A stretch of DNA of 64,000 bases from an uncultured Bacteroidia bacterium. GTDB lineage: Bacteria > Bacteroidota > Bacteroidia > Bacteroidales > UBA932. The number at the start of each line of letters is the position of its first letter. Within the stretch, counting starts at the first letter, position 1. The DNA lies in the NCBI GenBank assembly GCA_902789445.1, contig CADAOB010000022.1, positions 26-64,025 of the forward strand, written 5' to 3'. Under the pieces are notes generated by a model, which made no database searches, was not told the origin of the DNA, and worked only from the letters and a program-made list of their open reading frames with translations. This document shows, one piece after another, positions 1 through 64,000 of this stretch. Position numbers and translations under genes: made by a program.

Positions 1-614
1 AGCAGTATGACCTGGCGGCGAAGGAGGCGGAACTGGTTCGTGAACGGAACCGGTGGCAATTATTGCTGACGATGCTTATAGCCCTGCTTGCTATCACTGG
101 ACTCTTGTTCTGGCAATGGCGCCTGCTTCGCCAGAACGTGGATCTGCAGGAACGCCAAGACATGAAGGACACTGTAGCCATGTCTATCATCCATGCGGTG
201 GTATCCACCTATGCGGGAATCAACAAACGCCTGACAGTCATACATAACCTACCTGACGGTGAACGACAGGATGCCTTAAACCGGCTGATCCAGGACAACA
301 AGACAAATGTGGCCAAAAACCTGTCGGCCGCGATAGAAGAAAATTATGACACGCTGCCAAAGTACGTACGTCGCACAATCGCGTTACTGGATGGGGCCCA
401 ACAGAAAGCAGTATTTATCCTGACAGAAATCGGATTCTCGCCTGGCGAGATCGGCAAGATGCTCGGCATAAGTAGTAATCAGGTTCGAACTGTCAAGACT
501 GCCGTGCGAGACAGGATCTCAACTTCGCCCGACGCGCTGAAACGAGACATCGTTCGGCTGCAAATCATGCAGATGGGGCGCCGTGTACATAACAGCAAAA
601 ACGGACGGCTGTAA
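1..614 (+). CDS. 5'-truncated regulator with a TM helix and a C-terminal LuxR/GerE-type HTH
   Basis: The frame is open from the window edge to TAA 612-614, and the track ORF start at 63 is an internal TTG. There is a hydrophobic helix LLLTMLIALLAITGLLFW. The C-terminus ILTEIGFSPGEIGKMLGISSNQVRTVKTAV resembles a LuxR-type HTH. Confidence 0.6.
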   Translation, partial: QYDLAAKEAELVRERNRWQLLLTMLIALLAITGLLFWQWRLLRQNVDLQERQDMKDTVAMSIIHAVVSTYAGINKRLTVIHNLPDGERQDALNRLIQDNKTNVAKNLSAAIEENYDTLPKYVRRTIALLDGAQQKAVFILTEIGFSPGEIGKMLGISSNQVRTVKTAVRDRISTSPDALKRDIVRLQIMQMGRRVHNSKNGRL

Positions 615-629
615 AGCCGCCCGTTTTTC
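597..629. terminator. Bidirectional hairpin terminator between convergent genes
   Basis: ACGGACGGC-tgtaaa-GCCGCCCGT forms the hairpin (8 of 9 bp paired). It is flanked by an A-run and a T-run. The stop codon lies in the loop. Confidence 0.6.
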
Positions 630-647
630 GTTGGTTAAAGGACAGAT

Positions 648-1103
648 TTAGGCTTCTTCGCCGACCACCTGGAGTTTGACGGTGGCTTTGATGTCCTTGT
701 AGCATTTGACCACGGCCTCGTAGTCGCCGACCTGCTTGATCAGGGGCTCGCCGACGAGGGTGATGTTCTTGCGGTCAATGTCGAAACCGGCAGCCACGAG
801 GGCCTCGGCGACCTGGATGTTGTTCACGGAACCGAACACCTTGCCGGTCTCGCTCACCTTGGCGGGGACCTTCACGGTTACCTCGGCGAGCTGGGCGGCG
901 AGTTTCTCGGCAGCGTCGCGGAGCGCCTGCTCCTTGTGGGCGCGCTGGCGCATGTTTTCGGCGTGGATTTTCTTGGCGGTCGGGGTAGCCATGATGGCCA
1001 GGCCCTGGGGAATCAGCCAGTTTGCGCCGTAACCGTTGCGGACGGTCACGATGTCGTCCTTGTTACCAAGGTTCTGAACGTCTTGTTTGAGAATAACTTC
1101 CAT
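648..1103 (-). CDS. rplI: 50S ribosomal protein L9
   Basis: MEVILKQDVQNLGNKDDIVTVRNGYGANWLIPQGLA is a typical L9 N-terminus. The gene follows rpsF-rpsR in the usual order. Confidence 0.95.
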   Translation of the reverse strand: MEVILKQDVQNLGNKDDIVTVRNGYGANWLIPQGLAIMATPTAKKIHAENMRQRAHKEQALRDAAEKLAAQLAEVTVKVPAKVSETGKVFGSVNNIQVAEALVAAGFDIDRKNITLVGEPLIKQVGDYEAVVKCYKDIKATVKLQVVGEEA

Positions 1104-1115
1104 CGTCTTTCCTCC

Positions 1116-1382
1116 TTATTTCATCAGATCGGTTACATACGGGAGAAGCGCCAGGTGGCGGGCTCTCTTGACAGCTTGCGAGACCTTCTTCTGGAATTTC
1201 AGCGAAGTGCCGGTGATGCGGCGGGGGAGGATCTTGCCTTGCTCGTTGAGGAATTTCTTCAGGAACTCGGCGTCCTTGTAGTCGACATATTTGATGCCTG
1301 CCTTCTTGAAGCGGCAGTATTTCTTCTTCTTGACCTCGACATTGACGGGGTTCAGATAGCGGATGTCATCGTTCTGTGCCAT
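1116..1382 (-). CDS. rpsR: 30S ribosomal protein S18
   Basis: [15 protein letters not shown]...[33 protein letters not shown] matches the S18 signature region. Confidence 0.95.
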
Positions 1383-1394
1383 AGTCTTGTCTCC

Positions 1395-1778
1395 TTATTC
1401 GTTAGCGGGAGCCTCGGCAGGTGCTTCGGCGGCGGGTGCGGCGACACCGCTCATCTTCGCGCGGCGGCGCTCGGCATAAGCGATGGCGTGTTTGTCCATC
1501 GATACAGTCTGGAAGCGGAGGATACGCTCGTCACGCTTGAACTGTGTTTCAAATTTGGCAATGAACTCCGGCTCGGCCTGAAACTCGATCAGGGTGTAGA
1601 AGCCGGTAGTTTTCTTCTGGATCGGATAAGCCAGTTTCTTCAGGCCCCAATCCTCCTGGCACACGATCTTGCCACCGTTCTCGGTGATCAGATCCGCGTA
1701 CTTGGCAACCGCTTCCTTCATCTGGACATCAGACAAAACGGGAGTTGCAATGAAAACGGTTTCGTACTGTTTTAACAT
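1395..1778 (-). CDS. rpsF: 30S ribosomal protein S6
   Basis: [17 protein letters not shown] is the S6 N-terminal pattern. It is the first gene of the rpsF-rpsR-rplI cluster. Confidence 0.93.
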
Positions 1779-1830
1779 TAGTAGGTAAAATTAAAATTAA
1801 CAAGCCCTTCGGGATTTTCCCAAAGGGCTG

Positions 1831-1838
1831 CAAAAGTA
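1831..1838 (-). promoter_or_regulatory. Bacteroidetes-type -7 box TACTTTTG upstream of rpsF
   Basis: The reverse complement of caaaagta is TACTTTTG, which matches TAnnTTTG. It lies about 50 nt upstream of the rpsF ATG. Confidence 0.5.
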
Positions 1839-1880
1839 AGGATAATTTTTTAAATCACCAAATTACTTTCTCGGAAGAGC

Positions 1881-3344
1881 CTATTTCTTCGGAGCGTCTT
1901 CCAGGACGGCCTGGATGAACTGCCACCATTTGGCGACCGAAGGGATGAAGCAGCGCTCGTCCGGAGAGTGGGGCGACTTGAGGGTCGGGCCGCAGGAGAT
2001 CATGTCCCAGTTCGGATAGGCACCGGCCAGGATGCCGCACTCGAGACCGGCATGGATGGCCATCACGGCGGGTTCTTTGCCGAAGAGCTTCTTGTACTGC
2101 TCCTTCATGGTGTGGAGGATGGGGGAGGCCATATTCGGGCTCCAGCCGGAATAGGCTCCGTCAAACCAGACCTTGGCGCCGGCCAGCTCGAACGCGGCAC
2201 GGACCGACTCGGCCAGGTCCATCTTGAGGGTGTCGGAGGAACCGCGGAGCAGGGTGTTGACGGTAATCACGCCTTTGTCGGTGTGAACGATGGCCAGGTT
2301 GTTGGAGGTCTCCACGAGGCCTTCGACTTCGAGGCTCATGCGGTCCACGGCATTGGGGCAGGCATAGAGGGCTTTGATGAGTTTCAGGCCCGTGTTGCCG
2401 GCGATGACCTTGCTGGCGCGGATGCCTTCGATGGTGATGATCAGGCCCGGATCGATCGGGGCGAGTTCGCCTTTGATGGTCTCGGCCGTTTTCTCGACGA
2501 GCGCCTTCACGGCATCGACTTTCCCGGCGGGGACGGCGACGACGGCCTCGGCTTCACGCGGGATGGCGTTGCGCATGTTGCCGCCGTTGAAGCTGACGAG
2601 TTTGCCCTTGTTGTCGCGCAGGATGGGGAGCAGGAGGCGGGCCATCACCTTGTTGGCGTTGCCGCGGCCTTCGTTGATCTCCATGCCGGAGTGCCCGCCG
2701 CGCAGGCCGGTGACCACGATCTTGCAGGCTTTGTAATCTTTCGGAAGGGCTTCTTCCTTGTATTTGAAACTGATGTTGGCGTCAATGCCGCCGGCGCAGC
2801 CGACGTAGAGTTCGCCTTCGGTCTCGGAGTCGAGGTTGAGCAGGATGTCGCCTTTGAGGATGCCGGGCTTGAGGGCCTTGGCACCGACCATCCGGGTTTC
2901 CTCGTCAACGGTGAAGAGGGCTTCGATGGGGCCGTGCTTGAGGGTCTTGGACTCCAGGACCGACATGGCGGCGGCTACGCCCAGACCGTCGTCGGCACCC
3001 AGGGTCGTGCCGCATGCGTACACCCAGTCGCCGTCTTCCTGGTGGACGATGCGGGTCTCGATCGGATCTTTGGTGAAATCGTGCTTCTTGTCGTTGTTCT
3101 TCTGCGGGACCATGTCCATGTGGGCCTGCAGGATGATGCCCTTGCGGTCTTCCATGCCCGGCGTGGCCGGTTTGCGGATGATGACGTTGCCGCATTCATC
3201 CTGGAAAGCTTCCAGGCCGAGGTCCTTGCCGAATTTGACCAGGAACTTGGCTACTTTCTGCGTGTGTCCGGACGGACGGGGAATCTGGGTGAGCGAGTAG
3301 AAATTGTTCCAGACGCTCTTGGGTTCTAAGTTGCGGATAGGCAT
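1881..3344 (-). CDS. pepD: Aminoacyl-histidine (Xaa-His) dipeptidase, M20 family
   Basis: 487 aa. The protein has PRPSGHTQKVAKFL, ILQAHMDMVPQKN and a PepD-like organisation over its full length. Confidence 0.9.
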   Translation of the reverse strand: MPIRNLEPKSVWNNFYSLTQIPRPSGHTQKVAKFLVKFGKDLGLEAFQDECGNVIIRKPATPGMEDRKGIILQAHMDMVPQKNNDKKHDFTKDPIETRIVHQEDGDWVYACGTTLGADDGLGVAAAMSVLESKTLKHGPIEALFTVDEETRMVGAKALKPGILKGDILLNLDSETEGELYVGCAGGIDANISFKYKEEALPKDYKACKIVVTGLRGGHSGMEINEGRGNANKVMARLLLPILRDNKGKLVSFNGGNMRNAIPREAEAVVAVPAGKVDAVKALVEKTAETIKGELAPIDPGLIITIEGIRASKVIAGNTGLKLIKALYACPNAVDRMSLEVEGLVETSNNLAIVHTDKGVITVNTLLRGSSDTLKMDLAESVRAAFELAGAKVWFDGAYSGWSPNMASPILHTMKEQYKKLFGKEPAVMAIHAGLECGILAGAYPNWDMISCGPTLKSPHSPDERCFIPSVAKWWQFIQAVLEDAPKK

Positions 3345-3362
3345 AATCAGATTGTTTTGAGA

Positions 3363-4397
3363 TTATTTTGTCAGTAATACATTCAGGGGAAGGGTGGCGT
3401 CCTCGCCCAGCTGATAGACGGGGATGCGGTTTTCGAGCAGGAGTTTCCCGCCCTGGACCAGGCGGCAGCGGGTGATGGCCGGGATGCGGTAGCGGACCAC
3501 CGAGGTTTCCTTGCCGCGTTCGCTCGAGACTTCGGGCGCAGCGAGGGGCTCGACCTGGAATTCGAGGGTCACGGCCTGGCCCTCGTTGGCGCCGGCGGGC
3601 AGCAGGCCGCCTTTGTCGGAGAGGCGGAAAGCGGTGTAGCGCTGGTCTTTGCTGCCGGCTTCGGGGGTTACGTCGAAGGTCTTTTCTTCGACGGAGATTT
3701 CGCGGATGCCGTAGAAGAGGCTCAGGTAGCGCTCTTCCAGGCGGGTGATCTCGTCGATGGCGGCCTGGAGGGCCTCGCCGCTGAAGGTGGCGTCGGTGTC
3801 GCCGGTGGCGATCTGCTGCCGTTTCTCGCGGAGACTGAAGATGACTGCGGCGGCGTCGGCGGCCTTGCGGTCGTCGGATTTCTCGACCACGTTGTCCTGC
3901 GTCACCGGCACACGCTCATACCCTTCGTCGGTCTTGACGGCCTTGTAGAGCGTAGTGGTTTCGCTGCCGAGGTTGCCCAGCGGGTCGATGCCCTCGAAAC
4001 TGCGGGAACCGGCTTCGCTGGCGAAGCGCCAGGCGGCCGGCCGGCCGGTGTAGTTGTCGGCCATCACGACCAGGCCCTGGGTGCAGAGCTGCAGGAAGCC
4101 GGCCGACGACTTTTCGGGAATGGCGATGGTGTAGCGGGCTTTCGGATCGGCCTCCACATAGGGCGCGAGCGTGATATTTTGCAGCGTGTAGGAAGTGCCG
4201 CTCTGGGTACGGGCGGCCACGCCGAGGTATTTCTGGGCATATTGGGCATAGGGGCCTGCCGTAAAGGCTTCCCGCCGGGCTTCGACCCGGAGGCAGACCG
4301 TGGTCCGGGGAAGGCTGTACACGACGGCACCGGTCTGAGCGGCTGCATCCTGGAAGAAAAGCAGCAGCAGGGACAGGACAATCAGGGTTCTTTTCAT
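3363..4397 (-). CDS. Secreted hypothetical protein (DUF4831-like)
   Basis: A signal peptide MKRTLIVLSLLLLFFQDAAAQ is present. The motif YSLPRTTVCLRVEARREAFTAGPYAQYAQKYLG resembles the Bacteroidetes DUF4831 family as I recall it. Confidence 0.75.
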   Translation of the reverse strand: MKRTLIVLSLLLLFFQDAAAQTGAVVYSLPRTTVCLRVEARREAFTAGPYAQYAQKYLGVAARTQSGTSYTLQNITLAPYVEADPKARYTIAIPEKSSAGFLQLCTQGLVVMADNYTGRPAAWRFASEAGSRSFEGIDPLGNLGSETTTLYKAVKTDEGYERVPVTQDNVVEKSDDRKAADAAAVIFSLREKRQQIATGDTDATFSGEALQAAIDEITRLEERYLSLFYGIREISVEEKTFDVTPEAGSKDQRYTAFRLSDKGGLLPAGANEGQAVTLEFQVEPLAAPEVSSERGKETSVVRYRIPAITRCRLVQGGKLLLENRIPVYQLGEDATLPLNVLLTK

Positions 4398-4451
4398 CTT
4401 GCTTACAATTATTCGGTAAAAATAATAAAAAAATGCCTACTTTTACATATT

Positions 4452-7385
4452 ATGAAAAAGCTTCTACTGATTCTCCTGCTTTCAGCCTGCCTTCCCGGTC
4501 TGCTCGCAGCCGGTGTGCTCCGCACAAAATATGCCGACCTGGTCAATCCGTTTGTGGGAACCGATTTCCACGGGCATACCTTTCCCGGAGCGGCTTATCC
4601 GTTCGGCATGATCCAGCTCAGTCCCGATACCCGCCAGGACAACTGGGACGGCTGTTCCGGCTACCATTACAGCGACTCCCTGATCAAAGGCTTCAGCCAT
4701 ACCCATCTGAGCGGAACGGGCTGCGCTGACCTGTGCGACATCCGGGTGATGCCGGTCGTGGGTTTCGAAGGTCCCGTGTCAGAATAGAATTACCAGTCGC
4801 CCTTCACGCACGCCGGCGAAGAAGCTTATCCGGGTTACTACCGTGTCCATCTGGACCGCTGGGATGTCGAGGCCGAGCTGGCAGTCGGCCGGCGGATCGG
4901 CGTACACCGCTATACCTATCCCCAGAAAGCGGTGCCGCAGCTGGTCATCGACCTTGGCCCGCGCGATCCGGTCCTTGGTTCGGAACTGCGCCAGGTGGGG
5001 GAGAATGCCGTGCAGGGATTCCGCCGCTCCCGGAGCTGGGCCGCCGACCAGGTCGTTTACTTCTATATGGAATTTTCCCGTCCGCTGGCCGAAGTCCGTA
5101 TCGGGAATGAGCCTTCGGGCGCGACCGCCCTGTTGACTTTCGGGCGGCCCGCCGGCCAGTCCCGGGCCCGGGAACTGGTGGTGCGCGTAGGCATCTCTTC
5201 GGTGTCCGAGGCAAATGCCCGTGCCAATCTGGAAAGCGAAAGCAATTGGAAGACCAAGGGAATCTTCTCCTTCGACCTGCTGCGCGAAACCACGCGGCGT
5301 GCCTGGGAGACGTACCTTTCCAAAATCGAGGTGGAGGGCGATCCCGAAGCGATGCGCATCTTTTATACCGCCCTCTATCATACGGCCCTTGCGCCCAGCC
5401 TGTATTCCGACAGCAACGGGGAATACCGCGGAATGGACCGGCAGGTTCACCGGGCCGAGGGATGGGAACGCTACCATATCTTTTCGCTCTGGGACACGTA
5501 CCGCACCCTGCATCCGCTGCTGAATCTCATCGAACGGGAGCGGACGGTCGATTTCATCAAGTCGATGCTCTCCATCTACGACGAGGCAGGGAAACTGCCG
5601 GTCTGGGAGCTCAGCGGCAACGAGACCAACTGCATGATCGGCTACAGCGCCGCGCCGGTCATCGCCGACGCCCTGGCCAAGGGCATCACGGGATTTGGCG
5701 TCCAGAAGGCCCTCACGGCGCTCAAGGCCAGTTCCAACAAAGCGGAATTCGGTATCGACATCTACCGCGACAACGGACTGATCCTGGCTGAACGGGAGTC
5801 AGAATCGGTGTCCAGGACCCTCGAATACGCCCTCGATGACTGGTGCATCGCCCAGGTCGCCCACCATGCCGGAGACCGGGCGACGGAAACGGAATACCTC
5901 AGGCGCGCCCAGTCCTGGCGCAACGTCTATGACCCTGTCACCGGCTTCATGCGGCCCCGTCAGAACGGCTGCTGGCTCGAACCTTTCAATCCGGCGGAAG
6001 TCAATGTCCACTATACGGAAGCCAATGCCTGGCAGTATTCTTTCCATGTGCAGCACGACATCGGCGGCCTGATCGAGGCCTGTGGCGGCGACAGTTCGAT
6101 GGAACAGTGGCTCGACGAACTGTTCTCCACCTCCAGCCAGACGACAGGCTGGGAGCAGGTCGACATGACCGGCATGATCGGGCAGTATGTCCAGGGCAAT
6201 GAACCCAGCCATCACATCGCCTACCTCTACAACTATGCCGGTGTGCCCTGGAAGACCCAGCGGGTGGTCCGGCAGATCATGGATGAGCTTTTCACATCGC
6301 AGCCCGACGGCCTGTGCGGCAACGAAGACTGCGGACAGATGTCGGCCTGGTATGTGATGAGTTCTCTCGGCCTGTATCCCGTCACCCCGGGCAGCGATGT
6401 CTTCGTATTCGGCTCGCCGGTGTTCCGCAATGCGGTCATCCATCAGGAAAACGGACGCGATTTCACGGTCCGCGCCCCGCGTACCAGCAGCGTCAATCGC
6501 TACATCAACCACGTGATGCGCGACGGCGTCCCGTACACGAAATCCTATCTCCGCTATGCTGACATCGAGCGCGGCCGGACTTTCATTTTCGGCATGGACA
6601 ACCGGCCCAATCCGCGTTTCGGCAGCGAGCCGGAAGACCGTCCCGTGGCTGCGGTGGAGAAAACCATCGTGGAAAACCCCTGGTTCAAAGTCGCTTCCCC
6701 TGCTTTCACGTCCTATACGAAGGTGGAGATCGGCTGTCCTGACAAGGATTGCAGCATCTGGTACCAGGTCGTACCGGAAGGCGGTGTGGCCGGCGGCGAT
6801 TTCTCGCGTTATGACCGTCCCTTCACCGTGAGCCGGAGCTGTACGGTCCATGCCTATTGCATGAACCGGGACGGAAAGCGCAGTTTTACGTCGCATACCA
6901 CCCTTTATCGCATCGAAAACAGCGGCTACACGGTCCGCATCACGCATCCTTACAGCACGCTCTACACCGCCGGCGGCGACCGGGGCCTGATCGACGGAAT
7001 CCGGGGATCGGACAATTACCGGCTCGGCGGCTGGCAAGGCTATCAGGGCTGCGATTTCGAGGCGGTCATCGACCTCGGATCCGTGAAACATCTGTCCAAG
7101 GTCAGCGCGGGCTTCCTGCAGGATACCCGTGCGTGGATCCTGCTGCCGCTCTGGGTGGAATTCTATACCTCGCGCGACGGCAAGACCTTCCAGAAACAGG
7201 GCCGCCAGAGCCATGACGTCGATCCGCAGGATTACGCCCGCCGGATTCTGGAAATCGCGCAGCCGCTCAATACGGAAGCCCGTTATGTCAAGGTGCTGGC
7301 AAGGAATTTCGGCACGCTGCCTGCCTGGCACGCCGGCGCCGGTGGCCAAGCCCACCTCTTCATCGACGAAATCACCCTGAAATAA
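4452..7385 (+). pseudogene. GH92 alpha-mannosidase with C-terminal CHB_HEX_C-like and F5/8 type C (discoidin)-like domains, interrupted by one in-frame TAG
   Basis: The ATG at 4452 gives signal peptide MKKLLLILLLSACLPGLLAAG. The GH92 N-terminus reads VNPFVGTDFHGHTFPGAAYPFGMIQLSPDT...FSHTHLSGTGC. The same frame continues after TAG 4785-4787 with PGYYRVHLDRWDVEAELAV...HRYTYP and the rest of GH92. Confidence 0.85.
4785..4787 (+). other. In-frame TAG inside the GH92 coding frame
   Basis: Track ORFs 4179..4787 and 4932..7385 are in the same frame. Conserved GH92 sequence lies on both sides of the stop. Confidence 0.9.
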
Positions 7386-7388
7386 CCC

Positions 7389-7506
7389 TTTTCCGCTGCA
7401 ATGTACACAACAGATAGTCAACGCTTTATGAAAACTGATGGTATGCTTTTCAGAGGGGGTCAACTTCCGCAAGTCGCTCATTTACTGATGCGTACATTGC
7501 AGACGC
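7389..7506. repeat. Copy A of a roughly 120-bp palindromic MITE-like element (degenerate centre)
   Basis: The ends are TTTTCCGCTGCAATGTACACA ... TGCGTACATTGCAG. The arms are homologous to the copies at 28018 and 41538, in the same orientation as copy B. The right arm contains ATG 7488 of the next gene. Confidence 0.75.
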
Positions 7507-9713
7507 GGAAGTCCGCACGGAAGTCTGCGCTGATGGCCGCGCTGGCGGCTGTGCTGCTGCTGGGCTCTTGCAGCGGTGGCGGGGCTGCACACTATGCCGA
7601 TGTCCTTGAAAAAACGCTGTCGCCGGCCGACAAGGCTGCGTATGACCGCAGTTTCTGGGAGGCGAATGCGGCCAAGGCCGTCGAGGTGCGCCAGCGGATG
7701 AACTGGGGCGTATCTGAAAAGCTGTTCCGTCATTTCGTGCTTCCCCTGCGCGTGAGCAACGAAGCCCTTGACGATTTCCGGACGAGGTATGCCGACTCGC
7801 TCTGTACGCTCGTCGAGGGCTTGTCGATGACGGATGCCGTACAGGAAATCAATCACTGGTGCCTGCAGCATGCCACTTACCGGAAAACCCAGGGACGCAC
7901 GCAGTCGCCGCTGCAAGTCATTTGTCAGGGCGGCGCCCGCTGTTCGGAGGAGTCGGTGCTGGTTGTTTCTGCGCTTCGGGCAGCCGGTATTCCGGCGCGC
8001 CTGGCCTTTACCCAGCGCTGGGCGCATATCGACGGGATCCATGCCTGGGTGGAGGCCTGGACCGGTGAAGGCTGGCATTTCCTGGGCGCCTGTGAGCCGG
8101 ATCCGTATCTGGATATCGCCTGGTTCAACGAAGTGGTCGCCCGGACGCATTATGTTTTCTCCAATATCCCCGGAAGGTACAGCGGCCCGGAGCGCGTGAT
8201 GGCGCGGACGGACTGCAACACCAAGATCAATGTCACGCCCAATTATGCACCGCAGCGCCGGAGCTGCGTGAAAGTCGTTGATCCGGACGGCCGTGCCGTG
8301 CGGGGTGCGCGCGTGGAGTGCAAAGTCTTCAATTACGGGGAATTCGTGACAGCGCATACCCTGATCAGCAACCTGCGTGGGCAGGTGGTCTTTGAGACTG
8401 GCTACGGCGACCTGCTGGTATGGGCTTCGAAAGGCGAGCGTTTCGGACTTGCCAAAATCGAAGGGGAAAAGACGGTGGTCACCCTGGATCACAAGCTGGG
8501 AGATTCGTTCAGTATGTCCTTCGATATCGCCCCGGCCCCCGACCGCCCGCTTCCAAAACCCGGGACGGCGGAAGAATATGCGGCCGTGGCCCGCCGGAAT
8601 GAGGCGGACAATGCCATCCGGGATGCCCGTCCCCACGGCAATGCTGCGGTCTTGTCGGCCTTTCTGGCCGCACACGATGATGACAAGGCACGGGCGCTGC
8701 TTGCTTTCCTGACGGAAAAAGACCGGAATGATATGCCGCTTGACGTGCTGGAGGATGCCTATGCCCATATCGATGGGACATTCAATCCGCTCCGGGACTG
8801 TCCCGTCATCGAAGAGGAGGCGTTCAAGCCATATTTCTCCCTGCTGGCTTCATCCGGCCTCCGGCTGGACAGCCGCGAGGCGGTCGAAAAATGGGTGGAG
8901 CAGAACATCCGGCTCATTTCCTGGTACAATCCCCAAGGCGTCCGGATGGCGCCGGCGGATGTCTGGAAGGTCCGCCAGGCCGATCTCCGCAGCCGCGAGA
9001 TCTTCCGGGTCGCTTTGTGCCGGGCCATGGGCATCGAGGCGGAATTTGAATGGATGGAGCCGGGCGACGGTCTGCCCGCCGGAACGGTGACAGCCGTTCT
9101 GGAAGGCGATATTTCGCCGGAATACTACCATCATTTTACGATTTCCCGGATTGAAGACGGGACGACCCGCCGCGTGCCGGTCGGCGAAGAAGATGATCAC
9201 AATGACTGGGCGTCGGTGTTCCCCATTACCTTGAAAGAAGGCTATTATATGCTCAGCTCCGGCTTGCGCTTGTCCGATTTCGGCATTCTTGCCCAAGTGA
9301 CCTTTTTCAATGTTGTATCCGGTGAATCCAATCAGGTAAACTTGCGGATGCGCGATCCGGGCGAGCAGCCTTTCGTGCTGGGCCTGTTCGGCCCCGGGCG
9401 TTTCCTGCCGCAGACCGGCCGGGGATTCTATCTGCTGAAGATCCTGGACGACCGGGACACCGCAAACCAGCCTTGCCTGGAACAACTTGAAAAGGTACGC
9501 CCGCTGCTGGAGGCCTGGGGGCGTCCGCAACTGACCTTCGGCGCCGCGGACACCGACATCATCGGGATGTTTGCAACGGGTGCCCGGCTGCCTTCCCGTG
9601 AACTTCCAATGGTCTTCGTCTGTGACGGATGGGGCCGTATCCTGTATGCCTCGCAGGGGGACGACGCTTCCCTTGCACAAGACTTGACCCGTATTATTCC
9701 TCAATTGCCGTGA
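7488..9713 (+). CDS. Transglutaminase-fold (PNGase-like core) lipoprotein, paralog 1
   Basis: The lipoprotein signal is MRTLQTRKSARKSALMAALAAVLLLGSC. The Cys-His core reads GARCSEESVLVVSALRAAGIPAR...IHAWVEAWTGEGWHFLGACEPDP. Confidence 0.85.
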   Translation: MRTLQTRKSARKSALMAALAAVLLLGSCSGGGAAHYADVLEKTLSPADKAAYDRSFWEANAAKAVEVRQRMNWGVSEKLFRHFVLPLRVSNEALDDFRTRYADSLCTLVEGLSMTDAVQEINHWCLQHATYRKTQGRTQSPLQVICQGGARCSEESVLVVSALRAAGIPARLAFTQRWAHIDGIHAWVEAWTGEGWHFLGACEPDPYLDIAWFNEVVARTHYVFSNIPGRYSGPERVMARTDCNTKINVTPNYAPQRRSCVKVVDPDGRAVRGARVECKVFNYGEFVTAHTLISNLRGQVVFETGYGDLLVWASKGERFGLAKIEGEKTVVTLDHKLGDSFSMSFDIAPAPDRPLPKPGTAEEYAAVARRNEADNAIRDARPHGNAAVLSAFLAAHDDDKARALLAFLTEKDRNDMPLDVLEDAYAHIDGTFNPLRDCPVIEEEAFKPYFSLLASSGLRLDSREAVEKWVEQNIRLISWYNPQGVRMAPADVWKVRQADLRSREIFRVALCRAMGIEAEFEWMEPGDGLPAGTVTAVLEGDISPEYYHHFTISRIEDGTTRRVPVGEEDDHNDWASVFPITLKEGYYMLSSGLRLSDFGILAQVTFFNVVSGESNQVNLRMRDPGEQPFVLGLFGPGRFLPQTGRGFYLLKILDDRDTANQPCLEQLEKVRPLLEAWGRPQLTFGAADTDIIGMFATGARLPSRELPMVFVCDGWGRILYASQGDDASLAQDLTRIIPQLP

Positions 9714-9715
9714 CA

Positions 9716-11929
9716 ATGAAATGTTCCCGATTCCTGGCCGTGCTGTTGCCGGCCGTCCTGTTTCTGACTGCCTGTTCGAGCGAGCCGCGCAGCGAGGCGG
9801 ACGCGTATGTCAATTTCCTCTATGCCTCGATGCCGCATCCTGACCTGGCGGCGCATCCGCTGGACTTCTGGCTGACCAATGTAGAGAAAACACTGGAAGT
9901 CAGGGAAAAAATGAATTGGGACATTCCCGAGCGGGAATTCCGGCACTTTGTGCTGCCGCTGCGGGTCAACAACGAGCCGCTCGACGATTTCCGGACCTTG
10001 TATGCCGATACGCTCTGCGCCCGCGTACAGGGGATGACCCTGGAAGAAGCGGCCTTGGAAATCAACCACTGGTGTCACGAGATGGCGACATATCAACCGT
10101 CGGATGGCCGGACCTCGTCGCCGCTACAGACCATCCGGCGCGGCGTGGGACGCTGCGGTGAGGAATCGGTGCTGGCCGTGGCGGCGCTGCGGGCGGCGGG
10201 CATTCCCGCCCGGCAGGTCTATACGCCGCGCTGGGCCCACACCGACGACAACCACGCCTGGGTGGAGGTCTATGTGGACGGGAAATGGCAATTCATGGGC
10301 GCCTGCGAACCGGAGCCCCGGCTCAATATGGCCTGGTTTACCGGCCCCGTGTCCCGTGCGCTGATCCTGCATACGAAAGTATTCGGTGACTATCACGGCG
10401 ATGAAGACGTTATCCGGCGGACCCCCTGCTATACGGAAATCAATGTCATCTGCGGCTATGTGCCGGCCCGGCGCAGCGTCGTGACGGTCGTGGATGCGGC
10501 CGGCAAGCCGGTGGCCGGGGCCCGTGTGGAGTTCAAGATCTATAATTACGGCGAATACTATACGGTGGCTGCTTACCAGACCGACCGGAACGGTCAGGCT
10601 GCCCTTGACATGGGCTGCGGCGACATGGTGGCCTGGGCTTCAAAGGACGATCGTTTCGGCCTGGCCGTGATCGACGGCGAGGCTGTATCCGTGACGCTCG
10701 GCCACAGGATTGGTGAGGCGTTCAGCCTGGACCTGGACATCGTTCCACCTGCTGAGAACCCGCTGCCCTCCGGCGCGACCGAGGCGGAGGTGGCCCGCAA
10801 CGCGGAGCGGCTCCGCTTCGAAGATGCTTTCCGGGAGGCTCGTCCCAAAGGGAATACGGCCGTGACCGGCGCTTTTCTTGCGGCGCACGATGACCCTGCG
10901 GCGCGGGCGCTCCTTGCCTCGCTTTCCGCCAAGGATACGGGCGACGTGACTGCGGAGGTACTGGAAGATGCTTACGCACATATCGATGGCCCCTTCCGTC
11001 CGCTGCGCGATTGCCCGCGGGTGGAGCTGGAGCCGCTCAAACCCTTCTTCGCGGAACTGGGCGATGCGCTGTCGTTGTCTTCCCGCGAGGAAGTGGCCGC
11101 CTGGGTGGAGAAGAACATCGAGCTGGACACGGAACGCAACCCGCAGGAACTGCGGATGGCGCCCATCGATGTCTGGCGGAGCCGGAAGGCCGATGCCCGG
11201 AACCGGGATATCTTCTTCGTAGCCTTATGCCGGGCCATGGGGCTGGAAGCGGAACTGGATGCACTCACCGGCGGTACACAGCTGGTAGCACAACCCCGGG
11301 GCCGGCTCGCGGTCTCGCTGGAAGGCGGCGGTGATCCGGAGTACTACCATCATTTCACGCTTGCCCGGATTGAAGACGGAACGGCAAAGCTCTTGACTTT
11401 TGACGAAGATTCCGACCACAACCCCTGGACGAAAGTCTTTCCGCTGTCGCTCGACGCGGGTTATTATATGCTGACTTCCGGCACGCGCCTGGCCGACGGC
11501 AGTGTCCTTTCCCACGCGGAATTCTTCCCGGTACCAGCCGACGCTGACACGGAGGTGCCGCTGGTGATGCGCAGCGCGGAAAACCGGATCTCGGTGCTGG
11601 GCACGATGGATGCCGACCGTTTCCTGCCGCAGACCGGCCGCGGCTTCTACCTGCTGGCCGTCCTGGGTGAACGCGACGAGCCGTCGGTCCATGCGAAGCG
11701 GCAATTGGAAGCGCTCGCGCTGGTACTGAAAGAATGGGGCAGGCCGGTGCTGCTTGAAAAAGATGAGGACGGTTCCATCCTGGAGATGCTCTGCGCCGGC
11801 TGCAAGAGCGAATCCCGCCAAAAGCCCGTCGTCACGATCTGCGACAGCTTCGGCCGCATCGTCTATTTCTCCCAGGGTTACAACACCTCGCTGGCCGAAG
11901 ATATCAAACGTATCCTTCCACAGTTATGA
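9716..11929 (+). CDS. Transglutaminase-fold (PNGase-like core) lipoprotein, paralog 2
   Basis: The lipoprotein signal is MKCSRFLAVLLPAVLFLTAC. The core reads GRCGEESVLAVAALRAAGIPAR...NHAWVEVYVDGKWQFMGACEPEP. The protein is colinear with paralog 1 and starts 2 nt after its stop. Confidence 0.88.
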   Translation: MKCSRFLAVLLPAVLFLTACSSEPRSEADAYVNFLYASMPHPDLAAHPLDFWLTNVEKTLEVREKMNWDIPEREFRHFVLPLRVNNEPLDDFRTLYADTLCARVQGMTLEEAALEINHWCHEMATYQPSDGRTSSPLQTIRRGVGRCGEESVLAVAALRAAGIPARQVYTPRWAHTDDNHAWVEVYVDGKWQFMGACEPEPRLNMAWFTGPVSRALILHTKVFGDYHGDEDVIRRTPCYTEINVICGYVPARRSVVTVVDAAGKPVAGARVEFKIYNYGEYYTVAAYQTDRNGQAALDMGCGDMVAWASKDDRFGLAVIDGEAVSVTLGHRIGEAFSLDLDIVPPAENPLPSGATEAEVARNAERLRFEDAFREARPKGNTAVTGAFLAAHDDPAARALLASLSAKDTGDVTAEVLEDAYAHIDGPFRPLRDCPRVELEPLKPFFAELGDALSLSSREEVAAWVEKNIELDTERNPQELRMAPIDVWRSRKADARNRDIFFVALCRAMGLEAELDALTGGTQLVAQPRGRLAVSLEGGGDPEYYHHFTLARIEDGTAKLLTFDEDSDHNPWTKVFPLSLDAGYYMLTSGTRLADGSVLSHAEFFPVPADADTEVPLVMRSAENRISVLGTMDADRFLPQTGRGFYLLAVLGERDEPSVHAKRQLEALALVLKEWGRPVLLEKDEDGSILEMLCAGCKSESRQKPVVTICDSFGRIVYFSQGYNTSLAEDIKRILPQL

Positions 11930-12041
11930 TCGTACCCGGTTTCAGCAACCGCTATCCCAAGGGGGATGACGATTACCTCTGGTCCTACGCCGACTGCAAT
12001 CCCCGTCCGGACGATCCCGTCATTCCCGGCTCCGACCGTGA

Positions 12042-12069
12042 CGTCATGCCCGGCCCCGACCGGGCATCT
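12042..12069 (-). repeat. 27/28-nt REP-like hairpin, inverted copy, with a partial copy at 12018..12038
   Basis: CGTCATGCCCGGCCCCGACCGGGCATCT compares with the reverse complement of the 15349 and 30039 copies, CGTCATTCCCGGCTTGACCGGGAATCT. The stem change T>G is matched by A>C. Confidence 0.7.
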
Positions 12070-12828
12070 CTCCTCCTCGAAACCTGCTGCACCACCCTCG
12101 ACGAAGCCCTCTCGGCCCAGTCCCGCGGCGCCGGCCGCATCGAACTCTGCGCCGACCTTTCCGTCGGCGGCGTGACTCCGCCCCGCGACCTCATCCGCGA
12201 GGTTGTCGCGTCTCTTACGATTCCCGTCAATGTGCTTATACGGCCCGTCGTTCCGGGATGTTCCCTCCCGGGACGTCGCGCTCCGCGCGACCCCTCCCAA
12301 GCGAGCTTGGGCCCCTCCCTCTTACAGTGCCGAGGGTGGCATGGTCCCTGGAGGGAACATCCCGAAACGACGGGAACAGACATCAGAGGGGGGTTTTCAT
12401 TGGCAGACTTCGTGTATGACGAAGCGGCGTTGCAGCAGATGATGGACGATATCGCCTTTTGCAAGTCGGTGGGTGCAGCCGGCATTGTCGTCGGAGCGTT
12501 GACGCCGGAAGGCGCCATCGACCTTCCGGCGATGCGGCGGCTGGTCGCCGCCGCCCGTCCGCTCCCCGTCACCTTCCACCGTGCCTTCGACGTCAGTACC
12601 AGCGATCCCTTCACGGCCCTCGACGAGATTGCCGCCCTCGGCTGCGCCCGGCTGCTCAGTTCCGGCCGGAAACCGACGGCCTGGGAAGGCCGCGACCTGC
12701 TCGCTGCGATGGTCGGCCGGGTTCCGTCGCTTGTCATTATGCCCGGAAGCGGAATAACGGCCGCCAATCTTTCCGATCTGGCGGCCGTTACAAAGGCCCG
12801 TGAATTCCACGGGACACGGATTCCTTAA
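12046..12828 (+). CDS. cutC: CutC family protein carrying an extra segment of about 46-50 aa
   Basis: LLLETCCTTLDEALSAQSRGAGRIELCADLSVGGVTP...IPVNVLIRP then an insert, then RGG(FSLA)DFVYDE...VTFHRAFD. The CutC pattern IRPRGGDF is split by the insert. The start at ATG 12046 is chosen from the normal CutC N-terminal length, and the track start at 11926 is probably too early. Confidence 0.8.
   Translation: MPGPDRASLLLETCCTTLDEALSAQSRGAGRIELCADLSVGGVTPPRDLIREVVASLTIPVNVLIRPVVPGCSLPGRRAPRDPSQASLGPSLLQCRGWHGPWREHPETTGTDIRGGFSLADFVYDEAALQQMMDDIAFCKSVGAAGIVVGALTPEGAIDLPAMRRLVAAARPLPVTFHRAFDVSTSDPFTALDEIAALGCARLLSSGRKPTAWEGRDLLAAMVGRVPSLVIMPGSGITAANLSDLAAVTKAREFHGTRIP
12246..12372. mobile_element. 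127-bp palindromic insertion inside the cutC reading frame
   Basis: The arms are CGTCGTTCCGGGATGTTCCCTCC (12246-12268) and GGAGGGAACATCCCGAAACGACG (12350-12372), matching at 22 of 23 positions and extendable to about 29 bp with mismatches. The 81-nt core contains hairpins GTCGCGC-tcc-GCGCGAC and CCCAAGC-ga-GCTTGGG. Confidence 0.7.
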
Positions 12829-12835
12829 AGCGTCG

Positions 12836-14215
12836 CTATTCTTCCACGAAGCGTACGATCATATCGAACAGACGGTCAAAGTTTTCGTCGCGGGTGTTCT
12901 GGTAGGTGTCGCGCGGGGTGTGGTAGTGCTGGATGATCGAACCGATCGTCTCGAAGTAGATGCCCGGGACGCCTTTCTGGGCGAAGGAGAAGTGGTCGCT
13001 GTCGTCGTTCATCTCCTCCATGACCAGGTCGAAGGGTGCCTTCGATGCGGCGTTGATCTGGCGGAAGCGCTCCAGGCCGGCTTCGCCGCCCGGCGTGATC
13101 TGCGTAGCCAGATGGTCGCTGTCGTCAGCCACCATGTCCAGGTCGATCAGATATTCGATTTTGTCAAGCGGCCGGCGCGGATTCTCGCAGTAGAAGAAAG
13201 AACCCAGCAGATTCTCCTCTTCGGCATCGACCAGGATGAACTGGATGCCGTGGCGCGGCCGGTGCTTGCTGAAATACTTGGCCAGCGTCACCACCATCGC
13301 GGAGCCCGATCCGTTGTCGTTCGCGCCCGGGAATACCTGGTCGGCACCCATATAACCCAGATGGTCGTAGTGCGCGATGAAGGTATAATAGGTGTCGCAG
13401 GAGGGGTCGGTGCCGGGCAGCCAGGCCACGACGTTGTGGGCGTCGCGGGTCGGGAGCATTTCGGCGTCGAGATGCAGCTCGATTTCGCGGGCGTCGTCCG
13501 GGAAGGACTTGTTCACGAACAGGACGGGGCACTTGCCCTGGTAGTAGGTGCGGGCCTTGAAATAGGGGAACTGCTCCTCCTGCCGGAGGATGATGCCGCC
13601 GATGTTCTCAAGTTCCGTGAGCCAGGGTTTGTACTTGTCGAATGGATCGGGACGCACCGTTTCCAGGTAGCGGTTCCAGTCGATGACCACGAACTGGTCG
13701 CGGTACAGGCCGCTGCTGAGGTGTTCCATGAAACCTTCCCGCCGGTAGGCCTCTTCATCGAGGTACGTGACTTTGAAGAAGCCGTGGCAGGCCGGAGAAA
13801 ACTCCTTGACGGTATAGTCGAAGGTCGGGGCATAAGATACGCCGTCCACGGAGAGCGACATCGCGCCCCGCATCACGTTCATCGGGAACTGGAAATGCTG
13901 CAGGTACGGGAGATACTTCTCCTTGCCTTCAACCAAGTTCCAGCGGCCCTCGTCACCCGGTTCCACCAGGCTCTTGAGATACGGGCGGACGGACTGGTCC
14001 TCGGGACCGGCCGCCTCGCAGGGCACGATGCCCTCGAAGGAGGCAAGCTGGTCGATGAGATATTTGGCGGCCCGGACGTCGCCGTCGCCATAGACGCTGC
14101 GTCCGTTGTAGCGTTCACTGGAGATCTCCTCCAGCACGCTGTTGTAATAGGCCCGGTAGTCGGTACATCCGACCAGGGCAAGCGCGCAGGCCATCACTGC
14201 CAGAAAACGTTTCAT
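12836..14215 (-). CDS. M28 family aminopeptidase lipoprotein
   Basis: The signal is MKRFLAVMACALALVGC. The M28 core reads FIAHYDHLGYMG...PGANDNGSGSAMVVTLAKYF...FILVDAEEENLLGS. Confidence 0.88.
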   Translation of the reverse strand: MKRFLAVMACALALVGCTDYRAYYNSVLEEISSERYNGRSVYGDGDVRAAKYLIDQLASFEGIVPCEAAGPEDQSVRPYLKSLVEPGDEGRWNLVEGKEKYLPYLQHFQFPMNVMRGAMSLSVDGVSYAPTFDYTVKEFSPACHGFFKVTYLDEEAYRREGFMEHLSSGLYRDQFVVIDWNRYLETVRPDPFDKYKPWLTELENIGGIILRQEEQFPYFKARTYYQGKCPVLFVNKSFPDDAREIELHLDAEMLPTRDAHNVVAWLPGTDPSCDTYYTFIAHYDHLGYMGADQVFPGANDNGSGSAMVVTLAKYFSKHRPRHGIQFILVDAEEENLLGSFFYCENPRRPLDKIEYLIDLDMVADDSDHLATQITPGGEAGLERFRQINAASKAPFDLVMEEMNDDSDHFSFAQKGVPGIYFETIGSIIQHYHTPRDTYQNTRDENFDRLFDMIVRFVEE

Positions 14216-14224
14216 GGTGCAGGA

Positions 14225-15319
14225 TTATTTACCGAGGGCTTCGGCCACGGTCGTGTACATCGATTCGCCGCGGAGCACTTCGCCGCGTTTGTAGATGGTT
14301 CCGTCGGGTGCGAAGAGAATCATCGTCGGGATGCCGAGGATGCCGTATTTGTCGGTCGGGGTCTTGTCTTCACCCACGAAGATCTGCGTCCACTTCATCT
14401 CCTTCTCTTTCATGCGCTCGGCGCTTGCGGTGTTGTCACCGTCCCAGACGGCCACGCCAAGGACCATGAAATCCTTGCCTTCAAACGCATCGTAAACCTT
14501 CTTGATGTTGGGGATCTCGCCCATGCAGGGACCGCACCAGGATGCCCAGAAATCGGTGAGCACCCATTTGCCCTTGCCTACATAGTCGGACAGCTTGACA
14601 TCGGCGCCTTCCGGGCTCTTGCCCGAAAAGTCCACGAACGGCTTGCCTTCGGCCGTGGCAACTTCGGCTTCCTTGCCGGAAACGATGCTGCTGATCGCTT
14701 CGTCGTTCGCCAGGAACGCCGATTTGCCGAGGATGTCCTTCAGCTCATCGAGCGAGAGGTCGTAGATCACGTTCATCAGGCCGGCGCGGGCGATGAAGTT
14801 GTCCGGATTGTTCTTGATGGCGTCCATGCTCAGGTCCTTGACCTTGGCCATCGTCTCTTCGTACATCTTTTCGGCTTCAGCTTCGGCTTCTTCCGGGAGG
14901 GCAGAGGCTTTCTCACGGTATTCGTCGAACAGTTCGTCAGTCTTCTCGCTGAAGTCCTTGTACGCTTTGTTCAGGGCCGATCCTTCGAGGGCGCAGTCTT
15001 TCTGCTCGGGGCCGAAGGTCAGGTTGAACGTACCTTTCTCAGGGATGACGGGGCAGATCCAGGAACGGTCGCGGGGCGAACGGTCGCGGTAGTTGGTGCA
15101 GAGGACATACTGTTTCTGCGGGTCGGCCGGTACCTTGAACGAGAAGGTGCCGTTGACCACGGCGGTGGAATCGATGACGTCGCGGCCGTCAATCAGGTAG
15201 ATGAGCGTGTTCTCGGGGAAAGTGGCGCCGTCGGCGATTTTGCCTTTCAGCGTCGTGGTGTCCTTGCCGCAGGAAGCGACGATCACCAGGACGAGGAGGG
15301 AAAAGAAAATTTTTTTCAT
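14225..15319 (-). CDS. TlpA-family thiol:disulfide oxidoreductase lipoprotein (thioredoxin fold)
   Basis: The signal is MKKIFFSLLVLVIVASC. The redox motif is FWASWCGPCMGEIPNIKKVY and the C-terminus is redoxin-like. Confidence 0.88.
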   Translation of the reverse strand: MKKIFFSLLVLVIVASCGKDTTTLKGKIADGATFPENTLIYLIDGRDVIDSTAVVNGTFSFKVPADPQKQYVLCTNYRDRSPRDRSWICPVIPEKGTFNLTFGPEQKDCALEGSALNKAYKDFSEKTDELFDEYREKASALPEEAEAEAEKMYEETMAKVKDLSMDAIKNNPDNFIARAGLMNVIYDLSLDELKDILGKSAFLANDEAISSIVSGKEAEVATAEGKPFVDFSGKSPEGADVKLSDYVGKGKWVLTDFWASWCGPCMGEIPNIKKVYDAFEGKDFMVLGVAVWDGDNTASAERMKEKEMKWTQIFVGEDKTPTDKYGILGIPTMILFAPDGTIYKRGEVLRGESMYTTVAEALGK

Positions 15320-15348
15320 GGTAGTATTTTTTTATATGTTTCGTTTTC

Positions 15349-15375
15349 AGATTCCCGGTCAAGCCGGGAATGACG
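15349..15375 (+). repeat. 27-nt REP-like hairpin
   Basis: AGATTCCCGGTCAAGCCGGGAATGACG lies 7 nt downstream of the atpG stop. It matches the copy at 30039 at 26 of 27 positions. Confidence 0.75.
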
Positions 15376-15381
15376 CGGGGC

Positions 15382-16257
15382 TTATGCCAGGCTGCCGCCT
15401 ACAATGTCGAGCAGTTCGCTCGTGATAGCCTGCTGGCGGCGTTTGTTGTATTCGAGCGTAAGCTGCTCGAGCAGTTCGTCGGCATTGTCGCTGGCCATCT
15501 GCATGGCCACGGTGCGGGCTGCCTGCTCGGCGGCGTAACTGTCCATCAGGACGGTGTATATCTTGAGCCGGAGCACTTTGGGGAGAAGCGACTCCAGCAC
15601 CTCTTTCTTGCCCGGTTCGACGATGAGGTCTTCCGTTCCGGCTGTCTCTCCGATTTCGGGCAGGGCCAGCGGAAGATAGGTCTCGCGGACGGGCGGCTGC
15701 GATGCGTTGGACTTGTAGTGGTTGTAGAGCAGGACGATGCGTCCGACACGGCCCTGCTCGAACTGCTCGACCAATGTCCGGGCCAATCCGGCGGCGGGCT
15801 CGTAGGACGGTTTGTCAAGCAGGTGCGAGGCGTCTTGCGCAGCGGCCAGACCGATTTTCCGTCCAGCTTCGGCAACCTTGCGTCCGACCGGATAGAAATC
15901 GATGTCTGCGAGCGTAAGTCCCTCTTCCTGGAGCGTTTCCATTTCGCCCAGCAGGGACTTGACGGCCGTGGTGTTGAAGCCGCCGCAGAGGGAACTGTTG
16001 GACGAGAAGGCTACCAGGGCTACGCGGCGGCTGCTGCCGGCCGTCAGCAGGGGAGAGTCCAGCGCGGCACGTACGCTGCTGTCGGAGAGCACGTCCTCCA
16101 GGATTTCCTGCAGTTTCTGCTGGTAAGGGACCATGTTCCCGATGGCCTGCTGGGCCCGGTGCAACTTGGCGGCCGCGACCATTTTCATCGCAGCGGTAAT
16201 CTGCAAAGTGCTTTTGACCGAAGCAATCCGGGTCTTTGTCTCCTTGAGCGAGGCCAT
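15382..16257 (-). CDS. atpG: F0F1 ATP synthase subunit gamma
   Basis: MASLKETKTRIASVKSTLQITAAMKMVAAAKL matches the gamma subunit, and the operon position fits. Confidence 0.95.
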   Translation of the reverse strand: MASLKETKTRIASVKSTLQITAAMKMVAAAKLHRAQQAIGNMVPYQQKLQEILEDVLSDSSVRAALDSPLLTAGSSRRVALVAFSSNSSLCGGFNTTAVKSLLGEMETLQEEGLTLADIDFYPVGRKVAEAGRKIGLAAAQDASHLLDKPSYEPAAGLARTLVEQFEQGRVGRIVLLYNHYKSNASQPPVRETYLPLALPEIGETAGTEDLIVEPGKKEVLESLLPKVLRLKIYTVLMDSYAAEQAARTVAMQMASDNADELLEQLTLEYNKRRQQAITSELLDIVGGSLA

Positions 16258-16259
16258 GG

Positions 16260-17849
16260 CTATGCGTTGTTGAGGGCCGTGACGATGTCGGCGGCGACGC
16301 GCTCGATGGTATCGGTGATGACCTTGTCGATTTTGCCCTTGCCCAGCGGATCCAGCACGTCGGCGCGGTGCTCCGCACGCATTTCTGCCAGAAATTGTCT
16401 CTGGAAATCAGGCACTTTCGACAGAGGAATGTCTTTCATCAGGGCGTTCGTGCCGCAGTAGAGGATGGCGACCTGTTCACCCACGGGCATCGGGCTGTAC
16501 TGCGGCTGGATGAGCAGCACGTTGTTCTTGCGTCCCTTGTCGATGGTCAGGCTGGTGACGGTATCCATGTCGCTGGAGAACTTGGTGAAGGACTCCAGCT
16601 CGCGGTACTGGGCCTGGTCGATCTTCAAGGTACCGGCCACCTTCTTCATACTCTTGACCTGGGCGCTGCCGCCCACACGCGACACGCTGATACCCACGTT
16701 GATGGCCGGACGGAATCCCTGGTTGAACAGGTCGGTCTCCAGGAAGATCTGGCCGTCGGTGATGGAGATCACGTTGGTGGGGATGTAGGCCGACACGTCG
16801 CCGGCCTGGGTTTCGATGATCGGCAGGGCGGTCAGCGAACCGCCGCCGCGGACCTTGCCCTTGAGGCTTTCCGGCAGGTCGTTCATCTGCTCGGCCACTT
16901 CCTCCTGGTCGATGATCCTGGCGGCGCGCTCCAGCAGGCGGGAGTGCAGGTAGAAAATGTCGCCCGGATAGGCTTCGCGGCCGGAAGGGCGGCGCAGGAT
17001 CAGGGATACTTCGCGGTAGGCCACGGCCTGTTTGGAGAGGTCGTCATAGACCACCAGGGCGTGGCGTCCCGTGTCGCGGAAATATTCGCCGATGGCAGCG
17101 CCGGCGAACGGCGCGTAGTATTGGAGCGCCGCCGGTTCGGCGGCTGTGGCGGCCACCACGATGGTGTAGTCCATCGCCCCTTTCTCCCGGAGGGTGTTCA
17201 CGATGCTGGCCACGGTCGAACCTTTCTGGCCGATGGCTACATAGATGCAATAGACGGGTTTCCCCGCCTCGAAGTTCGCACGCTGGTTGATGATCGTATC
17301 GATGGCGATGGCAGTCTTGCCGGTCTGGCGGTCACCGATGATCAGCTCGCGCTGGCCCCGACCGATGGGGATCATCGCATCGACAGCCTTCAGGCCGGTC
17401 TGCAGGGGCTCGTTCACCGGCTGGCGGAAGATCACGCCGGGCGCCTTGCGTTCGAGCGGCATCTCGGTGAGTTCGCCGACGATTTCGCCCTGTCCGTCGA
17501 TGGGCTGGCCGAGCGGATTGACCACGCGTCCGACCATCTTTTCACCCACCCGGATGGAGGCGATATGACCGGTGCGGCGCGCCGTCATCCCTTCCTTCAC
17601 CTTTTCGGTGGAGCCCAGCAGCACGGCGCCGACATTGTCGGCCTCGAGGTTCATCACCACGGCCATCACGCCGCTGTCGAACTCGATCAGTTCGCCGGCC
17701 TCGGCATTGGTCAGGCCATAGAGCCGAACCACGCCGTCGTGGACCTGGAGCACTTGTCCGACTTCGTCGTATTTTGCGTCGATGTTGATGTCGTGCAGCT
17801 GCTTGAGCAGCACTTCGGAGATTTCACTTGCTTTCAGATTGTCAACCAT
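16260..17849 (-). CDS. atpA: F0F1 ATP synthase subunit alpha
   Basis: The P-loop [18 protein letters not shown] is present, and the 529-aa protein is alpha-like throughout. Confidence 0.97.
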
Positions 17850-18345
17850 TGTTGCGGATTTTTCTGTTTTGTTCTTCCCATTCCTTGCGAATGGTGCGCA
17901 GTTGTGTGGCGATCGAGGCGTCGAGGCGCTTGTCCTCGACCTGGAGGATGAAGCCGCCGATCAGCCCGGGATCCACCTCGGTCTTGAAGTCCACCTGGGT
18001 GAAGCCCTGGGCCTGCATCAGCGTCCGGAGCTTGCCGGCCAGTTGCGGCTCTTCCGCCGCCGTAGTGAGCAGTGCCTGGGTAATGCCTTTTTCCTTGCGG
18101 TAATACACGCGGAAGACGCGCAGGATCTCCGGCAGGAATTCCACGCGTTTGTTGCGGATGACCAGGGTGAGGAACTTCTGCATCGGCTCTGAAGCGGCGG
18201 CGATGCAGGCTGTAAGCTGCTGGTCGTTGCCGAGCGCATGGCGGATGGCCCCGGCCTCTTCATAGAGGCGGTCTTCCATCTGCTTTTCCTGGGCGAAGCG
18301 CATCAGTGCGTTCGCGTAGCGGGATGCAATCAGTCCGGCATTCAT
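17842..18345 (-). CDS. atpH: F0F1 ATP synthase subunit delta (OSCP)
   Basis: The gene sits between atpF and atp[14 protein letters not shown] is the typical delta N-terminus. Confidence 0.85.
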
Positions 18346-18356
18346 CTTTCTTCAGC

Positions 18357-18866
18357 TCAGTTCACGTTCTGGTGGTTGCGGCGGGCTTCCTCGATCATCC
18401 GGTCAATCAGTTCGCTCTGCCGCTCCGTGGAGTTGAGATGGCCGCGGAGCAGTTTTTCGGCCACTTCGACCGAGAGGTTGGTCACCTCGTCGGCGAGCTG
18501 GCGCCGGGCGGTTCCCGTTTCGATGCGGATGTCTTCCCGGGCCTGCTCGATCATGGCGGCCGTCTGCACACGGGCCTGCTCGCGGGCGTCAGCGATGATC
18601 TTGTCCCCGGCGGTAGCCGCTTCGTTGAGGATCCGGGCCTGTTCCTTGCGGGTCTGGTCGATCAGCTTTTTCTGTTCCCGGGCGAGTTTCTTCACTTCAT
18701 TGCGGGCGGCTTCGGCTTCCTTGAGCGATTTTTCGATGCTCTCGGAGCGTTTCTTGACCATTCCCGTAATCATCGGGAATCCGAACTTCGCCAGGATGAA
18801 GAACACGATGGCGAAGATCAGCGTCATCCAGAAAAGGAGGCCGAAATCCGGTGTGATGAGCGACAT
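18357..18866 (-). CDS. atpF: F0F1 ATP synthase subunit b
   Basis: One N-terminal TM helix is followed by a long charged helix. The operon position fits. Confidence 0.88.
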   Translation of the reverse strand: MSLITPDFGLLFWMTLIFAIVFFILAKFGFPMITGMVKKRSESIEKSLKEAEAARNEVKKLAREQKKLIDQTRKEQARILNEAATAGDKIIADAREQARVQTAAMIEQAREDIRIETGTARRQLADEVTNLSVEVAEKLLRGHLNSTERQSELIDRMIEEARRNHQNVN

Positions 18867-18879
18867 ACGCTGTGACGGA

Positions 18880-21928
<3,049 letters not shown>

Positions 21929-21965
21929 CTTGGATTCGGGTCTTTCAGAAGTTTGAATCAATCTA

Positions 21966-21973
21966 CAAATATA
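21966..21973 (-). promoter_or_regulatory. -7 box TATATTTG upstream of atpD
   Basis: The reverse complement of caaatata is TATATTTG. It lies about 38 nt upstream of ATG 21928. Confidence 0.5.
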
Positions 21974-22083
21974 AGTATTTTCCGGCACTGGTGCAAATTT
22001 GAATACCTGGCATCAGATTGGAGATTTTTTTCTAACTTAGTAGCCTGATTTGGCAACAAAATTTTTAATCAATACAAAACACT

Positions 22084-22557
22084 ATGGCACTTTCAATCCT
22101 GGACCTCATCAAATCGCAGGTCAGCGCCCAGACGGGCGGCATCCAGATCCCTGAGCAGCAGAAGAACACGGTTCTCAACGGCTTGACCGACTCCATCTTC
22201 GGCAGTCTCTCCCAGACCGTGACCAAACCGGGCGGCATCGACCAGATCAAGAACCTGCTCACCGGAAAGGCGCAGGCTGCTTCCAGCCCCATCACGGCCC
22301 TGGCCGGCAACCTTTTCTCCAACAACATCCTGAAGAACCTCAACCTGGGAAGCACCCTCAACGGCGCCCTCTCCGGCCTGATTCCCACCATCATGGGCAA
22401 GCTCTCGGGTATCCTCAAAGACCAGGACGGCGACGGTGACGTCGATTTCAACGACATCATCCTCACCCTCAAGGGCGGCGGCCGGGCGCAGGCCCAGAAG
22501 ACGGGCGGCGGCATCCTCGGCAGCATCCTCGGTAAAGTCCTCGGTGGTACCCGTTAA
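22084..22557 (+). CDS. Small Gly/Leu-rich hypothetical protein (DUF937-like) with an EF-hand-like loop
   Basis: 157 aa with no signal peptide. It has the N-terminus MALSILDLIKSQVS, the loop DQDGDGDVDFNDI and a GGGILGSILGKVLGG tail. It fills an otherwise empty interval. Confidence 0.6.
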   Translation: MALSILDLIKSQVSAQTGGIQIPEQQKNTVLNGLTDSIFGSLSQTVTKPGGIDQIKNLLTGKAQAASSPITALAGNLFSNNILKNLNLGSTLNGALSGLIPTIMGKLSGILKDQDGDGDVDFNDIILTLKGGGRAQAQKTGGGILGSILGKVLGGTR

Positions 22558-22569
22558 TCCGATCTGCTT

Positions 22570-23844
22570 ATGGCAACAACGGCAACGAAACAGCAGAACT
22601 TCACGCCGGCTATCGTCGTGATGTTCGCCCTCTTCTTCATGATCGCCTTCGTCACGAACCTGGCCGGTTCGATGGGCGTGGTGGTCACCAACCAGTTCGG
22701 CGCCAGCAAGGCCCTCAGCCAGCTCGGCACCCTCGCCAATTTCATCGCCTATGCCTGCATGGGCATCCCGGCCGGTCTGATCCTCCGCCGGAAAGGCTAC
22801 AAGTTCACGGCCCTGGCCGCCGTCATCGTCGGCTTCATCGGCGTGGGCATCCAGTTCCTCTCCGGCTATGCCGAGAGTTTCTTCGTCTATGTGATGGGCG
22901 CCTTTGTGGCCGGCTTCTCGATGTGTATGCTCAACATCGTGGTCAACCCGATGCTGAACACCCTGGGCGGCGGCGGCAACCGCGGCAACCAGCTCATCCA
23001 GTGGGGCGGTTCCTGCAACTCCATCGGCGGCACCATCGCCCCGATGCTCGTCGGCTGGCTCGTGGGCGGTTCCATCCAGGACGCCACCGTGGCCAAGGCT
23101 GCGCCCGTGATGGTCATCGCCATGGTGATCTTCGCCATCGCCTTCGTGGTGATCCTGCTCACCAAGATTCCGGAGCCGCACATGGAAACGGCCGAGGAAA
23201 AGGCGGCCCGTCTTTCCGGCAAAGCGAAGAAAGACCCGCACAGTCCGCTGAGCTTCCGTCACTTCGTACTTGGCGCCATCGCCATCTTCTTCTATGTGGG
23301 CATCGAGGTCGGTATTCCGAATACCGCCAACGTCCACTTCTCCGGCCTGTCGTCGGTAGGTCCGGCCGTCGCCGGCACCTTCATCGGCGCCTACTGGTTC
23401 TGCATGCTGATCGGCCGTCTGATCGGCGGATCCATCGGTGGCAAGGTCTCCAGCAAGAAGATGCTGCTCTATACCGCTTCGGCCGCCATCCTCTTCATCC
23501 TGCTGGCGATGTTCATCCCCGAGAGCGCCACGATCACGCTGGGCAAGTACACCGTGCCGTGGAGCCTGGGCTTCCTGACCCTCTGCGGCCTGTGCACGTC
23601 CGTGATGTGGGGTGCCATCTTCAACCTCTCCGCGGAAGGCCTCGGCAAATACACGGCGGCCGCTTCCGGCATCTTCATGACGCTGGTCTGCGGCGGCGGC
23701 ATCATCCCGTTCATCCAGAACGCGATCGCCGACAAGGTGGGTTCCATCCAGAGCTACTGGCTGCTGGTCGCCTGCCTGGCTTACCTGATCTACTACGCCG
23801 TCTCCGGCTCCAAGAACGTGAACAAGGACATCCCCGTTGAATAA
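22570..23844 (+). CDS. MFS sugar transporter (glucose/galactose-fucose permease type)
   Basis: A 12-TM-like protein of 424 aa resembling the FHS/GluP family. It is followed directly by a ROK kinase gene. Confidence 0.85.
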   Translation: MATTATKQQNFTPAIVVMFALFFMIAFVTNLAGSMGVVVTNQFGASKALSQLGTLANFIAYACMGIPAGLILRRKGYKFTALAAVIVGFIGVGIQFLSGYAESFFVYVMGAFVAGFSMCMLNIVVNPMLNTLGGGGNRGNQLIQWGGSCNSIGGTIAPMLVGWLVGGSIQDATVAKAAPVMVIAMVIFAIAFVVILLTKIPEPHMETAEEKAARLSGKAKKDPHSPLSFRHFVLGAIAIFFYVGIEVGIPNTANVHFSGLSSVGPAVAGTFIGAYWFCMLIGRLIGGSIGGKVSSKKMLLYTASAAILFILLAMFIPESATITLGKYTVPWSLGFLTLCGLCTSVMWGAIFNLSAEGLGKYTAAASGIFMTLVCGGGIIPFIQNAIADKVGSIQSYWLLVACLAYLIYYAVSGSKNVNKDIPVE

Positions 23845-24814
23845 GATGGAAAAAGAACTCGTAATCGGCATCGACGTCGGCGGGCAGAGCACCAAACTCG
23901 GCGTCGTCAACAAGGACGGCGAGATCATCGCCCAGACCGTCATCTCCTCGCTGCAGGAAGAACTCATCGACTACATCAACGAGCTGACCAAGGCCATCAA
24001 GGGCCTGATCGCCGAGACGACCGAGGCCGGCAGGGTCAAGGGAATCGGCATCGGCGCCCCGAACGGCAATTACTATAAAGGTACGATCGAGTATGCCCCG
24101 AACCTCAAGTGGAGCTACGACAACGAAGGCAAGCCGACCGTCATCGACCTGGCCGCCCTCGTGCGGAGTTTCACCGGCCTGCCCGTGACCGTCACCAACG
24201 ACGCCAATGCGGCGGCGATGGGCGAGATGGCCTACGGCGTGGCCCGCGGCATGAAGAATTTCATCATGATCACCCTCGGGACGGGTGTCGGCAGCGGCAT
24301 CGTCATCAACGGCCAGGTGGTCTATGGCCACGACGGCTTCGCCGGCGAACTGGGCCACACCATCGCTGTCCGCGACGGCCGTCAGTGCAACTGCGGCCTC
24401 AAAGGCTGCCTGGAGACCTATTGCAGCGCGATGGGTGTCCGCCGCACGGCGCAGAAGCTGCTCTTCGCCAATCCCGACAAACCCAGCCCGCTGCGCAGCA
24501 TCGATCCCGAGAAAGTCTCTTCGAAAGACGTGTTCGACGCTGCCGAGCAGGGCGACGAGATCGCGCTGGAGGTCTTCCGGACCACCGGCCAGATCCTCGG
24601 CCGCTCGCTGGCCGACTTCGTGAAATTCAGCGCGCCCGAAGCCATCGTCCTCTTCGGCGGCCTGGCCAGGGCCAAGAAGTTCTTCCACGATGACATGGTG
24701 GCCGCGATGGAGGAAAACCAGCTCCAGATCTGGAAAGGCCGGATCAAGGTTCTCTATTCCTCGCTCAAGGACTCCGATGCCGCCATCCTCGGCGCCAGCG
24801 CACTGGCCTGGTAG
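23837..24814 (+). CDS. ROK family glucokinase
   Basis: GIDVGGQSTKLGVV is the ATP-binding motif. The ROK signature reads GFAGELGHTIAVRDGRQCNCGLKGCLETYCS. Confidence 0.9.
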   Translation: MNKMEKELVIGIDVGGQSTKLGVVNKDGEIIAQTVISSLQEELIDYINELTKAIKGLIAETTEAGRVKGIGIGAPNGNYYKGTIEYAPNLKWSYDNEGKPTVIDLAALVRSFTGLPVTVTNDANAAAMGEMAYGVARGMKNFIMITLGTGVGSGIVINGQVVYGHDGFAGELGHTIAVRDGRQCNCGLKGCLETYCSAMGVRRTAQKLLFANPDKPSPLRSIDPEKVSSKDVFDAAEQGDEIALEVFRTTGQILGRSLADFVKFSAPEAIVLFGGLARAKKFFHDDMVAAMEENQLQIWKGRIKVLYSSLKDSDAAILGASALAW

Positions 24815-24841
24815 TTTCCGGGAGCCCAAATCCGCATTTTT

Positions 24842-24882
24842 GCGCCCCGATTGGTTTAGTGCACCGGTCGGGGCGCATTTTT
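24842..24882 (+). terminator. Hairpin terminator after the glucokinase gene
   Basis: GCGCCCCGA ...17-nt loop... TCGGGGCGC is followed by ATTTTT. Confidence 0.6.
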
Positions 24883-24915
24883 GTGCTTTCTTGCACCCGT
24901 TCGGCAAAAAATAGC

Positions 24916-24923
24916 TATCTTTG
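24916..24923 (+). promoter_or_regulatory. -7 box TATCTTTG
   Basis: It matches TAnnTTTG and lies 30 nt upstream of ATG 24953. Confidence 0.55.
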
Positions 24924-24952
24924 TATCCCGGTTAACTCTGATCGGGATCTCC

Positions 24953-26035
24953 ATGGATACAACATTGGACGGCACGCACTTGCAGCGGGCAAGCCTGCCG
25001 GGTGACATAAGTCTTTACGAACTGCACGCTCCGGCGCTGCACAACTGTTATTACCTGCTGAGCGGCCCCGGGAGCCGGCAGCTGCTCGCCTCCCCGGAGA
25101 CAGTCGGCTATCCCTGTTACACCGCCCTTCTCGATGAAACTGTCGCCGCCCTGCACCATTTGACGGAAAATGGCCTGGGCGGTGACCTTGATATCTTCAC
25201 CATCCTGCGCGGCGGCCTGAACTATCCGCTGGAGGAAGCCGCCTTCCGCTGCGGCATCCGCGTGCACGACATGCATTTCGTCTCCTGCGAGCGCGTCATC
25301 CGCAACCACGTCATCGAGGGACTGGAGATCAAGTACGAAAAAATCCGCCCCGGCCGCGGCCGGGTGCTGGCCATCGGCGACATCCTGGCCACCGGCGACA
25401 CCTTCCGCTACTGCTTCGAACATCTGATCCGGCGTTTCCTGCTGGATGGCGGCAGTCTGCGCCGGATTCTTTTCTTCACGATCGGCGGCACCCGGGCTTT
25501 CCGCCTGCTGGAAGAACTCTCCGCCAAGATGAACGCCCTGTTCGACGGCTTCGAAGGCATCGACTGCTTCTTCTACGAAGGGGCCTTCTCCGTATATGAA
25601 GACAAAGGCGTGAGCGGCATCAACGTGCCGGACATCGATTTCGGCTGGAAAGACGGCGTCATTACCCCGGAATTCCGCCGCTACATCGTGGACCGTCCCG
25701 ATGCGCTGCTGGAAAAATGCATCATCTACGATGGCGGTGCGCGCCGCTATGAGATTCCGGTGCATTTCGACGAGGTGCTCGAATACTGGGAAGGCATCCG
25801 CGAACGGGCGGACTGCATCGACGTCCGGGCCCTGGTGGAGGAGAAACTCGGATACGCCGGTCCGCTGGATTTCGAAGACTGGCTCGATGTGACGCACCTG
25901 CGCGGACTGGATGGCCTGGGCCCGCTCTGGGACGGTGAGCAGGCGCTGCTCGCGCAAGACTTCGACCTGCGCGCCCTGGCGAGCCGCCGTATTGAATCGA
26001 TCAAAAACCTTCAAGCGCAATATGAAAACAACTGA
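24953..26035 (+). CDS. Divergent UPRT-like phosphoribosyltransferase with an uncharacterised C-terminal domain of about 150 aa
   Basis: ILRGGLNYPL corresponds to UPRT ILRAGL, and RVLAIGDILATGDT is a PRPP-binding-loop pattern. The start is set at ATG 24953, downstream of the promoter box. Confidence 0.7.
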   Translation: MDTTLDGTHLQRASLPGDISLYELHAPALHNCYYLLSGPGSRQLLASPETVGYPCYTALLDETVAALHHLTENGLGGDLDIFTILRGGLNYPLEEAAFRCGIRVHDMHFVSCERVIRNHVIEGLEIKYEKIRPGRGRVLAIGDILATGDTFRYCFEHLIRRFLLDGGSLRRILFFTIGGTRAFRLLEELSAKMNALFDGFEGIDCFFYEGAFSVYEDKGVSGINVPDIDFGWKDGVITPEFRRYIVDRPDALLEKCIIYDGGARRYEIPVHFDEVLEYWEGIRERADCIDVRALVEEKLGYAGPLDFEDWLDVTHLRGLDGLGPLWDGEQALLAQDFDLRALASRRIESIKNLQAQYENN

Positions 26036-27266
26036 CGTTGACTACACCGACCGTGCGGTGGACCGTGCCGGGCGGAAATCGAACCTGAGCATGTTTATGG
26101 TGATGCTGGGCTTCACCTTCTTCTCGGCAAGTATGTGGGTAGGCCAGCAACTGTCGGCCGGCCTGGACTGGTGGGACTTTGTCTGGGCCTTGCTGCTGGG
26201 CGGCCTGATCCTGGCGGCCTATACCGGCTCCCTGGGCTTCATCGGCGCCGAGAGCGGGCTTTCACTCGACATGCTGGCCCGCCGGAGTTTCGGGACCAAG
26301 GGCAGCTGGCTCCCGAGTGCCATGATCTCTTTCACGCAGATCGGCTGGTTCGGCGTCGGTCTGGCGATGTTCGCCATCCCGGTGGCCAAGGAACTGATGG
26401 GCCTTGAGGTCACGCCCGACCACATGCCCCTGGAGGGCTACCTCCTGGTGGCCTTCGCCGGTATCCTGATGACGGCCAGCGCCTACTATGGCATCCGGAG
26501 CCTCACGCTGATCAGCTACATCGCGGTGCCTGCGGTGGCCATCCTGGGCACCCTGGCGATGATCCTCGCCATCCGGCGGGGCGACATGGGCCTGGTCGAG
26601 CAGTTCTCGCAGGGGACCAAGAACCTGGGCGTGATAGCCGGTGCGGGCCTTGTGGTGGGCAGCTTCGTCTCGGGCGGTACGGCGACACCCAATTTCACCC
26701 GCTTTGCCAAGAGTGCCCGCGTCGGTCTCTGGACGACCGTCATAGCGTTCTTCATCGGCAACTCGCTGATGTTCCTCTTTGGTGCGGTCTCCAGCATCTA
26801 TGTGGGCGGAAACGATATCTTCGAGGTGATGCTGAACCTCAATCTCTTCTATCTGGCCGTCCTGGTGCTCGGCCTCAATATCTGGACCACCAACGACAAT
26901 GCGCTCTATTCGGCAGGCCTGGGCCTGGGCAATATCACCGGTCTGAGCAAAAAGGCAATGGTCATCGCTTCGGGCGTCCTGGGTACGGTGACGGCGGTCT
27001 GGCTCTACTGGAATTTCGTCGGTTTCCTCAACGTGCTCAACTGCACGCTTCCGCCGGTGGGTATCATCCTCATCCTCCACTATTTCCTGAACCGCAAGGC
27101 CTATCGCGAAGACACCGTTCCGGAGAGGCAGGTGGACTGGTTCGCCGTGGCGGGCGTGGTGCTGGGCGCGGTGGTCGCCAACCTCGTCAAATGGGGTTTC
27201 CCGTCCATCAACGGCATGGTAATTGCCGCTGTCTGCTTCATGATCGGACAGACAGTCCGGAAATAA
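26022..27266 (+). CDS. NCS1-family nucleobase (cytosine/purine-type) permease
   Basis: A polytopic, CodB-like protein. Its ATG at 26022 overlaps the preceding gene by 14 nt. Confidence 0.8.
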   Translation: MKTTDVDYTDRAVDRAGRKSNLSMFMVMLGFTFFSASMWVGQQLSAGLDWWDFVWALLLGGLILAAYTGSLGFIGAESGLSLDMLARRSFGTKGSWLPSAMISFTQIGWFGVGLAMFAIPVAKELMGLEVTPDHMPLEGYLLVAFAGILMTASAYYGIRSLTLISYIAVPAVAILGTLAMILAIRRGDMGLVEQFSQGTKNLGVIAGAGLVVGSFVSGGTATPNFTRFAKSARVGLWTTVIAFFIGNSLMFLFGAVSSIYVGGNDIFEVMLNLNLFYLAVLVLGLNIWTTNDNALYSAGLGLGNITGLSKKAMVIASGVLGTVTAVWLYWNFVGFLNVLNCTLPPVGIILILHYFLNRKAYREDTVPERQVDWFAVAGVVLGAVVANLVKWGFPSINGMVIAAVCFMIGQTVRK

Positions 27267-27287
27267 CCACCTTAAAAACCTTATGAT

Positions 27288-27929
27288 ATGAAGAGATTGA
27301 TTGGATTGCTGGCTTCGCTGATCGTAGCGGTCGCGGCCTTTGCCCAGACCCCGGAAGAGATTATTTCCCGGATGGAAGCGGCGATGGATGCACACGAGAA
27401 TGACGGTCTCGTGATGACGATGGACATCAAGATGCCCATTATCGGGACTCTGTCCACAACCACCCGCATGCTGGGCGACAAATTCCGGGCAGAGGGTAGT
27501 ATGAAAGACAAAAAGGTCATTTACTGGAACGATGGTACGACGAAATGGACCTATGACTCCGAGAAAAACGAGGTTACCGTCGAAAACGTGACGGCTGAAG
27601 AAAAGGAGAAGGACAAACAGTCTTCGGGCGCGGATGACCTGGCGATGTTCTCCGGCATTACCGCCGGCTATGATGTCAGCATCAAGAGTGAGACGTCCAG
27701 CGTCTGGAACCTCTTGTGCCGGAAATCCAAGACCAATACGGACAAGGACGATCCCAGGACGATGAACCTCGTCGTGGCCAAGGGCACGTACTATCCCGTG
27801 AGCATTTCCGCCAAGATGAAAGGCGTCACGATTACGCTGCGCGACTTGTCCTACGGCGTCTCTGAAAAGGATGTCACCTTCAACAAGGCCGACTACCCGA
27901 CCGCCAAAATCATCGACAAGCGTCAATAA
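27288..27929 (+). CDS. Secreted LolA-like / outer-membrane lipoprotein-sorting family protein (putative)
   Basis: The signal is MKRLIGLLASLIVAVAAFAQ. It is 213 aa and beta-rich, with a pattern resembling LolA-like DUF proteins. Confidence 0.6.
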   Translation: MKRLIGLLASLIVAVAAFAQTPEEIISRMEAAMDAHENDGLVMTMDIKMPIIGTLSTTTRMLGDKFRAEGSMKDKKVIYWNDGTTKWTYDSEKNEVTVENVTAEEKEKDKQSSGADDLAMFSGITAGYDVSIKSETSSVWNLLCRKSKTNTDKDDPRTMNLVVAKGTYYPVSISAKMKGVTITLRDLSYGVSEKDVTFNKADYPTAKIIDKRQ

Positions 27930-27931
27930 CC

Positions 27932-27990
27932 CCGCCGCGCTGCGCTGCGTTGCGCCGCCGCGCTGCGCTGCGTTGCGCCGCCGCGCTGCC
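27932..27990. repeat. 23-bp GC-rich tandem repeat, about 2.6 units
   Basis: CCGCCGCGCTGCGCTGCGTTGCG occurs at 27932-27954 and 27955-27977, with a partial third unit. It abuts MITE-like copy B. Confidence 0.85.
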
Positions 27991-28017
27991 CGGCGTCCAG
28001 CCTGCGCCCCGGCTACT

Positions 28018-28136
28018 TTTGCGCTGCAACGGACACAGCTGGTAATCAGGTGTTTATAGAAAGTGACCCCCTCAAAAAACGAGGGGGTCACTTTTCGTAA
28101 GTCGCTGATTGACTGATGTGTCCGTTGCAGCGCAAA
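28018..28136. repeat. Copy B of the roughly 120-bp palindromic MITE-like element (best preserved)
   Basis: The 20-bp terminal inverted repeats TTTGCGCTGCAACGGACACA / TGTGTCCGTTGCAGCGCAAA are perfect. The central hairpin is GTGACCCCCTC-AAAAAAC-GAGGGGGTCAC. It lies between convergent genes. Confidence 0.85.
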
Positions 28137-28163
28137 GGAGGGGGGACAGCGGACCGGGGCCGC

Positions 28164-29462
28164 TTATTTCTTTTGCTGTTCGCCCTTGTCGAGCACCAGT
28201 GTCCGGTCGCCGCCGATGGGCTCGATTTCCGGCTGGCGGGAGCGGGCCAGGGCGCGGGCGATACGGAGCTGCAGCGTGGAATCGCGCTGGCGGGCTTCGG
28301 CGATCTTGCGGTCAAGATCCGTCACGACCGGCGAATAGCCTTCGTCGAAAAATCCGGCGCGGGCTTTCATTTCCAATACCTTGCGGACTTTGGCGTCGAG
28401 TTCTTCCATCGGCCAGACACCGGTGGAGACCGAGTCGGCGATGGCGTCGATGGAACGCATCTCCTCGTCGGGCATCAGGATCATGTCGCTGCCGGCGCGG
28501 TAAACCGCCGTATTGACTTCCAGCGGTGTGCGCCCGGCTGCGACGCCCTGCATCCCGACCGCGTCGGTGATGACCAAACCGCGGAAACCTTGTTCTTCCC
28601 GCAGCAGCCCTTTCATACAAGGTGCGGAGATGGACATCGGGACGCCGGTCGAGTCGATGGCGGGGATGCTCATGTGCGCCACCATGATCATGGCGATGCC
28701 CTCGTCGATGAGTTTGCGGAACGGTGCCAGTCCGACGCTGTCAAGCCGGGCACGGTCGTAGAGCACGACCGGCATCTCATAATGGGAATCGACGGTGGTG
28801 CTGCCATGGCCGGGATAGTGCTTGGCGCAGGCGAAAATGCCTTCGTCCTGCATCCCTTTCATATAGGCGGTACTGTAACGGCCGACCAGCTCGGGGTCGC
28901 AGCTGAAAGAGCGCTGGCCGTCGGATTTGTCATACGGATCCAGGGCGGCGTCGGCCACGGGCGCGTAGTTGACGTAGATGTTCAGGTCGCGGAGTTCGCG
29001 GCCGACATTGCGGCCCATCTGGTAGATCAGCCGTTCACCCCGCCGTCCTTCTAGCCGGCCGAGGAGACGCTGGCGCGGATAGGGGAGGTACTCTGCGAAG
29101 CGCATGGCCGCACCCCACTCGGCATCGGTTGCCACGAGCAGCGGAAGCCGGGCCATACCCTGCAGTTGGTTCATCCGTTCGATGAACGGCGCGATGGGCC
29201 CGCGCATGATGATCGCGCCGCCCACGCCGTATTCCCGTACGAGGGAATCCTGCCGGGCCATCGTCTCTTCCGAGGGCTCGCGGCTGATTTCCATGACGAA
29301 TAGCTGGGCCACTTTCTCACGGATGGAAAGCTGCTGCATGAGCGCTTCGACCTGCGCCGCATGACGGGCCTCCGCGAGGCGGATGCTTTCCGCATCGTTG
29401 TCCTGGCAGGCCGCAAGCAGGCAGGTGGCGATGAAAACCAGGGGAAGGAATGTCTTTTTCAT
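28164..29462 (-). CDS. GH3 beta-N-acetylhexosaminidase-like glycoside hydrolase lipoprotein
   Basis: The signal is MKKTFLPLVFIATCLLAAC. GH3 N-domain motifs KHYPGHGSTTVDSH and VITDAVGMQG are present. Confidence 0.88.
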   Translation of the reverse strand: MKKTFLPLVFIATCLLAACQDNDAESIRLAEARHAAQVEALMQQLSIREKVAQLFVMEISREPSEETMARQDSLVREYGVGGAIIMRGPIAPFIERMNQLQGMARLPLLVATDAEWGAAMRFAEYLPYPRQRLLGRLEGRRGERLIYQMGRNVGRELRDLNIYVNYAPVADAALDPYDKSDGQRSFSCDPELVGRYSTAYMKGMQDEGIFACAKHYPGHGSTTVDSHYEMPVVLYDRARLDSVGLAPFRKLIDEGIAMIMVAHMSIPAIDSTGVPMSISAPCMKGLLREEQGFRGLVITDAVGMQGVAAGRTPLEVNTAVYRAGSDMILMPDEEMRSIDAIADSVSTGVWPMEELDAKVRKVLEMKARAGFFDEGYSPVVTDLDRKIAEARQRDSTLQLRIARALARSRQPEIEPIGGDRTLVLDKGEQQKK

Positions 29463-29509
29463 AAGCGGCTGAGAGGCTTGGCCACAGAATGCGTAGAAGG
29501 GGCGGGATC

Positions 29510-29959
29510 TCAGTTCAGCAGGGCTTTGACGGCGGCGGAGATGGCGCGGCCGTCGGCCACGCCGGCCAGGCGTTTGGAGGCGATGCCCATCACCTTGCCC
29601 ATGTCCTTGATGGACGTGGCGCCCACCTCGGCGACGATCTCGCGGATGCGGGCTTCGAGTTCCTCCGGCGAGAGTTGCTTCGGCAGATAACGCTCCATTA
29701 CGGCGGCTTCGGCCAGTTCGTTGTCGGCCAGTTCCTGGCGGCCGTTGTCGGTATAGACCTGCGCGGTCTCCTTGCGCTGCTTGATGAGTTTCTGGATCAT
29801 CTTCAGGACATCGGCGTCCGTGACCTCTTTCGAGCCGCCTTCGGCGGTTTTGAAAAGGAGGATTTCGTTCTTGACAGCGCGCACGGCGGCCATCGCTACG
29901 GCATCGTGGGCCTTCATCGCGGCCTTGATGTCTTCCTGGATTTGTTGTTCAAGTGTCAT
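29510..29959 (-). CDS. GatB/YqeY domain protein
   Basis: MTLEQQIQEDIKAAMKAHD...AVRAVKNEI...ERYLPKQLS is the YqeY pattern. The start is set at ATG 29959. Confidence 0.85.
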   Translation of the reverse strand: MTLEQQIQEDIKAAMKAHDAVAMAAVRAVKNEILLFKTAEGGSKEVTDADVLKMIQKLIKQRKETAQVYTDNGRQELADNELAEAAVMERYLPKQLSPEELEARIREIVAEVGATSIKDMGKVMGIASKRLAGVADGRAISAAVKALLN

Positions 29960-30026
29960 AGTAGCACAAATGTAGCAATTATCCGACAAAAGTGCACGGC
30001 CGGGCGGAAAAACCGATTCTTCTTGT

Positions 30027-30034
30027 TATATTTG
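30027..30034 (+). promoter_or_regulatory. -7 box TATATTTG upstream of dcp
   Basis: It matches TAnnTTTG and lies about 55 nt upstream of ATG 30090. Confidence 0.5.
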
Positions 30035-30038
30035 TAGG

Positions 30039-30065
30039 AGATTCCCGGCCAAGCCGGGAATGACG
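30039..30065 (+). repeat. 27-nt REP-like hairpin
   Basis: AGATTCCCGGCCAAGCCGGGAATGACG lies just downstream of the predicted -7 box, so probably in the dcp 5' leader. Confidence 0.75.
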
Positions 30066-30089
30066 AATATAAACCCACAATACCGTTAT

Positions 30090-32186
30090 ATGAAAAAACT
30101 GATGCTCATCGCAGCGCTCGCAATGGCTCTCTGGAGCCCGGCTGACGCGCAGAATCCGCTCTTGCAGAAACGCTACAAGACGCCTTACGAGATCCCGCCG
30201 TTCGAGATCCTGACCATCGACAACTTCCGGGAAGGCATGCTCAAAGGCATGGAAGCCCATAAGAAAGAGATCCAGGCCATCGTGGACTGCCCCGATGAAC
30301 CCAATTTCGAGAATGTGATCGTGGCCCTCGACAAGGCCGGCAAGCTGATGTCCCGGACCAGCTCCGTCTGGGGTTCGCTCAACAGCGCCAGCTCCACGCC
30401 CGCCCTCCAGGCCTTCGCCCGCGAGATGAATCCGCTGACCTCGGCCCACAGCAACGAGATGCGGATGAACAAGAAACTTTTCGAAAAGGTCAAATATGTC
30501 TATGACCATCAGGCCAAATACAATCTGAACAAAGAGCAGAAGCGCCTGCTCCAGAAGACCTACGACGGCTATGTCAACAGCGGCGCCCTGCTGGATGAGG
30601 CCAAGCAGAAAGAGATCTCGGCCATCAACCTCGAACTCTCCAAGCTGCAGCTCCAGTTCAGCCAGAACCTGATGCACGACACCAACAACACCTATGTGAC
30701 GGTCGATAACGTGAAAGACCTCGAAGGCCTGCCGCAGGACAACATCGACCGCGCCGCCGCCCTGGCCGAGCGCATCGGACAGAAAGGCAAGTACAGCTTC
30801 AACATGCAGCGCCCCAGCTGCAATCCCGTGCTGCAGTACTGCAAGAACCGCAATCTGCGCAAACAGGTGTACGAAATGTACAACAACCGTTGCAACCACG
30901 GTGACGAATATGACAACAAGGCCATCGCCGCCCGCATCATCGAACTGCGTCTTAAACGCGCCAACATCATGGGTTACAGCGACTTTGCTGCCATGTCGCT
31001 CAAGGACCGCATGGCTGAGAACGCCACCAACGTGTATGCCCTCCTCGACCAGATCTGGGCTCCGGCCGTGAAGAAGGCGAACGAAGAGATCGCCGACATC
31101 AAGGCGATGATGAAGAAAGACAAGGTCAAAGGCGAACCGCAGCCCTGGGACTACATGTACTACCTCGACAAGGCCAAGAAAGCCAAATTCGACATCGACG
31201 AGGCGCTGGTCTCCGAGTACCTGGAGATCAACCAAGTGCAGCAGGGCATCTTCTACGTGGCGAACAAGCTCTACGGCCTCTCCTTCAACGAGCGCACCGA
31301 AGACTATCCGCGGTACGAGGCGACCGCCAAGTCCTGGGACGTGATCGACCGCGACGGCAATGTGATTGCCATCTTCTACAGCGACTATTTCCCGCGTGAC
31401 GGCAAGGGTGCCGGTGCCTGGTGCGGTGCATTCCGCGGCCAGAGCTACGACGGCGCGCAGCGCGTCCAGCCCATCGTGACCAATGTCTGCAACATGACCC
31501 TTCCCTCCGCCGACAAGCCGGCCCTCCAGACCCTCGACAACGTGGAGACCATGTTCCATGAATTCGGCCACGCCCTGCACTCCTTCTTCCGCAACGTGCA
31601 CTACAGCGGCGTTTCGGGTACCGAGCGTGACTTCGTGGAACTGCCTTCCCAGATCAACGAGCACTGGGCCTTTGAGCCCGAGGTGCTGAAAGTCTATGCG
31701 AAACACTACAAGACGGGTGAGGTGATGCCCCAGGAACTCATCGACAAGATCGAGGCCAGCGGCAAGTACGGACAGGGCTTCGCCACGGTCGAGTACCTGG
31801 CCGCCTCCTATGTGGACATGGACCTGCACGTGCTGACGAGCATCCCGGCGAACTTCAATGTGATGGAATTCCAGGCGAAGAAGCTGGCCGAACGCGGCAT
31901 TCCCAAGCAGATCCTGCCGCGTTACAGCGTGACCAATTTCAGCCACAGCATCGGTGGCGGTTACAGCGCCGGCTACTACAGCTACATCTGGGCCGAAGTG
32001 CTGGACTGCGACGCCTTCCAGGCCTTCAAGGAAACGGGTGACATCTTCAACCAGGAAGTTGCCCAGCGTTTCCGCCAGTATGTCCTTACCCCGGGCGGTA
32101 TTGACAAGGGTATGGTCATGTACCGCAACTTCCGCGGACGGGATCCCCTGGTTGACGGCCTGCTCGAGAACCGTGGCCTGAAATGA
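30090..32186 (+). CDS. dcp: Secreted M3 family peptidyl-dipeptidase
   Basis: The signal is MKKLMLIAALAMALWSPADAQ. The zinc motif is HEFGHALH, and the protein is Dcp-like over its full length. Confidence 0.9.
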   Translation: MKKLMLIAALAMALWSPADAQNPLLQKRYKTPYEIPPFEILTIDNFREGMLKGMEAHKKEIQAIVDCPDEPNFENVIVALDKAGKLMSRTSSVWGSLNSASSTPALQAFAREMNPLTSAHSNEMRMNKKLFEKVKYVYDHQAKYNLNKEQKRLLQKTYDGYVNSGALLDEAKQKEISAINLELSKLQLQFSQNLMHDTNNTYVTVDNVKDLEGLPQDNIDRAAALAERIGQKGKYSFNMQRPSCNPVLQYCKNRNLRKQVYEMYNNRCNHGDEYDNKAIAARIIELRLKRANIMGYSDFAAMSLKDRMAENATNVYALLDQIWAPAVKKANEEIADIKAMMKKDKVKGEPQPWDYMYYLDKAKKAKFDIDEALVSEYLEINQVQQGIFYVANKLYGLSFNERTEDYPRYEATAKSWDVIDRDGNVIAIFYSDYFPRDGKGAGAWCGAFRGQSYDGAQRVQPIVTNVCNMTLPSADKPALQTLDNVETMFHEFGHALHSFFRNVHYSGVSGTERDFVELPSQINEHWAFEPEVLKVYAKHYKTGEVMPQELIDKIEASGKYGQGFATVEYLAASYVDMDLHVLTSIPANFNVMEFQAKKLAERGIPKQILPRYSVTNFSHSIGGGYSAGYYSYIWAEVLDCDAFQAFKETGDIFNQEVAQRFRQYVLTPGGIDKGMVMYRNFRGRDPLVDGLLENRGLK

Positions 32187-32207
32187 GAAAGGCTTGACGC
32201 GGCTACA

Positions 32208-32241
32208 AAAAAAAAGATCCCGAATTCGGGATCTTTTTTTG
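32208..32241. terminator. Bidirectional rho-independent terminator
   Basis: An A9 run is followed by the perfect 18-bp palindrome GATCCCGAATTCGGGATC and a T7 run. It lies between convergent genes. Confidence 0.8.
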
Positions 32242-32255
32242 TGGAATCTTTTTGT

Positions 32256-32753
32256 TTAGTTGTCCTTCGTCCGGTGGAAGGTGTAGATGGCCGTCTGGTG
32301 CGAAGAGAAGAGGCCGGGGATGTCGATGTTGAAATCCGGCTGACGGAGCACCAGCCGGGTGGGCGTCAGCACCCTGATGTCGTACGTTCCGACGAGGACC
32401 ATCGCCTTGCCGTCGTCCGAGACCGAGAGACCGTCGTTGAATTTGAGCTTCATCTGGGTCGCGTCGTAAACGAAGGTGGTCATTTCGACGTCCCAACCCA
32501 TCCGTGCCGTTGCCAGGGCTTCTGTCACGTTCAGGTAACAAGGCGTCGTCTTGGTGAAGTCGATAACAGAAGTATTCAGGCTTCCGTTGCCGATGACGGA
32601 AGCGGAGGCTTCGATGGTCAGGGTGTCCAGTTGCCAGGTTCCATAGAGGGAACCGGTCGTCGTCTCCTCGCCGTTCTGCTGGGTCGGGTCGCAAGCACAG
32701 ACCAGGGCGGAAAGGCTCAGGATGAGCATGAAAGAGCAAAGGATTCGTTTCAT
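32256..32753 (-). CDS. Small lipocalin-like lipoprotein (hypothetical)
   Basis: The signal is MKRILCSFMLILSLSALVCAC. GTWQLDTLTIEA is the typical lipocalin-like N-terminal strand. Confidence 0.7.
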   Translation of the reverse strand: MKRILCSFMLILSLSALVCACDPTQQNGEETTTGSLYGTWQLDTLTIEASASVIGNGSLNTSVIDFTKTTPCYLNVTEALATARMGWDVEMTTFVYDATQMKLKFNDGLSVSDDGKAMVLVGTYDIRVLTPTRLVLRQPDFNIDIPGLFSSHQTAIYTFHRTKDN

Positions 32754-32820
32754 CTTCTTAGGATTTTATGTTTTGCTGGCAACAAAGGTACAAAAATGTT
32801 GCCAACAGTGTGCTTCGGCC

Positions 32821-33603
32821 TTATTTCCCGTAAGCCTCGGCGGCGGCTTTCATGCGGGCGGCACGTTCCTCCGTGGCGGGGTGGGAGGAGAAGGCGGCCA
32901 TCGCGCCGGAAGGCTTGGAGCCGGCTTCCCCGTTGATCTTCATCAGTTTGACCAGGGAGTTGTACATGCTGTAGGGACTGTACCCCTGCTCGATGGAGAA
33001 CTTGAATCCATTCTCGTCTGCCGCGAACTCCTGTTTCTGGGAATACTGGGCGTTGAGGTACGACTGGGCGATGTCGCCCAGGACGCTGGTGGAAAGCGAC
33101 CCCAGCACGCTGCCGGTCGATCCCAGGGCGATGCGGGCCGCATAGGCCATGTAGGTCTTCTTCATCGCGTTCTTCGTGTCCTTGTGGAGCACGTGGCCGA
33201 TCTCGTGGCCGATGACGGCCATCAGTTCGGAATCGTCCATCACGTCCATCAGGCCAGAATACACCCGGATGGAGCCGTCGCCGCAGGCGAAGGCATTGAC
33301 CTCATTGGTCCTGTACACTTTGAGGTTGATGGGAACACCGTCGACCGTCTTGACTTTCGACATGAGTTTCCGCAGGCGGGCATCGTAGGCACCTTTGTCG
33401 ATCTTGTTGACCGAGTCCATGTAGGCGACGGACTGGGCGCTGAGCTGCGCGATCTGTTCATCGGAAATGGTCAGGGCCGTCATGGCGGTATTGGCTGCCG
33501 TGGCGAGGGCCGTCGGATCCATGTTGGACAGGCCGCTGGCCAGGATGCTGCATCCGGAGAGCATCAGGGAAGCGATCAGCAGGGCAAGAAAAGTCTTTTT
33601 CAT
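32821..33603 (-). CDS. M48 family metalloprotease lipoprotein (LoiP/YggG-like)
   Basis: The signal is MKKTFLALLIASLMLSGC. The zinc motif is VIGHEIGHVLHKD, with FAADENG downstream. Confidence 0.88.
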   Translation of the reverse strand: MKKTFLALLIASLMLSGCSILASGLSNMDPTALATAANTAMTALTISDEQIAQLSAQSVAYMDSVNKIDKGAYDARLRKLMSKVKTVDGVPINLKVYRTNEVNAFACGDGSIRVYSGLMDVMDDSELMAVIGHEIGHVLHKDTKNAMKKTYMAYAARIALGSTGSVLGSLSTSVLGDIAQSYLNAQYSQKQEFAADENGFKFSIEQGYSPYSMYNSLVKLMKINGEAGSKPSGAMAAFSSHPATEERAARMKAAAEAYGK

Positions 33604-33625
33604 GGTTTTCAGGGATATCAACCTT

Positions 33626-33633
33626 CAAATATA
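33626..33633 (-). promoter_or_regulatory. -7 box TATATTTG upstream of the M48 gene
   Basis: The reverse complement of caaatata lies 22 nt upstream of ATG 33603, inside the 42-nt gap after the rSAM gene. Confidence 0.5.
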
Positions 33634-33645
33634 CAAAAAATCCGA

Positions 33646-34719
33646 TTACAGTGTCTTCCGATAATGGCAATTGATCACTTCGCGGCAGTCGCCGTGCCAG
33701 TTGTGCATGCCGTTTCCCAGGCAGTCGCGCCAGACCGGGCATTCGGCACAGCGGCCCTTCCGGGCCCAGCTGCGGTCGCGGAAGGGTCGGAAGCGCTGCT
33801 GCCACACTTCCCAGAGGCTGTTCTGGTAGATATTCCCCTGCGAAAAAGCATCCCGGTCGATGTTCGGGCAGCCGCAGATGCGGCCATCGATCAGGACGGA
33901 GGCGATGTTGATGCCGGCCCGGCAGAAAAACGGATGCGACCGTACCTTCCACTCGTAACGGCCCAGATAGCCTTCGCAGCTGAAGGTCACGTTCATCGGA
34001 CGCGGACCCTCCTTCACGGCAGCGGCCGCTTCGCGTTTGGCCTGGATAAAATCCATCAGTTGCTTGAACTGCGCATCGCCCAGATGCATGTCCGGGTCGT
34101 CCTTGGCCCGGCCGATGGGAATGATGGTGAAGATGCGCCACTGCCGGACGCCGAGGGAAACCAGTTTCTCGTACAGCGCATCGAGCTGGGTGATGCTGCG
34201 CCGGTTGATGCAGCTGACCACGTCGAAATTGAGCCGGGGTTCGGCCGCCGCTAGGGCGATGGCCCGTTCGGCCCGCGGATATGCACCGCTGCGGCCCCGC
34301 ATCCAGTCGTGGTTCTCATCCAGCCCGTCGAGGCTGATGGTCAGGGCGCCCATCCCGGCGCCCATCAGTTTGCGGTGCATGGCCTCGTCGTAGAACCAGC
34401 CGTTGGAGACCATGCTCCAGCGCACGCCGCGCTGCCGGATGGCCCGGCCGACCTCGGCGATGTCGGGCCGCAACAGGGGCTCGCCGCCCGTCAGGACGAC
34501 CGTAAACTCCGGCGGGCGCTCCTTCACCGGAATGGTGTCGAGCGCCCGCAGAAAGTCTTCCAGCGGCATATCGATGTCTTCACTCGCCGCCATACAGTCA
34601 CTGCCGCAGTGGCGGCAGTGAAGATTGCAGCGCGTGGTGCACTCCCAGAACAGATAGTTCAGTTCGTGTACCTTCGTCTCGTTGGCCCGGAACAGCCGGA
34701 AAAGCGTGTCGCGGAGCAT
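33646..34719 (-). CDS. Radical SAM enzyme with a C-terminal SPASM-like Cys-rich domain
   Basis: The CxxxCxxC motif is ECTTRCNLHCRHCGSDC. The C-terminus reads FFCRAGINIASVLIDGRICGCPN...GRCAECPVWRDCLGNGMHNWHGDC. Confidence 0.9.
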   Translation of the reverse strand: MLRDTLFRLFRANETKVHELNYLFWECTTRCNLHCRHCGSDCMAASEDIDMPLEDFLRALDTIPVKERPPEFTVVLTGGEPLLRPDIAEVGRAIRQRGVRWSMVSNGWFYDEAMHRKLMGAGMGALTISLDGLDENHDWMRGRSGAYPRAERAIALAAAEPRLNFDVVSCINRRSITQLDALYEKLVSLGVRQWRIFTIIPIGRAKDDPDMHLGDAQFKQLMDFIQAKREAAAAVKEGPRPMNVTFSCEGYLGRYEWKVRSHPFFCRAGINIASVLIDGRICGCPNIDRDAFSQGNIYQNSLWEVWQQRFRPFRDRSWARKGRCAECPVWRDCLGNGMHNWHGDCREVINCHYRKTL

Positions 34720-34931
34720 TATTCGGCCTTGACGGCTTCAGGGTCTTCCGTTTCGGGCGTTCCGGCCTCCGTGGCGGCGGCTTCCGGGGTTTCGACGGTG
34801 GGCTGGATGACCTCTTCTTCGGGGAAGTCATAGTCTTCCGGATAGCCGGGCGGCGTACCGTAGCAGGCCTGGACAACGAAAAGTACCGCTGTCAGCGACA
34901 AGCCCTTGAGTAAATTGTGGAGCCATTTCAT
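34719..34931 (-). CDS. 70-aa acidic Pro/Glu/Thr-rich lipoprotein, candidate rSAM substrate
   Basis: The sequence is MKWLHNLLKGLSLTAVLFVVQA|CYGTPPGYPEDYDFPEEEVIQPTVETPEAAATEAGTPETEDPEAVKAE. Its TAA overlaps the rSAM ATG (TAATG at 34717-34721). Confidence 0.7.
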   Translation of the reverse strand: MKWLHNLLKGLSLTAVLFVVQACYGTPPGYPEDYDFPEEEVIQPTVETPEAAATEAGTPETEDPEAVKAE

Positions 34932-34983
34932 TGCAATGCGGTTTTTAATTCTTTGCAAGATACGAAATATTCTTGGATTTCTG

Positions 34984-34991
34984 TATATTTG
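34984..34991 (+). promoter_or_regulatory. -7 box TATATTTG upstream of the AraC-type regulator
   Basis: It matches TAnnTTTG and lies about 20 nt upstream of ATG 35012. This argues against the TTG 34973 start in the track. Confidence 0.5.
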
Positions 34992-35011
34992 TGCTGATAA
35001 ATGCCGCCATC

Positions 35012-36121
35012 ATGTACGCAGGATTCTATCTTCTCACATCCTTGATCTCCGCGATCGTTGCCCTGACGCTGGCCTTGATCCTGACGGGCCTGCAGGTCCG
35101 CGACCTGGAAGGCTTCGAGAAATACAACCGCGCCCGGTGGTTCCTTGCCGGGGCCTTCGGGGTCTTCGGAATCCTGGGTGTGGCCGAAATCCTGCTGGGC
35201 GAGCCGTCCGGCCTCGAAACGGGCGGCCTGACGAGCACGCTCGTCATCTTTATCGGCTCCCTGATGGCCCTGTTTGTCACCATGACGGTGCTTTCTTTCA
35301 TCCGCCCCCAGGTCGTCACGTGGAAGAATATCCTGCTGCAGCTGGCCGTCATCGTACCCTTGGGCGTCCTGCTGTTCATCCTGCGCCTGCGGGCGCCCGA
35401 GCCCGTCTTCCGTATCTGTTTCGCCGTGATGCTGGCCGCCTATCTGGTGCAGATCGCCCTGTACACCCGCCTCTTCCTGCGCAGCTACCGCCAGTTTAAG
35501 GAACAGATGCAGTCTTTTTATGAAGAAGATGACCTCGTCGGCCAGCTTCACTGGATCAACGGCACGTTCTGGCTGGCGCTGGGAACGGGCATCGCCTCGC
35601 TGGCCTTGATCTTCGGTAATCTGCTGTCAGACAGTATCATCACTCTGCTTTTTACGGCCGTTTTCCTGATCATCGGCGTCTTCTTTATCAATTATCAACG
35701 CTTCGCTCCGATCGTCGAACGCGCCGTTATGCAGGAGGCGGAAGCGGGCAGGTCTGTGGGGGTTGGTATTAAATCGCAGAACGACAATCGGTTGCGGGAA
35801 AAGATAGATGCTTGGATCCAAGCGAAAGGCTATCTGGACAGCACCAAGTCTGTCGGCGACATCGCCCAGGAAATGGGCTGGTATTACCAGGCGCTGAAAG
35901 ATTATATCCAGCAGACCACCGGCGAAGATTTCCGCAGTTGGCGGCTCCGGCTCCGGATTCAGGAAGCCCAGCGGTTGCTGGCCGGACAGCCCGCGCTTCC
36001 CATCTCCCGCATCGCCACCCTCTCCGGCTTCAACGACCGCGCACACTTCTACCGCTGTTTCCAGCGCATCACTGGCTGTTCACCGCAGGAATACCGGAAA
36101 TCCCTCAAAAACAGCAAGTAA
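35012..36121 (+). CDS. Membrane-embedded AraC/XylS-family transcriptional regulator
   Basis: The N-terminal half has about 6-7 hydrophobic helices. The C-terminus KSVGDIAQEMG...ISRIATLSGFNDRAHFYRCFQRITGCSPQEYRK is an AraC HTH. Confidence 0.85.
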   Translation: MYAGFYLLTSLISAIVALTLALILTGLQVRDLEGFEKYNRARWFLAGAFGVFGILGVAEILLGEPSGLETGGLTSTLVIFIGSLMALFVTMTVLSFIRPQVVTWKNILLQLAVIVPLGVLLFILRLRAPEPVFRICFAVMLAAYLVQIALYTRLFLRSYRQFKEQMQSFYEEDDLVGQLHWINGTFWLALGTGIASLALIFGNLLSDSIITLLFTAVFLIIGVFFINYQRFAPIVERAVMQEAEAGRSVGVGIKSQNDNRLREKIDAWIQAKGYLDSTKSVGDIAQEMGWYYQALKDYIQQTTGEDFRSWRLRLRIQEAQRLLAGQPALPISRIATLSGFNDRAHFYRCFQRITGCSPQEYRKSLKNSK

Positions 36122-36127
36122 ACCAGT

Positions 36128-36159
36128 TGTAGACTTTTTCTGTAGACTTTTCTGTAGAC
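36128..36159 (+). repeat. Three direct TGTAGAC repeats at 13- and 12-bp spacing
   Basis: TGTAGAC occurs at 36128, 36141 and 36153, immediately after the AraC-type gene stop. Confidence 0.8.
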
Positions 36160-36168
36160 CACAAAAGC

Positions 36169-36190
36169 GTAGAGTTTTCAAAAACTCTAC
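36169..36190 (+). terminator. 10-bp hairpin, possible terminator of the AraC-type gene
   Basis: GTAGAGTTTT-ca-AAAACTCTAC forms the hairpin. There is no clear U-tract. Confidence 0.4.
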
Positions 36191-36223
36191 AACCCTTCGC
36201 TAGGACCGCTGCCGTCCAAAACG

Positions 36224-36231
36224 TAATTTTG
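36224..36231 (+). promoter_or_regulatory. -7 box TAATTTTG
   Basis: It matches TAnnTTTG and lies about 44 nt upstream of the small-ORF ATG at 36275. Confidence 0.45.
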
Positions 36232-36274
36232 ATTGTTTGAAGCTGCAAATCGTATTAACCAATCTCAATAACGT

Positions 36275-36442
36275 ATGAAAAACGAAGTCAAAGCTGTGTA
36301 CGAATCTCCGCAGTCGGAGGTCATCGAACTGAAATTGAGCGGCAGTATCGCTGACGCTGGAATCACTGTCACCAGCCCGACCGGGATGATTGGCGACAAC
36401 CCGAATGGTGATACCTACTCTGGTGGAAAAGAAGACTGGTAA
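36275..36442 (+). CDS. Candidate 55-aa small ORF, below the ORF-track cutoff
   Basis: My own translation is MKNEVKAVYESPQSEVIELKLSGSIADAGITVTSPTGMIGDNPNGDTYSGGKEDW. It lies 14 nt upstream of the next gene and downstream of a -7 box. Confidence 0.4.
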   Translation: MKNEVKAVYESPQSEVIELKLSGSIADAGITVTSPTGMIGDNPNGDTYSGGKEDW

Positions 36443-36456
36443 AAAAGAAGGACATC

Positions 36457-38610
36457 ATGAAAAAGTTATTTGTGATCATCAGTGCACTTTTCGCACTTGC
36501 AGCTTGTGACGGCATCAATGCCGTGGATGAGACCGGCGTCCTCGAAGAAGGAACGAAGGAATTCAAGATTGCTTTGACCGTCAACCGGACCGATGCCTTT
36601 GACAAAGGTCCCGGCACCAAGGCGACAATCAAAGACGCGTGGGCCGACGGCGATGTGGTATTCGTGTTCTTCAACGGCGTCGCCGCCCCGAAGTACCTCG
36701 AACTGAAATACGACGGCACCACCCGGAACTGGACGCCGACCCCGAAGAATGAACTTTCGGTCGACGACCTGGGCGATTCCGGCACGATGGCGGCGGTTTA
36801 TCTGCCGTATGGCAGCCAGACCACTATTTCTTCATCGAAAGGAATATTCGAATTCGACCCTTGGTATGAGGGCATTCTCTTTCTGTCCGAAGACGTTGAT
36901 TATTCTTACGGCGCGGAGGGGCTCAGCGGTACGCTCGACTTGAAAGCGCCCACCGATGACCTCGTGTTGTCTGATGGTGAGCGATACATCCACTTCGACA
37001 TCTCCGGTTTCGACGACACGCATGTATATACGCTCTTTCAAGACTATGTGAGACCGATTGTCACCACTGGCTTATTCTCAGGTAAAGCACGAATCCAAAC
37101 AGCCGATTGGGGAGAAGCCATCACTGGATACGTCGATCCGGAAAATAAAATCGTCAGCTTCTCCGGTATCCTGAAAGCGGAAGCCGTGGGGTCCGCCGTG
37201 GATTACCAGTTCTCCATCAAAGACGAAACCGCCGGCGTGATTTATACGCGGGATGCCGGCATCAGGACGGTCAGCGATTCCAAGTACATCGGTATCGGCA
37301 ATATCAGCGACGAGACCGTCTGGCAGGCCACGGCAGTAGCCCCCACCATTGCCTATGTGGAGATGGGCGATGGCTTGAAGTGGGCCACGATGAACATTGG
37401 TGCCAACAGTCCTGAAGAGTATGGCGACTACTTCGCCTGGGCTGAGATCGAGACGAAGACTGTTTTCAGCTGGGCCACCTACAAGTACATGCAGGAAGGC
37501 CAATCCAGTTGGCAATACGTTACCAAATACAACGATGCTGACGGTAAGACATCCCTGAGGGATTACGAGTATTCCGATGATGTTGCCCGCCAGAAGTGGG
37601 GCGACGGCTGGCGTTTGCCTACTGACGAGGAGTGGACTAAACTTCGAAATTGGGGCAACTTCACCTGGGAATGGACGGATGATTACAATGGAACCGGCGT
37701 AGCCGGCACAGTTATTACCTCCAAAATATCCGGTTATGAGGGCAACTCCATCTTCCTTCCCGCCGCTGGCTACAAGATTAATACGGAATCCAAAGAGGTT
37801 GGCTCACACGGGTACTACTGGTCTTCGACCATCTATGTCTCGTATATGTCGTATAACCTTGATTTCTACAACGCACAACGATCAAGGGTAAGCAACTACC
37901 GCTACTACGGAATGCCCGTCCGCGCTGTCATCTGTGACAACGATCCGGAAATTACTTCCATCAATGGCCACGAATATGTGGATTTGGGCAATGGTTTGAA
38001 GTGGGCCACGACGAATGTCGGTGCAAACAGCCCCGAGAAGCCCGGCAGTTACTATGCCTGGGGCGAGATTGCTCCGAAGAATGAATACTATTGGACGAAT
38101 TACGTACACCGGGATCCATCCTATAGTGAAAACAATGGGTTGAGTCTCACCAAGTACACGTTTGCTGATAACGTAAAAGAGGGTAGTTGGTATGAGGGAG
38201 ATACGTTCATAGGAGACGGCAAGACAACGCTGGATTTAGCTGATGACGTAGCCCGACAAAATTGGGGTGGAACTTGGCGTATGCCCACGGCCGCGGAATT
38301 CGGTTGGCTGGTGTCCAATTGTACCTGGACCTGGTCATCTGATTACAGTGAAACAGGCGTCGCCGGTATGGTCGTGACTGGTACGAATGGAAAAAGCATC
38401 TTCCTTCCCGCTGCAGGCCGAATGGAGGCAAATGATACATGGGAAGATAGCAAAGGCCTTTACTGGTCTTCCTCCCTCGGCAATTTCAGGTCGCTGGCGG
38501 CACCGGTGCTGAGTTTTTACTTGTATGATGGATCTATAATAGAAAAAGGAGCTGATCAATTCTACTATGACCGTTACGAAGGCTTACTGATCCGTCCCGT
38601 CTCAGACTGA
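36457..38610 (+). CDS. Surface lipoprotein with two tandem FISUMP/DUF1566-like modules
   Basis: The signal is MKKLFVIISALFALAAC. The modules start at about 37351 and 37962. Both carry G(D/N)GLKWAT(M/T)N(I/V)GANSPE, WG(D/G)(G/T)WR(L/M)PT, SIFLPAAG and YWSS. Confidence 0.85.
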   Translation: MKKLFVIISALFALAACDGINAVDETGVLEEGTKEFKIALTVNRTDAFDKGPGTKATIKDAWADGDVVFVFFNGVAAPKYLELKYDGTTRNWTPTPKNELSVDDLGDSGTMAAVYLPYGSQTTISSSKGIFEFDPWYEGILFLSEDVDYSYGAEGLSGTLDLKAPTDDLVLSDGERYIHFDISGFDDTHVYTLFQDYVRPIVTTGLFSGKARIQTADWGEAITGYVDPENKIVSFSGILKAEAVGSAVDYQFSIKDETAGVIYTRDAGIRTVSDSKYIGIGNISDETVWQATAVAPTIAYVEMGDGLKWATMNIGANSPEEYGDYFAWAEIETKTVFSWATYKYMQEGQSSWQYVTKYNDADGKTSLRDYEYSDDVARQKWGDGWRLPTDEEWTKLRNWGNFTWEWTDDYNGTGVAGTVITSKISGYEGNSIFLPAAGYKINTESKEVGSHGYYWSSTIYVSYMSYNLDFYNAQRSRVSNYRYYGMPVRAVICDNDPEITSINGHEYVDLGNGLKWATTNVGANSPEKPGSYYAWGEIAPKNEYYWTNYVHRDPSYSENNGLSLTKYTFADNVKEGSWYEGDTFIGDGKTTLDLADDVARQNWGGTWRMPTAAEFGWLVSNCTWTWSSDYSETGVAGMVVTGTNGKSIFLPAAGRMEANDTWEDSKGLYWSSSLGNFRSLAAPVLSFYLYDGSIIEKGADQFYYDRYEGLLIRPVSD

Positions 38611-38660
38611 TTGAATAATGGACGATTGGCGTGAAAACCAAAATCATTTACATCCCGTCA

Positions 38661-38691
38661 TCCCGTCACTAACGGGTGACGGGATTTTTTT
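38661..38691 (+). terminator. Rho-independent terminator
   Basis: TCCCGTCAC-taacgg-GTGACGGGA is followed by a T7 run. Confidence 0.8.
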
Positions 38692-38712
38692 AGACATCTG
38701 TCTATAATTCGT

Positions 38713-38720
38713 TATCTTTG
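38713..38720 (+). promoter_or_regulatory. -7 box TATCTTTG
   Basis: It matches TAnnTTTG and lies 24 nt upstream of ATG 38744. Confidence 0.55.
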
Positions 38721-38743
38721 TCGAAGATCTCAAGAATACGACT

Positions 38744-41471
38744 ATGCGAACCATCACCCGATTCCTGACATTAGCCTTTCTGATGCTGGTAGCGAGCTGC
38801 GGAGAGGAGCCCACGCCTGCACCGAAGCCAACGCCTACGCCGACTCCCCCGACACCGGCTGAGGTTGCGGTCTCGTCGGTTTCGCTGAACCAAAGTACCG
38901 CCGAACTCATGATCGGCGAGACCGTCACCCTGTCGGCTACGGTCTCGCCCAGCAATGCAACGAACAAGAGCGTATCCTGGACCAGCTCGGATGCCAATGT
39001 CGTTTCCGTCAGTGCCGGCACGGTGAAAGGCATCGGGATCGGCACGGCCACCGTCACGGCTTCAGCCGGCGGCAAGAGCGCAAGCTGCGCCGTCACAGTG
39101 GTCAAGGGCGGCCTCCCCGAAGGCGAACTGCCGCCGAGCCATGAGATCTGGTACACGACCCAAGACAACAAGCCGCTTTCCCTGGTAAACAACCAGGGCT
39201 CCTGCACGCTCGCATCCAACACCTACAGCAAGGGGATGGGCGTCCTCCGTTTCAGCGGCCCGCTGACCAGCCTCGATGTCATTTCGTCTGACCCGCAGCA
39301 ATGCGCCCGCCTGACCGGCCTCCTGATCCCGGATTGCGTGGAAACGATCGGCAACCATTTTTTCTGGGATGCGACCGGCATCAAGGAATTCCGGATTCCC
39401 GCCTCCCTGAAACGCACGAATGCGTTCATTTCTCCCCACAAACTGGCGCTGGAACGCCTGACCGGGCATCATGTCTCGGCGGACGGACGCTGCGTCATCC
39501 TCGACGGCGCGCTGGTGGCATTCGCCCCGGCGGGGCTTTCTTCCTATGAGATTCCGTCGGGCGTCGTACGGATTGCAGAGGAGGCTTTTACTTTGACGCA
39601 AGAACTGAAAACCGTGGTCATCCCCGAAGGCGTGACCGACCTGGAACGCGGTGCTTTCAGTGAATCGAGCCTCGAATCGGTTACCATTCCTGCTTCCGTG
39701 AAGGCGATGGATCACCACGCCTTCGTCAGTTGCAAGAACTTGAAGAATCTGTTGGGGGACAGCCATTACATCTCAAGCGACCGCAAGTTCCTCTTCGATG
39801 CCAATTCCATGATTCCGATGCTCTTGTTCCATTTTGCGGGCCGGGACGATGAATCCTACGAGATCCCGGAGGGAATCCAGGGCATCGAGAATTATGCCTT
39901 CTATGGCTGCGAAAATCCAGATGGAAGCCGTCTATGGCAGTCATACGACGTCGGATCACAAGGGCTTTGTGATGGACGGCACGCTGCGATACCTGGTTCC
40001 TGCCATTGACGCGGATTATGTGGTGCCCGGCGAAGTAACCGCCTTGGGCGACCAACTCTTTCAAAGCAGGCCGACGCTTCGTTCCGTCACGATGGGGGAC
40101 CAGGTGACCTCCATCGGCGATTATGCCTTTTCATTCAGCCCGGCACTCAAGACCGTGACCCTGTCGGCCAACCTGGCTTCCATCGGCTCGAATCCTTTCC
40201 AGTACTCCCAGGAATTGGAATCGGTTTATTGCCGGGGTATTCTCCCGCCGGCCTGCCGTGTGATCGAAGACACCGCGAATCCCAAACTGACCATCTACGT
40301 TCCTTCCCAGGCCCTCCGCTTTTATACCGAAGACACCCAGTGGGAGAAGTATTGGAACGTCATGAAGCCCTTTGACTACACCGATCTGCCGAAGCCGGAC
40401 TTCTATCTGTCCACCGATTATTCCCGGGAAGGCGAGGTGACGGTCTATCAGAAAGCGTCCAAAGGGAATGGAATCGACATCGTTTTCATGGGTGACGCCT
40501 ACTCGGACCGCCAGGTTGCAGACGGCACCTATCTGCGCGACATGACAGCCTGTGCCGAGCAGTATTTCGCCATCGAGCCGTACAAATCGTTCCGGGAGCT
40601 GTTCAACATTTATTTTGTCACCACCGTATCCGCAACGGAAGGTTACGAGCGGGGTGGCCGCAGTCTCGGGACTTACATGGGCAACGGCACTTTCATCGGC
40701 GGGAACAATGCGAAATGTTTCAAACTGGCCCGCGAGGCTGTCGGAAGCGACACACGGATGGACGAAGTCCTGGTGGTCGTTTGCGGAAACCAGGATCTGT
40801 CCGGCACGGTCCGCGTTTGCGGTACCTGCCACTTCTTCGAGCCGGAAAGCTGGACGGGCCGTGACTACGCCTGCGGACCGGCCGTGACGTATTTCACGAA
40901 AACCGATGCTTCCTTCAAGGAAACCGGCAAGGTGCTCCGGCATGAATCCGGCGGGCACGGATTCGCCAAGCTGGCCGATGAATACCACTATTCCGGGAGC
41001 GTCTCGATGGGCGACCAGGAGCTGATCCGGAACCATTCTGCGCATCTGTGGTATTCCAATGTGGACATCACCTCCGATCCCGTCCAGGTGAAATGGGCGA
41101 AGTTCCTCTCCGACGACCGCTACAAGAATGAGGTCGGCCTGTACGAAGGCGGCTTTACCTACCAGTATGGTGTCTGGCGTCCTTCGGAAAACAGCATCAT
41201 GAACGACAACCAGGGCGGCTTCAACGCGCCTTCGCGCTACACCATCTGGTATCGGATCCACAAACTGGCATACGGCAGCAGCTGGAACGGCACGTACGAA
41301 GATTTCGTGGCGTATGATGCCGTCAACCGCACGACGGCGGCGCCGACGGCCGCGGCGGCTGCGTCGCGCCCCGGTCCCTGGCGCTCCGCCCGGGTGCGCG
41401 CCCCGCGGCCGCACCATCCGCCGGTAATCACCGGTGAGACCTGGCGGCAAGCTATCCGCTCCGCGCAGTAG
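38744..41471 (+). pseudogene. Surface protein with a Big_2 domain, BspA-type leucine-rich repeats and an M64 (IgA-peptidase-like) domain, split by a 1-nt frameshift
   Basis: The lipoprotein signal is LMLVASC. The Big_2 domain reads VSSVSLNQSTAELMIGETVTLSATVSP...VTV. LRRs such as IAEEAFTLTQELKTVVIPEGV continue across the frame change near 39911-39917. The M64-like part has GIDIVFMGDAYSD and HESGGHGFAKLADEY. Confidence 0.8.
39911..39917 (+). other. Frameshift site at the A4 run gaaaatc
   Basis: Frame 2 reads ...ENYAFYGCEN. Frame 0 continues the repeat logic with (K)IQMEAVYGSHTTSDHKGFVMDGTL. Removing one A restores a single ORF. Confidence 0.75.
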
Positions 41472-41537
41472 CGGCCGCCCCGCACAGTAGCGGCTGCCCC
41501 GCTGGCGCCCGCTCCTGCTCAGTGGCTTCTGCCCGCC

Positions 41538-41659
41538 TTTTGGCGCTGCAATGTACACATCAGTCATTCAGCGACTTACTGAAACTGACCCCCTCAAAAA
41601 ATGAGGGGGTCAACTTCTGTAAACGTCTGAGTATCAATTGTGTCCGTTGCAGCGCAAAA
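41538..41659. repeat. Copy C of the roughly 120-bp palindromic MITE-like element, in inverted orientation relative to A and B
   Basis: The sequence runs TTTGGCGCTGCAATGTACACA...TGACCCCCTCAAAAAATGAGGGGGTCA...TGTGTCCGTTGCAGCGCAAAA. Its left arm matches the reverse complement of copy B's right arm. Confidence 0.85.
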
Positions 41660-41778
41660 TGGCGGGAAGCAGACGCGGCGGGCGCGCCCGCCGCAGCGCC
41701 AGAAGGGCGCGGCAGAAGCTCCGCCCGCCGCAGCACCAAAAGCTGACGGGCGTGGGGTCGGTTGCAGCGAAGATTCGT

Positions 41779-41786
41779 TATCTTTG
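41779..41786 (+). promoter_or_regulatory. -7 box TATCTTTG
   Basis: It matches TAnnTTTG and lies 32 nt upstream of ATG 41818. Confidence 0.55.
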
Positions 41787-41817
41787 TCGTCGGATAGGAC
41801 CATCCTCATTTTTGACT

Positions 41818-42600
41818 ATGTACGCATCTTCGCAAGATCCGATCTACGGCCGTACGGCCCTGCTGATGGGAAATGACGTCATGGACGCCCTCGGACGGGC
41901 GCGCGTCATCCTCTTCGGCGTGGGCGGTGTCGGCAGCTGGTGCGCCGAGGGACTCGTGCGCTCCGGCGTCACGCACATTACCCTCGTCGATTCCGACTGC
42001 GTGAGCGAGAGCAATATCAACCGCCAGCTGATGGCCACCACCCGTACGGTCGGGCAGGTGAAAGTAGAGGTGCTGCGCGACCGGCTGCTGGAGATCAATC
42101 CGAAGGCCGAGATCACGGCGCTGCGACAGGTTTACAGCGCTGAGACGGCCGATTCGTTCGAGTTGGAAAGCTACGACTATATCATCGATGCCATCGACAG
42201 CCTCAAGGAGAAATCCGACCTCATCCTGCGGGGCACCCGCACGCCGGCCGTGTTCTTCTCTTCGATGGGCGCCGCCCTGAAAGTCAATCCGCAGGGCGTG
42301 AAGGTGGCCGAGTTCTGGAATGTGCGCGGCTGTCCGCTGGGTGCCGCCATCCGCAAGAAATTCAAACAGAACCATACCTATCCCGGCCATAAGTTCCGCT
42401 GCGTGTACGATGAGGAGGTGCTGCCGAACCGGGGCGGTGCCCTGGCCGCCGACGCTTCCAACAGTGAATGGGACGGCCGCAAGGCCCAGATCAACGGGAC
42501 CACGGCCCATATCACCGCCATCTTCGGGATGACGCTCTGCGGCCTGGTGATCGAAGACATCTACAAGAAAACCCTGCAGCAAGGCGCCCGGCCGGAATGA
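41818..42600 (+). CDS. tcdA: tRNA threonylcarbamoyladenosine dehydratase (ThiF/E1-like)
   Basis: ILFGVGGVGSWCAEGLVRSGVTHITLVDSDCVSESNINRQ is the Rossmann/E1 motif. The start is set downstream of the promoter box. Confidence 0.85.
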   Translation: MYASSQDPIYGRTALLMGNDVMDALGRARVILFGVGGVGSWCAEGLVRSGVTHITLVDSDCVSESNINRQLMATTRTVGQVKVEVLRDRLLEINPKAEITALRQVYSAETADSFELESYDYIIDAIDSLKEKSDLILRGTRTPAVFFSSMGAALKVNPQGVKVAEFWNVRGCPLGAAIRKKFKQNHTYPGHKFRCVYDEEVLPNRGGALAADASNSEWDGRKAQINGTTAHITAIFGMTLCGLVIEDIYKKTLQQGARPE

Positions 42601-43952
42601 AGCGCGTCATCTTCCACATCGACGTCAATTCGGCTTTCCTGTCCTGGAGCGCTGTCAAGCAGGTCCGCGAAGGCGGGTCTGACCTCCGCCTTGTGCCCTC
42701 GGTCGTCTCGGGCGACCCGTCCGACCGGCGCAGCATCGTCACCGCCGCATCGATGCCGGCCAAGAAACTGGGCATCAAGACGGCCCAGCCCATCTCGATG
42801 GCGCTGCGCACCTGCCCCGGCCTGGTGATTGTGCGGGGCGACTGGGCCTGGTACAAGAGCTGTTCCGAGCGTTTTACGGCCATCTGCCGGGCATATTCCC
42901 CAGTCCTCCAGAAGTTTTCGATCGACGAATGCTTCCTCGACATGAGCCTGCACCTGGGCCGGCAGGAGCCGGTGGCTGTGGCTACCGAACTCAAGAACCG
43001 CATCCGCAGCGAACTGGGCTTTACCGTCAATGTGGGCATCGGACCGAACAAGCTGCTGGCCAAGATGGCCTCCGATTTCGAGAAACCCGACAAAGTGCAC
43101 ACCCTCTGGACCGAGGAGGTCCCGGCGAAAATGTGGCCGCTGGGCGTGCGCGACCTGCTCTGGGTGGGCAAGCGCACCGAAGAGCGCCTCGTGGCCTATG
43201 GCATCAACACCATCGGCGACCTGGCACGCATCCAGACCGGTGCACTGGCCCGGCTGGTGGGCATCCGTGCCGCCCAGCAGCTGCACGCCTCGGCCAACGG
43301 CGTGGACGACAGCCCCGTCGAAACGGATTTCCAGGAAGCGAAGAGCTATAGTGCGGAGCGGACCTTTGCGCAGGACATTACCACGCCAAAGGAACTGGAC
43401 CGGGCAATGTTCAACGTGGCGTGCATCGTGGCCCACCGTATCCGGCGCGACCGTTTCAAGGCAGGCTGTGTTTCGATTTTCATCAAATACCGCGATTTCT
43501 CGGTCGCCCAGCGGCAGAGCCAGCTGCCCCGGCCGACCGACGTGACGGCCCTCATCCTGAATGAAGCGCGACGGCTGGTCGCGACCCTCTGGGACGGTGT
43601 CACGCCGCTCCGGCAAGTCGGTCTCGGCGTGTCGAAGCTCACCCACGAGACGGATCTGCAACTCTCGCTCTTCGAAGACCCGAACCTGGAATACTACCGG
43701 CAGTGGGACAGGGAATACGATGAGCGGATGGCTGCCGCCCGGGATGCCGCGGCAAGGCCTGCTGCCGATCCCGATGCGCTGGTCTTTCACTATCCTACGG
43801 GAGAAGAAGCCCTCGCCGCGATCAAACAAGCCGTCCGCGAGCATCGCAACTGCACGTTCGCCCGCCGGATCCTCCCCGACGGGACCGACTGCTTCGAACT
43901 GTTCGAGGGAGGGAAAGTCATCGAGCGCCACATCGTGAAAAAAACGCCATAG
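42597..43952 (+). CDS. dinB: Y-family DNA polymerase IV with a C-terminal extension
   Basis: MKRVIFHIDVNSAFLSWS begins the protein, and SIDECFLDMS is present. The start overlaps the tcdA stop as ATGA. About 92 extra residues follow QLSLF. Confidence 0.9.
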   Translation: MKRVIFHIDVNSAFLSWSAVKQVREGGSDLRLVPSVVSGDPSDRRSIVTAASMPAKKLGIKTAQPISMALRTCPGLVIVRGDWAWYKSCSERFTAICRAYSPVLQKFSIDECFLDMSLHLGRQEPVAVATELKNRIRSELGFTVNVGIGPNKLLAKMASDFEKPDKVHTLWTEEVPAKMWPLGVRDLLWVGKRTEERLVAYGINTIGDLARIQTGALARLVGIRAAQQLHASANGVDDSPVETDFQEAKSYSAERTFAQDITTPKELDRAMFNVACIVAHRIRRDRFKAGCVSIFIKYRDFSVAQRQSQLPRPTDVTALILNEARRLVATLWDGVTPLRQVGLGVSKLTHETDLQLSLFEDPNLEYYRQWDREYDERMAAARDAAARPAADPDALVFHYPTGEEALAAIKQAVREHRNCTFARRILPDGTDCFELFEGGKVIERHIVKKTP

Positions 43953-44001
43953 CAGACGCAACATTTCCGGACAAGCTGCATCTTATAGGAAAAACAAGAA
44001 T

Positions 44002-44562
44002 ATGAAACGTCACCTCTTTCTTTTTGTATTCAGTCTCGTCCTGCTGCTTTCAGCCGGATGCAACCGTATGGATTCCTTCGACCCGGACTATCCCATCGTG
44101 GACTGGTATCCGGTCAATCTGATTGTCACCGTCCAGGACAGCCAGGGGAATGACCTGCTCGATCCGGAACACGCAAACAATTATTTCGAGGGTGCGACCC
44201 TGGTCTTCCGCGGCAAGCAATACGACGTACAGGGGATCGAGGACGATCCCTACGCGGCTGTCAGTACCAAATACTATATGCCGCGCATGCGTGGGCTGAG
44301 GCTGGCCCATGATACGCTCTACTTCTCCAAAGACCAGAAGGAACTGTGTCATTTCCTGGTGTTTGGCGAGCTCGACGGGGCGGAGGATATGGACGAGGAC
44401 ATTGAACTCCAATGGCGGGATGGCACGCGCGAGATCATCCATTACCATTGCTCGGACCACAAGATTGAGAAGAAGTCGGGCGGGGAGTGGGAGATCACCT
44501 GCAAGCGGGAGTGGATGCTCAATGGCGAAGTGGCCAGCAATCCCTTCCGGCTGGTCAAATAG
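44002..44562 (+). CDS. Hypothetical lipoprotein
   Basis: The signal is MKRHLFLFVFSLVLLLSAGC. I recognised no family. Confidence 0.7.
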   Translation: MKRHLFLFVFSLVLLLSAGCNRMDSFDPDYPIVDWYPVNLIVTVQDSQGNDLLDPEHANNYFEGATLVFRGKQYDVQGIEDDPYAAVSTKYYMPRMRGLRLAHDTLYFSKDQKELCHFLVFGELDGAEDMDEDIELQWRDGTREIIHYHCSDHKIEKKSGGEWEITCKREWMLNGEVASNPFRLVK

Positions 44563-44624
44563 CCTTCTGCAAAAAAATCCGCGAAAAAAAACCAAGTTTT
44601 TGTTGCAAACCCAAATACTTTTTC

Positions 44625-44632
44625 TACCTTTG
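44625..44632 (+). promoter_or_regulatory. -7 box TACCTTTG upstream of the tRNA pair
   Basis: It matches TAnnTTTG, and TTTTTGTTG lies about 20 bp upstream as a possible -33 element. It is about 40 nt before tRNA-Gln. Confidence 0.55.
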
Positions 44633-44642
44633 CAGTCCCAAT

Positions 44643-44665
44643 CGAGGGGTCTGGGGCAGCGCCCC
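44643..44665 (+). repeat. 23-nt pre-tRNA leader motif, copy 1
   Basis: CGAGGGGTCTGGGGCAGCGCCCC contains a small hairpin (GGGGC-agc-GCCCC). It ends 5 nt before tRNA-Gln. Confidence 0.8.
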
Positions 44666-44670
44666 GAAAC

Positions 44671-44741
44671 TGAGGTATGGTGTAATGGCAGCACAAGAGA
44701 TTCTGGTCCTCTTAGTGGCGGTTCGAATCCGTCTACCTCAA
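44671..44741 (+). tRNA. tRNA-Gln (anticodon CTG)
   Basis: Manual fold gives acceptor TGAGGTA/TACCTCA with a U1-A72 pair as in bacterial tRNA-Gln. The anticodon loop is TTCTGGT (CTG at 44703-44705), and the T-loop GGTTCGAATCC is present. Confidence 0.85.
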
Positions 44742-44812
44742 CAAATTATCAAGCGGCATCAGCCGCTAGCGGAGGCCGGGCAGGGTTAGCCTGCGGAATA
44801 GCAAGGCCGGAG

Positions 44813-44835
44813 CGAGGGGTCTGGGGCAATGCCCC
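44813..44835 (+). repeat. 23-nt pre-tRNA leader motif, copy 2
   Basis: CGAGGGGTCTGGGGCAATGCCCC ends 10 nt before the second tRNA. Confidence 0.8.
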
Positions 44836-44845
44836 AGTATAATAA

Positions 44846-44919
44846 GGCGGGATAGCTCAGCTGGTTAGAGCGCATGATTCATAATCATGAGGTCCCCAGT
44901 TCAATCCTGGGTCCCGCTA
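44846..44919 (+). tRNA. tRNA with anticodon CAT (Met, or possibly an Ile2/lysidine type)
   Basis: Manual fold gives GGCGGGA-TA-GCTCAGCTGGTTAGAGC, anticodon arm CATGA-TTCATAA-TCATG (CAT at 44880-44882) and T-arm CCCAG-TTCAATC-CTGGG. Confidence 0.85.
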
Positions 44920-44930
44920 CCTGAAAATGA

Positions 44931-44956
44931 GAGACTTACGAAAGTGAGTCTCTTTT
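44931..44956 (+). terminator. Hairpin terminator after the tRNA pair
   Basis: GAGACTTAC-gaaa-GTGAGTCTC is followed by TTTT. Confidence 0.6.
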
Positions 44957-44963
44957 GTGTTTA

Positions 44964-46460
44964 ATGATTTCTACAATCCATATACTGGGTGTGGTGCTTA
45001 CCGTAGGGCTACTGCTCGTGGTGAGCTGGTGGTCGGGCCGCCGGGTCAAGGATGCCGGCAGTTTCATCACCGGCGGGACCTCGGGAACCTGGCTGGTGGG
45101 CGGTGCGCTGCTGGGCACGATGGCCGGCGGCCAATCGACCATCGGCACGGCGCAGCTGGCCTTCTGCTACGGACTGTCCGCCTGGTGGTTCACCCTGGGC
45201 GCCGGAATCGGGTCGCTGCTGCTGGGCTATGTCTATGCCGGTCCGCTGCGGCGCAGCGGCTGCAGCACCCTGCTCGAAGTTGTCCGGCGGGAGTACGGGC
45301 GGAAAGCCGAGACGGTGGGCTCGCTCCTGTGCATGGTGGGCATCTTCATCAGCATCGTGTCGCAGGTCCTTTCGTCGGGCGCCATGATCAGCAGTCTCTT
45401 CAGCTTTCCGATGCTCTGGGCGTCGGTTGCCGGGGCGGTGCTCATCATGTTGTTCGTCCTGTTCGGCGGCATCCGCAGCGCCGGATTCAGCGGCATCGTC
45501 AAGCTGGTGCTGCTCTATTTCAGTTCCCTGGCTGCCGGCATCATCGTGTGGCATATCGCCGGCGGCTTTGCCGGATTGCGCGGGAGCGTGGCCGGCATCT
45601 ACCAGTCGTCCGTGCTGCGGGACTTCAACCAGCTGACGGATGTGGAGAGCATCCATCAGCGCTATGGCAGCCTGGTGGCCCGCGGGGTGATGAAGGACCT
45701 GGGCGGCTGCCTGTCGCTCATGCTGGGCGTCGTATCGACCCAGACCTATGCGCAGTGCATCTGGTCTGCATCCTCGACCACCCACGCCCGGCGCGGGGCG
45801 CTGATCTGCGCGATCTGCCTGCCCATCATCGGGGCCGCCTGCACGATGGTCGGCATTTATATGCGGGGGCATTATGTCACCGCTGACGAGTGGGCGGCGA
45901 TGCAGCAGGCCGGCGAAGTCTTGCCCGAGGGCGTCGGCATCATCGAGAGTGCGGCCCAGGCGTTTCCGGCCTTTATCCTGCGCCACCTGCCCGCCTGGCT
46001 GGGCGGCCTGATGCTCGGAACGCTGCTGATCAACATCCTGGGCTGCGGCAGCGGCCTGCTGCTGGGCGTCGCGACGATCCTGGTGCGGGATGTCTATGGC
46101 AATCTGCGCCGGAACGCGCCGCGTCTTTCGCAATTGGCGCAGATCCGCCTGTCCATTGCCGGGGTGCTGCTCGTGGCGGTCGTGGTGGCGCTGCTTTGCA
46201 ACAATACGTTTATCAACGACCTGGGATTCCTCTCCCTGGGCCTGCGGGCGGTATCGCTCCTGTTCCCGCTCTCTTTCGCCTTGTGGCTGCCGGGCCGATT
46301 CGCCCCGCGCCGCATCCTGCTGGCCATGCCGGTAGGCGTAGCCGCGATGCTGGCGGCCAAGTTCCTCGCGCTCCCCGGTGACGCCGTCTATTACGGGCTG
46401 GCCCTAGAATTGCTGGCAATATCTGCAGGGACGATATCAAGTTCGGCAAAAAATTACTAA
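44964..46460 (+). CDS. Sodium:solute symporter (SSS) family transporter
   Basis: A polytopic protein with SWWSGRRVKDAGSFITGG...GGQSTIGTAQLAF. The start is set at the first ATG, since the track start is TTG 44955. Confidence 0.85.
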   Translation: MISTIHILGVVLTVGLLLVVSWWSGRRVKDAGSFITGGTSGTWLVGGALLGTMAGGQSTIGTAQLAFCYGLSAWWFTLGAGIGSLLLGYVYAGPLRRSGCSTLLEVVRREYGRKAETVGSLLCMVGIFISIVSQVLSSGAMISSLFSFPMLWASVAGAVLIMLFVLFGGIRSAGFSGIVKLVLLYFSSLAAGIIVWHIAGGFAGLRGSVAGIYQSSVLRDFNQLTDVESIHQRYGSLVARGVMKDLGGCLSLMLGVVSTQTYAQCIWSASSTTHARRGALICAICLPIIGAACTMVGIYMRGHYVTADEWAAMQQAGEVLPEGVGIIESAAQAFPAFILRHLPAWLGGLMLGTLLINILGCGSGLLLGVATILVRDVYGNLRRNAPRLSQLAQIRLSIAGVLLVAVVVALLCNNTFINDLGFLSLGLRAVSLLFPLSFALWLPGRFAPRRILLAMPVGVAAMLAAKFLALPGDAVYYGLALELLAISAGTISSSAKNY

Positions 46461-46489
46461 CTTTAGGCTGTAAAAAAGCCTGACAACCT

Positions 46490-47143
46490 ATGAAGATCAT
46501 TCAGCTCGGAGAAACCGATTCCCTGCTGGGCCACTATCTCGCGCAGATCCGCGACCGGGAAGTCCAGAAGGACAGCCTGCGTTTCCGCAGGAACCTCGAA
46601 CGCATCGGGGAAATCTTCGCATACGAAATCAGCAAGACACTCCGTTACCAGAGCCTGGAGGTGGAGACGCCCCTGGGCATCGCCACGACCCGGGTGATTG
46701 CCGAGCCGCTGGTGCTGGCCACCATCCTGCGCGCCGGCCTGCCCGTCCACCAGGGCCTGCTCAACTGCTTCGATTTCGCGCAGAACGCCTTCGTAGCCGC
46801 CTACCGCAAGTACGGGAAAGGCAACGAATGTGACATGCAGATCGAATACCAGAGCTGCCCGCCGCTGGAAGGCAAGACACTGGTGATCGCCGACGCGATG
46901 CTGGCTTCCGGCGCCTCCATGCTGATGACCTACCAGAGCCTGGTCGCATGCGGGGAACCCCTGCACACGCACATCGTCTGCCCGGTGGCATCCCGCGACG
47001 GCGTGGAAAACCTCTCGAAGAACCTGCCGCACAAGCGCGTCACCTTCTGGGTGGGCGCCATCGACGAGGAACTCACCAACCACTCCTACATCGTCCCGGG
47101 ACTGGGCGATGCCGGAGACCTGGCTTTCGGAGCCAAAGACTAG
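46490..47143 (+). CDS. upp: Uracil phosphoribosyltransferase
   Basis: 217 aa with ILRAGLPVHQG and LVIADAMLASGASM. It ends in TAG. Confidence 0.92.
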   Translation: MKIIQLGETDSLLGHYLAQIRDREVQKDSLRFRRNLERIGEIFAYEISKTLRYQSLEVETPLGIATTRVIAEPLVLATILRAGLPVHQGLLNCFDFAQNAFVAAYRKYGKGNECDMQIEYQSCPPLEGKTLVIADAMLASGASMLMTYQSLVACGEPLHTHIVCPVASRDGVENLSKNLPHKRVTFWVGAIDEELTNHSYIVPGLGDAGDLAFGAKD

Positions 47144-48466
47144 CTAGGCAATCTTGCAGCGCAGCGTGGCGGAGGTGCAGGAAAGCACCTCCACGGTGAC
47201 GTATTCCCCGGCCTTATGGCCTTCTGCGGGGAAGACACAGGTTTTGTTCTGGGACGTCCGTCCCATCAACTCCGCGGCATCCCGCTTGGAAGGACCCTCG
47301 ATCAGGACTTCGTAGCGCCGGCCGACGCAACGCTGGTTGCTTTCGAGCGAAATCTCATTCTGCAGCGCGATGATCTCGTTGAGGCGCGCCGTCTTGACGG
47401 CGGCGGGCACATCGTCGGGGTAGTGGCGGGATGCCCGCGTACCCGGGCGCTCCGAATACTGGAACATGAATGCGCTGTCGTAACGGACTTCGCGGAAGAG
47501 GGACATCGTCAGGGCATGGTCCTCATCCGTTTCGCCGCTGAAACCGGCGATCACGTCGGTCGTGACGGCGCAGTCGGGCAGGATCTCGCGGATATGGGCG
47601 ATCCGCTCCAGGTAGTGGGCGCGGGTGTATTTGCGGTTCATCTTCTCCAGCATCGTGTCGCTGCCCGACTGGACGGGCAGGTGGATGTGCCGGCAGATGT
47701 TGGGGTAGCGTGCCATGACGTGCAGGACGCTGTCGCCCATGTCCTTGGGATGGGACGTGGCAAAGCGGATGCGGATCCCCGCATCGAGCCGGGCGACCTG
47801 TTCGAGCAGCGAAGCGAAATCCACGCAGCGGGCCGGATCCTCCGGATCGCGCCAGCGATACGAATCCACGTTCTGCCCCAGCAGATTGATCTCCTTGTAG
47901 CCTTCCGCGATGAGGGTCTGCGCCTCGCGGAGGATGCTCTGCGGATCGCGGCTGCGCTCGGCGCCCCGCACGAAAGGCACGATGCAGTAGGAGCACACGT
48001 TGTTGCAGCCGCGCATGATCGAAATGAAGGCCGTGACGCCTTCGCGGTCCATCCGGACCGGTGCGATGTCCGCGTAGGTCTCTTCGTGGGAGAGCAGCGT
48101 GTTGATCTGCTTTCCGTCCACGGCGACGGCGGCCGCCAGGCGCGGCAGGTCGCGGTAGGCGTCGGGGCCGGCGACAATATCGACGGCGGCGTTTTCCAGC
48201 AGTTTTTCCTTCAGGCGTTCGGCCATGCAGCCCAGGATGCCGACGATGACGCCTTTGCGGCGCTTCTTCTCCTGGCGGAAAACGTCGAGCCGGCCCAGGA
48301 CGCGCTGCTCTGCATTGTCGCGCACCGAGCAGGTGTTGATCAGGATCAGGTCGGCCTCTTCCATCCGCTGGCAGCGCGTATAGCCTGCCTGCTGGAGAAT
48401 GGATAGCACCACTTCGCTGTCGTTGACGTTCATCTGGCAGCCGTAGGTTTCGATATAAACTTTCAT
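47144..48466 (-). CDS. miaB: tRNA-i6A37 methylthiotransferase
   Basis: The protein has MKVYIETYGCQMNVNDSE, the radical SAM motif GCNNVCSYCIVP and a TRAM-like C-terminus. The start is set at ATG 48466. Confidence 0.92.
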   Translation of the reverse strand: MKVYIETYGCQMNVNDSEVVLSILQQAGYTRCQRMEEADLILINTCSVRDNAEQRVLGRLDVFRQEKKRRKGVIVGILGCMAERLKEKLLENAAVDIVAGPDAYRDLPRLAAAVAVDGKQINTLLSHEETYADIAPVRMDREGVTAFISIMRGCNNVCSYCIVPFVRGAERSRDPQSILREAQTLIAEGYKEINLLGQNVDSYRWRDPEDPARCVDFASLLEQVARLDAGIRIRFATSHPKDMGDSVLHVMARYPNICRHIHLPVQSGSDTMLEKMNRKYTRAHYLERIAHIREILPDCAVTTDVIAGFSGETDEDHALTMSLFREVRYDSAFMFQYSERPGTRASRHYPDDVPAAVKTARLNEIIALQNEISLESNQRCVGRRYEVLIEGPSKRDAAELMGRTSQNKTCVFPAEGHKAGEYVTVEVLSCTSATLRCKIA

Positions 48467-48500
48467 AGCGCTTGGATTTCGCTGCAAAGATAAGTTTTTA

Positions 48501-48508
48501 TATCTTTG
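48501..48508 (+). promoter_or_regulatory. -7 box TATCTTTG
   Basis: It matches TAnnTTTG. ATG 48510 is too close to it, which favours ATG 48531 as the real start. Confidence 0.5.
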
Positions 48509-48530
48509 TATGATGAATCGGATTTTGAAA

Positions 48531-49025
48531 ATGAAGCGCATCCTTATCCTCCTTGCGTCCGTCCTGGTGCTGGCCTCCTGCAGTCCCTCGGCTACGCCTG
48601 TCATCAAGTCCTACCGGCTCAACCAGGTCGGCGGCCTGTCTTTCGGCGCGGACGGCGTGACGGCCGAACTGACGCTGGATGTGGACGTTGCCAATCCTTC
48701 CGGGTCCCGCTACACGCTGGAGTCGCTGGAAGCGGTCCTGTATCAGGGCGTTGAGGTCAATCCCTTCGCTTACCTGACAATGCGGGAAAGCGTCAGCGTC
48801 GAACCCCGGAGCGAAGCGACCGTCTCCCTTCCGCTGGACGCACGCTTCACCCGCCCGCTCGCCCTGCTGGGCGGCGGTTTCAGCACCGACCTGGCCGATT
48901 ACACGGCCGACATCGACCTGACCCTCCGTCGCGGGTCCCTTAAAAAACGGATTACCAAGGAACGGATTCCCCTGGCGGAACTCGGGAACCTGCTTGGACA
49001 GAACGACAAAAAAGAAAAAGAATGA
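48531..49025 (+). CDS. LEA_2 (NDR1/HIN1-like) family lipoprotein
   Basis: The signal is MKRILILLASVLVLASC. The beta-sandwich-like pattern TAELTLDVDVANPSGSRYTLESLEAVLY is present. Confidence 0.7.
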   Translation: MKRILILLASVLVLASCSPSATPVIKSYRLNQVGGLSFGADGVTAELTLDVDVANPSGSRYTLESLEAVLYQGVEVNPFAYLTMRESVSVEPRSEATVSLPLDARFTRPLALLGGGFSTDLADYTADIDLTLRRGSLKKRITKERIPLAELGNLLGQNDKKEKE

Positions 49026-49489
49026 AAAAGAATATCCTTGCCCTCCTGGCGGGCCTCCTGCTTATCCAGGGCGCGGCTTTTGCCCAATCGGCCGTGGACA
49101 GCACCATCCTGGGCGCCGACATCTTCTCGCTCATCGGCCAGAAGGGGAGCGGCAGCGCTACGGTCAACCAGTCCCAGGAACTTCGCAACGCACTTTCGCG
49201 CCATATCGTCTCCAACAGCAATACCAAGATGCAGGGCTACCGCGTCCGCATCTTCTTTGACAGCGACCGCACGGCCCGGGCCAAATCGGAAGCCATCGCC
49301 GCCGGTTTCATGGAACGCTATCCCGGCATCCGGGCCTACCGCAGCCACGTGAGTCCCTACTTCAAGGTGACGGTTGGCGATTTCCGGACGCGGGCCGACG
49401 CCCAGCGCTTCGCCAGCCGCCTGACCAGCAGCGGCGCCTACCCTTACGTCTTCGTCGTCAAGGAGCAAATCAACTACCCGAATTTCTGA
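49022..49489 (+). CDS. SPOR domain protein
   Basis: A signal peptide is followed by GYRVRIFFDSDRTARAKSEAIAAGF...FKVTVGDFRTRADAQRFASRL. Confidence 0.8.
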   Translation: MKKNILALLAGLLLIQGAAFAQSAVDSTILGADIFSLIGQKGSGSATVNQSQELRNALSRHIVSNSNTKMQGYRVRIFFDSDRTARAKSEAIAAGFMERYPGIRAYRSHVSPYFKVTVGDFRTRADAQRFASRLTSSGAYPYVFVVKEQINYPNF

Positions 49490-49490
49490 G

Positions 49491-50897
<1,407 letters not shown>

Positions 50898-50911
50898 AGA
50901 CTTTTACCACC

Positions 50912-51319
50912 ATGACCAAAATGAAAACCACCTACCTGGGCGGTCTCCGCTGCGAAGCCGAGCACCTCGACTCAGGTGCCAGGATCCAGACCGTCGCACC
51001 CAAGGACAACAACGGCGACGGCTCCTGCTTCTCCCCGACGGATCTCTTTGCCACCTCGCTGGGCTGCTGCATGCTTACGATCATCGGCATGACGGCCCGC
51101 ACCTACGGTTTCTCGATCGACGGAACCACCATCACGACGGAAAAAGTGATGGCGGCCAATCCGCGCCGCGTGGCGGAACTCCATCTGGAAATCAAGCTGC
51201 CGGAGGGCAGCAGCTATTCCGACAAGGAGAAAAAGCTGATCGAGAACGCAGCCAAGACCTGTCCGGTGGCAAACAGCCTGCATCCGGACATCAAGAAAGT
51301 CATCGAATTCGTCTGGTAA
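50912..51319 (+). CDS. OsmC family peroxiredoxin-like protein
   Basis: 135 aa with FSPTDLFATSLGCCM and AAKTCPVANSL, giving the two conserved Cys. Confidence 0.85.
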   Translation: MTKMKTTYLGGLRCEAEHLDSGARIQTVAPKDNNGDGSCFSPTDLFATSLGCCMLTIIGMTARTYGFSIDGTTITTEKVMAANPRRVAELHLEIKLPEGSSYSDKEKKLIENAAKTCPVANSLHPDIKKVIEFVW

Positions 51320-51328
51320 GCGCGCCGC

Positions 51329-52804
51329 TTACTCGATCGTCCACTCGCAACCGTCCTTGGTATCCTTGATCTGGACACCGAGGGCCTTGAGTTCATCCCG
51401 GATCCGGTCGCTGGTCGCCCAGTCTTTGGCGGCCTTGGCCTGGCGCCGCTGCTCGACAATCATGCCGATGAGACCATCGACCAGCTTCCCGGAAGCTGCG
51501 TCGGTGGTCTCGTCCTGCAGGCCGAGGACGTCCTGCAGAACCTCGGTGAAGAGGCTTTCGAGCGTCTGTTTGTCGGCCGCATCGATTTTCAGCGACGTGT
51601 CCTTGACGCTGTTGACCAGGCGGACGGCATCGAAGAGTACGGACAGGGCGATCGGCGTGTTCAGGTCGTCGCAGAGGGCTTCATAGACACGCTCCGTCAG
51701 GCCGCCGATTTCGGCGTTGGCGGGGGCACCGGCCGTTACGGGCAGGTTTTTGACATCCTTGGCCGCCTGCATCATCCGTTTGTACCCCTTCTCGGCGGCC
51801 TGCAGGGCTTCGTTGCTGAAGTCGAGCGGACTGCGGTAGTGGGCCTGGAGGATGAAGAAACGGACGGTCATCGGGCTGTAGGCCTGGTCGAGAACCTGGT
51901 TGTTGCCGGTGAACAGTTCGTCCAGCGTGATGAAATTGCCCAGCGACTTGCCCATTTTCTGCCCCTTGATGGTGATCATGTTGTTGTGCATCCAGTAATG
52001 GACGCCGCCCTGGCCGCGGGAAGCGGTGTTCTGCGCCAGTTCGCATTCGTGGTGCGGGAACATCAGGTCCATGCCGCCGCCGTGGATGTCGAACACCTCG
52101 CCCAGGTATTTCTCGCTCATGGCCGAGCATTCCAGATGCCAGCCCGGGAAGCCTTCGCTCCAGGGTGAGGGCCAGTGCATGATATGCTCGGGGGACGCCT
52201 TTTTCCAAAGGGCGAAGTCGAGCGGGGAGTGCTTGTCGTCCTGGCCGTCGAGGTTGCGGGTGCCTTCGCGGGTATCTTCCAGGTTGCGGCCGGAGAGGAT
52301 CCCGTAGTGGTGCTGCTGGTCGTACTTGGCCACGTCGAAATAGATGGAGCCGTTGCTCTCGTAGGCGTAGCCGGCCTCGAGGATCTTCTTCACCAGGGCG
52401 ATCTGCTCGATGATGTGGCCGGAAGCGCGGGGCTCGATCGACGGCGGGAGCACGTTCAGGCGGCGCATCGCATCGTGGTAGCGGAGGGTGTAGGTCTGTA
52501 CGACCTCCATGGGCTCCAGCTGCTCCAGCCGGGCTTTCTTGGCTATCTTGTCCTCGCCGGTGTCGGCATCGTTTTCCAGGTGCCCGACGTCGGTGATGTT
52601 GCGCACGTAGCGGACTTTGTAGCCCAGTTTCCGGAAGAGGCGGAAAAGCACGTCGTAGGTGATGCCCGGCCGGGCGTGTCCCAGATGGGCGTCGCCATAG
52701 ACCGTGGGTCCGCAGACATACATGCCCACCATGCCCGGGTGGACCGGCTTGAAAAGTTCCTTCTGATGCGAAAGGGTATTGTAAAGATAGAATGCTCGAG
52801 CCAT
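51329..52804 (-). CDS. cysS: Cysteine--tRNA ligase
   Basis: [17 protein letters not shown] is the HIGH region and KMGKSLGN the KMSKS motif. Confidence 0.95.
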
Positions 52805-52912
52805 CGTCTTTCAGTCTTGTTTCATTACAAAGGCAAAAATACGTATTTTTTGGCAGACTGCGACAGATGGCCCGGGCTTCTTTCTCCTGCCGGGTCGTCC
52901 GGCACATCCGCA

Positions 52913-53260
52913 TCAGTCGCGTGCCGCGGTGGCAAAAGGCTCCAGTTTGCCGGCGACGATCTCTACGATATAGCGTTCGTTGCCGTCGTTCCCCGTGAAG
53001 CGGGTGTTGCGCAGGCGACCGGTCAGCGCTACGAACAACCCTTTCCGGATGTCTTTGAAATCCATGATGTTCCGGCCGGCCCAGGCGGTGATGTTATGCC
53101 AGGTGACCTCCTCGCGCAGTTCGCCGTTTTTGCCCCGGAAGGCTTCGTTCGTCGCCAGCGAGAAACGGGCGACCTGGGATTCTCCCACATTGGTGATGCG
53201 CGGATCGTGACCCACACGTCCCCGCAATTCCACTCTGTTCAGAAATTCAGTCTCGATCAT
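52913..53260 (-). CDS. ssb: Short single-stranded DNA-binding (OB-fold) protein without an acidic C-terminal tail
   Basis: NRVELRGRVGHDPRI...ARFSLATNE...TWHNITAWAGR is an SSB OB-fold pattern. The 115-aa protein ends ...EPFATAARD. Confidence 0.75.
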   Translation of the reverse strand: MIETEFLNRVELRGRVGHDPRITNVGESQVARFSLATNEAFRGKNGELREEVTWHNITAWAGRNIMDFKDIRKGLFVALTGRLRNTRFTGNDGNERYIVEIVAGKLEPFATAARD

Positions 53261-53456
53261 AATGCTTTTGTGTTGTTTGGTTCTGCCCGCAAAGTAAATA
53301 CATGAAAAAGGCCGTATCCAGCCGCTAAACGATTATAAACGTTTATATCCGTTTCACACACGCCTGGCCAGACCTGCCGAAAAAACCGATTTCCCCGCAT
53401 TTTGTCGAAAAATCGTAAATCGCTCTTCCGAGTTTTTTTTCGAGGCCCCCGCCGCT

Positions 53457-53464
53457 TATCTTTG
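53457..53464 (+). promoter_or_regulatory. -7 box TATCTTTG
   Basis: It matches TAnnTTTG and lies 17 nt upstream of ATG 53481. Confidence 0.5.
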
Positions 53465-53480
53465 TCCTAAAAAAGACACG

Positions 53481-53843
53481 ATGGCACGACTCTGCCCCCA
53501 GTGCGGCGCATCCTTCCAGGGGCGCAGCGACAAACGCTTCTGCAGCGACAGCTGCCGCTGCGATTTCCACAACCAGCAGCGGCGGGCGCAGGAAAAGGAA
53601 CTGCGTACGGTCAACCGTATCCTGGCGGCCAACTGGCGCTTGCTGTTGCAGCAGCTGCGCCTCGGCCGTCCGGACATTCCCGCCGCGGAACTGGCCGCGC
53701 AGGATTTCAACTTCGCCGTCTATACGGCCTCGCGCCGCCGTTTCCCCGGCCCCCGTACCTATTGGTGCTACGACTGCGCCTATACGGTGGACCGGGCCGG
53801 AATTGTCCACATCAGCTGCAGCGGATACCGGAATAATGTGTAA
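53481..53843 (+). CDS. Hypothetical zinc-ribbon protein
   Basis: MARLCPQCGASFQGRSDKRFCSDSCRCDFHN has a CxxC...CxxxC pattern. A promoter box lies upstream. Confidence 0.65.
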   Translation: MARLCPQCGASFQGRSDKRFCSDSCRCDFHNQQRRAQEKELRTVNRILAANWRLLLQQLRLGRPDIPAAELAAQDFNFAVYTASRRRFPGPRTYWCYDCAYTVDRAGIVHISCSGYRNNV

Positions 53844-53852
53844 TTTTGGGCT

Positions 53853-55898
53853 ATGAAAGAGAATCGAGCCAATCCGCTGCTGGCCGCATCGCCGCTTCCG
53901 TTCGGCGCCCCGGCCTTCGACCAGATACAGAAATCCGACTACCTGCCCGCTTTCCGCCAGGCCATCGACCGGGCCCGTGCGCAGATCCGGGCCATTACCG
54001 ACAATCCCGAAGCACCCTCCTTCGCCAATACGATCGAGGCACTGGAGCGCAGCGGCGAAGACCTCGACCGCATTGCGGGCATTTTCTTCAACCTGACGGA
54101 AGCCTGCACCGACGATGAGATGGACGGCATCGCCGAAGAAGTCTCTCCGCTGCTGACCCAGCACAACATGTCGGTCCTGCTCGACGAGAAACTGTTCGCC
54201 CGCGTCAAGGCCGTCTGGCAGCAGCGCGACGACCTGCAGCTCGACACCGAGGCTGCCAAACTACTGGAGGACACCTGGAAATCGTTCGCCCGGCACGGCG
54301 CAAATCTTCCGGCCGACAAGAAAGAACGCTTCGCGAAGCTGTCGGAAGAGCTGTCCCTCGCTACGCTCAAATTCGGCCAGAATGTCCTGGCTGCCACCAA
54401 TGCTTTCACGCTGCACCTGACCGAAGAGGCGGACCTGGCCGGTCTGCCCGGCTTCGTCCGGGAGATGGCGGCGGCCGAGGCCGCCGGGCGCGGCGAGACG
54501 GGCTGGACCTTCACCCTCAATCAGCCCAGCTACGGCCCGTTCCTGAAATTCAGCGAACGGGGCGACCTGCGCGAGCGCATCTGGCGCGCCTACAACAGCA
54601 AGTGCATCGGCGGGGAGAATGACAATACGGAAAATATCCGCCGGATTGTCGCGCTCCGGACCGAGAAGGCACAGCTGCTGGGTTATCCGACCTATGCCGA
54701 TTATGCGCTCGAAGAGCGGATGGCCAAGTCTCCCGGCAAGGTGAACGCATTTATCGACGAGCTGCTGGCGCCTTCCCTGCCGGCGGCCCGCCGGGAGGTC
54801 GCCCAGGTGACGGAATATGCGCACGCCCACGGCTTCGAGGGCGCCCTGATGCCCTGGGATTTCAGTTTCTGGTCTGAAAAGTTGCAGAAAGAGCGCTACA
54901 GCCTTGACGACGAACTGCTCAAACCTTACTTCCGGCTCGATGCCGTGCAGGCGGCGGTCTTCGACCTGGCGGGGCGGCTCTACGGGCTGGGCTTCACGGA
55001 ACGCAAAGACCTGCCGGTCTATCATCCCGACGTGCGGGTTTTCGAGGTCCGCAGCGAGGCGGGGCGCTTCATGGCCTTGCTCTACCTCGACTATTTTCCG
55101 CGCAGCAGCAAGCGCGGCGGCGCGTGGATGACCTCTTTCCGTGAGCTTTCCTGCCGCGACGGCGTGGAGCAGCGGCCGCTGGTTTCCATCGTGACCAATT
55201 TCACCAAACCCACGGCCGATACGCCCTCACTGCTCACATTCAACGAAGTGACGACCCTGCTCCACGAATTCGGCCACGGCCTTCACGGGATGCTGGCGGA
55301 AGGCCGCTACCAGTCCCTGACGGGAACCAATGTGGTGCGGGATTTCGTGGAACTGCCTTCCCAGCTGATGGAAAACTGGGCCTATGAACCCGAATTCCTC
55401 CGGACCTTCGCGCGCCACTGGCAGTCCGGTGAGGTCATTCCGCAGGAATACATCGACCGGATCGTCGCCGCCCGCAATTTCCTGGCGGGTTACGCCCAGG
55501 TCCGGCAGCTCCAGTTCGGCATCACCGATATGGCCTGGCACACCCTTTCGGCCGCGCCGGAGGGCGATATCGTGGCGTTCGAACAGGAGCGCCTGCGCCC
55601 GTCGGCCGTCCTGCCGCAGGTACCCGGCATCGTATTCTCTCCCTCGTTCAACCACATCTTCTCGGGTGGTTATGCGGCCGGATACTATTCTTACAAATGG
55701 GCGGAAGTGCTGGAAGCCGACGCCTTCGCCTATTTCAAGGAGCGGGGCATCTTCAGCCGCGAGGCGGCGGAGCATTTCCGCAAAACCCTGCTCTCGCGCG
55801 GCGGCAGCGTGGATGCCGATGTGCTGTACCGGGATTTCCGCGGCCGCGATCCGCAGCCGGAGGCCCTGCTCGAAAAACTCGGGCTCAGTAGCAGCTAG
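53853..55898 (+). CDS. Cytoplasmic M3 family metallopeptidase (Dcp/oligopeptidase A-like), paralog of 30090..32186
   Basis: The zinc motif is HEFGHGLH. The 681-aa protein has no signal peptide and ends in TAG. Confidence 0.9.
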   Translation: MKENRANPLLAASPLPFGAPAFDQIQKSDYLPAFRQAIDRARAQIRAITDNPEAPSFANTIEALERSGEDLDRIAGIFFNLTEACTDDEMDGIAEEVSPLLTQHNMSVLLDEKLFARVKAVWQQRDDLQLDTEAAKLLEDTWKSFARHGANLPADKKERFAKLSEELSLATLKFGQNVLAATNAFTLHLTEEADLAGLPGFVREMAAAEAAGRGETGWTFTLNQPSYGPFLKFSERGDLRERIWRAYNSKCIGGENDNTENIRRIVALRTEKAQLLGYPTYADYALEERMAKSPGKVNAFIDELLAPSLPAARREVAQVTEYAHAHGFEGALMPWDFSFWSEKLQKERYSLDDELLKPYFRLDAVQAAVFDLAGRLYGLGFTERKDLPVYHPDVRVFEVRSEAGRFMALLYLDYFPRSSKRGGAWMTSFRELSCRDGVEQRPLVSIVTNFTKPTADTPSLLTFNEVTTLLHEFGHGLHGMLAEGRYQSLTGTNVVRDFVELPSQLMENWAYEPEFLRTFARHWQSGEVIPQEYIDRIVAARNFLAGYAQVRQLQFGITDMAWHTLSAAPEGDIVAFEQERLRPSAVLPQVPGIVFSPSFNHIFSGGYAAGYYSYKWAEVLEADAFAYFKERGIFSREAAEHFRKTLLSRGGSVDADVLYRDFRGRDPQPEALLEKLGLSSS

Positions 55899-56574
55899 CC
55901 ACCTCGTCGGAAAAGCTGAAATACTTCCGCCGGCCGATGATCACGTGGTCGAGCAGCGTGATGTCGAAGACGGCGGCGGCTTTCCTGAGGGCTTCGGTCT
56001 GGCGCCGGTCCTGCTCGCCGGGCTGCGGATTTCCTGAAGGATGGTTGTGGATCAGGATCAGGCCGCTGGCGAGCCGTTCGACCGCTTTTTTGACGATGAT
56101 TTTGATGTCCATGATGGTGGACCCCGTGCCGCCCACGCTGATCCGTTCCTTTCCGATGAGTTTGCCGCCCCGGTTGAGGTAGAGTACCCAGCATTCCTCG
56201 TGCGTCAGGTCGCTCAGGAAAGGCCTCATCATCCGGGCTACGGTTGCGGCGTTGCGGATCGTGCACATTTCTTCCGGGATCTCAGCGGCGAGCCGGCGCG
56301 CGAGTTCGAAACAGGCCAGGATGGTCGTGGCCTTGGCGGGGCCGATCCCATCCAGGGCCATCATTTCGCCGGCGCCGTGCCGGGCGAGCGCATCCAGCCG
56401 TCCGTTGCAGTGCGTTGTCAGTTCGCGGGCCAGATCCACTGCGCTTTTCCGGCGGGTGCCGGAGCCCAGCAGGATGGCCAACAGTTCCGTGTTCGTCAGG
56501 GCGGCGGCGCCATGCAGCATCAGCTTCTCCCGCGGCCGCTCCTCCTCATTCCAAGTTTTGATGCTTTTGTCCAT
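55885..56574 (-). CDS. radC: RadC-family JAB-domain protein
   Basis: ERPREKLMLHGAAALTNTELLAILLGSG and LIHNHPSGNPQPGEQD (JAMM motif) are present. Its 3' end overlaps the convergent M3 gene by 14 nt. Confidence 0.9.
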   Translation of the reverse strand: MDKSIKTWNEEERPREKLMLHGAAALTNTELLAILLGSGTRRKSAVDLARELTTHCNGRLDALARHGAGEMMALDGIGPAKATTILACFELARRLAAEIPEEMCTIRNAATVARMMRPFLSDLTHEECWVLYLNRGGKLIGKERISVGGTGSTIMDIKIIVKKAVERLASGLILIHNHPSGNPQPGEQDRRQTEALRKAAAVFDITLLDHVIIGRRKYFSFSDEVASCY

Positions 56575-56588
56575 GATTGTCGGGAAAT

Positions 56589-56624
56589 AAAAAAACTTTC
56601 CAACAAAGGTTGGAAAGTTTTTTC
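56589..56624. terminator. Bidirectional rho-independent terminator downstream of rpsT
   Basis: An A7 run is followed by ACTTTCCAAC-aaag-GTTGGAAAGT and a T6 run. Confidence 0.8.
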
Positions 56625-56648
56625 AGATTCTCTCGACAAAAAAGCAAT

Positions 56649-56903
56649 TTATGCGAGCTTGTTCACGTAAACTGCGATTCCGCTCTTCAGGTTGGCCGCT
56701 TTGTTCTTGTGGATAACGTTGATTTTGGCCAGTTTGTCGATCATGGCGAACACTTTCGGCATCGAAGCCTCGGCGGCTGCCTTGTCGGTGGTGTTGCGGA
56801 TCGCCTTGATGGCGTTTCTTGTCGTACGTGCATAATACTTGTTATGCACTCTGCGTTTCTCGCTTTGGCGGAAACGCTTGTCTGCTGATGCGTGATTTGC
56901 CAT
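56649..56903 (-). CDS. rpsT: 30S ribosomal protein S20
   Basis: [33 protein letters not shown] is the S20 pattern. Confidence 0.93.
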
Positions 56904-56922
56904 TACTTACATTTTTATATTT

Positions 56923-56997
56923 TGGTAGCGGGTAGGAGAGTCGAACTCCTCTTTAGAGAATGAAAATCTCTCGTCCTAGCCGATAGACGAACCCGCC
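56923..56997 (-). tRNA. tRNA-Glu (anticodon TTC) with encoded CCA
   Basis: The reverse complement is GGCGGGT-TC-GTCTATCGGCTAGGAC-G-AGAGA-TTTTCAT-TCTCT-AAAG-AGGAG-TTCGACT-CTCCT-ACCCGCT-A-CCA. The anticodon is at 56962-56964. Confidence 0.85.
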
Positions 56998-57087
56998 GAC
57001 TACCCAGTCTTTTCAGATTGGGAGCGCAAAGATAGAAATTATTTTTTCAACTACAAATTTTTTCTTCTTTTTTCCGTAAGAATCCTG

Positions 57088-58071
57088 TTAGTGCCAGGAA
57101 TAAATGATGGCTTCCAGCTGGCGCAGATAGTCGCGCTTGTCGTATTTGGGAGCATACACAAATCCCTCGATCACAATCACATCCTTGCCGTCAGCGCTGC
57201 GGAAGGCGTCGCTGATGAACGGGCCGCCCATAAAATCGTTCTGGGTTTCCCAGAGCGATCGGATTTCCGTGAACGTGCGGCCCCGGTAGGTCTTCTCCCA
57301 ATAGCCGGGCGTCAGGACGGGGTTGATGATCATGTAGCTGCCTTCCGTCGGACCGGGCACGTTCTCCTTGGTCACTTCGTTGCGCTTGGCCACCAGGGCT
57401 TCCATGGTGAACTGCTCCGGACCTGTGTAGGGGAAGCGGTAGATGAAGATGCCCTGGGTGGTATAGGTGGTCTCGTAGGAAATCCACACGAAATTGTCGG
57501 TGCGCTTCTTCATCGAATAGGACGAAGGGAACCAGGGGCTGCCGCCGAACTGGTTGCGAACGAGGGATGAAAGCCCCTCGTTCGGGAACGCCTTGGCGTT
57601 GATGATGACCCGCTCCCGCTCCGCATCTTCGAAGGTTTCGCAGATTTTTTCGTTCTTGGCCAGGATCAGTTCCGCCGCGGAGGCTTCGTCCGGCGCGAAG
57701 ACCGTGATCATCGTCTGGGGCTCGGCCCAAACGTTCTTGTTGATGGTCAGCTTCTGCGTGCAGGTGTCGGCAATGTGGACGTAGAGGATGTTGCGGTGGA
57801 AACGGAATACGTTGACAAAACCCTCCGGGGGCACGTTGTAGATGCGGTATTTGCTCTCTTTCTGCGGCGTGTAGGGATACTCCGCCTGCAGGACGGTGCG
57901 GATGGCCCCGCCCACCTCCGATTCCCAGAGGGCCTTGGTGGAGACAATCTCCACTTCACCGGCCTTGCCGCTGATGCCGGGAAGGAGTTGTTTCTGCTTT
58001 TCTTTCGCGCAGGAACCGGTCAGGAGCACCAGGCCCGGAAGCAGCGCCAGAAGGATGATGTAGCGTTTCAT
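57088..58071 (-). CDS. Hypothetical lipoprotein (DUF4837-like)
   Basis: The signal is MKRYIILLALLPGLVLLTGSC. It is the last gene of the M23-dxr-rseP run. The family call is from memory. Confidence 0.7.
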   Translation of the reverse strand: MKRYIILLALLPGLVLLTGSCAKEKQKQLLPGISGKAGEVEIVSTKALWESEVGGAIRTVLQAEYPYTPQKESKYRIYNVPPEGFVNVFRFHRNILYVHIADTCTQKLTINKNVWAEPQTMITVFAPDEASAAELILAKNEKICETFEDAERERVIINAKAFPNEGLSSLVRNQFGGSPWFPSSYSMKKRTDNFVWISYETTYTTQGIFIYRFPYTGPEQFTMEALVAKRNEVTKENVPGPTEGSYMIINPVLTPGYWEKTYRGRTFTEIRSLWETQNDFMGGPFISDAFRSADGKDVIVIEGFVYAPKYDKRDYLRQLEAIIYSWH

Positions 58072-58092
58072 ATCTCTTTAATTCTTAGTTTG

Positions 58093-59475
58093 TCAGAAAA
58101 GACTCCGGATATCGTTGCCGAAGGCCAGGACCATGAGCATCAGCAGGAGCACCATGCCGATCCACTCGGCCACGACCATGAATTTGTCGGACGGTTTCCG
58201 GCCCGTGAGCATCTCGAAGATCAGGAACAGGATGTGTCCGCCGTCCAGGGCGGGAATCGGCAGGAGGTTCATCACGCCCAGCATGATGGAGAGCAGGGCG
58301 CAAAGCGACCAGAAGCGGTACCAGTCCCAGGTGTCGGGGAAGATGCGCCCGATGGCGATGAAGCTGCCCACGGACTTGTAGGCCTGGGTCTTGGGGGAGA
58401 AGATCAGGCCGAGTTCCTGCACGTAGCCCTTGATGGTGGTCCAGGTCTTGCGGGCGCCGGCGGGCAGGGCGGTCAGCAGGCTGTATTCGCGGGTGGTCAC
58501 GTTGAAGAACTTGCTCAGTTCGGTGTCGAGCAGGACGCCGACGTGGCCGGCCGTGTCCACCTGGAGCGGAATCTCCAGCCGGGTGTCCCCGCGCCGGACC
58601 GAAGCCGTGACGGATTCGGAACGGTGCTGCTGCAGTTCTTTCTGGATCTGCTGGACGATGAACATCGGCTTGCCGTCGATCCCTTCAAAGGCGTCGCCCG
58701 CGGCCAGGCCGGCGGCGGCATTGGGCGATTCGGCCGGGATTTCCTTCACGACGAAGGGGAAGGCCAGGTCGAACATACCCGGCGTGTTGAGCATCGCCGG
58801 GAGATAAGCCGGGTCGATGGGCAGGGTCAGGGTATCGCCGTTGCGCAGGACCGTGGCTTCGCGGGCCTGGGAGCGCACCAGATCCACCTGGAGGTTGCTG
58901 AAATTCTCGACCGGCACACCGTCGAAGGCCAGGATCCGGTCGCCGTCGCGGAAGCCGATTTCGGCGGACAGGTCGTTGACGGCCACGCCGTAAACGGCAT
59001 CTTCGTTGCGCAGGAACTCTTCACCCCAGGTTCCCAGGATGGCTGCATAGAGGATGATGGCCAGGATGAAGTTGAACAGTACGCCGCCGAACATGATGAA
59101 GAAACGCTGCCAGGCTTTCTTCGTGCGGAACTCATAGGGCTGCGGCGGCAGTTTCATCGCTTCGGTGTCCATCGATTCGTCGATCATGCCGGCAATCTTG
59201 CAATATCCGCCGAAAGGCAGCCAGCCGATGCCGTACTCCGTGTGTTCCGGATGGGCGTCCCAGGCCGGGTCGTCGTTGGAAGAAAAGGCCTTGCAGTGCC
59301 ATTTCCCGCCGAAGCGCTTGAATTTCAGCAGCGATATTCTCGGGTTGAAGAACAGGTAGAATTTCTCTACCCGGGTCTTGAAGAGTTTGGCGAAGCTATA
59401 GTGACCGAACTCGTGGAAAAGCACGAGCAGGGAAAGGGCCAGGATGACCTGGATGATCTTGAGCAGTACTACCAT
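58093..59475 (-). CDS. rseP: RIP site-2 metalloprotease RseP (M50)
   Basis: The zinc motif LFHEFGHY is followed by PDZ-like middle domains and the C-terminal NLLPIPALDGGH. Confidence 0.93.
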   Translation of the reverse strand: MVVLLKIIQVILALSLLVLFHEFGHYSFAKLFKTRVEKFYLFFNPRISLLKFKRFGGKWHCKAFSSNDDPAWDAHPEHTEYGIGWLPFGGYCKIAGMIDESMDTEAMKLPPQPYEFRTKKAWQRFFIMFGGVLFNFILAIILYAAILGTWGEEFLRNEDAVYGVAVNDLSAEIGFRDGDRILAFDGVPVENFSNLQVDLVRSQAREATVLRNGDTLTLPIDPAYLPAMLNTPGMFDLAFPFVVKEIPAESPNAAAGLAAGDAFEGIDGKPMFIVQQIQKELQQHRSESVTASVRRGDTRLEIPLQVDTAGHVGVLLDTELSKFFNVTTREYSLLTALPAGARKTWTTIKGYVQELGLIFSPKTQAYKSVGSFIAIGRIFPDTWDWYRFWSLCALLSIMLGVMNLLPIPALDGGHILFLIFEMLTGRKPSDKFMVVAEWIGMVLLLMLMVLAFGNDIRSLF

Positions 59476-60647
59476 CAGTATTTTCGTTCTATCAATTCTG
59501 CAGCGAGCCGTTTCGCTTCAAAATCCGTGCTATAAATCGCATCAAGATCGGGTTCGGCGACAAATTGGCAGCGTTCGAGGGTCTGCGCGATGACCGCCGG
59601 GATGTCGGTGAAGCGGATGCGGTCTTCCAGGAAGGCGGCCACGGCCACTTCGTTGGCGCCGTTCAGGATGCAGGTGGCGTTGCCGCCTTTTTCCAGGGCA
59701 TCGTAGGCCAGCTGCAGGCAGGGGAAGCGGTCCAGGTCGGGTTTTTCGAAGCTGAGCTGCGCGAGCGCGGCAAAGTCGAGGCGGCTGGTATTGAGGTCGA
59801 TGCGCTGCGGGTAGGAGAGGGCGTACTGGATGGGCAGCCGCATGTCGGGCTGGCTCAGCTGGGCCATCACGCAGCCGTCGGAAAATTGCACCATCGAATG
59901 GATGATGGACTGCGGGTGGATGACCACTTCGATGTCGGCGGGATCCACGCCGAAGAGCCAGCGCGCTTCGATCAGTTCCAGTCCTTTGTTCATCAGGCTG
60001 GCCGAATCGATGGTGACTTTGGCGCCCATTTTCCAGCGGGGATGGTTCAGGGCCTGCTGGCGGGTGGCTGCGGCCAGTTCCGCCTTGCTGCTGTGGAGGA
60101 ACGGACCGCCGGAGCCCGTGAGCAGGATCTTTTCCAGCCGGGCGTGTTCGCCCTGCAGGCACTGGAAGATGGCGGAATGTTCCGAATCGACGGGCAGGAT
60201 CGGGGCGCCGCAGCTGCGGGCCAGCGGTATGACCAGGCTGCCGGCGGCCACGAGCGTCTCTTTGTTGGCCAGGGCGATGGCTTTGCCTGCGCGGATGGCA
60301 GCAATGGTCGGGCGGAGGCCGCTGAAACCGACCATGGCGGTGAGCACGATGTCGATGGACGGGCTCCTGAGCAGGTCGCAGATGGAGTCGATGCCCGTGA
60401 ATACCTTGATGTCGAGCGGGTCGAGGGCCTCGAAGATCTCTTCGTAACGGTCCTCGTTGCAGATGACCACGCTGGCCGGATTGAAGCGCCGGGCCTGTTC
60501 GATGAGCAGGCGGCTGTTGTTGTTGGCCGTGAGCAGTTCCACTTCGAAGAGGTCGGGATGCTGCCCGATGACGTCCAGGGCCTGGGTACCGATCGATCCG
60601 GTAGAGCCGAGGATGGCGATATGTCTTTTTGCTGTTTCTTCTTTCAT
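59475..60647 (-). CDS. dxr: 1-deoxy-D-xylulose-5-phosphate reductoisomerase
   Basis: ILGSTGSIGTQALDV and PVDSEHSAIFQCL are present. Stop and start overlaps occur on both sides. Confidence 0.95.
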   Translation of the reverse strand: MKEETAKRHIAILGSTGSIGTQALDVIGQHPDLFEVELLTANNNSRLLIEQARRFNPASVVICNEDRYEEIFEALDPLDIKVFTGIDSICDLLRSPSIDIVLTAMVGFSGLRPTIAAIRAGKAIALANKETLVAAGSLVIPLARSCGAPILPVDSEHSAIFQCLQGEHARLEKILLTGSGGPFLHSSKAELAAATRQQALNHPRWKMGAKVTIDSASLMNKGLELIEARWLFGVDPADIEVVIHPQSIIHSMVQFSDGCVMAQLSQPDMRLPIQYALSYPQRIDLNTSRLDFAALAQLSFEKPDLDRFPCLQLAYDALEKGGNATCILNGANEVAVAAFLEDRIRFTDIPAVIAQTLERCQFVAEPDLDAIYSTDFEAKRLAAELIERKY

Positions 60648-61429
60648 CAGAATTGGATGTAAAGGGCGGGGTCGATGCTCTGGTTCTTGTAGCGGAGTTC
60701 GAGCAGGATGTGGGCCTGGGACAACTCGCCGGTCTCGCCGACCACGGCGATGGGCGTTCCGGCTTTAACCCGCTCGCCGACGCTCTTGAGCAGTTTGCCC
60801 GCGTGGCGGTAGAAGGAGGTCAGGTCGCCATCGTGCTGCATCTTGAGTGTACAGCCCTCCATCTGGCTCCAGTCGGCCGAGACGATGATGCCGTCGAGGA
60901 TGGCGCTTACCTGTGTGCCCGAGGGCGCGGTCACTTCTATATAGGGATGGCTCCCGGTCCGGCTGAACGCCTCTTTGACGCTTCCCTTGAGCGGCCGGGT
61001 GAACTTGACTTTCTCCAGGGCCTCGATCCGGGACGGCCCCGGATCGGCCAGGCGCTCCGCGTCCAGCTTTTCGACCTGGGCCCGCAGGAGCGAATCGCTG
61101 GTCTCAAAGGCGGCCGACTGACTTTCGTCCGTAGCGGCTTCGGGATCGGCCAGGCGCAGCGAATCCAGCGGCAAAGGCTCCCGTCCGGTGGCGATGCGCT
61201 GGATGTTGGCCACCTGGAAAGCCCACAGGCCGATGACTTTTTCAAGGGAATCGACTTTCTGGAAATTCTCGAGTGCGGCCTGCTGGGTCTCCCGGGACGG
61301 ATAGCCCGGAATGGTGCGTCGCAGCGGGGTATGGGCGATGAGCAGGTAGGTCAGCAGCATCACGACCAGAACCCCGGCCGCGAGGGAAATCCACTGGTGC
61401 CTGTCCAACTTTCTTTCTTTTTTTGCCAT
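60647..61429 (-). CDS. M23 family peptidase (membrane-anchored)
   Basis: MAKKERKLDRHQWISLAAGVLVVMLLTYLL is a TM anchor. The LytM-like C-terminus reads HDGDLTSFYRHAGKLLKSVGERVKAGTPIAVVGETG. The track ORF upstream of 61429 is antisense to ruvX and has been trimmed. Confidence 0.85.
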   Translation of the reverse strand: MAKKERKLDRHQWISLAAGVLVVMLLTYLLIAHTPLRRTIPGYPSRETQQAALENFQKVDSLEKVIGLWAFQVANIQRIATGREPLPLDSLRLADPEAATDESQSAAFETSDSLLRAQVEKLDAERLADPGPSRIEALEKVKFTRPLKGSVKEAFSRTGSHPYIEVTAPSGTQVSAILDGIIVSADWSQMEGCTLKMQHDGDLTSFYRHAGKLLKSVGERVKAGTPIAVVGETGELSQAHILLELRYKNQSIDPALYIQF

Positions 61430-61438
61430 AGATTTCGT

Positions 61439-61446
61439 TAACTTTG
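61439..61446 (+). promoter_or_regulatory. -7 box TAACTTTG upstream of ruvX
   Basis: It matches TAnnTTTG and lies 8 nt before ATG 61454. That is very close, so either the mRNA is leaderless or short-leader, or this is a chance match. Confidence 0.35.
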
Positions 61447-61453
61447 CAAAATT

Positions 61454-61876
61454 ATGGACAGGATCATCGGCATCGATTATGGAAGGAAACGGGTCGGCGT
61501 CGCCGTAAGCGACCCGCTTCGGATCTTCGCATCCGCACTGGATACTGTCCCGTCCGCAAAGATAATAGATTATCTGAAAAATTATGCCGAAAACCAGCCG
61601 GTCGAGCGTTTCGTCGTAGGCTATCCGATGAATCTGGACAACAGGCCGTCCGAAGCCGCGCGCGACGTGGACCAGTTCCTCAACCTGCTCAGGAAGCATT
61701 TCCCACAGGTGCCTGTCACGCTCGAAGACGAGCGTTTCACCTCCGTCCTGGCGCACCGGGCGATGATCGACGGCGGCGTCCGGAAGATGGCCCGCCGCGA
61801 CAAGTCCGCCGTGGACAAAGTGAGCGCCGCGCTCATCCTGCAAACCTATCTTGACAGAACAAAGCAAGCACAATGA
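61454..61876 (+). CDS. ruvX: Holliday junction resolvase-like YqgF/RuvX
   Basis: MDRIIGIDYGRKRVGVAVSD is the YqgF N-terminus. Confidence 0.92.
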   Translation: MDRIIGIDYGRKRVGVAVSDPLRIFASALDTVPSAKIIDYLKNYAENQPVERFVVGYPMNLDNRPSEAARDVDQFLNLLRKHFPQVPVTLEDERFTSVLAHRAMIDGGVRKMARRDKSAVDKVSAALILQTYLDRTKQAQ

Positions 61877-62433
61877 TACTACCGATCTACTTATATGGTT
61901 CCCAGGTCCTGCGCACCCCCGCGCAGGAAGACGATCTCTCCGACAAAGCGTGGCTCACGCAGTTTATCGCCGACATGATCGAAACGATGCACCACGCCGA
62001 CGGCTGCGGCCTGGCCGCCCCGCAGGTGGGCGTCTCCAAACGGATCCTGGTCGTGGACGGCAACGACCTGACCGACCGCTACCCCGAACTCAAGGGCTTC
62101 CACCGGGAGATGATCAATCCCCGTTTCACCTTCGAGAGCGAGAAGACCTGCTCCTACGAAGAAGGCTGCCTGAGCATTCCCAACATCGATGCCGACATCA
62201 CGCGTCCCGAGACCATCCGGGTCCGCTACGTCAATCCCGCCTTCGAAGAGGTCGAAGAGGAATTCAGCGGATTCGCCGCCCGCATGATCCAGCATGAGAT
62301 GGACCATCTCGACGGTGTCCTGTTCACGGACCACGCCTCGCCCATCCGCCGCAAGATGCTCACCGGCAAGCTGATGAACATCAGCCGCGGCAATGTCCGC
62401 ACCCGCTATCGTGTAAAGACAGACAAAAAATAA
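61873..62433 (+). CDS. def: Peptide deformylase
   Basis: The motifs GCGLAAPQVG, EGCLSIP and QHEMDHLDG are all present. Confidence 0.95.
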   Translation: MILPIYLYGSQVLRTPAQEDDLSDKAWLTQFIADMIETMHHADGCGLAAPQVGVSKRILVVDGNDLTDRYPELKGFHREMINPRFTFESEKTCSYEEGCLSIPNIDADITRPETIRVRYVNPAFEEVEEEFSGFAARMIQHEMDHLDGVLFTDHASPIRRKMLTGKLMNISRGNVRTRYRVKTDKK

Positions 62434-62438
62434 ACATC

Positions 62439-63791
62439 ATGAAACTCAAAGCTTTTCATGCCTATGACATCCGCGGCCACTTCGGGACGGACCTGACGAC
62501 CGACCTGGCCTACAAGGTGGCGTATTTCCTCCCCGAACTGCTGGACACCCGCCGGGTGCTGCTGGGACGCGACATGCGTCTTTCCTCGCCGGCGCTCCAC
62601 GACGCGGTCCTTCGCGGCCTGATCGATGCCGGCGCCGAGGTGTGGGACCTGGGCCTGAGCACCACCCCCTTCGTCTATTATGTGACGGCCCGCCACGGCT
62701 TCAAGGCCTCCATCCAGATCACGGCCTCCCATAATCCAAAGGAAGACAACGGTTTGAAAGTTTCCCGTGCGCTGGCGCTCCCCGTCGGTTACGACTCCGG
62801 CCTGAGCACCATCGAGCGGTGGATCCTCGAAGAGCGGCCCACGCCGCCCGCCGAAGTCCCTGGTACCGTCCGCGACTTCGATGTCCGGCAGGAATACGTT
62901 GAATTCCTCAATGGTTTCAAGAAGGATTTCTCCAACCTGAAGATCGGCATGGACTGTTCCAACGGCATGGCCTCGGTCTTCGTGCACCAACTCTTCGGCG
63001 AACAGCCCATCTACCTGTACGATACCCTCGACGGCAGTTTCCCCAACCACGAGGCCAATCCCTTCCAGCCGGAAAACGTGGTGGACCTCCAGAAACTGGT
63101 CATCGCCCAGAAATGCGACGTGGGCGTCATCTATGACGGCGACGCCGACCGCGTGATGTTCATCGACGAGACCGGCAGTTTTATCGCCCCCGACCTGATC
63201 ATCGCGCTCCTGGGCGAATACTTCATCAAGGAACGCGGCGAGGTGGGCATCGTGCTGGAAGACATCCGCAGTTCCAAGTCCGTGGCCGAATTCCTGGAGC
63301 CGCTGGGCGCCCAGATCGCCATGTGGAAGGTCGGACGCGCCTTTGCTGCGCCGCGGCTGCGCGAACTCGGCGGTGTCTGGGGCGGGGAAGTGGCCGGACA
63401 CTACTATTTCCGCGATTTCTTCTACAGCGACAGCGGCCTGCTGGCTGCCATCCTGGTCCTGAACATCGTGGCGCGGCTCAAACGCGAAGGCATCCGCTTC
63501 TCCGAGATGATCGCCCGGATCAAGCATTACGAGAATTCCGGCGAGATCAATTTCCGCGTGGAAAACAAGCAGGCTGCGATGGATGCCGTCAAGCAGCATT
63601 TCATGGATGCCGAAAAGCACACGGCTTTCTACGACTTCGACGGCTATCGCGTAGAGTTCAAGAACTGGTGGTTCAACGTCCGCCCGTCCAACACCGAACC
63701 CTATCTCCGCTTCCTCTGCGAGGCCACCAGCCTCAAACTCCTTGAAGCCAAAATCGCCGAAGCCCGCAGCGTCATCGAACAGTTCGTCTGA
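62439..63791 (+). CDS. Phosphomannomutase/phosphoglucomutase family enzyme
   Basis: The active-site loop is ITASHNPKEDNG and the metal loop is DGDADR. Confidence 0.9.
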   Translation: MKLKAFHAYDIRGHFGTDLTTDLAYKVAYFLPELLDTRRVLLGRDMRLSSPALHDAVLRGLIDAGAEVWDLGLSTTPFVYYVTARHGFKASIQITASHNPKEDNGLKVSRALALPVGYDSGLSTIERWILEERPTPPAEVPGTVRDFDVRQEYVEFLNGFKKDFSNLKIGMDCSNGMASVFVHQLFGEQPIYLYDTLDGSFPNHEANPFQPENVVDLQKLVIAQKCDVGVIYDGDADRVMFIDETGSFIAPDLIIALLGEYFIKERGEVGIVLEDIRSSKSVAEFLEPLGAQIAMWKVGRAFAAPRLRELGGVWGGEVAGHYYFRDFFYSDSGLLAAILVLNIVARLKREGIRFSEMIARIKHYENSGEINFRVENKQAAMDAVKQHFMDAEKHTAFYDFDGYRVEFKNWWFNVRPSNTEPYLRFLCEATSLKLLEAKIAEARSVIEQFV

Positions 63792-63840
63792 CGCCGACGG
63801 CCTCCGTTGCCGCCGCATCCCTCGCTGGCAGTACCCCCCC

Positions 63841-63874
63841 GCCATCCTCAAAATCAGGTATTTTTGAGGATGGC
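63841..63874. repeat. Hairpin repeat unit 1
   Basis: GCCATCCTCAAAA-tcaggtat-TTTTGAGGATGGC has a 13-bp stem and is followed by GAGCATTTTTTT. Confidence 0.85.
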
Positions 63875-63891
63875 GAGCATTTTTTTCGGCC

Positions 63892-63925
63892 GCCATCCTC
63901 AAAAGGGGGCCTATTTGAGGATGGC
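63892..63925. repeat. Hairpin repeat unit 2
   Basis: GCCATCCTCAAA-agggggccta-TTTGAGGATGGC has a 12-bp stem with the same arms as unit 1 and a different loop. Confidence 0.85.
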
Positions 63926-64000
63926 AGCTCAGATGTCCAGGCCGGGCCGCGAGCATTTTCTCTGCGAGCGGAACGAAAAACCAGCGCAACGGAGCCGTAC

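Follow-up and report, generated by a model that had tools for sequence, protein, structure and literature searches.

The cutC gene and its insert

The window, by which we mean the whole 64-kb stretch of DNA analyzed here, contains a 300 aa cutC ORF on the forward strand (11926–12828) that carries a palindromic element in frame. The translation from the ORF list matched Pfam PF03932 in two stretches (3.5e-53) and is identical to P0131. It reads IRP, 46 residues (VVPGCS...TGTDI), RGGFSLA, and DFVYDE. The whole variable insert between PVNVLIR and DFVY, extracted via these flanking motifs, is 162 nt or 54 codons (12244–12405, forward strand), and DPSQASLGPSLLQCR is an example of a peptide that spans it. 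The original prediction, made from the sequence alone, described an in-frame palindromic insert in cutC, and its sequence and coordinates were as described. It also took RGG to be the retained half of a canonical RGGDF motif, which was mistaken: the clade motif is IRP...GFSxxDF, and the RGG of the window belongs to the variable stretch, with RWG, SLG, GG, etc. in close relatives.

When aligned to the solved structure of human CutC (3IWP), IRP falls on residue 98 and GDF on residue 101, which leaves 52 residues of the window CutC at the insert position vs 2 in 3IWP. An AlphaFold2 model gave pLDDT <50 for residues 75–115 and >90 for the barrel. The insert is thus predicted to be a disordered loop following beta-strand 3 of the TIM barrel.

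The gene has a second repeat-colonised site in its variable N-terminal stretch, where pattern matching located two small CGTC-type REP units (12018–12067, forward strand; CGTCATTCCCGG... and CGTCATGCCCGG-CCCCGA-CCGGGCAT). Strain variants of cutC have 292 and 300 aa, and the N-terminus is variable in the orthologue alignment. The small CGTC-type REP pattern had three matches in the window vs 0.11 expected, and CGTC-tagged small REPs occur at 12042, 15351–15376, and 30040–30066.

Arms, core, and fold of the palindrome

An inverted-repeat search resolved two forward-strand arms of 31 nt each (12244–12274 and 12344–12374) that pair at 29/31 positions (94%) and lie 69 nt apart, for a total of 131 bp (12244–12374). 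The 23-nt arms reported earlier (12246–12268 and 12350–12372, enclosing 81 nt) are the inner near-perfect part of these. The element has a GC content of 69%. The left arm was also delimited by the arm consensus of the family alignments and by REP comparison: its outer 11 nt (CCCGTCGTTCC) resemble one half (the left) of the stem of a degenerate CGTC-type REP, and its inner ~19 nt are the loosely conserved arm of the family. The right arm was also recovered by an arm pattern search, in which a 25-nt pattern (≤3 mismatches) matched the 64 kb at the two arms only (0.00 expected from shuffles). The outer stem begins GT, and CGTC at 12246–12249 is paired with GACG of the right arm. The fold of 12236–12382 was −90 kcal/mol vs −56.5 ± 4.4 for shuffles (z = −7.55), and 0/200 shuffles equaled it.

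Covariance model R1 delimited an element proper of 108 nt (12256–12363, forward strand). With filters off, cmsearch scored the cutC copy at 114.6 bits (E = 4e-29), and it is the sole copy within the 64-kb window. The next match (21 bits, 28018–28135) is an unrelated palindrome/hairpin, and searches of the window with arm and core patterns (3 mismatches) found nothing besides the cutC copy.

The 69-nt core contains three hairpins on the forward strand. H1 (12275–12291; GTCGCGC-TCC-GCGCGAC) was defined by sequence and fold, and its helix covaries. H2 is flanked by conserved C-rich blocks (12292–12321; CCCTCCCA-[AGC GA GCT]-TGGGCCCCTCCCTC) that are invariant columns in alignments A3 and A5, and includes CCCAAGC-GA-GCTTGGG at 12296–12311. 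Both internal hairpins of the original prediction are therefore present, at 12275–12291 and 12296–12311. H3 (12325–12343), with stem CAGTGCC/GGCATG and loop GAGGGT, was identified by covariation across the family. Covariation also joins CCCTC (12317–12321) to GAGGG (12332–12336), a forward-strand pairing spanning 12317–12336. GAGGG doubles as the loop of H3, and the sequences suggest that the pairing may be either a pseudoknot or an alternative fold. At Rfam gathering thresholds tRNAs alone passed in the window, 12150–12470 at E up to 10 matched only far sub-threshold miRNA hairpin families, and nine related loci had no Rfam match.

Five of the six frames of the element are open. In-silico inversion of the spacer or of the whole element left the cutC frame open, as had been proposed for an inversion between the arms.

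A dispersed family in Bacteroidales

R1 recovered 40 copies (46–117 bits) at ~30 different loci in related uncultured Bacteroidales, and an exact core-motif pattern scan of species-representative genomes found at least 120 loci. None of the 28 Bacteroidales loci among the matches listed from the genome collection was cutC. Genes with in-frame copies were cutC, YgiQ, RibF, UvrA, the RNase R RNB domain (rnr), an ABC transporter, an FAD-dependent protein, TruB, and FolC. Copies were also intergenic, and both orientations relative to transcription occurred. Three forward and two reverse frames of the core are in use, and the family therefore encodes no conserved peptide. The dispersal, the in-frame copies in many unrelated housekeeping genes, and an empty cutC orthologue (P0098) support the earlier description of the element as RPE-like.

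One MAG can contain several copies that share the same core but differ in their outer stems (L073 and L080; L024 and L033). Contigs L100 and L102 have copy pairs with ORFs in between. Many contigs end inside the core, L133 and L140 are chimeric at the cutC locus, and on L133 a different copy is joined to the cutC right arm. These elements thus break metagenome contigs and create chimeric joins, and they inflate the apparent protein diversity of conserved enzymes. The flanks of 37 copies contained no direct repeats that would mark a target-site duplication; instead the palindrome continues into the flanks. Homologues of ygiQ included remnant-bearing sites only and no clean empty sites, and no empty/filled pair marks the element boundaries.

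The core motif is shared with abundant alphaproteobacterial repeats and their phages. There the motif is CCCTCCCA-hairpin-TGGGCCCCTCCCTC...GAGGG, and a terminator-like T-run comes after the last hairpin. All matches in viral sequences (25/25) were of this alphaproteobacterial type and none was of the Bacteroidales type. A full-text literature search for the core motif returned no paper. No description of the Bacteroidales family was found either, and it is apparently undescribed so far.

Covariation and conservation

In the family alignment 89.7% of cells were paired vs 66.4% when shuffled, and the covariation score was 0.558 vs 0.146. Changes on both sides occurred at 35/43 pairs, and pairing fell to 38–46% when partners were slid. 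All helices contributed: H1 had 4/5 pairs changed on both sides, H3 had 5/5, and the upper stem of H2 covaried at 3 pairs. The CCCTC:GAGGG pairing was kept in 99% of cells, with the compensatory variants CCCCC:GGGGG, CCCGC:GCGGG, and CCCGT:ACGGG. G.U made up 26/198 non-Watson-Crick cells, which is no enrichment. Pairing restricted to Watson-Crick pairs suggests that the constraint acts on the DNA and not on a single RNA.

Conservation was uneven along the element. The core is nearly invariant, the terminal repeats are ~60–70% conserved, and orthologous copies with 25–35% divergence have kept their stems complementary.

Orthologues and alleles at the cutC site

Alignment of 26 cutC orthologues showed an insert of variable length in 25, with P0098 alone lacking it; the site ranges from 0 to ~55 variable residues. 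Nine distinct inserts (nine allele types from twelve loci) were examined as DNA, and eight of the nine had the long stem and core fold, the other (L011) being a small REP only. Loop peptides were unconserved across the orthologues and the DNA fold was conserved. The same or near-identical sequence was found in the independent assemblies L171, L172, L142, and L002, with L171 99.985% identical to the window across 19.5 kb.

Opposite orientations of the core or of the whole insert occurred at one site in cutC, ribF, and ygiQ. In cutC, the insert of L008 matched those of L007 and L010 at 78% identity as reverse complement and at 61–64% in the same orientation. Two allele types, A and B, both occurred in genomes 95–97% identical to the window; their cores are in opposite orientations, and their arms and ~45 nt of upstream flank differ, which indicates allele replacement. 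Comparison of these sequences shows that the site has been kept filled throughout the clade, with the insert inverted whole in place between species. It also shows that the insert was replaced by recombination, leaving two old alleles with opposite core orientations in this species.

Interpretation

The 131-bp palindrome is probably a non-autonomous selfish REP/RPE-like repeat, one of a family of ~110–150 bp in uncultured rumen and hindgut Bacteroidales. In this family, a long closing stem whose sequence drifts and whose pairing is kept encloses a conserved ~70-nt core of three hairpins and C-rich linkers. The window copy appears to lie inside a degenerate CGTC-type REP, between the two halves of its stem. 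The length of the element is divisible by three and the frame used contains no stop codon, which keeps the gene open. Transcription and translation of the gene would include the element, giving a disordered passenger loop of ~46–52 residues that cells tolerate, to judge from intact frames only, a sample biased because the protein search returns intact genes. Gene-breaking insertions would presumably be removed by selection. Spread and maintenance may act on the folded single-stranded DNA form, which would be recognized by a trans-acting enzyme or used in replication template switching; mobility of this kind fits Watson-Crick-only pairing in either orientation. The presence of only one copy in the 64-kb window counts against the selfish reading, as do the missing target-site duplication, the missing empty/filled pair, and the absence of a transposase linked to the family. 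A core more conserved than the arms, the kept complementarity of the stems, and a motif in common with Alphaproteobacteria are unexpected for purely decaying junk DNA, and these features are compatible with a function at the level of the host or of the element.

A bolder proposal, unlikely in our view though arguable, is that the ~70-nt core (H1, H2, H3, the C-rich linkers, and CCCTC:GAGGG) is a structure-specified nucleic-acid module common to Bacteroidales and Alphaproteobacteria and constitutes a new kind of mobile element. It would insert into palindrome loops or build its own arms without terminal-repeat recognition or target duplication, and would flip in place. If this were true, housekeeping proteins in natural populations would carry interchangeable recoded loops.

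We consider it quite unlikely that the core is instead a domesticated module, with a possible pseudoknot or intrastrand triplex kept for a host function such as stabilising mRNA, pausing translation, or forming a DNA structure that affects replication or recombination. The conserved core with covariation in all helices, the complementarity kept at orthologous sites while arms diverge, and the recurrence of the motif in Alphaproteobacteria and phages with a terminator-like T-run after the last hairpin are all consistent with such a role, as is a resemblance to G/C-rich triplex motifs linked to genome instability (PMC4666352). These observations have to be set against the occurrence of copies in both orientations, between genes and within unrelated genes in any reading frame, the Watson-Crick-only pairing that leaves G.U unused, and the failure to match any Rfam family. 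In addition, the cores found in one genome are homogenised, as is usual for a repeat that spreads.

An active intragenic inverton, in which a recombinase would invert, within one population, the 69–81-nt core enclosed by the 31-nt arms and recode 23–27 CutC residues as programmed phase variation, is very unlikely. In its favor, the arms are long, near-perfect inverted repeats, the frame is open in both orientations, and in three genes (cutC, ribF, ygiQ) a given site carries the core in either orientation, within the species and between species. The opposite orientations support this part of the original proposal on an evolutionary timescale only. Contigs also often break inside the core, as they do at invertible regions, but multi-copy repeats and co-occurring alleles explain the breaks equally well. 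No flipped-core allele with the same arms was found among 5.8 billion proteins, where no protein matched the flipped version better than the forward one and the best match (87%) was the forward allele itself. The listed members of the four relevant clusters were type A or B and included no flipped allele; the one exception was a 141-aa fragment, encoded on a contig of 944 bp, in which a type A start is fused to a type B arm. A scan of JGI metagenomes with the arm pattern returned one true match, in forward orientation, and four chance matches, with no flipped allele. The A and B alleles differ beyond the core, as allele replacement would have it, and the recoded peptide lies in a predicted disordered loop whose core is read in five frames elsewhere. 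No recombinase Pfam domain was present in the 20 kb around cutC (10 kb each side), though a distant enzyme is possible. With neither a same-arm flipped allele nor a nearby recombinase, active inversion is unsupported.

An ordinary lineage-specific loop with a chance DNA palindrome, or an artefact of assembly, is scarcely credible: high GC makes stop-free frames common (at least 5/6 open frames has a ~5% chance by our own rough estimate) and some contigs at the cutC locus are chimeric (L133, L140), but the palindrome is far beyond chance in pattern and fold shuffles, the DNA fold rather than the loop peptide is conserved, and dispersal of the same DNA element to ~30 other loci and its recovery from four independent assemblies already refute both.

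RNA self-splicing and translational bypassing were considered separately and rejected, since the element occurs in both orientations to host genes and always in frame.

The family, which we prefer to read as a selfish REP/RPE-like repeat, supplies dozens of naturally occurring variants (filled, flipped, or deleted) at one codon position in each of cutC, ribF, and ygiQ. To our knowledge, the spread of transposase-less CGTC-type repeats is an open question. The near-invariant core, the covarying stems, and the cross-phylum motif make the recognition structure testable.

Comparison with known systems

The boxC/TM_ECO repeat is a G/C-rich intrastrand triplex motif linked to genome instability (Holder et al. 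2015, PMC4666352). Our family resembles it in its CCCTC/GAGGG-type blocks, rich in C or in G, in being dispersed, and in lacking associated mobility genes, and the hairpin CCCTCNCCC-N3-6-GGGNGAGGG is present in the core's alphaproteobacterial relatives. The full pattern (CCCTCNCCC N3-6 GGGNGAGGG N3 GGGNGAGGG) had 0 matches in the window, and membership was rejected on this account. The hairpin half was absent from the window element and the Bacteroidales loci and was frequent in alphaproteobacterial/phage loci only.

Intragenic invertons are recognized by both orientations in reads from one isolate, with an invertase presumed (Chanin et al., PMC10028968). The cutC element shares with them inverted repeats within coding sequence, a flip that recodes a short stretch without a stop, and a Bacteroidales host. 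It differs in that it is repeated at dispersed loci and is not a switch confined to one locus, with flips seen only between alleles and between species.

MITEs such as Correia, ERIC, and Nezha are likewise small, non-coding, dispersed, and bounded by terminal inverted repeats, and fold into long hairpins. The earlier MITE label fits the 31-nt terminal inverted repeats, the length of 131 bp (<300 bp), and the non-coding character of the element, but is not shown in the strict sense: target-site duplications were not found, and the flanks of the copies extend the palindrome. There is also no known parent insertion sequence, and the weakly conserved terminal repeats and nearly invariant core depart from the MITE pattern.

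REPIN/RAYT and IS200/IS605-derived elements form long hairpin doublets, and for both these and our family recognition would depend on folded ssDNA hairpins rather than terminal sequence. Our family lacks the GTAG tag, has no linked RAYT/TnpA gene, and its arms are not the conserved part.

CGTC REPs have been reported from both Alphaproteobacteria and Bacteroidetes; they lie within genes, frequently form head-to-head dimers, and in some cases are embedded in longer palindromes (Di Nocera et al. 2013, PMC3733652). They are defined by an unpaired CGTC (or TGTC/CCTC) tag, an 8–9 bp stem starting AT, a 4–5-nt loop, a length of 20–40 bp, and a CCA tail (PMC3733652). The small REPs of the window (CGTC + ATTCCCGG + 5–6-nt loop + CCGGGAAT) fit the tag, the AT-starting 8-bp stem, and the loop, and the outer arms of the 131-bp element resemble a split, degenerate CGTC REP unit. 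The 108-nt element proper is different: it is about four times REP length with four helices and a multi-hairpin core, the CGTC bases in its H1 hairpin are paired where REPs have an unpaired tag, it has no CCA tail, and the outer stem starts GT rather than AT.

The closest parallels are CGTC REPs and RPEs, the latter summarized in PMC3733652 as selfish DNA that Rickettsia genes carry in frame. Both kinds of repeat have known intragenic copies, with uvrA and truB among the host genes, and a dedicated transposase is lacking for CGTC REPs (PMC3733652). Like RPEs, the family comprises dispersed palindromes of ~100–150 bp that sit in frame in many unrelated housekeeping genes and leave them intact. 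They encode 30–50 extra loop residues, their hosts include uvrA/uvrB-type repair genes and truB, and no transposase is known. Rickettsia are AT-rich, whereas this family belongs to GC-rich Bacteroidales in another phylum. In addition, its most conserved part is the three-hairpin core, with its possible pseudoknot pairing, rather than the ends, and copies at orthologous sites occur in both orientations. Given the Bacteroidales host, the 69% GC, and a comparison with RPEs by description only, the likeness is one of functional analogy and not of membership. Until now, selfish palindromes of this in-frame kind were mostly a Rickettsia curiosity alongside scattered intragenic REPs, and this family extends them to abundant gut and rumen Bacteroidales.

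The palindrome in cutC

The cutC palindrome is real and goes beyond a local oddity. The best description is of a structured, selfish palindromic DNA, a new form within the REP/RPE type (small palindromic repeat classes; RPE, Rickettsia palindromic elements), that lies in frame in its host gene. The CutC reading frame (11926–12828) matched PF03932 in two separate pieces. A repeat search defined inverted arms of 31 nt at 12244–12274 and 12344–12374, 94% complementary with a 69-nt spacer; the 23-nt arms of the original prediction are their inner portion. The two arms were the sole matches in the window to a 25-nt arm pattern with ≤3 mismatches (shuffles 0.00). The single-stranded fold of the region had −90 kcal/mol versus −56.5 ± 4.4 in shuffles (z = −7.55), with three hairpins (H1, 12275–12291; H2, 12296–12311; and a third around 12317–12343) within a long closing stem. 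Five of six frames through the element were open, and in-silico inversion of either the spacer or the entire element kept the gene open; for the core between the arms this had been proposed.

Alignment to human CutC (3IWP) stopped after IRP and restarted at GDF, with 52 window residues versus 2 in 3IWP. AlphaFold2 modeled the CutC barrel well (pLDDT >90) and gave residues 75–115 within the insert pLDDT <50, which places the insert as a predicted disordered loop following beta-strand 3.

CutC orthologues and allele types

Uncultured Bacteroidales provided 25 homologues (58–95% identity) for alignment to the window CutC. All except P0098, which had no insert, carried one at exactly the same site, with lengths to about 55 residues and no conserved peptide, and a second variable stretch occurred near the N-terminus. 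The motif in this clade was IRP...GFSxxDF, so the window RGG, previously taken as part of the conserved motif, falls in the variable part. Counter to an ordinary family-wide loop free of palindromy, which the original prediction named as a refuting case, it was the DNA fold that was conserved and not the peptide. Among nine allele types from twelve loci, 8/9 had a 159–180-nt insert whose fold combines a long stem with a conserved core in the order H1 - CCCCTCCCA - H2 - TGGGCCCCTCCCTC - TTA - H3 with loop GAGGGT; the ninth (L011) had a small REP hairpin only. The core was forward in the window, L002, L006, L007, and L010, and reversed in L001, L003-5, L008, and L009.

A dispersed repeat family

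With each species represented by a single genome, the pattern CCCTCCCA-N6-24-TGGGCCCCTCCCYC matched at least 120 loci. Of the matches listed, 28 were Bacteroidales MAGs, one of them labelled Rikenellaceae, with sources spanning rumen, yak, goat, horse, and human gut; tblastn found no cutC locus among these 28. A covariance model, R1, of 110 positions and 38 pairs was built on 29 copies and identified 40 copies in Bacteroidales loci (46–117 bits), some undetected by the scan pattern. In the 64-kb window, R1 found no copy beyond that in cutC (114.6 bits). The window also contained an imperfect palindrome unrelated to the element (28018–28135, about 118 nt; GCTGCAACGGACACA...TGTGTCCGTTGCAGC), with a G+C-rich hairpin and then a T-run at its centre (GTGACCCCCTC-AAAAAAC-GAGGGGGTCAC-TTTT), which looks like a bidirectional terminator within a longer inverted repeat.

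About half of the copies were intergenic and the remainder lay in frame within Pfam-confirmed genes: YgiQ radical SAM (L013, L117), RibF at one site shared by three species (L032, L038, L084), UvrA (L033), the RNB domain of RNase R (L073), an ABC transporter (L074), an FAD-dependent protein (L080), TruB (L094), and FolC (L067). Intragenic copies occurred in either orientation, and five frames were used to read the core, three of them forward (...DPSQASLGPSLLQCRGWH..., ...GPLPLTVPRVA..., ...WAPPSY.AEGG...) and two reverse. Since the peptide is not conserved, the encoded protein segment would be a passenger. The copy in the Rikenellaceae folC (L067, about 3180–3500) has tandem repeats beside it; placed between the Mur ligase domains M and C, these code in frame for roughly five HIGHENAAFCAQTSLQT units.

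Several copies in a single MAG had identical cores and differing outer stems (L073 and L080; L024 and L033), chimeric contig L133 (1–193) joined the cutC right arm to a different element copy, and six contigs (L134-L139) started within the core, which together are signs of a repeat that is present in multiple copies and actively homogenised. The end of L140 (3380–3428) was also chimeric, folding back via a 13-nt inverted repeat that pairs the core (window 12329–12341) with cutC downstream (12630–12642). These chimeras and contig starts indicate that the element disturbs metagenome assembly. In L085 (1893–2148) and L080 (3006–3261), two copies lay head to head with 40–50 nt between them, both within one FAD-dependent protein gene in L080, recalling the head-to-head dimers described for REPs.

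Conserved structure

In the 40-copy alignment, which was fitted to the model and in which palindrome arms covary trivially, 89.7% of cells were paired versus 66.4% in shuffles, the covariation score was 0.558 versus 0.146, and 35/43 pairs changed on both sides. Sliding partners by 1–3 columns reduced pairing to 38–46%. All 19 closing-stem pairs, the H2 upper stem, and the H3 stem covaried, and CCCTC:GAGGG was paired in 99% of cells, with the compensatory variants CCCCC:GGGGG, CCCGC:GCGGG, and CCCGT:ACGGG. Given the fitted alignment and trivial arm covariation, the informative results are those for H2, H3, and CCCTC:GAGGG. Because GAGGG doubles as the H3 loop, this pairing and H3 form a pseudoknot or alternative folds. 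G.U accounted for 26/198 non-Watson-Crick cells, about chance level, and this, with the use of both orientations, points to constraint on DNA or both strands rather than on one-polarity RNA.

Inversion at cutC, ribF, and ygiQ

The window corresponds to scaffold_349 of the cattle-rumen metagenome assembly ENA ERZ28613037; L171 matched it at 99.985% identity over 19.5 kb. L002 and L003 shared 95–97% identity with it, within the customary ANI limit for one species, and their alleles differed. In type A, the core is forward and the arms are those of the window. Type B combines a reversed, 94% identical core with other arms and with linked differences over about 45 nt upstream. Both were common by cluster size (type A, 23 + 7 members; type B, 28 + 14). 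In one protein, P0142 (141 aa, 944-bp contigs), the left arm and the forward core that follows it are of type A and the subsequent right-arm peptide, FGSHCHPNA, is of type B; the protein represents a genuine recombinant allele or else a chimera assembled across the core that both types share.

An active inverton at cutC had no support: the flipped-allele protein had no match better than the forward allele's among 5.8 billion proteins, cluster members were all type A or B except one short fragment joining both, the one true JGI match was forward, and no recombinase domains were found within 10 kb of cutC. The RPE-like half of the original prediction stood, given the dispersed, in-frame copies, while its inverton half held only as evolutionary flipping, with no flipped same-arm allele among the proteins, cluster members, and JGI contigs searched; flipping at low frequency may occur. 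The 159-nt insert of L008 was more similar to L007/L010 as the reverse complement (78%) than in the same orientation (61–64%), which indicates that the entire element inverted in place between species. Both orientations were also found at one site each in ribF and ygiQ. In ygiQ, a remnant in reverse orientation was retained in P0175, and the site in P0213 and P0191 resembles a deletion footprint. Opposite orientations at these three sites imply that the element flips on evolutionary timescales, for which the simplest route would be recombination or template switching between arms.

Relation to known repeats

CGTC-tagged REPs occur mainly in Alphaproteobacteria and also in Bacteroidetes, frequently lie within genes (uvrA and truB among them), are sometimes nested within longer palindromes, lack a dedicated transposase, and include Rickettsia RPE-4 and RPE-6 (Di Nocera et al., PMC3733652). 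Small intergenic REPs at 15351–15376 and 30040–30066 (GATTCCCGG-loop-CCGGGAATGACG) match this class in the CGTC tag, 8-bp stem beginning AT, and 5-nt loop. Near the N-terminus of cutC, the variable stretch includes two small CGTC-type units (12018–12067) that are translated in frame. This region had a 24-nt indel between strains (proteins of 292 versus 300 aa), and in orthologues a hypervariable stretch with many REP-derived peptides (e.g., VMPGPDRAS, RHARLDRAS) separated the CutC domain from a conserved start, VPGFxxRYPK. The outermost arms of the 131-bp palindrome, CGTC-GTTCCGGG ... CCCGAAAC-GACG, look like a degenerate CGTC REP, possibly split by the 103-nt inner element.

The core motif was abundant among the matches listed in Caulobacter, Sphingomonas, Azospirillum, and Rhodospirillales (Alphaproteobacteria) and in GC-rich phage contigs. 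Four IMG/VR phage contigs (L152, L157, L150, L159) had up to 4 exact-pattern copies each of the alphaproteobacterial version and up to 8 copies of a hairpin, CCCTCNCCC-loop-GGGNGAGGG. After every such hairpin comes a T-run, directly before the following gene begins, an arrangement resembling a modular terminator. Unlike the Bacteroidales element, the alphaproteobacterial/phage version lacks the long closing stem and ends in a CCCTCTCCC-loop-GGGAGAGGG hairpin and then a T-run. This last hairpin corresponds to the TM_ECO/boxC triplex motif (PMC4666352) without its final third; the window had no full copy of that motif. The scan pattern itself preselects 22 nt common to Bacteroidales and alphaproteobacterial loci, yet the GAGGG partner and preceding hairpin are common to both and fall outside the pattern, and these sequence similarities argue for a true relationship between the cores, which may reflect common descent or convergence.
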